Positions 1 to 45,324 of a stretch of DNA of 45,324 nucleotides are shown here, in pieces. Below the pieces are notes generated by a model. That model was not told the origin of the DNA and searched no databases. It saw only the letters and a program-made list of their open reading frames with translations. How positions within the stretch are numbered: the stretch's first letter is position 1; every line of letters begins with the position of its first letter. Where the stretch lies: positions 1 to 45,324 of the forward strand of contig JAMDHS010000127.1 in the NCBI GenBank assembly GCA_029717555.1, written 5' to 3'. This DNA comes from Peribolospora baueri (lineage: Eukaryota). Both the position numbers and the translations under genes were made by a program.

Positions 1-47
<47 letters not shown>

Positions 48-105
48 AAAAAAAGAAAAAAAAAGAAAAAGAAAGAAAAAAAAATTAAAAAAAGACGAAA
101 AAAAT
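1..105. repeat. Poly(A)/A-rich low-complexity tract (T-rich on the KCS1 sense strand, downstream of its stop)
   Basis: 45 consecutive A at 1-45, followed by A-rich sequence broken by occasional G. Confidence 0.9.
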
Positions 106-260
106 GAAGAAGGGAAAGAAAAGGAAACGGAGAGAAGAAATGAAAGAGACTAAGCGACAAAGACAAGACAAGACAAATGTAGTGCAATATATAGAGTAAG
201 CGCCGCGGACGGGAAACGGACGCAGACCGGACTCCGTCCGTCCGTCCGTCTTGGCTTTTT

Positions 261-3200
261 TCAAGTGGAGACGAAGCCTTCTTCGACGCCCTCGCCGTCT
301 TCGGCCGCGAGGGAACGAGGACGGCCATCACGGCCGACAAAGACGATCTCATCAAACACCTCCCTTCCCTCCACGCGCAGCTCTCCAATGTCCACAGGCC
401 CCTCGTCCCCGTTCGCCGTCGCCTCGAGCAGCCGAGCGCGCTCGTCGTACCAGATCGCCTCCAGCGTCTCGCACAGGTTCTTCAGACCGAATAGGTACCC
501 GCTGTCCGGGCCTTCAGGGTGCGTGGGCGGGAAACGCGCCTTGGGCAACGCGCCGTCGTCGGCTGCGACGGAGGGACGAGGATGATCGGCGCCAACGACG
601 GCGCCTCCTTCCGAGTCAGACGGCCGAGCCCGGTCACCGCCTCCGGCATCCGCGCCGGGTCCAGGGGAAGAAGAGGGATAGACGAAATCGTGGCCGGTGG
701 TGCAGTGGGCAAAGTCGATGATCCGCACGTTCATCTCCCCCTTCCGACGACGACCCTGCCGGCCGACGGTCGCCGCCGCCGATTTGCGTTCCCGCGCAGC
801 CTCGATACTCCGGCTCCGGGCCGACATCGAGCCTCGGCCGGACGGGGAGGCGCCTCCGCCTCCGCCGCCGTCGCCGTCACCGGCGGCGAGTCGACCGTCA
901 TCAGAATGGGTCGACGGCAAGCTGGACGGCCTCGCAATCGTGGACCCGTTGTCCGACACGGCATCAAGACCGGGCGAAGGGGGTAGGGGCCGTCGGGCGA
1001 CGAGGCTGTCATACAGTCTTTTTTGGACGTCGGCATCGCCATCGTAGATAAATAGCAGACTGCTCGCGTAGAACCGATAGCCGCGTAGGCTGTACACGAT
1101 CCGAGCCAGTCGATACAGCTTGGCTAGAATGTTGGGAATGTGGTGCACCAACAGTCGCTCGCCGTTCTCCATGAACGAGCTGAGCACGCTCTTAAAGTTG
1201 GCCGTCGAAACCTGTCGACCAAAGTACTTGTCCTGGAAGACGTACTTTTTCGTAACGGAATTGTACACCTGTAAAAGGGAGGAAGGACGAGGTTGATACC
1301 ATCGTCAGTGATCCTCCGCCACCCTCCGATCCGAACGCGAACGCCGGCCAAACCGGCCGGGCGGGCAAAGAGAACTCACCTGCATGCCACAGATCCGCAC
1401 GCCCAACGTCCTACTCGTCGTCTTATCGCACTTCTTCGTCTGGCTCCGCTTCTTCTCGCACGTCGCGTCCACGCCGTACTGCCTGGTGCCCATCTTAAGA
1501 TCCAAAACGCACGGCGCCCGAAGCCGACCTGTGAGGTCCTCCATGAGGAGGAATTGCTCTTGTCGCGACGGAGACGGGTCTCGCGTCGACGAGAGCGGCT
1601 TCATGGCGGTGATGGTGGCGCGCTCCCGTTCAGCGGCGGGAGAAGGAGGCAGCGAAGGAAAACGCACTTCTTCTTCTCCTTCTCCTGGCGGTCTCACGAC
1701 GCGAGGCGTTCGCACGGCTTCGCAAGACGCCGGTCGTGAAGGAGACGTCACCGTCGTGGCAGGCGTCAGCGGCGCGGCCAACTCTCTCGTGGGCTCATGG
1801 GGCGCGGGCGCGGGCGCGGGCGAGGGCGAAAAGGCACGGCGAGGCGTTGACACCGCCGCCGCCTGTCCCCCGCGTTCGGCCGAGCTAGCGTCCAAGCTGC
1901 GACTTCGACTTCGTTGCTGCTTCGAAGCCCTGAGAATCGTCGTCGTCGCCGTCGTCGTCTTGGTTTTGAACTCGACCGCATCCGCGCCCATGGCGCCTTC
2001 CACATGATCAAAGTCGTCCATCTGAAACAGCGGCCCATCGTCGCCGCCGCCGCCGCCGCTGTTCGCCAAAGACATCTGCGCTCTCCCCCGAGACGATCTT
2101 TGGTTCGCCGCCGCCGCCGCTGCAGCCATACCAAAGGTGCCGCTTCGACCAATCAGTTCATTCTCGCTGTGAGCGCGTCGCGCCAGACCGACCGCTCCAT
2201 CTTCCGGCTTGACACCGTCCGTAAAAGCGGCCGAGGGGGCGGGGAGGAGCCGAGACATGGCTAGACCGTTGGGCGGCTTCCACGATCCATTGGCACCGCC
2301 GCCAGAGCTCGCGGCACCAGCACCAGCAGCAGCAACAGCAGCAGAAGCGACGCGGCTCGGAGGCTCGTCAAAATTGTCGACAGGCTGCGTTGCCTCGCTA
2401 GGCGCGACGCCCAAGAAAGAGGAGGACGTCGCCTTCTGCTGCCGCACCGTCCTCCGATTCCCTCGCCGCGCACGCCTCGTCCCCTGCTCGTTGCCAGCAC
2501 CGTTCAACATGGGCGTGCTGAACACCTCCCGAAGAACTTTTTCCTGTAGGCGCCTGTTCACGCTCGTCGATCCCCGGCCGTAGATGCAGCTGGCGCTTGG
2601 GAGCGGAGACGAGAAGCCAGAACCGGAGCGAGAGGGACCAAGACGAGAAAGGTGAGGCGGGAGGGCGGGGAGCGAGTCCGGCGGCTGAGACTTGCGGCTC
2701 GTCGTCATGTGTCGCGGCGACGTACCGGGAGAGGTGCCGGGAGTCGAGGGAGAACCGGAAAGCGGAGTGAGGGGACGAACGGGAGAGGCGGGAGAGGAGT
2801 GCATGTCGCCGTGAGAGGCCGACGCGCCTTCGGCCGAAGAGCTCAAGGCGCTCATGCGCTGCACGCCGCCGCCGCCGCCGCCAAGCCTCGCCATAGCTGG
2901 GACAAGATCGGGAGAGGAGAGATGACCGTGGACGGGTGGTGGGCGACGAGGGCGAAAGTCGGAGTGGCGGGACTCGCTGTTGCGCCGAGGTCCGAAGGAG
3001 CGCCGGCGGCGGGACCTTCGGAGCATGGAATCGGGGATGATGTGCCTGTTCATGTCGAGCGCCACCTCTGGCACCTCCATCTCCTCCTCCTCCCGACCAC
3101 GGAACACCTTACGCCTGGGCTCGCCGCTCTCCGGAGCCGTCCCACCGGCTACGACGTCGTTCCCTGCGGCCGCTGGCGTGGGCGACTGCGCGTCGTCGCA

Positions 3201-5082
3201 ATCAACGCTCTGCACGTGCCGGTAAGTGACGTTGAGGACGCCGAGGTACTGCGGGATAAAGTCGAGCAGTTCGGGATGATCGCGCTCCACGGCCTCATAA
3301 AACTGGTTTTCGCGGCTGACGAGCGGCTGGGGGGTAGTTGAGCGAAGGAGGAAAAGAGTGAGACGCTAAAAAAAAAAGAAAGAAAACAAAAACCTCTTCT
3401 CTCACCTTGCAAACGGCACGTCGCGAAAAGCGAAAGACCGTATGGTGTCCACCAACCTGGTTGTCAAAAGGCTGGAGCTGAACCGCCGGGAGTGCGTCTG
3501 GCGGAGTCGAAGCGTTGTCCGCCGCCGCCACCGTCGCGGCCCCTGCCGCCGACGCCGACGCCGCCGCTTGCCCGAACCCGCCGGCACGGTAACGGTCATC
3601 TTCGGTCATCTCGCTCTTCGCTTCCGTCGTATCCTCGTCCAAATCCAGCTGGTAATCATAATCGTCCGAGCCGTACGTTGAGCCGACGTCGTCATCACCA
3701 TTCTCCGTAAAATCCGTCTCGTCGGTCGAGTCCGTGTATTCTGCGCTGTCCTCGTACTCCTCATCACCGTAGTAGGGCGTGGCGGCGGTCTCGGCGGTGA
3801 GAGCGTCACAAGTCGTCGGAGAGGCGGAAGGAAGGACGTAGGAAGAATGCCTGGGGTCGGACGCAAGTGGCGCGGCGGCGTGGTCGTGGTCGTGGTCGTG
3901 GTCGTCCTCGACGCTCCTCCTCCCCCTCGACCAAGGCCGGCCTTCATCGACGACGTCGGCTCGCGCTTTGCCCTTGGAAAGTGCCTTGGACGGGGAGGAA
4001 GCCTGGCCTGGGGACGGCAACGGCACCAAGCGCGGTTTCGACCTGGATCGCGACAGTTCGCCACCATTGTTGTCCTCCTCTTTCTCCTTTTCCTTTTCCT
4101 TTTCCTTCTCCTCCTCCTCCTCTTCCTTCTTCTCTTTCTCCTTCTCCTTACCGGTAGGCTTCTCCTTCTCCTTACCGGTCGGCCTCCTCGACCGTGACCG
4201 ACGGAGGCCACCGGTTTCCACGGCCTGGCCTTCGGCGGCGGGAATGACGTTGGCGGGCAAGTTGGCCTCCTTGAAGAGCTGGAGGCTCACAGAGGCCTTC
4301 CTGCCCGAGGACACCATCGCGGGGGGAAGCATGAGCTCCTCCTCCTCCTCGTCCAGCCCCGTCTCGGAGACGGCAAAGCTGTCGTACCCGCTCTCCTTCC
4401 CCGACGCTGCCCCTCCGTTGGCCGAGGTTGGGCTCAATGTCGTCGTCGCTGCTCTTTGCTGGTCGGCCGTGCCGGCGCTGGCGGCGGTGGACGCGAAGCG
4501 GGCACGTTGGTCGACGCGAGGACTTTGGGAGGGCCTCGAGTGGGAGCGACGAGCGAAGGAGGATCGGGAAGGGGAGGAGAGGGTGGACGTGGGAGACGGG
4601 TGAAGAAAGATCTCTGTCGTCGGCTCTTGGACGAGGCCCATGTTGGTGGACAGCGCGCCGTTCCGGCGCTGCTGACCGGACGAAGAACCCTCTCCGCTGT
4701 CCTTGACGCCGGAAGCGGTGGCGGGACCGGTGCGAGCGGCGCCGGCGCCGGCAGCGCCAAAGGACACCTTGAACGCCTTGCCCGGCTTGCCGGAGCTGCT
4801 GACCTCTGCGCGCTCGATCTGGCGCTCCCAGCCGTGCCTGGGATCGGAGGCGCTGAAGGAGAGACGCTTGCGCCCTTCGAGGTTGGGCGACATCAGGGGT
4901 GATACATGACCATGGGAGAGGAGGGTGGGAGAGGACGCGGTGGGATCGGGGGCGCGGTAATGGGGTGGGAGGCAGACGTGCAAGGCGGAGGTGGACGGGT
5001 TGGAGGAGGGAGAGGGATGCCAGATCGGAGGGGTGGGCGAACTGCAGAGGAGAGGCGGCTCGCCGTCACCGGCCTTCGACAT
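261..5082 (-). CDS. KCS1: Inositol hexakisphosphate kinase (IPK superfamily, Kcs1-like), ~1543 aa, 3 exons
   Basis: Exons 5082-3406, 3326-1380 and 1268-261 joined in phase 0 by GTGAG..CAG introns. Motifs: [30 protein letters not shown] (PxxxDxKxG), [25 protein letters not shown]. Confidence 0.93.
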
Positions 5083-6388
5083 GGGCTGTAGAGACGAAAG
5101 GGAGGGGTGAAGGATGGCCGACGGGAAGGAGGATGGTTGGTCTATCTGAAGATTATGCTGATCGTGTTGTTGCCGTGGCTGCCGGTGGCTAGTGCGCCAC
5201 TAGACGGAATGGAGACAAGCGAGAAGAAAAAACCACGTTGGGCAAGAGGACGAGAGGGGAGGCAGGCGGAGGGAATGGATAGATGGGGGGATGGCCGTTG
5301 GCCGACGCTGTTGTTGTGCGGTGTTATCGTCGAGGCGGGCGACGGCGGGTGGGAAGGCGTGGACAAATTTTGTCCGTGTTTCGTGCTGGCGCTGGTGGCG
5401 CTTTGGGCGTCTAGGACGCAAGAAGGGGGGAGTGGCGCCAAGGGGGGAGGGAGGGAGGTGGAGATAAGGCGGAGGAGCGGGGCGGCGAGGGCGGGGGAGG
5501 AAGGGTTGTCGGGATGGTGGTGGGGAGGAAGTCGGTCGGCGGTGGCGGCGGTGGTGAGAAGAAGGGGATGATGGCGATGGTGATGGCGATGGTGATGGCG
5601 ATACTCGCGAGGCGTTGGCGGACGGAGCGCAGTGGAGCGGATGCGGGCGTGGAGACGAGCACGAGCGCGACGAGCACGAGTGGACGGCGTCGGTTGAGAT
5701 ATGTGTCTACGTTTGTGTGTCTATCTGCGTATGTCAGTCTTTGTCTGTCTCCTTTCCTTTTCTTCCTTGTCTGTCCGCTGTCACGTCCTTCCGCCGCCGA
5801 GATAGCCGCCGCCGCCCGTCACGGCCACGGTCACAACCACAGTCACGACACGGTCACAACCACGGATGGTCACGTTGTGCCGCGACAAACGGACCGGATG
5901 CGGAATCGGTCGGTTGAAATTCCCAGCCAAGATCAGACAAGACAAGACTTGACAAGTTGATACAGTCGAGAATAGTCGAGGCAGTCCGAGGTCGAGGAGG
6001 AAGAGAGAGAGGCTGTCAAGAATAAAAAAACAAACACACGCCATCTCTCCCTCTCCGGCCTCTCTGTCTCCCCCCGTCCACGTTCTACCCCTGCACGCCT
6101 TCCTTCCATTCCCACGTACGTACGTCCTGCCTCGTGCGTGATGGATGACTAGAATCGATGGATGAATGGATAGGCGAGGGCTCAGACGACGATCGACGTA
6201 CACGTGCGCAGACCGCCAAGGACAAGGGGCCGCCCACCCCCACCACCGACGACGGATGCGAACACGGCCTCCCACCCGTGGCGTTCCATCCAACCCCATT
6301 ATACATGCAGTCCGTCATGGGTGCGCGACGCCGAACGAGATATATACAAACCGCGCCCACCGGACCGTCCAGTGCAGCCATGGCAGTT

Positions 6389-6394
6389 AGATGG

Positions 6395-6428
<34 letters not shown>

Positions 6429-6460
6429 AGATGGATGGATAGATAGATAGATAGATAGGC
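6389..6460. repeat. Compound (GATG)n/(GATA)n microsatellite
   Basis: atggatggatggacggatgg...gatagatagatagatag; related tracts at ~6877-6896 and ~31138-31165. Confidence 0.9.
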
Positions 6461-7518
6461 AAGAGAGACGACAGATAGATATAGCCCGGCGGCTAAGCTG
6501 GCGGAAACTCGGCCTCCGCGCTCAGTCAGCCCGCAAGGTGGGGCCCGGCGGGCGGGCGGGGCGCGCCTTTGCGACGGACATGGACGGCCACGGCCTCCCA
6601 GCCCAGCCCCGCCCTGTCTCACTCACTCACCTCCCGTTACAGATAGATGGATATAGATGGACGGATTTTTTTGTTAGGCAGACAGACAGACAGGCAGACA
6701 AGCAAGACCAGATAGTGGAGCACGACGGCAACCGGATAAGAGCGCCGTGCTATCGGCGTCAAGACGGACGGGACGGACGGGACGGATGGACGTATGAACG
6801 CATACCTTCCGTCCTTCCTTCCATCACGCCGGCGCCTCCCCCAGTCCAAATGAATGCGCGCCGGACGAACGAACGGATGGATGGATGGATGGATGGCACA
6901 GGAAAGATAAAGGAAAGAGAGAAGAGATTCGACCGCCCTGCTCTCCCTCGTCCACCTTGCTAAACCCTCTCGCGAACGGTTAAAATCGCCCTCCAGGCGG
7001 CCCCCATCGCTCTTGACGGCTCCTTCGGCGCGAGGGAGATGAGGGAGATGAAACGTTGGGATCCTATTCGTATCGTAATCGTTTTCGTCCGTACGTACGT
7101 GCACCACGCTTCCTGACCCGTAACATGGACAACAAAGGACAGACCAACGGAAAGACAGACAAGAAGAGAGGGGAGAAGAAATAACGATACGAGGCGGAGA
7201 AGAGAAAGCGAAAAAGAGACCGGGCAAGATGAACAAGCGGATGAGAAGGGAAAGTTCCTGGAGACGGTGTATGGACTGAAAGGAAGAGGGAGATAACTGA
7301 TGCGACAGATGCGACCGAGGTGGGATGAGACCGAAGGAGAGAGAGTGTGTGCATGGGACAGGGTGGGGTGGGACACTGGACCGGTCGGATGCTTGTCGAG
7401 CGAGGAAGAAAGAGGCGCAGTGGACCGCTGCCAGTGGGAATGAAGGATGGCTACGGCGGGCGGCGCCATGGGCGGACGACGAAGAGTCAGACAGACAACG
7501 GGATGGCAAAGGCCACTC

Positions 7519-8916
7519 CTACTTCTTGTTGAGTTCCGCCATCAATTGCTGCATACCGAGAGAGAAAGGACGGACGCTCGTGAGCCGGTGACAAATAGCG
7601 ATATGATAGTCTCACCACCACCTCAGCCGCTTGGCCACTCACTTGGATCCTGTCGCTCAAAGGCCCGCTCACCACAGGAGGCGCCACGGCAGCCGGGGGG
7701 GGCACGGCCATCAAAGGCACGTCGACCGACCCTCCGCTCTTCCCGAGGAACGCCTTGAGCGCCTCCGCGTCCGCCTTCCTCTGCGCCTCCTCGCCATTTC
7801 GGACGCCCATGCCCATGTTCACGAGCCGCGACATGATGGACGGCGGGAAGACGTTCCTCTGCCTCAGTTCGATGACCGCCGGTACAAGCTTGGGAGGCTT
7901 GCCGTTCGCCTGCCACCCTTCGAACCCTCTCTCAAACGTGATCATCAACTTGCGCTGCAACGCCACACCCGACAAGCCCTCCGGAGCCCGGTACCAGTCC
8001 AACGCGGCCACCAGCTTGACCGCCAACAGGCCGTAGCTCTCGATCTCCGCCGTGTCGGCGCCGGCCCGCGTCATGCGCTCGTAGAACGCGTCGCACACCG
8101 GACGGAACAGCGCCGGCTCGCGGTACGTCCACAGCCGCGCCGCGATCGCCGCCGCTTGGGCGCCCGTGTGGTCCGCGTTGCGATCTTTGGCCGGCTTGGA
8201 CTCGAACGTCTTGAAGGGCGCGAGGAGATAGTCGATCGCCACTCGAGACACGTTGGCCAAGATGTCCTCCTCGCTGCACGGCGGTGGCTTCTTCGGTTCC
8301 ACTTTCTTCGGTTCCTCTTTCTTTGGCTCCTCCTTCTTCGGTTCCTCCTTCTTCGGTTCCTCCTTCTTCGGTTCCTCCTTCTTCGGCTCTTCCTTCTTCG
8401 GCTCCTCCTTTGGCATAAGGAGATAAGCGGCTAGAGCGCCCACCGCGGCGATGAGGAGGAAGAGGAGAAAGACTGACATCCGGCGACGACGTTGCATGAC
8501 GACGAATAGGCGCAAAAGAGAGGAGAATGAGCAGCGCCCAGACAGTTAGTCGATTGACCCTTTCCTCCTCCAGCGAAGCGAAAGGCGAAAAGATGGGCAC
8601 ACTTACGCCAAGTCTGCCTGAAAAGCCAGATGAAGAACCCTCCACCGTAGTACGACGCCCACCCACCGCCTCCATATATGGGGTACATCATCGGTTGCGG
8701 TTGCGGCGGCGGCGGCGGAGGAGGCGGCTGTTGAGGGTGCTCGTACACGGAGAAGAGCCGGCCAAAACCCATCCCACCCATCCCTCCCATCCCTCCCATC
8801 CCTCCCATCCCTCCCATCCCTCCCATCCCTCCTTGCGGGTAGCCCCAGCCCCAACCCCAAGGACTGCCACCTGCGTAAGCTTGTCCGCCCCACCCCCAGC
8901 CCCATGAAGAGAACAT
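7519..8916 (-). CDS. Uncharacterised single-pass membrane protein, ~389 aa: WG/GGM-rich N-terminus, TM helix, (KKEEP)n linker, MIF4G-like helical domain
   Basis: Exons 8916-8607, 8472-7643 and 7548-7519. Intron 1 has GTAAGT, an ACTAAC branch site and the first downstream CAG; intron 2 is GTGAGT..GCTCAC..CAG. Both joins are in frame (..RQTW-LFLLFLLIAAVGALAAYLL..; ..DRIQ-QLMAELNKK*). Confidence 0.75.
8288..8412 (-). repeat. Coding 15-bp tandem repeat, 8 units encoding KKEEP (one KKVEP)
   Basis: Repeats of cttcttcggttcctc with synonymous variants on the + strand. Confidence 0.95.
8769..8832 (-). repeat. Coding 9-bp tandem repeat encoding (GGM)n
   Basis: (cccatccct)n on the + strand; GGMGGMGGMGGMGGMGGMG on the - strand. 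Confidence 0.95.
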
Positions 8917-9956
8917 GAGTGGTGGTTGCGGATCCTAAGAGGACGAGGGAAGGATCGGAAGCGGTGAAGATGGGTCTTCTTAACTCGAGCAAGCGGTGAT
9001 CAGAGGGTGTCCGAGGATGCGAGCCGCCGCCTCGACGGGGACTAGTGGGAAAGTCGGCGGAGGCCGAGAAGACGAAGGGAGAAAGAAGTGCGCCAAACAA
9101 AATGCCTGGTATAGATGCCGCACGAAAAGTGAATCGGTGCTGAACCGGTCAGCAAGGTCAAAAACTCGGGTGGAGTGAAAAAACTGCCGCGATGTCGCCG
9201 GCAAGAGAAGCAAGACGATTGCACGAAAAGGAGTGCGCGAAGAAGAGCGAAGGAAGTGGGGAAGGCAAGGCTGGGGTATGTATGCGCGTAGCTGGCCAGT
9301 CGAGGGGTAAAGGATGACAGGCCAGCAAAACTGACGAAGCGAGGCGGACGGAGCGAGGCGGATAGAGGGGGAGGTGAGGGAAGGAGGGAGAGCGATAGGG
9401 AGAGATGGGGAGAGGCGAGAAAAGAACGCTGTCGCTCGCGTCTTGTCGCGACGGCGTCCAAACCCTGTTGTTGGCCGATCATCTACGCACTCCGTCCTCG
9501 ATCATCTCTATCTAGCTACCACCTTCTATCGCCGCACATCATCCGAGCAGATCCGCCCGTCGTCAAGATTGCAGCAAGCGGGGGAAACCGAGCCTACCAT
9601 TGCAGGGAGCGACCCCGTCCGATGAACTCGCCCAGCTTGTATTTTGGCTGCCGTCCATATTGCTGTCTGGCTGCCCGCTATGTTCGCGACCGCACTTCAG
9701 ATCGTCTGGGAAAATGCCAGTACGCCATCTTCAGTTTTTATAGTCTACTCCCGTGCTCCACTTCATACGGCTGGCGCAAATGATGAAGAGAGCTCATTTC
9801 CACAGCTTCCGGGAGAGAGAGAGAAAGACGAGCCTCCCGGCAACGATCCAGGTATCTGGCTGCACACCAGCATACACATGGAGGGCGTGGAGGGGAAGAA
9901 AAATGCAGTAGTGGATCTCTTTCTAAAACCGTCTTCTGCGTAATCTACATAGAGGT

Positions 9957-10030
9957 CATCCATCTAGTCATCTATTTGATCATCCATATATCTGGTCATC
10001 TATCCGGCCATCTATCTAGTCATCTGTCTA
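9957..10030. repeat. Degenerate ~12-bp minisatellite (CATCTATCTAGT-like, 6 units) abutting the transporter stop codon
   Basis: catccatctagt / catctatttgat / catccatatatctggt / catctatccggc / catctatctagt / catctgtcta. Confidence 0.75.
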
Positions 10031-13000
10031 CTCCTTGTGCTCGATAGTAATCTCATTCGGACGATCCTCCACGTCGTCCTCCTTCTTTCCTTTGCCAGTT
10101 CCGACACCGTCAGCGCCCACGTTGTCTTTCTCAGAGTCGGACAAGTCCCTGCGTTGAACGACCATCTTGCCGTCGTCCGAAGGCTGACCGGGTCCGGAAC
10201 CGGATTTGCCGGAAATCTGACAGACGTAGGAGGTCCACTGGCGCGTGGGGACGCGGGCCTCGAGCATCTCGTTGATCTCTTCGAGCGTTCGGCCTATCGT
10301 TTCAGGAATGTAGAAGTCTGCAAGGGCGAACGAAGTCGGAGCCAGGAAAGCAGATCAATAAGACTCGGTCGCGGAAGGCTCTTGTGGCCAGATAGAAGAT
10401 CCACCGGTTCGAACCGACGTGACTGAGGGGTAGGGGCCCTCACAGACAAAAAGCATGGCGATAACCGTTCCGCCGGCGTAGATGAAGCCTACCATGGCGT
10501 TCAAATTGGCCTCGCCTGGGTCGAACCTGATCGAATAGCGGTAGTGAGGTCGAGGTGTCGGTCAACAGCATCACAGAGGCGTCAAAAACAAATCGCAGAC
10601 GCACAAGTAGGGCAAGGTGAACGTGACGGCCCACGCGCAGACCCAGAAGCAGGCAGTCCCAAGAGACATGATCCTAAGGTTGACGATGCGCGCAAGCCGA
10701 GAGGATAAAAGTTAGGCCGACGCTATACAGGCAAATCCTTGTGTTATCGCACACGCGCGGGCCATCCTCACCTGTTCCTGTTCTTTCCAACGGTCAACTC
10801 GGTAGCGACGACCCACGCAAGCGGGCCCCAAGCGAGGTTGAAGAAGAAGACGTAAAGCTAGCGGGCCACAGAGGCGAACGAGCGCAATACCGAGCCAGTT
10901 GTCACCAGGCAATGAAATCGTCTATCCTCTACCGTCCTCACACTCACCATAATCATAGCAGCGATGACATTGGACTGGGCAGCCGTTCGCTCACCCTCAG
11001 GGACGATGCCGACGCCTCCGCAGACGAGGAGACATCCTGCCATCACCGCCGAGGTCCACAGGAGCAATGGACGGCGACCGAGCCGGTTTACGAGGAAGAA
11101 AGAGCAGATGACGCCGACGACTTCGATGATGTCCTGTGTGGACCAAAGTAAGAAGGACACCAAGAGATGGAGACCAAGATCAGCAAAGCGAAGCACCGAC
11201 GGGAGAAAACACACGATACGTACGACGACAATCGTAATGGTGAATTCGTTTGCGATTCCGACCGCTTTGAGCTGGCACGAACGCAAACAGATAGGAAAAA
11301 ATGAGCGACAACGAAAGAGAGATGCGCGTAATTAAGCCTGTGCCCTCCTTCGCGGTATATCTAAAGCCCCATCTCAGCTGGCGAAAGCCACAAGAGATCA
11401 GGGTGACACTACTGCCACTCACGAACTGAACATTTGATAATCACCACGGCCATTCACCGAACGGTCAAAATGTAGTCAAAGGGAAACATGGATAATTGGG
11501 AGCAAAAAAGTCAACAACGAGAGCGAAAGGGAGTCGTGTCTCCAGTGCTATTGGAGACTTGCCTTCGTCGTATAGGAGAAGATGAACTGAACCCCTCCGA
11601 TTTGTTGACAGATCAAAATCCCCAGGCCGCAAATGAACCGCCTTCTTTGCGTCCCCTGGAAAAGGGTACCCCACCCTCCCTCCCCACTACTCTCCATCTC
11701 GTCTCTCCTCGCAGCTTGGAAGGTGTCCATCTCGTGCTGGACCACCAGTTCCCTTTGCCCCGGCTCGTAGCCCTTGCAGATGCGCTCAAGGGCGCGAAGG
11801 GCATCAGAGTCGCGCATTTTGGAGATGTACCAACGGGGAGACTCGGGGATGAAGAGGAGCCCGACGAGGATGGCGACGATGAAGACGAGATTGATCCCGA
11901 TGGGAATACGGTATGCAGCCGTGTTGGTCAGGTCTTTGCTACCTTGATTGACGCAAGCTCCGATGACCTAAGGGGAGGAGCGGGGGAGTCGGAGCAGGAG
12001 GGAAAGGGGTCGTAAAGGGGGGCGTAGAAAGAGACGAAAACACACATCAGAGAAGAGATCAACTTAGTTCGAAGAGTTCGACAGCCTTCTCGAAATGGAA
12101 ATGAGGAAGCTGAATGCTCGATCCGCACCTGGCCAATAGCGAGCAGCAACTGCCAAGACGACACCACGGACCCACGGATGGCGGTGGGAGGTACTTCTGA
12201 AAGGTAGAGCGGAACGGCATTCGAGATGACGCCCACACCCATTCCAAGGATGGCGCGGCCAAGGCCGAGCAGGGGGACAGAACCAGCTAGGACGAGCTGT
12301 CGTGAGGGAGCCAAGTGAAAGAAGCCAAGAAAGGAACAAAAATGTCCAATGGTGAGACAACTGATCTGCCTATCCAGATACCGTCCCATTTGAGCTCCTT
12401 CCGCGAGCAGCTCACCTGCAACACAAATAGCAATGAGCACATCAGCGACCGTCAACCCAAATTCTTCTGGCCTCAGCCCCGGTGGTCCCACAGTCAACTC
12501 CTCACCTGCAAGATAACGCCAACAGTAATGAGCGCACAAGCGACCGTCAACCCAAGCTTCCTTCCACCCCAGTCCCCGACGGGCCCCGCCATGAGCGAGC
12601 CGATGACCTCTCCCGCCTGGACTATGGAGGTGAGCACGGACTGGATGTCTGACGAGAGTTGCTTCTCGCCTGTGGAGGTGTAAGTGTTGCCGTAGTCTTC
12701 GTTGAACCTGGCGAGAGCGAGACGTTGAAATGATTATGAAAAAAGAAAGAAAGTGAAGCAAGGTGAAGTAGGGGAAAACGAAGGCGGAGAAGGACATGTT
12801 ACCGTCGAGCAGTCGTCCGCTCACTTCTTCTGAGAGAGGATACCGGTGAAGTAGGTGCCTGCCGACCATGGTTGCGAGCAAGTGCGTAAGCCTCCAAGTC
12901 TATGCGAAATCCACAACCGCTTCCCTCCACTGACTGAGACTCCACGGCAAGATACCCCGTCTGAGCCGACAGCAGGGCCAACCTGGAAGCGACCTAGAAC

Positions 13001-13134
13001 GCACCATCATATCCGTAGGTAACAGCGCCGATGACGACGATGGCGCAATAGAACAGGGGCCTCGCGTTGGCCTTTGTGAAGAGCTTGGCGGTAACAGGGG
13101 AATCGCCGCTATTGGTCACCATTGCTCCACCCAT
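10028..13134 (-). CDS. MFS sugar porter family transporter, ~567 aa, 12 coding exons
   Basis: Exons 13134-13005, 12858-12825, 12707-12506, 12296-12129, 11967-11563, 11425-11423, 11271-11224, 11133-10948, 10857-10772, 10673-10605, 10526-10444 and 10317-10028 sum to 1704 nt in frame. Motifs: YGYDG, GDWGGRK, PLYLSEVPP..IRG, IPESPRW, QQIGG, LGRRPLLL, WGPLAW, IPETIGRTLEEI. Confidence 0.9.
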
Positions 13135-13739
13135 TGTCACAGGCAGGTCAGCTGCTGAGCAGGGGAAACTCCTGTCGATGCAGTTGGAGTCTCAGAGGAA
13201 ATGGATGAAGAGGGGAACTGCGAGGGCACGGAGGAGCTCCTTTTCGTTTCACACCCATGCAAAGACCAGGAACGCCCACGGGATGGCGCACGACGGAACG
13301 ATGGAATGTCTTCCACAGCAACCTCGTTCGACACGGAAAGAGCGGATGCATTATTTTACGCAGCCGGGGAGTCCCTATGGATGGATGATTTAATGTCCGT
13401 ATGGGGTCACTTATTAGCAAATAGCACGCAAATGAAATGGGGGGACTATTATTCCCGGGCGGGGCCAGACGAGGCCTTCGATGCACTTCTCTAGCATGTG
13501 TTCTGGCCGCAGCAAGGTGAACGGGCACATACTCCACGTGATGCGCGTGTGGTGATCGCGAGCTGCGCTTCCCCGTTCTCTCTTCTGCTCTCGGTATGGA
13601 CAAAACTCTGAATCTGCCAGACAAAAGATAGAAATTGTCTTGCCTCGTCAGCCGACAGGTGGAGGCATCGTCCGTGGCTGACGCTGCTCCGCCTTGTTGC
13701 CATCGAACCTCCAACGATCCTCGGCATGGACAACTAGCT

Positions 13740-16503
13740 ATGTCCTCCCGTCCGTGTTTGCGCCCGTCCCGGACGCCTGTGCGCGACGCATCTTCGCCAA
13801 CCATCCTCTCTCTTTCAGCCCCGCCTGCCGCCCTCGCCGGCGGCACCGGTACTCCTTGGACATGGGCGGGCCTTGAAGCCCGTAAACCCCTCCCGCTGCG
13901 TTTTGTCTTGATGCCTTCGCGGAGAGTAAGTAAGGCACTGTGTCCCTGTCTGGTCGTCGACGTGAACGGCGTCGAGGTCTTCAGGTGAGCCCGGCGTCCG
14001 TCGTCTTTAGTACGCTCTATAGGTTGGATTCATGTTGCGTCCACGTTACCTGTTTCATCGTTGCTGACTTTCTCGCTTGCCTTAAGGATCCTTGACCCCG
14101 AACATCGCGAGCCCTTCGTCTCCCTCTCCCGCATTTTCCAAGCTGCGGAGCGTACTCCCGTTGCTTCCTCACCCTCTATCTCCTCCCAAGGTCCCCCAAA
14201 CTGTGACGATGGGGCCATAAAAACGGAGTCTGGGTCAGTGCCAGCGCCGATGACTACGGTGGAAGGTTTGTTGCGCTTCGGATTGAGGAGGGAGAGGGGC
14301 GAGTTCGATCTCACTTTGGCTGGGTTGGAGCCCTTTGAGGACATTTGGGTAAGCCTAGTAGTTGTCCTGGAGCCGATTCGCTGTGCTATTCCGGGATTCA
14401 CAGTCTAGGGACGTGAAGGCGTCGCCAACATTCACTTTTAAGTTTCTCACGTTCGCCCTGTCCTCCTACGCTCTTCCTCCTCTTCCTCTCTCCTTCCTCA
14501 GGCGCCACTGGCCATAGCACGCCAGGTAGCAGCAGATTTACGCCTTCTCGAGCCATTGGGGGCTCTGCTTGACTGGAAAACGAGGTACGCCTGGTCGCTT
14601 GACGAGGGCAGGGATGCTGGGTTGGTGCACAAGTGAGTGTCGCGAATGTGCTCCTAACTCTCCTCTTCTCTCTTCTGCAGCAATCCATTGACTGTTAAAC
14701 TGATTGTCTCATCCCCCCTTTTTGCCCGCGTCCAGTTGGCGCATTCCATCGTCAATCCTCGACCCTTCTCTCTACTCTACTGCTGCGCTCCTCTCGACCT
14801 CCTTCTCTCGCATAGAGATTCTTCCCGAAGGCCAGCAGGTCCGTACCCAAGTGGATCGGCGGCTTCGATACGCGGGCATGGATTCGGTCACCGGCCTTTC
14901 TTCTTTTTACCATGGCGGCCCCTCCGGAGATGCCGTGGAGGACATCAAGGGTGGCGCGGGGAGGAATGATGACGGAGCGCATGCACCCAGCCACGAAGAC
15001 CGACGCTCAGCCGCGCACTTGGCGAAGAGGAGGTTGGAAGAGGAGCTGGTGAGGTGGACAGTGCAAGCGTACGAGGCGTGGCTCGACGTCCGAGAAGGCG
15101 TCGATAGCGTCGCGGCTACGACTCCGACGACGTCTCAAGGGGGCACCATATCGCCTTCTTCTTCCGGAGGAGGGCGACCGTTTGTATCGCAGCAGCCGCA
15201 CCTACCAACACCGGACACCATATCTATGTCCGCCTCGGGCTCTCCGGTGCATTTGCCCCCGCCGCGTCTCTCGTCGCTTGCGCTCTTCCCATCCGCCAGT
15301 CCACGTTCCTCCGTCTCCATCGACGCGCTGTCAGCCGCGTCCCTTCACCAGAGCTTCCTATCTTCTCTTTTCGTTATCTTGCGCGACACGCTCCTCTCCT
15401 CGCTCCTTCTCCCTCCCGAATGCGTCTCCCCGGACGGCCGGACGCTCTGTCTATGCGGAGGTGCATTGGTCGTGGAAAGGGAGGAATTGGTGAGCTTGTT
15501 GGATGGTGCGAGCGTGGTAGCGGCACGGGAGGGAAAGGAGAAGCGAGACGACGCGAAGCGGGAGCGCGAGGCCAAATGCTGGCTGGCGGTGGTCGACCTC
15601 ATCTCTCGAGTGGCCGTGTGCTCGTCGTCGGACTCGTCTCCCTTCCCCGACTCTGTCCCCATCACCTCATCGCCCCCAGGTAGCGGATCACCGATGGATC
15701 CGCACCATAACCGCGTCCCTGTCTCTCCCCCTTCCCCCTCCTGCCCCATGCTCATACCCCCAGCCGAGAACTCCCGTCTCCGTTTGCTCATCTCCAAACT
15801 CGACGGCCTTGAGGGTAGGATGGAAGGCGTGGAAACGGGCATGACGAGACTGGAGTCCGCGTTGGGAAGGGTCGTCGCGAGTCTCGAGGCCACTAGGAAC
15901 GCCATGGTCGAACGTGAGGGGAAAGGGGGTGGTGCGAGGAAGGGCGTGGGGAAGGGGGAAACGAAGGATTGTGGGGAGGGGCGTGTTGGGAAGCTAAAGG
16001 ATAATGGGAAGAGGAGAGGAACTGGGGATCAGGGCTATGCAGGACGCGAGGAAGGCGCGATGGTGGAAGAGCGCGGTATTAACGTCGCAGAGGGAGCAAC
16101 GCCGCACGGTTCCCTTTCTACCGAAGGTGCTGGTCATGGTAGCGAGCATGCTGGGGCTTCAGAACAGCAGCAGCAGCAGCAGCAGCGGCTTAAGCTCGAA
16201 GCTGATCCGTGTTCTCTGGATGTCGGTTCCTTTCCTTCTTGTCGTCTCCCAGAGGTAGCGCAGCGCTCGGGCACCTTGAGCGTGAATCTCCAAGATGAAC
16301 AGTCTCGCGGCGGCGGTCATGGACGACGCGGACACTCAAAGGGGGACGGTCACGGAAAGCGACTAGCAAGCGCCTCCACCGCCGCCGCTGTGTCCGGATC
16401 GTCGTCCACAGAGTCCGGCGCAGGGCCATTCCTGGCCTTTCCTACCTTCGTCCTACTCTGTCTCATTGTCTATGGGTCGTGCTGGTTCTGGTTGGGCCTG
16501 TGA
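13740..16503 (+). CDS. Divergent APSES/KilA-N-like domain protein with coiled coil and C-terminal TM anchor (Bqt4-like architecture), ~801 aa
   Basis: Exons 13740-13984, 14087-14348, 14502-14632 and 14736-16503 join in frame. Spliced segments CLVVDVNGVEVFR-ILDPEHREPFVSLSRIFQAA and DIW-APLAIARQVAADLRLLEPLGALLD resemble the two ends of APSES/KilA-N domains. C-terminus FLAFPTFVLLCLIVYGSCWFWLGL* is hydrophobic. Confidence 0.6.
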
Positions 16504-17678
16504 CGCAGTTCTTTTGTACCGTTTTCCTTTCGGGAGGCCATAGGGGAAGTCTCCCGCTCGGTAGCCCTTGGTTGTCGTCGCCGTACCACAGGCTGTGCTG
16601 TACCAGCAACTGATTGTCCACTATCACCCGTCCACCCTCCCCATCCTGTCATCGTCCCGCCGTGTTTGTCTTCTAGTCACCTGATGCAGTTTGATACCGG
16701 ACGCACTCTTCTGCGATAAGCAGCGAGTAGACAGCAATGTTGGCGATGCCTTGCTCGCCCCGGCTTTCTTTCGCAACAAACAACGGCGTTCTACTCGGTA
16801 CATACACTTAGGCCGAATTTGAGACCTCCTAAAATTACACGGGCACGGCTCGGCTTCATCGCGTCCCCCATTTGGCTCTGATTAAACACGATTCCTTGTC
16901 ATCATTGTCCTTCTGTATTGCGATAGGACGCGCTGAGCGTAGAGAGAGGGGGGCGGAGGGAAAGGAGGGCGAATGGGGCGAGAAACGTCAGACAGTCCCA
17001 CATCCTTCTCCAAAGCTGTCACATGATACAGAACAGAACCTTCCACTCTCCCCCAAACTCGGTCTTACCTGGGCAGCTCTACGAACGTGTCGCGCCTGGA
17101 TGTTCTTGTTGCCTACCCCTGCAGCCGCGTCCATCTGCGAGAGGAGCCGAGATTCGCGTGCGAGTTTTTGAAGGAAGAGGTTGTAGTGGAGGTAGATCTG
17201 CCGTGACCGAGCGAATGACCCCGGTTACAAAATGACCGAGAGGATGATACAGGGAAAAGACAAGGTAAGCCCGTTCAACCTCGACGACGTTAAGAGGAAT
17301 GGGAGAAAGTCACGACGCCCTTAAGGACGAGCAAGAGATCAGCCGTACAGTAGCCGTCCGCTCACCAACACGTCCGTGTTCTTGCCTAGCCTCTTGTCCG
17401 GCAAATGGCCCTTGACGATGGCCTTGAGCGTGGAGCGAGGGTAGAGACGCATTCTCGCCTGTTTCTTTCCCGGACCGACGTTGCGACGGTGATGGAGGCA
17501 CCGGGCAACCTATACGCGAGTGAGCCGAAAGCAGGCTCGTGCGTCGCGCTTCGAGACTGCTGCGGCGGTCACCGGCCGGTGTCTCAGGGTGTGGCGGTCT
17601 ATATCATACAGCCCCCTATACACCTGGTCGTCATTTACCCCACAGCTAACCACACACCAAGTCCTCTCCACGGCCGAC

Positions 17679-20014
17679 ATGGCGAACCCCAAGATCAACT
17701 ACGATGGCATACTTATGCTAGAGCAACCTTTTGCAAAGGTGAGCACCACTTTCCCCCTCGGTCCTTGCCCGGAGAGACTCGGAGGTCAAGCCGATGGCTT
17801 GGGTAATCCTAGGGCGGATGATGGCCCGAGTGGGTGCGGTAGCATAGGATGTCTGTCGGCAGAAGAAACGTACCGTGTGCTCAAGTATCCTTCTTGCATG
17901 AAACGTACTCCTCCCGCAACCCCATTTAGGTCCCCTACGAAACCCTTCGCCGAGCGTTCCGTAGCTCCCAGAAGCACGTCGAGCGCGAGTTCGGCGGCTT
18001 GCAGGGCTCCCTGTCTGATATGGAGCGCAGATTGAAGGGAGGAGCTGGCTCAGAGGTGAAGGCGTCTGGCGGTGGAAACGGAGAGGCGGGGGAGGACGTG
18101 ATGATGGCCACCGCCCCTGTTGCCGATACTGCTCTTTCTGGAGATGGGCCGCTGGAGACATCGGCCGGGAGTATGACGAAGGAGGAGGCCAGCAAGGTTC
18201 TCGAGGGAATGATAGGGAGGATGCGTGGGTTAAAACGCAAGGTGAGCAATGGCATTCGCGTAAGAGATGTTGGCGGAAAGGGCAGTATTGACGTTTCGTC
18301 CTCTTACCCCGCTTGCAAAGCTCTCGACGACCAACGCTACTACCACCTCTGCCTTATCGCAGTCTTCCCTCCGCCTCTCGCACTTACAGCGCCTCTACGA
18401 TATGGATTCCACTTCGTCGCCCGAATTTGAAGAGTGGAGCCGGACCAGGCTCGATCGCATGATGTGTGATTACATGCTGCGTAAAGGGTGGGCTGGCGCT
18501 GCTGAGACGCTCAAGAGGGAGAAGGGCATCGAGGTAAGTTGGTCAGAGCAATCGGACCGATTTGCCTTTACGCTTGCATTGTGCTCATACGGCGCCTTCT
18601 CATCATCTCTTGTTGTGCCGACGCTTCAGCCGTTTGCAGATATCGAGTTGTTCGCCGAAATCAAACGCATTGAGGATTCTCTCGCCGCGCGATCGTGCAC
18701 TGCATGTCTTGCCTGGTGTAGTGAGAACAAGAGCACTCTCAGAAAGATGAAAGTACGTACCTTCAGCTCCTGAATTCGTTTATCTGACAATCACATTAGC
18801 TGTCCACTCACCGCAGCGTTCGGTGTCCCGGTTCATTCGTTCTGCTCTCGTCTTTAGTCCACGCTTGAGTTCGACTTGCGACTGCAAGAATTTATCGAGC
18901 TTACGAGGAAGCGAGATGAGCTCCAGACCGCCATCGCCTACGTCCGGAAGCACCTTATCTCCTCTTGGTCTGGCCCTCCCACCGGCGAGGAGCAAGATGC
19001 AGTTGCCAAAGAAAACAGCGCGAGGATGAAGGAGGATATGCAGCGCGCTATGGGACTCTTGGCCTTCGGCCCGAATTGTGGCATCGTGACGTACGAAGTG
19101 AGTTAGACGAGCCTGCAACGTTACAGGTTTCAGGAAGCTTAAGCGAATGCCGCGTAATTCGATCCCATACCAGCAAATGTACGACCCATCCCGCTGGACA
19201 TCTCTAATCTCCACCTTCCGTTCAGCGGCGCTTTCCTTGCACTCCCTTCCCCCACAACCAATCCTCGCCATTGCTCTCTCGGCCGGACTTTCTTCGCTTA
19301 AGGTCCCCGCGTGCTATCCAAACAACAAGACTACTTCCACCAATTCCAGCGACCCGGCGGCGACCACTTCGCCCGAAGCGCTCGGCCCCACCGCTTCAAC
19401 GCTGAACAGCCTTCTGGCCCCTAGCGGCCTACTCCCTGGCTCGCCCGCACCGTCCCGGGAAAGCCGGGCGCAATCGCCCTTCGGCTCGTCCCATTCTCCG
19501 TTTCCTCACCCTTCGTCTCAGTCCTTCCCTACTGTACCCATCTCAGCGTCGGCTGAAGTGGGTTCAGGTCTACCAAAGCCGTCCGTCGTGCACAAGGATA
19601 AGAACATTGACTGCCCCGTGTGCGACGAGAACGGGCTCGGACTGTTGGCCGAGGAGGTACCGTGGAGTCACCATGTCAACTCGACGATAGTGTGCAGGAT
19701 CACTGGCAAGGTCATGGACGCTGATAATCAGCCGATGGCACTGCCTAATGGACGAGTGTATTCGAGGGAGGTGAGTCGAGCGTGAGGCGGACAGAAGTCT
19801 CTGTCAGTCTCTCAAGCTGACATTTGACAGAGGATTGGACCGGAAGAAGTGACTGACCACCTTCACCTTCCTTGCGTATTGCCATCTGCCTCTCCTGCTG
19901 CGGATGAGCCAGGCTCTAGAGGACATGGCGCTACGAAACAACGGCCGTATCACCTGCCCTCGTACTGGCGAGTCCTTCCACTTCGCCGAGTCGAGGAAGG
20001 TGTATATCTCCTAG
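17679..20014 (+). CDS. FYV10: GID/CTLH E3 ligase RING subunit Fyv10/Gid9 (MAEA ortholog), 7 exons
   Basis: LEQPFAK|VPYETLRRAFRSSQKHVERE; LisH WSRTRLDRMMCDYMLRKG; CTLH CLAWCSENKSTLRK|STLEFDLRLQEFIEL; RING-like CPVC..PWSHHVNS..CRITG..PMALPNGRVYS..CPRTG..KVYIS*. Confidence 0.92.
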
Positions 20015-20406
20015 ACAAGACTTCTTACTCCTATACCCTCATCGAGCCTCTCCGATTCAAGGCCTTCAAGTCGTCTCGATTGCCGTTTCTTCCTCATCCG
20101 CAGACCCCTCATCATATCATGTATTGCCCGATCTTCATCCTGTATTCTATCTATCTACTCGAATCAAGCACCCCGGCCGCCGCAGACCAATTTGCTAAAG
20201 GATTACAAAATCCATCTTCAAAAGTCCTACAAGATCATATAAAGTTACAAGGACATTATCACCTTTACAAGCAACCATTGCCGGTTGGACCGTGTTCAGC
20301 CTCCGCTTCTTGGTTCACAACCGATGGATAAAAACGATTCAAGGTCCCGGCCCTCAGACCTCCCCACTCTGGTCCGTCCAGCTTCTGTGCGCCGCTGCGA
20401 AGAACC

Positions 20407-21578
20407 TCAGCCACCGGCCATGTAATCTCGGACGGCCTTGGCCGAGGCGTGGCCCAAAGCGAAGACTGGTTGAAACCGGATAGACGCCCGTCAGCAGTCG
20501 ACGCAAGGAGGCTCGAGTGAGTGGAGGGCAGGGACCTCACTGGCCACGGTCGGATACAAGAAAGAGAGCCTGGCACTCACGCTCCTTCTCGCCCTCATCC
20601 AAATCGGCCACAAACTCAGCCCCTTCTATCGTCATGTGCCCTGCACCACCCTCGTCCCCGCCGCCGCCGAAACCCCCGAGGCCGATGTCGCGACCGGCGA
20701 TGCTGCCGGCGGTGGAAACGCCGACGTGCTGGGTTTGGTCCATGATCTCGGGAAGGCGGGATTGGAGGGCCTTCGAGTAATGGTGGGGCACCGGGGAAAA
20801 TGGAGTAAGCCACAGGACGCGAAGCGCGAAGGGAAGACTCATCTTCCCCTCCTTCCGGCGTGACGCGGGTAACCCCATCGTTCGCTCACCTTTTGGAGGG
20901 TCTCCAACAAGAGTCCTCCGTCCTCGAGCAGGCCGCCCAACCTGGCGCCAAAGCCAAAGAACCAAGGGCAAAGGTTCCGGAGACGTACGCTGCGTGCGTG
21001 CGCGTCGAGTGCGTTGCGGACCCGAGATGTGAAGGGTTTAGGGATATGGAGGTCTACAAAGTCGCTGTGCGGTGGAGATGCAGGAGAAAGCCGGGGGATC
21101 GAGTGAGTGATAGAAGAAACATGAGATGCCCAAAGAAAGGAGACCAGAAGAGGAAGTCTCACTGGAGTGCTAGTGTCTCAGCGAGCCAGAAAGGCAGTTC
21201 TATTCTTGTGTGCTCCTTGATCTGGGACATCGGGAGCGGTGATGAGGCGAGGAAATCAGTGACCCCTTCGAAACAATCCTACTCCATTGACATCTCGACC
21301 TCGAGGAGCTCTGGTATACCATTGGCATACAAACATACGTGCTCACTGGAAGCTTGCTAAACTCACGTCAGGATCATCATGGCCCTCGAGGTAGCCCAAA
21401 CCCGGCACGTCGAGTCGGAAAGTGCAGGGCAGTTTCTGAGAGGTGAGGGAAACGACGTGCTCAGGCCAGTCTCTAGACAACAGTGCCCGCGGCCCGGGGA
21501 GGTATCAAGCCTTCAAAACACCATACTCACTTGACTGTCGGCGAATATATCGTCTATTGACCAGTAGTCCTGATCCAT
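20407..21578 (-). CDS. PSF3: GINS complex subunit Psf3, 6 exons
   Basis: MDQDYWSIDDIFADSQ|KLPCTFRLDVPGLGYLEG..|IKEHTRIELPFWLA..|..PKPFTSRVRNALDAHARSVRL..|..EFVADLDEGEKE|LFALGHASAKAVRDYMAGG*, with canonical GT-AG introns. Confidence 0.9.
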
Positions 21579-21622
21579 CCTGTCGTGAGCCTGTTCGAGA
21601 TGGCCGGGTGGAGCAAGAGCAA

Positions 21623-21646
21623 TTTACGCGACGTGACGACACGCGT
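21623..21646. promoter_or_regulatory. Candidate MCB-type G1/S elements (ACGCGA at 21626, ACGCGT at 21641) in the PSF3/RSM18 divergent promoter
   Basis: Two CGCG-core motifs about 50-70 bp upstream of the PSF3 ATG. Confidence 0.4.
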
Positions 21647-21802
21647 CACAACACAAGTCATGTGCCAATCCAGGCGGCGGCCGTGGGAAGAAGGCCGGCG
21701 GGAAGGGTAGGCCGCTCTTCTCCGCTCGTTTCCGATCTGTGACCTCGAACTCATTCTCCCTTCCGCTGACATCGCCTTGCAAAACAAAACTACCAGCGAG
21801 CC

Positions 21803-22736
21803 ATGTCTTTCCGTCTCCTCCGCTCCCCGGCGCGAACAGCGCTGGCATCGACGTCAACGTCGACGTCGGGCTTTGCTTTTTCATTCTCTTCCCGAGGTAT
21901 GGCTGGCACGGCTCGCCTCCAAGACCGTGCCGAGCGGGGAGGGCGCTCGGCGCACTCGGATGCGATGGACAATTTGGCCGACACCATCGCCGACGAGGTC
22001 GCTCCAGATGACGCGGGTCCCGGGATTGAGGGGGAGCCGTCCGGGCAATCTAGCTCTAAAGGTGTTGCTGGAGCGGGCGGCACGGGCCCCTTGGCAAGTC
22101 TGCTCTCCGCTTTGGGGGGTCGGTCGGGCCAGCAGCCGGCTCGAAGGCGGGAGGCGTCGCCGGCTACGCAGGAGTTATATACAAGAGCGTTCAAGCATGG
22201 GCAGGTGAGTGAGGGGTCAGCGGTAGAGGAGATGATTTTGATCGTCTGCGATGCGTTGTCTCGCTCCCATCTTCACTTCCGTTCGCCAGCTGACGAAATG
22301 ACGATCTGCCTGCGTAACGTCTTGTCCGTACCAATTTGTTTATCCTCTCCGTCAGTACTACGATCCCTCTTCGCTCGCCTACGAATCCATGAACCCGGCC
22401 AGAGTCCGTGTCCGCCGACCTGAACTCGGCCCTCCAGCGCGCGTCGCGCGACGACAAGATCCTTTCCACAAGCTCAGCCTGTCCTTCTCTCCTAGTCAAT
22501 CCACCACCTCCTCCCATTCCCCATCCTCGCCGAGCCGAATGCCTTCGGACGTGTACAAGAACCCCGTGGTTCTCAGCCATTACGTGAGCGACATGGGCAA
22601 GATCCAGAGCAGGGCGAAGACCGGGTTGGGATGGAAGAGTCAGAGGGGTTTGGGCAAAGCAATCAGGAGGGCAAGGAGCATGGGCATCTTGCCTGTTCTG
22701 AGCAAGGGTATCTGGGGAAGCAGGAAAATGTTCTGA
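21803..22736 (+). CDS. RSM18: Mitochondrial ribosomal protein bS18m, ~260 aa, 2 exons
   Basis: Arg/Ser-rich presequence-like N-terminus; intron 22205-22355; S18 motif YKNPVVLSHYVSDMGKIQSRAKTGL..KSQRGLGKAIRRARSMGILP. Confidence 0.9.
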
Positions 22737-23051
22737 AGGACCGGTCGTCTCGGTCTGCTGTAGAATAGAGTCTTTGGACGCCCAGACTGACTGGAAGGAC
22801 GTCCTGTCCATTCGCAAGCGTGGAGGGTTAAGCGACGGACGGAGATGTGGGCGAGCATCAAAATAAAACGGGTATCATTGCTTGAACGAAAGCACGATGA
22901 ACGAAAGCAGGTCGAACAATGGGATACTTGAAAAGCTGCACCGAGCACGAAACTGTAGTACCATGAAGGTGCCGCTCCGGAGAAAGGTCAGAGTGCAGCG
23001 TCAAGCTGGCCAACCCAAAAGGCACGAGCCGAGTGGAACGAGATGGGCCCG

Positions 23052-24193
23052 TCAGCCGAGCCACTGGTAGATGAACCAAAAGCAGCCGAGGGTGAAGATG
23101 GCGCCTGCGGCGAAAAGGATGTTATCCTGTGTGCTCCTCCGCTCGATCCAATTGATCACGTCCCTGCTCAACCCAATGGTATTGGCCGCGTCGAGCAAGC
23201 GGCGCTGCGTACCCTTGAGGATGTGGCGCTGCTCCACAAGATTGTTGAGCACCTCTCTCCCCTGTGCCAGGAAGCCGTCCAGTTGCGTCTCCGTCTCGGA
23301 GAGGAAGGTATGCTCGCGCATTGCATGGGCCGCGCGGTAGTCGCCGTTGGGAAGGAACGGGCTGCCTCCAACGCCACCTGCACCGCCCCCGTAAGCGTTT
23401 GGCGGTGACATGGAAGAGTCGAAGGTAGACGTCCGTCGGCCGTGCAAGGAGAAAGGCGATTCGAACGTGGCGGAGTGAGGCGAGCGAGCGACGGATGAGG
23501 AGCCCGCGAAGAGGTCTGCTCGGTTCGAGGCTTCTTGCTGAAATGGCCATGAAGAGGGAAGAACATGGATGCACCGCCGATGACGAGTGCGCCAAAGGCA
23601 GCGAGTGCGGAAAGTAGTGGAATTGCAGAAGTGATGAAAGTCATCAGCGTGACAAACCGGTGGTCAAAGTCAGGTGAATCAGCGGTGGGATGGAGCCGGT
23701 GCCCTACCTTGCCCTTTAATCGCTGGAACTGTGACCTGAGCTCGGCGAGATCGTCCTTGAACTTTGCCACCCGCCTGTGTGAGCAGGACAAGAGTGGGAA
23801 TGATCCAGTAACGTATTATGGAAGCGGCGGGTCAAAAACGCGAAAAAGCTAAAGAACAGCGACGAGACGGGCGACCGGAGGCAAGCTCACTTCATCGCCT
23901 TCTCCTGCTTTGGCAGGATCATCTCTCTCCTCGCCATATTCTCGTAGTCATCGGTGGTCCGACTAAATGCGGCCAGGGACGCGGTGATTTGACCTGACGG
24001 ACAGACAAAACGGCGGAGAGAAAGGCGGCCACGATTCGTCGAGATGATCGGCTATGAGTGGTGGCTCGCTCGGTCAGCCTGGCTGGGGCGGCTCACCTTG
24101 CAACGAGGCGCTGGCATCCTCTTTCTCCATACGAACGAGGTCATTCTGAATGCCTTGGGACTGCCGGAGGGCGAGAGTGTAAAGAGAGTTCAT
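23052..24193 (-). CDS. BOS1: ER-Golgi Qb-SNARE Bos1/membrin, 4 exons
   Basis: MNSLYTLALRQ..|QITASLAAFSRTTDDY..MARRE..KQEKA..; SNARE motif LDGFLAQGREVLNNLVEQRHILKGTQRRLLDAANTIGLSRDVINWIERRSTQD; C-terminal TM. Confidence 0.92.
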
Positions 24194-24626
24194 AGCGGGC
24201 GAGCACGAGACGGAGGAGGCAGGAAGGAAGGGAAGGGTGCGAGAAGGATTCGGCGTGGCGGGTGCCCGGCTGCGAGTGCGGCTGAAGGACTGGACGAAGT
24301 AGTGATGGCTGTCTTGGAAGGAAAGCGAGAGGAGAAAAGAGGGAGGAAAAGAAGAGAGCGATGGCGTTCGCCACTGTCGTCGTCGTTCGTCGTCGATGTC
24401 CGAGGCCAGGTCGAAGGTTGTGCTTGGTTGCCGAAGGATGGCTTATTAGGCGGACACGTCGGCGCCGACCAACGCCGGTTCGCGTGGCCGCGCCGGGAGC
24501 TGATCACCAGCTGAAGGGGAGAGCCGGCGACGGCGGCGAGCAAGGACACGGCCAACTGGCGAACCACTCTCCTTCGTTCCTCTCACACCACCCTCCTCTC
24601 ACCCCTCGTCCTTCTTTCCCGCGCAG

Positions 24627-26522
24627 ATGCATTTTGAAAGTGAGTTTCCGGGGCACTAAGAGGAAGGACGGCGCAAAATACGCGAGCACAGCCCTGCTCA
24701 CGCTCGTCACACAGGATCGTGAGCGCCGAGGCGGCCCTCCTTACTCATGTTGCTGCGTTCGAAACGCCGACTCGCTTCGTCTTATTAATAGCACCTCCTC
24801 CACGTCCCATCCTCATTCCGGGACCGTCAAAGGACTCGGTATCGCGGAGACCGACGCCTCCCTTAGGCTCCGTCTCGGTCGCTGCCGACGCCAATGTGCC
24901 CGACGTCGCTCAGAACGGCAGCGCGGACGCGAGCGCGATGGAGGCTGGAGTAGAGGGGCAGTCTGCTGCGAAGGATAAGCTGGTGGTCTGGCTCGACATA
25001 GACAACACGCTTTACCGTCGCAGCACTAGGATAGCCGACCTCATGGGCGAGCGCATCCATGCTTACTTCCTCAGCCTTGGCTTGGACGAGCACGAGGCGG
25101 CGAGGCTGCATCAAACGTACTACCGAGAGTACGGCTTGGCGTTGAGAGGGCTCGTGAGGCATCATAAGATAGGTGAGTGTCGGCGGGCGTGCCTAAACGT
25201 GTGCCCAGATTCTAATTGTCTAGGTGTTGCTGACGGTCTTTCGTTTTCCTCTCCCGGCGATAGATCCATTGCACTACGAGTAAGTTATCTCAGCGGCTCG
25301 CCTCTCCCAGAGGCTGTCTCGAAAGTCCCATTACCCGTTTACTTGTGAACTAAGGAGCGCTACCGTTCTGCACGAATGCCTATCACCGACTCGCAGCAAA
25401 ATGTGTGACGCTTCTTTGCCGCTCGGTGAGTAATCACTAAGGGAGGAAGAAGGATCATGACACCTTCCATCACACTCACACGCCCTCCAACTGCTTCCCG
25501 CTCCTTGCGTATCGTCCGCGCGCCCCCTTGCCGCAGAGCAAATCTTGAAACCAGACATGCATCTCCAGAAGCTGCTTAAGGATATGGACAGGTCCAAGGT
25601 CCGAGTCCTTGCACTGACGAACGCATACAAGGATGTGAGAAGCCCATTAGTCTTCCTCCTTCCCCCCCGCCATCTTCAACATGCGTCCTACCTTCTCTCA
25701 CTCATCGCACTTCCACACCCTTCTCCGTTATTTTGACTATAATATCAATTTCTCCCACTCTCGAACAGCACGCTCTCCGAGTCCTGCGTATTCTCGGCCT
25801 GGACGAGTACGTGGAGGCGATCGTGTACGCCGATTACTCGGCCGAGACTTTTAATTGCAAACCGGAGAAGGAGTTCTACATCGAGGTGAGCGGGCCCGCT
25901 TTGCGTCCAAAAGTCGATGACAGTATCAGTGCGAACGACAGACTTGGAGAGAGATGGCGTGTCTGTCGGGGGCCTTCTGCGGACATCTGCGAAGAATGGG
26001 AAACGGGTAAAGAGGTTTGAGGCGCCGCAAGCTTGGATTCGCTTACCCATCCCCGTGCCGCTCTCGACCCCTGCACCCCCACTCCCTCTTCATGACACAC
26101 CCACCATTTCTTGTTCCCATCCCGCCTTTTGACGTCACAAGGCGATGCGTCTCGTTGGAACACAAGACCCTTCGAAACAGTATTTCGTAGATGACTCGGC
26201 TGTCAACGTTCGTGCTGCCAAGGAGCTCGGTTGGGGGTCTGCTGGTGAGTGAAGGAACGGAGGGCAGTGGCTGAATGCGCGCTGGCAAAGGCACATGGCT
26301 TATCGCTTATCTTCTTTCCATTCTTCTCGACCCTCCAATCCGCACTCGCTTCTGGATGTAATACGACCGACCCTCTCGGTGTGAAACCCAAACCCAGTCC
26401 ACTTTGCCGAAGACCCGGCAGAATGCTCGATAGATGTTGGCGACGCTCAGATTTCCGATCTGGAGGAGTTGAGGCACATCTGGGGCGACAAAGTGTTCCG
26501 TTCCTCCTCCGATGACTCCTAA
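24627..26522 (+). CDS. SDT1: HAD-family pyrimidine 5'-nucleotidase (Sdt1/Phm8-like); start uncertain (24627, 24938 or further upstream)
   Basis: WLDIDNTLY (motif I), YYREYGLALRGL, TNAYK.HALRVLRILGL (motif II), CKPEKEFY (III), FVDDSAVNVRAAKELGW (IV). Internal 16-nt (25264-25279) and 29-nt (25397-25425) exons; TAA at 26520-26522. Confidence 0.85.
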
Positions 26523-27228
26523 TTCCATCTTGCCTCTGCCGCCCCATCATCCCACGTTTCGCCCCCCCTCCCCCGCACCCACCTTCCTTACGGCGATCGT
26601 CGTCCTTTCCTATCCTCCCGTTCTTGTTTTTTTTGCTCCTTCACTGCATGGAATCTAATAATAAACTACCTCGTCCCAGTGGTGGCCTTCAGATGCCCTC
26701 GCTGCGAAGCCGGCGCGCTGGGGCGTAGTTAGACGTAAGTTAATTAAACCGAGCTGTGGTAAGTTTGTACACGTGCGAAGCGTGATCGCGGAACACCTCT
26801 CCACGTGCGCGCGAGAGAGAAGTGGGAGGCGCCCGAGAGCGAGTTGGCCGAGAACCCAAGCTGCTACTATGGTCGGTCGATCATCCCTCCGTCTCCAACG
26901 TGCAGCCTCGCTCGCGAGCGCAAGACGAGGCGAAGAAGAAGAGCTAGAAAATGAAGGACGATCGAAAATACCGGACGGCAACGTTGTACGAATTCCGAGA
27001 TGCGAGGGCTGGGACAGGGAAGGGCTTGCCGAGAGGGGTATTGGATGGGTGGGATTGAGGAGGGCCGCCAGGAGGGAGACGAGAGGAGCGAGGAAGAAAC
27101 TGAATCGGTAGAAAAAAGGGATGAAATGCCAAGTCGAGCAACCTTGGATGCGCAAGGAGCTAAAGAGGCCATGCGGTGCGATGGACGTGCTTCCGCGTGG
27201 CTCGTTCGTCCGCCTTTTCCGTTTCCGT

Positions 27229-29888
<2,660 letters not shown>

Positions 29889-31357
29889 CGCTTCGGGTCG
29901 GAGTAGGGTAATCGGGTCGGCGGTGTTCTACGGCGGTTTGATGAAGGGCCGGATGGCAATTCACTCGAGTCGACGGGGAGGAAGGGAGGGAGGAAAGGTG
30001 AAAAGAGAGGAGGAGAAGGGGTTGGAGGAATGACGATAAGGTGGAGGAGGAACGGGGGATGGAAGAGCGACGGCGGAAGGAGACTCGGGGCGGGGGTAGT
30101 CAAGCGACGGGCGCGCGAAGAAGTGCCAATTGGAACGCGAAGGACGGCGTGGGTAGGGCGGTCGGGTGCTGCACTGGACGAGCCGGGCTCGAGCGACGGT
30201 CAGGATCGGCTGTAAGAGGACGGCGGAGACGGGCTGACGGACGGGGCTTGGCGGATGTGGTGTGTTTGTCTACGGCCGCTCGCAGATAGGATGGTAGTGG
30301 TGGCGGTGGTGGTGATGGTGGTGACGGTGAGAGCTCGACTCGACTCCACCCGCCACACGCGACCGCCAAGCGGTGACTGACCATCGACGGCTGATTTGAT
30401 TTGTGCGACCCTGACCCGACCTTCCTCCGCCCTTCTCTTCCGTCGCTGCCTCCTCGAAATAGCTTCGTCGTGTTTCGGCGCACACCGACTCCCTCCTCGT
30501 CTCTGTTGCAGTACAGCACAGAATAGCTCCACACTGACGTCGCCGTGACCGACGCCAGCAGACGAGACCAGCCAGTCATGCTCGGAAAGAGAGAGGGGTG
30601 CGGGCAAAGCTCCAGCGGTCTTGCTTCGGCGAACTCAGCCTGCGCCAGGCGGCATCGGCGTCCTGATCATTGCAACCGTAACCCTTGGCCCGGCAGAGGA
30701 GACGAGACGAGACGAGCAGAACACTTCCTTTCCTTCATCCACCGTCTTCCGACTCGCATCGAACCTCGCCGGCGAATCCACCATGGTTCACGCATGTGCA
30801 CATACATATACATGCTCGGCCCCAAATAGAGTGGGCCAACGGCAGGGGATGAATGGACGATGGATGGGGTCACGAGGCGCCGATTGCGCCTACCTCTTTC
30901 CGCACACACAAGACTTGAATGCCGAAAGCGAAAAGACGGTAGCGAGGGGAAGAGGCATTTGAAAAAAAAAAAAAAAAAGAGGTAGTTGGCATCTTCAAGA
31001 AGAGCGGAGACGGTGAAAACAAAAAGAGCAGGATGGAAAGTGTCTGGCCGACCGAGTCACGGAAAGGCACGCAGGATGTCAAAATCAAACTCGCGATGAG
31101 CCACCGCCCGCGTACGGAAACTGAACAGACGAGACAGGATAGATAGATGGATGGATGGGTGGATGGACACGAAGAAAAGGGAACGGACCAAGGGTCATTC
31201 CAAAAGTGAAAGGCGACGAGGTGAGATGATGGAGCTTTGGGCATCGCGGAGGAATAGCGACGACGACACACGTCTGCCATTCTTTTTTATCCTTTTTCTT
31301 TTCCCTTTCCGAACGACTCCAGCGGCTAAGCCGGCTCGCGCCTTAAACCTTCCTCCT

Positions 31358-33458
31358 TCACTCCTGCTTCGGCGCTTCGTCCCCAGCGAGTTCAGCCTCC
31401 TTTTCAGTCTCCTCCGCCACCTTGTCCTTCGCGTCCTCGACCTTCTCATCTGCCGCTACCTTGTCCGCTGACTCCTCCGCCTTGGCCGCTTTCTCACCGG
31501 CACCGTTCTTGGCGAGAAGCTTCTCGACGCGCTCAATGTTCTCCTTCGTCACCCTGTCCTGGTTGGCGACAAAGTAGGCCTTCTTCAGCTTGAGGTTCTC
31601 GATCGTTTGCGGGAGATCTCCGGCGCTCGTGGGAGGCGGGATGCTCAAATTGAGCAGAGCAGAGAGGGTGGGCAGGGGAACGTTGAGCTTGCCCTCTCCC
31701 GTCGTCGTCGGCCCGCCGCTTTCGCCATTCTCGCCGTTCAAGGGCAGGGGCACGCCCTTCTTGGCCGAAGAGCTGCCCGCCCCACCCGTGTTGCCCTTCT
31801 TGCCCTTGCCGCCCTTCTTGCCGCTGCCGACAAAGTAAGCTTCTTCCTCTTCGCCCTTCTTCTTCACCATCTTAGCGCCCGCGAACGCCGAGTCGTCCAC
31901 TTTCCGCACCTCGCGCTGGGGAACGGTGGATGAGGAGGAAAGCAGAGGGCCGGAAGAAGAAGACGTGATCGGCTTGCCGGAGAAGTAGTTGATCAAGCTG
32001 TTCAGTTGAACGGGTGAGCGAAACGATCAATCAAGCAGCGTCAGAATCGATAACAATCGGTTACCTTCCGGTCCCACATCGTCCTACACCCCACTCACTT
32101 ATCACAGTCCTCGATCTGCGTCGCGAAAGCGGGCATGGCGGCTTCTTCTCTCATTCTCGCCGCCTCCTCCTTCTTCTTGGCTTCCTCGGCCGCCTGGCGC
32201 TCCGCCCTTTGCCTCTCAATCCGCCTGCTCTTCTCCTCGTTGACTTTCTCCCAGTACTTGTCGTTCGCCACCCGGTAGGCCGCGTTCCGGTCCCGCTTAG
32301 CGCCGTACAGCTCGTCGAGGCGTTTGCTAAGCGCCGTGCGCTCGTCCAACAACTGGCCACGGCTAGCATGCAGCGCATCGGCCTCCTTGTTGAGCGCATC
32401 CAGCTCGGCGTTGATGGCCGTGAACCGATCCGAGGTCGCGCGCGAGGACGGGTCGTCTAACTTGGCCCGTAGTTCGTCCACCTTGGCCCGCTCGGCGTCG
32501 ATGGCCTGCTGAGCGGCGGCGAAGCCTTCGACCGTCTTGCGCGACTTTTTGAGCTGCGAGATTTCCGAGAGCGTTCGGCGCTCGTCGACGAGCTTCATAC
32601 TGCCCGATTCTACCTGCTGCTCAAGGTGGCTGGAAAAGTAGGCGTAGAGCGGCGAACGTAGATGCACATGCAGAAAAATCAGTTGGTGGGACTTTGCGCC
32701 TACGCGGAGGACGAAGAGCACTCACGCGATCTGGGCGTCCACCTCGGCGATCGACTTGAAGGGTGCCTTGCCCTTGGCAGCCTGAAGATCCTTGATCTAT
32801 CACCGGGCGACAAGGAGATTGTCAGCAAAATCGGACCAGATCGGCTCGGCGAAAGTTTCGCCTAGTTGATCAAGACCTGAGCTCACCTTCTTCTGAATGC
32901 CGTCCTGAAGGGCCTTGAGTTCATCCAAAACCTTTCCACGAGAAGCCTTCCCACCGGCTTGCTCGTTCCGGAGCTTGTCGAGCTCAGCGCGAAGCTCGGC
33001 GCGCTTCTGGCCGACCGGGGAGTCGCGGGCATTGCCGGCCGAGCCAATCTTTTGTCGCACAGCGGTCTGCAGGGAACGGAGGCGGCCGTCCAAGGCGCGA
33101 AATGTACGAGCAAGCTCGATCAGGCCGGGTTTTCGCAAAGAAAAGACCTCAAAGTCCGGGAGTTGTGCGGTCGTCTGAGACCGTCGAGAAAGCAAGACAA
33201 AGCCTGGCTACCCACCACTTTGGCCTGAACTTCGTCAATCTGCTTCTGGATCTTGTCCATCTCTGCCTTGTGAGCCGCCTGATCGGGCCTGCCTCCAGAC
33301 AGTTTGGCAATCTCGATGTCGCCATTGGAAGAGGAGGAAGGCTCGGCAGGGGTGGAGGCAGCGGTAGCAGCGTTGTCCTTGGCCTTGCCATTTGGCGCGG
33401 AAGAGGATGACTTGGGCGGACGGGGCTGGGAGGGTTTGGCGATGGTTGGGGCAGCCAT
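31358..33458 (-). CDS. BFR1: Bfr1-like coiled-coil mRNP/nuclear segregation protein, 5 exons
   Basis: GRPDQAAHKAE..; PFKSIAEVDAQI; LEQQVESGSMKLVDERRTLSEISQLKKSRK; A..PAFATQIEDC..LINYF; IPPPTSAGDLPQTIENLKLKKAYFVANQDRVTKENIE. Confidence 0.88.
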
Positions 33459-34462
33459 GACGAGAAAATGAAGGAAAGAGGAAGTAAAGGAAGGAAGCAG
33501 AGCGGAGTGGGACGGAGGCGATGGAGGTGATGAAAGAAGAGAGGGAGCCTACGTTGCCGCACTGCGTACGCAACCTGAGAAGGACTTCCGAGCCGACCTG
33601 GCACTTGCGTGGTTATCCGCCGCAGTCACTCATCACGGCCCGCTTCCAGACCCAACCAGGGCACTGAGCCAAAACTAATCTACCATCATCCTCCGTGACC
33701 TGTCACGCTGTCCTGTCCATTCCGGTGCAGTCCGGGGTCGACGGCTGTGAATGCTCAGGTTTCACTGGAAATTGTCTGTGGCAAGTGGTCAGTTACGAAG
33801 GGCAGGACCGACGGCCCGGCTCTGACAGTTTTCCGATCGCCTCAAAAAAGGCCGTCCCGAGCCTTTGGAGTGACAAGCCGAGAAGCAGGGGTACTACTTC
33901 TCCTTCCTCACGCAGAGGAAGGACGACAGGCGGGCGTGAAGAGACGGTGAAGTTGTCTTGCTGACTTCCTCATAGGTTCCATCTCGGAACGCTTCGTGTG
34001 TAAGAGGGAGGCGAAGGGGGCGAATGACTTGCCACTCGAGGACGTTTTCCAAGGGCGCACGTGGACACCGGATGTATGCGCAAGGAAGTTTGTCCATGAC
34101 CTCCATCCACAAAAACCGGCTCGCCCGACACCCTTGATAGACACGAACCACCACCTCGACAGCTGCCCAGGCGGCCCGTCTTAGGCGCCCTCTCCACCGA
34201 GTGGCTCGCTCCCCTGCGTACGCCCTCTTTTCCCTCACTGCCACTTCATAGACTCGCCAACAGCCGGGCAGGCCAGTCGACCAGCAGCTGTCCTTGTCTT
34301 CCCAACACCATCGCACGATTCACGCTCCCTTTCTTCCTCTGTGACGCCTCACCGTTGTGCCTTGCCACCTACGGCTTCCCGGAGAATAATCTGTTAAGAT
34401 TGTCATAAACTCTCCTAGCTTCCTGCTCTACCGCCGCCGCCTCTCGAACCCGCTCGTCCACC

Positions 34463-37400
34463 ATGGGTGGGATTCGCACCTGCCCAGATACTTTTCCGCG
34501 CCGGTTCATGGCCGTCGACGCTCTGCGCCGTGGCAGCTTCAAGAAAGGGCAACGTCACGTGTCGGCCGTTGTTGTCCTGGGTCTCTTGGTTCTCTCTCTC
34601 GTCTCGGTAGGCAGGGCAATTCCGCTGGGCGAGGCCTCGCAGCCCGGGACAGCTCCAAGCTCGAAAGGTGAAGGTTGTGTCGTCCGTCAGCTGAACCGTT
34701 TGTCCACGGTTCAGGCCGCCGTGCCATTCAGCTTACCATTTTCCTTGACTCTCTCGCTATCGTCACGGCTAGCCCAGTCGCCGTCACTCGTACACCCAGC
34801 ACTCCGGAGCGCTCCTTCCAAGCCGGCCCTGAAAGGGCGTTTCCTCCATATCACTGTGAGCGGCTAACACCCGGCTGTCCAAGAGCTCCTTTGGTCGGGA
34901 AATTGCGCTGATAGAGACGACGTGGTGGCGGTTTTTGCCTCTTCTTCTTTCCCGCTCACTTGCCAAATCACGCAACAGGACATACACCCAGACCCCCATT
35001 ACGTGCACGGCACCGCTGAGCGAAAACATTGCCATCGAGGCAAGCCGAAGAAGAACAAGAAGACTGGAGACGATTTTGCAGGGTACTGGGGCACTCCTGT
35101 AAGGTACGCGGGGGATCTGAGCTCGAATCTCTGGGGCGGATGGAGCGCAATGCGCTTTTGATGTCGACTGGGCTCACCTCTCTGTGCGGATTCTTTCTAT
35201 CCCTCTTTGCTTCTCAGCGACTGCGACGCGCCTTATTCCCTCGTCAATGCCACATTGGACTGGCTCAAGAGAGAATGGGCGGAGGAGGTGGACTTTGTCG
35301 TCTGGACGGGGGACAGTGCAAGGTCAGTGGCCGTCCTTTTTACTTACCCAGAGGAGGGATTTTGGACGGATAGCTAGCCGGTGTGCCTTCATTGGGAGCT
35401 CGAACGCTGACTTGACTTGGGGCATCTGCTTGAACGGGTAGGCACGACATTGACTCGAAGATCCCGCGAAGCCCGGAAGAAATCTACGATTCGAACCGAT
35501 GGATGGCGAGCAAGATGGAGGAAACGTTCGGCCCGGAGATACCTATCGTGCCCACTCTCGGCAACAACGACATCCACCCGCACAACATTTTCTACCCGGG
35601 GCCCTCGGAGGCGACGATCGAGTACGCGAACATCTGGAAACACTTCATCCCCGAGGCCTCCTTTCACGCTTTCCATCGAGGCGCCTACTTCTCTAGCGAG
35701 GTCATCCCGGACGAACTGGCGGTCATCTCGTTGAGTGAGTCCAGTATAGGGACAGGAAGTCCGACGATCAGCCGACCAGTTCTGCTCACCCAGGTCATTT
35801 CTGTCGGCTTCTTCGCGGGATAGACACGCTCTATTTCTCCGAATTCAACAAGGCCATGGATGGTTGCCATCCGTCGCATGAGGAGGACCCGGGAACGATC
35901 CATCTCGACTGGTGAGCGTCCTGTCGAACGGAAATTGCCCAGACCGTCCTTTCTCCCCCGTACATCTTGCAGCGCTTGCAGCGCTCCGTGCTCAATACGA
36001 GCCTTTTATCCTTTACACTTTGAATGCCCAGGCTGGAAGAAGAGCTCGACATGTTCCGCCAGCGCGGCATGCAGGTATACCTAGTAGGCCACGTCCCGCC
36101 CACGCCGGGCAACTACTTTGCCGAGTGCTACTCGAGATACGCCGAGATCATCCTGCGCTTCCAGGACACCTTAGTTGGACAGCTGTTTGGGTGAGATATC
36201 GCTGAAGTAGCCGTGTCGACCATGGTATTGCGACCTTGGGATGTGTGGTGGTGATTCATCGACCGCTTGCTGAGCGTCGCTTGCGCTCTTGGGGTCGTTT
36301 CGCAGGCATATGAACGTGGACGCAATCTTCTTGGTGGAAGACGGGGACACCGCCGAGAGGGTCCGTCCCGACACGACCAACCGCGCCGGCCTGCCGAAAG
36401 ACCTCCGCGAAAACTTCAACAGCCTTCCGGCCGAGGGGCAGGCCAACTTGAGCGACTACTCCGTGATCAACGTCGCGCCGAGCGTCATACCCACATACCT
36501 CCCCTGCGTGCGCGTCTTCACTTACAACACCACCAAGCCCGCTTCCGAGGGTAAGGAGCCGACGACAGCGAACGTCCTGGACGATGAGCTGTGGGACGTA
36601 GTCGACGGTGAGACGGCGACGCCGGAGGACGTGGACTCGTCGAGGCCGAAGATGGTGTTCCAGCTTGGTTCGGGCTCGGGTTCGGGTTTGGTCTCGTCGG
36701 ATGAAGGGTGGGAGTCTTTGGACGAATCGGAGACGCTCGAGCGCAAGAAGAAGCGCAAGGACGGAAAAGGAAAGCACGGGAAGGACCGGAAGAAGAAGAA
36801 GAAGAAGAAGAAGAACAAGGAGGGTGGAAAGGGTCCGAAGCACGTCAGTCCGGACTCGCCGGTGCGGACCAACACGTACCTCACGCCGCTCGGATGGAGC
36901 CAGTTCTTCGTCGACTTGGAGAGGGAGAACGAGCGTTTCGAGGGAAAGAAGAAGGTCGGTGGCGAGGGCGAGGGTGGGAGGGTTGGCGCAAACGCTGCGG
37001 GGAGGCAAAGGGGCACGTCTGGCAAGGGGAAAAGGGGCAAGGAGGAAGGGGGCGTGGTGGGCTCCGGGTTTGACGACGTCGGAAACGAGCTGCGGTGGCG
37101 ACTCGAATACACGACGTACGACGAGCGCACGCTCTGGGGTCCCCTGCGACGGCCGCTCCAAGCCGGCTCCGAGGCGGAGGAATCGGAGCGGGTGCGAGGA
37201 GGAGGAGAAGGAGACGAAAGGGAAGACGAGCAAGATCGTGGGCCGGTGCCCGTCCGACTGCTCGAGCACGAGCTCTTCCTTCGCGGACTCTTGCCCACCG
37301 CCTTGTTCTCGCTGGGCAAGTCGTCCTCTTCCGACGAAGACGACAACGATGCCCCCCTCCTCTCCGCCTCCACGCTTCGTGACCTGTCGCACGAGGCACT

Positions 37401-37524
37401 GACGATGCCAGACCTCACCTTACCTTCTTACCTGGACCTGTTGCGCCGATTGGCGTCGGATGACGACGCGTGGGAGGTGTGGAAGCGGCGAATGTACGTC
37501 CAGAGCGGCGCCCACGAGGAGTGA
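34463..37524 (+). CDS. PPN1: Vacuolar endopolyphosphatase (calcineurin-like metallophosphoesterase), multi-exon
   Basis: N-terminal TM; GRFLHIT|DIHPDPHY; DCDAP; VVWTGDSAR|HD; PTLGNNDIHPHN; GHVPP; LFG|HMNVD; APSVIPTYLP..RVFTYN; Lys-rich insert; MPDLT..SYLDL. Confidence 0.92.
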
Positions 37525-40009
37525 GGAGAGGATGAAGGGAGGGAGGGATGGATGTGGTCGGTAGAGGGGTACGTATCGTGTCTAATTTTTTTCGATAGAC
37601 TCGCTTTGCCAGGCGGTGTATACAAACCTAGATACATAGGTAGACGGGGTAGGACCCGGGTCCGCATCCGTCGTTCTCCATATATGTGCGAGGAGGCGTA
37701 GTTAGAGCGTATCGGGCATCGACAAGGATCGCAGCGTTTTGCAAGCCAAGTCTGACGAACGAACGTCGAGCGTGTCGAGAAACGTCGTGGGCATGTGTCT
37801 GTCTGTCTGTCTGTCGACCAAGTCCTCCTTCCTTCGACAGAGGCAATTGGGCAAGCGAGGGCCCGGGCCGATAGGTATGCCAGACCCCGTGATTCCCTAT
37901 ATACAGTACATACATACATGCATACATACATACATGCGCCGCTATGGCATCGGGTGCAGACGGGTGTACTTGGAGCGGAGCGGGCATGCACAACCGCCAA
38001 AGCGGCCTCAGGGCTTCCGTGGTCGGCGTCTGGGCTCGCCTCGCCGACTCGCTCTCCCGTCGCTTCTCTATTAATCAGAGCTGCCAGGATGAAAGCAGAT
38101 CCGAGCAGCCGTCCATCTCCCATCTCTGCTCTGACCCCGTCAACCCGATGCAGACGGGCTTGCAGACGCAGATTCAGACGCAGCCCCAGCTAGCTAGCTA
38201 GCTAGCGAGCTGGCCTGCCCAACTCCGACGAACCGTCATGGATGGTCCACTGGCGTCGTTGCATATCCTGCGAAGGTAGCTCATTCGTCGTCCAAGTCAG
38301 AAAGATGGCAGCGTTCTAGGTCGGTCGGTCGGCCGCGGTAGGCAGGTGGGTAGGTACCGAGCACGGTAGGCGGTGGACGCGACGGGCTACAGAGCTCACA
38401 GGACAGACCACCCACGTGGCCTTGACGTAGAGCCGAGAGATGCTCGTCGTTCGAGCGCGAGCGGTGAAAGGCACTCTCCTGGGTCCTCGTCCTTGGTGTA
38501 TGTCTGTATGTATGTATTGCCGCTGTACACGCTGGCATGTGTCGGGGTGCGCACGTCGCCGTCGCCAACACGAGTAAAGCCTTGAGCGAGTCCATCCAGT
38601 CCTGGTCCTGGTCCTGGTCCAAGTGCCTACTGAGGACACAAGCCGGGCGGGAGGGACGAAGGTTAGTCTGACGTGAGGACGAGGGCCTTTGCGTTTCACA
38701 TCCCATCCCGTCACACCCATCGCCATCGCCAACCCTCCCTCCGCGCACCCGTTCCGTCCGGTTTCTCAACGCGCAGGGATGCCAGGCCGGTCCGCGCACA
38801 TGCATGTATGGTAGGAGAGCGAACAAACGACGGTTGAGATGATCGATCGTACGAAGTCCCGTCCGTGCTCCTCTTCCTTCGCTCACGTGGCCCCTGAACG
38901 AGGCGAGGCGACTCTGCGCGCTATCCCGAGTTCGTCCCACCTACTGCTGCTGTAGCTACTACAGTCTGCTTAGAGCAATTCCCACGGTCTCCTTCGCCCC
39001 CCCCGCAAATGACTGGGCGCGCGTCCATCTCAATTCATTTCAGCCCCCGGGCGCTTCATTCAATCTAGCCTGTGCGCCATCGCTCGCGACGTCGCCGCCG
39101 CCAGCCACAGAGGGAGGGAAGGGCGGAGATCTGCGCCCAGAAGGGCCGGTGCGTTTTCTAGTTTACACGCTCACGCTCTGGACGAGGCAAGCGCGATGGC
39201 GTAACGGGCCAGTCTAATATGCATCCTTCCTTCCTTCCTTGGAGCGAAAGTTGAAAATCGCGACGATTGGCTGCGATTACCGTCGTTTATTTAATCTCTT
39301 GTCCCCGTCGATCGCTTCCGTGATTAAGGGACGCAAGGCACATATCTGTACATACATTGTCCGTCTCCGACTTCACTCACACCCATCGATCGTCCTTCCT
39401 CACCCTGTCGCCTCCCTTTCTCCCTCCCTCCTTTTTTCTTTTTTCGTTTCCCTTGTTCCCCGCCTTGGCCACCGAGCGGGACACACAGCCCAGCCCAGCC
39501 AGGGCGGCGCGTGCAGGACGAAGGGACTAAGGCGGGTCGACGCCTTCCTGCCTTCCCTGTCTACCTTTCTTTCCTGCGTCCCTTCCTTCCACCCAGCCCT
39601 CCTTCGTCCGCCCTCCAGTTTGCCGACGCGACGCGCCCTGCAGCGAGCGGCTAGGCTGTGGCTTTGTCGAGCAGGCGAGCGAGCGAGCGGGCAGGGCGTG
39701 CACAACACAAAGCCATGGCCATGGCCATCCCTCCCTTTTTTGCCGTCTGTCTATCTTTGTCCGCCTGTGCGTACGTCACGCACTGCGTTTGCTCTCCGAC
39801 CGGCGGCTTAGGCGGCGGGGAAACGTACATACGCACATACATATGCACGCACGGCGGGCGACTCTGTCGCATCGTCGACGCCCTCCTATGCGTATGCTCG
39901 CATAGTAGTGGGTTGGACGACGATGGCGGACAGCTGACGTGATGGGATGCGGCCCCATCCCTGTATCTACACTACCTCCCTCCGTCTGTCCGTGTCCGTC
40001 GTCCGACAG

Positions 40010-40266
40010 CCGAGCCGAACCGAACCGAATCGAGCTGAGCTGAGCTGAGCTGAGCTGAGCTACGGCGCGCCGGGCCCGCATGTACATGTACGAGCGAGCG
40101 TCTGTACGTCATGCCCGTCTAGAGTGTGTTGTGTGTGTGTGCGACGAAGACCGACGTCTGAGTCTCGACGACGGCAAGCTGAAGCACTCCCGGCCGGTTC
40201 GCTGTCCTGTGCGACCGGCCCCTGCCCCTGTGTTCCTGACTGACTGACTGACTGACTGACTGACTG
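40010..40266. repeat. Microsatellite cluster: (CCGAA)/(GAGCT)n at ~40010-40061 and (CTGA)n at ~40236-40266
   Basis: Read directly from the sequence. Confidence 0.9.
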
Positions 40267-40493
40267 TCTGTTGTCTGGCTGGCTGTCTCCTATCTATCTG
40301 TCCGTCTGTCTGCCCTTTGCTTGCTTCGCTCGCTGCCCGCGGCCGGCTATTTTTTGCTTGGTTGGCTTTGTTTTGGCTCTGCTGTGCTCTGTTTTTGCTT
40401 TGCTTTGCTTTGCTTGCTCGCTCGCTCCCTCCTTTCTTCCTTTTTCCTTCTTCCTTCTTCCTTCCCCCCTTCCTTTCCTTCCTTCGTCTCGTC

Positions 40494-40519
40494 GTTGCCT
40501 GGACGACGCCTCTATAAAA
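40494..40519 (+). promoter_or_regulatory. Candidate X-box (GTTGCCTGGACGAC) adjacent to TATAAAA, upstream of the RFX gene
   Basis: Reverse complement GTCGTC-CA-GGCAAC fits GTNRCC-N(0-3)-RGYAAC with one mismatch; TATAAAA at 40513-40519. Confidence 0.4.
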
Positions 40520-41332
40520 CAGGGCTGCGACGGCTGGGCGGAGGACAAGACGGCGTGCCTCGCATATTTGCCTGCTCCTTCCTCTCCTCGCTCCCCCTTC
40601 CCCTCCCTCGTCCCCCTTGCCCTTACCCTTGCCCGCCGCCTTTGTCCGCCCTCGAGCCATATCGTATCCCGCTCGCTCGTACACTCCTCCCGTCCGCCAT
40701 CGCCCATCACCCATCGCCTCTCTGCGTCCCTCATACACCTCGGTGGCGTTGGTGGCGGTGAGTATGCCCACTCCTTCTGCCCGTCGGACCCGCGCCCACC
40801 TAGTCCTCGGCTAGCTAGCGGTTCGACAAGCGTAGCGTTGGTTGCATTCCGTTGCGTTGCGTTATGTTGTGTCGCGTTGTCTATCCATCTATCCCATCTC
40901 CTTCCTCACCGATTCGATCCCGTCTGACCGCCGCCTCTATCTACCTCCTTCTCATGCCCATCGCCGCTTTCTCATTCTCCCCTCCGCCCTCCACCTCCCA
41001 GTCATAATAAGGGCCACCCAAGCCGGCACCCGTCCAGCGCTCGGCGTCCGGCTCTCCTTCCCTTTCTTCCTCCCTCCCTTCCCCTTTGTTCCCTTTCTCC
41101 TTTCTCCTTTCACCCTCCATCCCCATTCACTTTCCCTCCCTCGTCCACCTTTTGTCCTCCTCCTCCTTCTCCTGTCGACCCCGCGTTGACCGCGTCGTCG
41201 TCGTCGTCGTGACAGTCGACTCTGTCAACACCCTCCTTCCGCTGCGGGCTTCGATCAGCCTCCGACGCCCGGCCTTCCTACTCCCGCCCCCGCCCCTCCT
41301 TACCAGTCGGCCTCGTCGCTGGCTCGCTTTTC

Positions 41333-44300
41333 ATGTTCTCCGACTCGTTGGACGGAGTGGCCATGGGCATGGGCATGGGAATGGGCATCGGCGTTGGCAT
41401 GGGCGTCGGCGTCGTGACCACCTCGGCCGCCGAGCAGGCCCCCTACGGCCATCTCCAGCCCGGCCTCTTCTTCCCGTATCTGACCTCGCAGGACGATGGT
41501 CAGCTCGACCTCATCGCCGGCGGCATGGGCCTCCAGCAGGACCCCTCCTCCGCTCCTTCCTCCTCCTTCGTCTCCTCCAGCTCGCCCGTTCCCGGTCTCG
41601 TCGCCCCAGGCGGACTCTTCCCTCATCGCGGCCTCCGTCTTGCTACCATTCCCGCTAGCCCCACGACCCCGCTCGCGCCCACGTCGGCGCCCTCCGCCCC
41701 CGCAAAGCCAGACCGTCCTCGCCCTTTGTCCGTCAAGACGGCCCCCTCCCTCATCCGCAGGGCCCGCGCCGGCTCCAACCCGTATACCCGCGACGGCCAA
41801 CCCCACGGCGGGCCTTGGAGCGCCGGCGCCGCGCTCAGGTCCGCAGTCAGCTCAGATGACCACCACCACCGCCCCGAGTTGGCTCGTCCCGCTACCGCCG
41901 CTGCCACCGTCTTCGGGGCCGCCTTCCCGGACGACGACGACCAGGCGTTCGCCCGTAAGCGGTCCAGCTCCTCCGCCTCCGTCTCTTCCATCGCCCCTTC
42001 GCAGCTCGGCACGCCCGCTTCGTCCAGAGCGTCCCCCACAAGCAGCGTCGGCTCTGCCATCGTCCTCGTCACTCCCACCAGCAGCAGCTCAGACCAGAAC
42101 GTGCACGCATTTGGTCGCCTGGCCATCGACGCCAGCGCCGCCACCACCCAGGCCAAGGGACGTCCCTTGCCTCGCCTCTCTCTCGATCTCTCTCGGCCCG
42201 CCAGCCTCGACCTCGGCGTGTCCATCGAGCAGGATGACGACGACGGTGCGGATGACGAACTGGCAGCCAACAGCCGCGGCAACACCAACAGCAACAGCAA
42301 CGGCAACGGCAGTAGTTTCCTTCCTCTTCCCATCCCCGCAGGGCCCCCTCTACCACCCGTCGTGAGGGTAGACTTCCTGGAGCGCTTAGCCGCCTCGGTC
42401 AAAAAAGCGGCCACCAGCAGCGCGGCCGACAAGGCAAAGCAGGGCTTCGTTAACGCTTGGTTGCATGCGAGCTATATGGCTAGCGAGGAGGGTAACGTCT
42501 CTCGTCAAGGTCTTTACAACTCGTATCAGCGCGTTTGTGTGGAGTATGATGTCAAGTGCGTCAATAGCGCCTCGTTCGGAAAGGCTGTGAGGTTGTGCTT
42601 CCCGCGCATCAAGACGAGACGGTTGGGCGTCCGGGGCAACTCCAAGTATCACTGTGAGTCTCTTGTCCGTCCGGCGCATACGGCACACTTTGTTTGCCCT
42701 TCTTTTCCTCTCCCGCCGCTCCCCTCACCTTACTGCACTTGACCCGTAGACTGCGGCATTCGTCCCAAGACGTCCACCGAGGCAGAGGTGCTCAGCTCGT
42801 TCACCCGCGCCGCCCAAGCCAACCTCGGCTACGGTGGCGAAGAGGGCGGCCATTCGCGGCAAGACAGCATGATCACCTCTGACAGCGAGGACGAGCAGGA
42901 CGACGACGGCGGCGACTACTGCGACGACGGCCGGATCCGTCTCCGCGCTGTCGCCTCTAGTCCTGCTCTGCGATCTCCCAACAGCGCGGACGCAACCTTT
43001 GCCAGCGCCATGATGAACGGCAATAGCGGAGGCGGAGGCGTCTCCGGTCTCGCCGTCCCACAAGCCACCGTCATCCACCTCGACCCCGTCACGCCCACCG
43101 CCGACTCTGTCTACTCCAACACACCCGCCACGCCGCGCTACCAGCATCGGTCCGCCCACTCGGTCGCGTCGACCGCGCCGTCGCGCGAGACCAAGGCCGT
43201 CGTCTCTTCTGCTGGCTCGACGACCAAGCTCAAGCTTCCGCCCGCCCGCCTTCGCCGTCACACCGTCAGCACGGTCGCGGCGCGGAATCGAGCGGGCGTC
43301 GCGAGCGACGACAATTCCCACTCGTCAGCGTCGTCGTCGTCGCCGTCCGCCAACGAGGCGCAACAGCAGCAGCCGGAAAGCGGCTCGCATCGCGCTGGAC
43401 GACACGGCGGCGGCGGACGAGGGCAGGACGGTTTTGAGACCGTCACCGTTCGCGCGCTCCCCGGCTTCCCCACCAGCCCCGGTTCGGCCCAGCTCGGCGG
43501 GTGGGACGGCTTGGCGTACGGCGGAGGAGACCGGCTCGAGGCGGACAAAGAGCTCTGGGCGGCGTACGAGAGGCACTGCCAGATGCTCCTCAACTCTGTC
43601 CGCGCGTCCGCGTTTGACCAGTATGAGCTCCATATCAAGACGTTCTGGCTCAAGATGACCGCTGCCCAGCGCCATGTCCTCCACTCCAGCCAGACGCTCA
43701 TGGCAAAGGTCCTTAAGGCCGATGCGGTCATCTATGACGTGAGTGTGTTTGTCCCTTCGGAAGACGGAGAAGGGGAGGGAGGCGGTTAGCGTGCGCGTCC
43801 GACAACAAAGCTCATCATCGTCCCGTTTCGCCCATGACCCCTCAGACCATCCTCGAGCACCTCCACTCCCAGTCTCTCTCCGTCATGGCACCTCAGGTGC
43901 TCACCACCCTTCACCAGCTCGCCGAGGGCATGGAGAGCATCCTCGCCTCGAGCCTCGTCGACGGTTTCGAGCAGGCTTTCGTCAGCCCCAAAGTCGAGCT
44001 CGGCGCCCGTTTCGGCCACTTGCTCTTGCGCTATATCGGCGTGTATCAGTTGACACAGGCGCTTCGCGGCGTCATCAACGACGAGAGTCAGGTCGGCGCC
44101 ATGCTCGACGCTTGGGACACGATCGACTTTGAGGCTATCCGCAACCAGGCCGCGCTGACGTGCAACTGCCAACATGGCGACCTGATCCAGACCGTCAGCC
44201 TCGAGTTCCGTCAGCTCCTCGAGTCGAGGCCCGGATCGGTGCAACCGTTCTTCGACTTTGTCGACAATAACATTTGGCGTCGGTTCCTCGGCGACGGCTC

Positions 44301-45072
44301 GGTCGAAACCACCAAGGATCTCTCCCCGCGATCGTTCCAGATCCGGTTCAGCTTTATCACGTCGCAGCTCATGCGCGACCTCACGCTGCGCAGCATCCCC
44401 TGCTTCGGCGCGTTCCAAATCGTCAAGCTCTTTTTTGACGATCTCCTCGGGCTCAAAGTCCTTCGAACCGTCGCCCTCTCCATCGGCTCCGTCTCTGCCT
44501 CCGTCTATCACCAAGACGCGGTCATGGCTAACGGCGACATCCAGCTGGACCCCTTCGCCACGCAACAGCTTCACGCGCTCCAGTACCTACCGCCGGCCGT
44601 CAATCCCACGACCGCGGAGGACATCTTCTCTCTGTCCTCCGCCGCTCCCTTCCAGACCGGTTTCCCCGCGTCGTCGGTGCACGACATGGGCTTCTCCCCG
44701 GCGGACGTGGGTCAAGACTTTCGAAGCTACCGCTCCGGATCGCTCTCGTCCCAGTCCACGTTCGGTGATCTGTCCCTCAGCTCGTTCGACTCGCTCACCG
44801 ACGCTGCCTTTGACTCGCTCACCGGCGGCGTCATCGGCCAGGGCCTGTCTCCCCCCTCGGCGGCGGACCAATGCGACCCCAACCAGTCGTACTCGCTCCT
44901 CCTCGCCGCCGGCGGCAGCGGCAGCGGCAGCGGCGACCTCTATTCTGGCTGCCTGGACACGAACGGTGCGCCGTCGTCCATCGCCGCCGTGTTCGACGAC
45001 GACCACCACCCCTCCCGTTCTCGCCCGAGCTTGCCCCGCGGCAACACCGCGCGCGCCGGCGAAGCGTTTTGA
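41333..45072 (+). CDS. RFX1: RFX-family winged-helix transcription factor (Sak1/CPCR1/Crt1-like), ~1178 aa, 3 exons
   Basis: DNA-binding domain WLHASY..VSRQGLYNSY..C..VNSASFGKAVRLCFPRIKTRRLGVRGNSKYH|YCGIRP; introns 42654-42749 and 43739-43845; C-terminal dimerisation-like SQLMRDLTLRS..FGAFQIVKLFFDD. Confidence 0.92.
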
Positions 45073-45086
45073 ATTTACGTGCTCCC

Positions 45087-45090
<4 letters not shown>

Positions 45091-45140
<50 letters not shown>

Positions 45141-45196
45141 NNNNNNNNNNNNNNNNNNNNNNNNNNNNNNNNNNNNNNNNNNNNNNNNNNNNNNNN
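45091..45196. other. 50-nt poly(T) followed by a 56-nt N assembly gap
   Basis: T at 45091-45140; N at 45141-45196. Confidence 0.95.
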
Positions 45197-45197
45197 T

Positions 45198-45324
45198 CAA
45201 CTGCCAACATGGCGACCTGATCCAGACCGTCAGCCTCGAGTTCCGTCAGCTCCTCGAGTCGAGGCCCGGATCGGTGCAACCGTTCTTCGACTTTGTCGAC
45301 AATAACATTTGGCGTCGGTTCCTC
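45198..45324 (+). repeat. Exact 127-bp duplicate of RFX exon 3 sequence 44163-44289
   Basis: Identical sequence (caactgccaacatgg...cggttcctc) directly after the gap. Confidence 0.92.

Follow-up and report, generated by a model that had tools for sequence, protein, structure and literature searches.

Does the third intron of a sugar porter gene, whose 209 nt can be read as two consecutive GT...AG units with no exon base between them, represent one intron or two, how did such an arrangement come about, and is it removed in one step or in two? These questions were addressed within a single stretch of DNA of 45,324 nt, analysed as a whole and referred to below as the window.

The host gene and the two units of its third intron

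The gene and the elements on which the argument turns are as follows.

10028..13134, - strand: host gene, an MFS sugar porter with 12 exons, 11 introns and 567 codons (gene model from coordinates, Pfam and homologs)
12506..12707, - strand: exon 3, 202 nt, ending ...TTGCAG at 12506 (sequence, blastp)
12297..12505, - strand: complete intron 3, 209 nt, longer than any of the gene's other ten introns (gene model, homolog alignments)
12416..12505, - strand: unit 1, 90 nt, with donor GTGAGG, branch-like motifs and acceptor TTGCAG (sequence)
12414..12417, - strand: AG/GT seam, the position of the zero-length exon, TTGCAG followed by GTGAGC (sequence)
12297..12415, - strand: unit 2, 119 nt, with donor GTGAGC and acceptor GACAG (sequence)
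12129..12296, - strand: exon 4, 168 nt, starting CTCGTC at 12296 (sequence, Pfam, blastp)

As modelled from the sequence, the coding region runs on the - strand from an ATG at 13134 to a stop that ends at 10028, giving a CDS of 1704 nt. The window is GC-rich and open frames are found everywhere in it, and a heuristic based on ORFs and GC3 chose wrong frames even at known junctions. The encoded protein is an MFS sugar porter (Pfam PF00083): the translations of exons 3, 4 and 5 match Sugar_tr with 38.2, 50 and 78.9 bits, all above the curated cut-off of 22.3 bits, and the match covers profile positions 35-93 on exon 3 and 101-151 on exon 4, where it begins at residue 6 of the exon. When the translation of exon 5 was employed as query, 83 homologous proteins at E <= 0.001 were recovered among 480 candidates. 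Since the top homologs are only about 60-62% identical and the named ones among them belong to the Ustilaginomycotina (Violaceomyces, Testicularia, Thecaphora and Tilletiaria), the host is, judged by its homologs, a basidiomycete-type sugar porter with no close relative in the protein collection searched.

One metagenome scan produced 23 loci that matched the translation of exon 4. Only two of these, L005 (566-987) and L003 (392-724), cover the parts homologous to both exon 3 and exon 4, and in both of these distant relatives (46% and 34% identity to exon 3, respectively) the two parts are contiguous, that is, there is no intron at the place of intron 3. The upstream part is absent from loci L001 and L002. 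The part homologous to exon 4 is itself broken in L005 and L002 by a gap of about 56 nt, which falls between query residues 27 and 28 and has the look of an intron in a different position.

Re-reading of the - strand found every element exactly where the original prediction had put it, with the donor at 12505, GCTGAT at 12446-12441, the seam at 12416/12415 and the end of the acceptor at 12297; the interval likewise measured 90 + 119 nt, as two abutting GT...AG units with zero exon bases between them. At the internal seam, the AG occupies 12417-12416 and the GT 12415-12414 of the - strand. The sequence YAG/GTRNG is present internally in this intron alone among the 11 introns of the gene and occurs 0 times in its CDS, and the placement of an acceptor YAG directly before a consensus donor inside an intron, which is the sequence hallmark of a zero-nucleotide exon, is found at 12416/12415. 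The arrangement had been held not to be a nested stwintron, and in the strict sense of the term rightly so: the units abut instead of nesting, and neither breaks into a splice element of the other, the two donors and the two acceptors all being intact.

The fate of the interval in the mature transcript can be deduced from related proteins. The blastp set comprised 22 homologs, of which 21 matched both exon translations while one (P0016) matched neither; in 21/21 the exon 4 match starts one residue after the end of the exon 3 match, and in a MAFFT alignment of the full-length model the join between exon 3 and exon 4 is gapless in 15/15 homologs. The clean protein join that had been predicted is thereby substantiated, and homology shows all 209 nt of intron 3 to be absent from the predicted mRNA. 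Retention of the 119 nt leads to a stop 42 codons after exon 3, and retention of the 90 nt, which is in frame, leads to a stop after 3 codons, an in-frame TGA being the fourth codon. The accompanying claim of a frameshift, by which both parts must be removed, was consequently right in substance, as either half-product is terminated early. A coding function of the 90 nt was also considered and is ruled out by this TGA together with the lack of an insertion in 15/15 homologs.

A duplicated exon-intron junction created the seam

Comparison of the interior of intron 3 with the end of exon 3 defined three further segments.

12501..12555, - strand: source of the duplication, comprising the final 50 nt of exon 3 and the donor GTGAG (local alignment, repeat families D1 and D2)
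12411..12460, - strand: diverged copy of the source segment, matching it at 43/50 positions (86%), with one 5-nt gap (local alignment)
12461..12500, - strand: spacer of 40 nt between the true donor and the copy, with no detectable source (alignments against shuffles, blastn)

The seam owes its existence to a local duplication that spanned the exon-intron junction: it forms the terminus of a 50-nt copy of the exon 3 end and donor, the alignment score of which lies far above that of shuffled sequences (52, compared to a shuffle mean of 16.1, sd 2.3 and maximum 28, with 0/1000 shuffles reaching 52). The original prediction had reported identical sequence at the true donor and the internal site and had guessed at an origin by duplication; the 11-nt TTGCAGGTGAG is indeed present at both 12511-12501 and 12421-12411, and the guess is supported and now extended from these 11 nt to the 50-nt copy of exon end and donor. 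It is highly improbable that the resemblance came about by chance, with the AG/GT produced by point mutation, or that it reflects a misassembled repeat: nothing was found in favour of either, the shuffles speak against the former, and the latter is countered by the 7 differing positions and one indel between the copies, which are unlike a collapsed or duplicated assembly.

When the window was searched for direct repeats no shorter than 30 nt and lying within 400 nt, 5 families were returned, among which the repeat of the exon 3 end is the sole one that is not of low complexity, the other 4 being low-complexity arrays; the copy and the exon 3 end appear as repeat families spaced 95 and 90 nt apart. 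A comparison of intron 3 with the window by short-word blastn found no source for its sequence other than the exon 3 end. Tandem Repeats Finder returned 0 rows for 12000-12900 because the repeat is too diverged and its copies are too few.

Other repetitive sequence was noted in the window. Microsatellites of the type (GATG/GATA)n lie at 6382-6460, 6860-6906, 31130-31176 and about 9940-10025, the last of these in the 3' UTR of the host gene just past the stop. Low-complexity arrays with periods of 9-15 nt at 4055-4172, 8273-8422 and 29608-29760 are CT-rich, TTCTTCGGTTCCTCC-like and GCTGGTGTT-like, and look like coding repeats. A run of N at 45141-45196 is an assembly gap or a masked stretch.

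The repeat does not extend in the 3' direction, where the sequences after the two GTGAGs score 12 compared to a shuffle mean of 13.3 (reached by 789/1000), nor in the 5' direction, where those upstream of the two TTGGG starts score 18 compared to 16.8 (reached by 361/1000). Neither the part of exon 3 lying upstream of the source nor the stretch that follows the second GTGAG is significantly similar to the spacer (12500-12461). In the reconstructed course of events, the last 50 nt of exon 3 plus GTGAG were copied 40 nt into intron 3; the end of the copy, TTGCAG/GTGAG, put a consensus donor right behind an acceptor-like YAG, and an ancestral intron of approximately 159 nt was converted into a compound one of 209 nt, made up of abutting units that measure 90 and 119 nt. 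A Rogers-type gain is marked by a direct repeat that places AGGT at either end of the new unit, and unit 1 bears this signature in the form of the identical 11-nt TTGCAGGTGAG, which lies inside the 86% identical copy; only 50 of the 90 nt of unit 1 can be aligned to the exon, and the spacer is unmatched in either tandem phase. The data fit a copy of approximately 50 nt inserted 40 nt downstream, and could also fit a tandem duplication with uneven decay. The copy was also considered as an alternative exon end and rejected, as it is 5 nt shorter and the frame is lost.

The seven mismatches of the copy cluster in its middle (P about 0.017, post hoc). No mismatch falls in the last 11 columns, and since this absence is not significant (chance P = 0.15), conservation at the seam does not detectably exceed that of the remaining copy and there is no sign of selection acting on it. 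It is possible, if somewhat doubtful, that the duplication is real and its seam nonetheless ignored, with the donor at 12505 pairing with a branch site and acceptor near 12297, one 209-nt lariat being formed and the copy representing neutral sequence in decay. The condition of the copy is consistent with such a fate, as it has lost the frame, differs from its source by 7 mismatches and a deletion of 5 nt, and displays no significant excess of conservation at the seam; furthermore, the 209 nt that would be excised at once are only 1.3x the length of the next longest intron of the gene (161 nt), and the removal of a compound interval in one step has been documented in Lipomyces starkeyi (PMC7138796).

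Splice signals and removal in one step or two

The reference set for the signals of the two units was formed by the host gene's own 11 introns. At 90 and 119 nt, both units fall within the range of 78-161 nt spanned by the ten remaining introns, of which two measure exactly 90 nt, and the donors GTGAGG (unit 1) and GTGAGC (unit 2) both occur at other introns of the gene, GTGAGC being the donor of intron 2. Pattern matching identified the branch-like motifs TTGAC, CTGAT and CTCAT in unit 1, at 36, 26 and 18 nt from its 3' end, the second being located as follows:

12441..12445, - strand: CTGAT, branch-like motif of unit 1, with its A at 12442, 26 nt from the seam (pattern match)

Only three matches to CTRAY were obtained in the scanned 3' parts of the gene's introns, namely this CTGAT, a CTGAT in intron 7 and a CTAAC in intron 9, and the bases of the exon source segment that align to CTGAT do not form the motif. 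In the tail of unit 1, 14/22 bases before the YAG are pyrimidines; unit 2 has 16/22 and a branch-like TTCAC at 12319-12315, again a pattern match, with its A 19 nt from the 3' end. Because both units possess a donor, a branch-like motif, a pyrimidine-rich tail, a YAG and a length typical of the gene, both would be spliceable by sequence and removal in two steps is plausible.

The donor sequence CAGGTGAG is encountered 7 times in the window compared to 1.9 expected, with 0/100 shuffles reaching 7; four of the copies lie outside the host gene and are only candidate donors. Predicted folds were unremarkable for the intron (z -1.11) and for the segment from exon 3 through the start of exon 4 (z +0.38). 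In the minimum-energy fold of the intron alone, its 5' end (GUGAGGAG...) pairs with the CU-rich stretch before the acceptor and so joins both ends of the 209 nt, with a z of -1.1, no better than shuffles. A U1-like 11-nt motif at 12625-12635 (- strand, exon 3) is complementary to both CAGGTGAG sites (10/11 and 9/10 pairs); this complementarity is probably due to chance, because the motif is unpaired with either donor in the minimum-energy fold.

These properties bear on the possibility that the seam is ignored. From -6 to +5 the internal donor is identical to the true one, and its hexamer serves intron 2, while nothing in the sequence or in the predicted structure hides it (fold z -1.1 and +0.4), and its use without any rescue would yield a product that ends 3 codons after exon 3. 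Since the internal donor matches the true donor over these positions and lies at a typical intron length (119 nt) from the acceptor, it is probably used by the spliceosome in a good share of transcripts. A transcript so processed would be rescued by removal of the remaining 90 nt in turn, because this remainder is itself a complete intron; if the 90 nt were removed first, the same donor context would be rebuilt at the seam. Two steps in either order, or a single excision, would thus all lead to the same mRNA, and any half-spliced product would carry an early stop.

Such a stop could also be the end rather than an intermediate of the process. In this alternative, which we consider distinctly unlikely, the internal donor is joined to the final acceptor and the 90 nt are retained with no two-step rescue, the outcome being an isoform targeted to NMD, either as noise or as a means of tuning the level of the transporter. 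The stop after 3 codons that follows from 90-nt retention is in keeping with this alternative, and alternative 5' splice sites coupled to NMD have been reported in S. pombe, in the passage on prp10 of bioRxiv 10.1101/226894. Against it stands that unit 1 has every signal of the host gene's introns, for which reason a retained unit 1 would be expected to be spliced, and no evidence for regulation was obtained.

The same transcript appears to contain a second case of closely spaced splice sites:

11423..11425, - strand: exon of 3 nt, TTC (needed to supply a Phe that is invariant in 15/15 aligned homologs)

It is preceded by the intron 11562-11426, of the GC-AG type with donor GCAAGT, and followed by the intron 11422-11272 with donor GTGAGT. 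If the model of this 3-nt exon is right, the organism already splices an acceptor and a donor only 3 nt apart, and because the exon is required for the invariant Phe it would constitute a precedent for near-zero-length splicing within the same transcript. A literature search on fungal 3-nt microexons found no relevant publication.

Taking the evidence together, we regard the matter as evenly poised as to whether the seam is used in a real share of productive splicing, with two steps taking place alongside or instead of one 209-nt excision. What counts against two-step use is that a single excision from the true donor gives the same mRNA and needs no internal site, that the distant L005 and L003 have no intron at this place, and that the seam lacks excess conservation. 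A more far-reaching form of the two-step reading, which we judge rather unlikely as a whole, would be that (i) the junction duplication bore, in one step, a new 90-nt intron abutting the old one; (ii) the gene now depends on two-step splicing at the seam; and (iii) the spliceosome, as the 3-nt exon would also indicate, routinely handles sites 0-3 nt apart. If true, this would represent a Rogers-type intron gain that creates a zero-nucleotide exon and would supply a natural mechanism for how recursive splice sites originate.

Significance and relation to known systems

Zero-nucleotide exons have been documented in very few short fungal introns, and the available portions of these accounts do not give their origin. 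In intron 3 the origin can be read from the sequence, as an exon end and donor copied into the intron. The geometry itself is already known from published fungal cases, and what is new here is the origin of the seam in a copy of a junction. If the seam is used, the locus would provide a natural example of a compound intron, or of a new unit, born in one mutational step with the protein unharmed. Annotation is unaffected because every route would lead to an identical mRNA; in practice, whenever a short intron contains an internal AG/GT, the possibility of a duplicated splice junction should be checked first.

The ratchet points of Drosophila and the RS sites of vertebrates are conserved sites in introns that span tens of kilobases, at which a YAG/GTRAGT seam restores a donor once the first step is complete. 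Intron 3 shares with them a seam that would regenerate the donor but differs in being only 209 nt in length.

The original prediction knew of no described case in short basidiomycete introns, but one exists: the 375-nt intron (210 + 165) of BOT1 in Cryptococcus neoformans undergoes recursive splicing at a zero-nucleotide exon, as established by spliceosome profiling (Burke et al., bioRxiv 10.1101/224170). Like BOT1, intron 3 is a short basidiomycete intron in which a single intron reads as two units at a 3'SS/5'SS pivot, with an mRNA devoid of both. The BOT1 case, in contrast, is backed by junction, branch and 3'-end profiling, whereas the two units of intron 3 are read from the DNA sequence; the units are shorter here (90 + 119), and the available part of the BOT1 account describes no duplication origin. 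In S. pombe, two instances of recursive splicing at zero-nucleotide exons have been reported, one of them in the 336-nt intron of SPNCRNA.445 (Chen et al., bioRxiv 10.1101/226894). There too a 3'SS adjoins a 5'SS inside a short fungal intron and the whole intron is removed, although the host is an ascomycete non-coding snoRNA host gene and the site is reported to be conserved across Schizosaccharomyces species.

Compound introns in Lipomyces offer a parallel with respect to duplication, as the duplication of donor elements has been proposed as the first step towards the [D] stwintrons sensu lato of this genus, and in L. starkeyi removal of the intervening sequence takes place in a single reaction or in two (PMC7138796). 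Stwintronisation in Lipomyces resembles the present case in that new splice sites appear inside an existing fungal intron with the involvement of duplication. The duplications described there measure 4-7 nt, with donors that are adjacent or nested and an outer donor disrupted by the internal intron, whereas in intron 3 the copied segment is 50 nt long and the donor, which is intact, directly follows an acceptor.

The potato RdRp gene is reportedly a case of intron birth by duplication of an AGGT segment (PMC4974935). That duplication of an AGGT-containing segment can act as a one-step source of introns has been shown experimentally (Hellsten et al. 2011, PMC3265369). In agreement with this model, a direct repeat provides the GT at one copy and the AG at the other, so that the ends of the intron exist from birth, and unit 1 is flanked by the same 11-nt TTGCAGGTGAG. 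The model differs from the present case in that it starts from an AGGT inside an exon and yields a free-standing new intron; the AGGT duplicated in the host gene was an existing exon-intron junction, and for this reason the new unit abuts the old intron. A further difference is that only 50 of the 90 nt are alignable here. A narrow literature search, which proves little, found no paper linking duplicated splice sites of an exon-intron boundary with tandem duplication or recursive splicing. Among the systems compared, intron 3 thus resembles BOT1 in its geometry and the duplication model in its origin.
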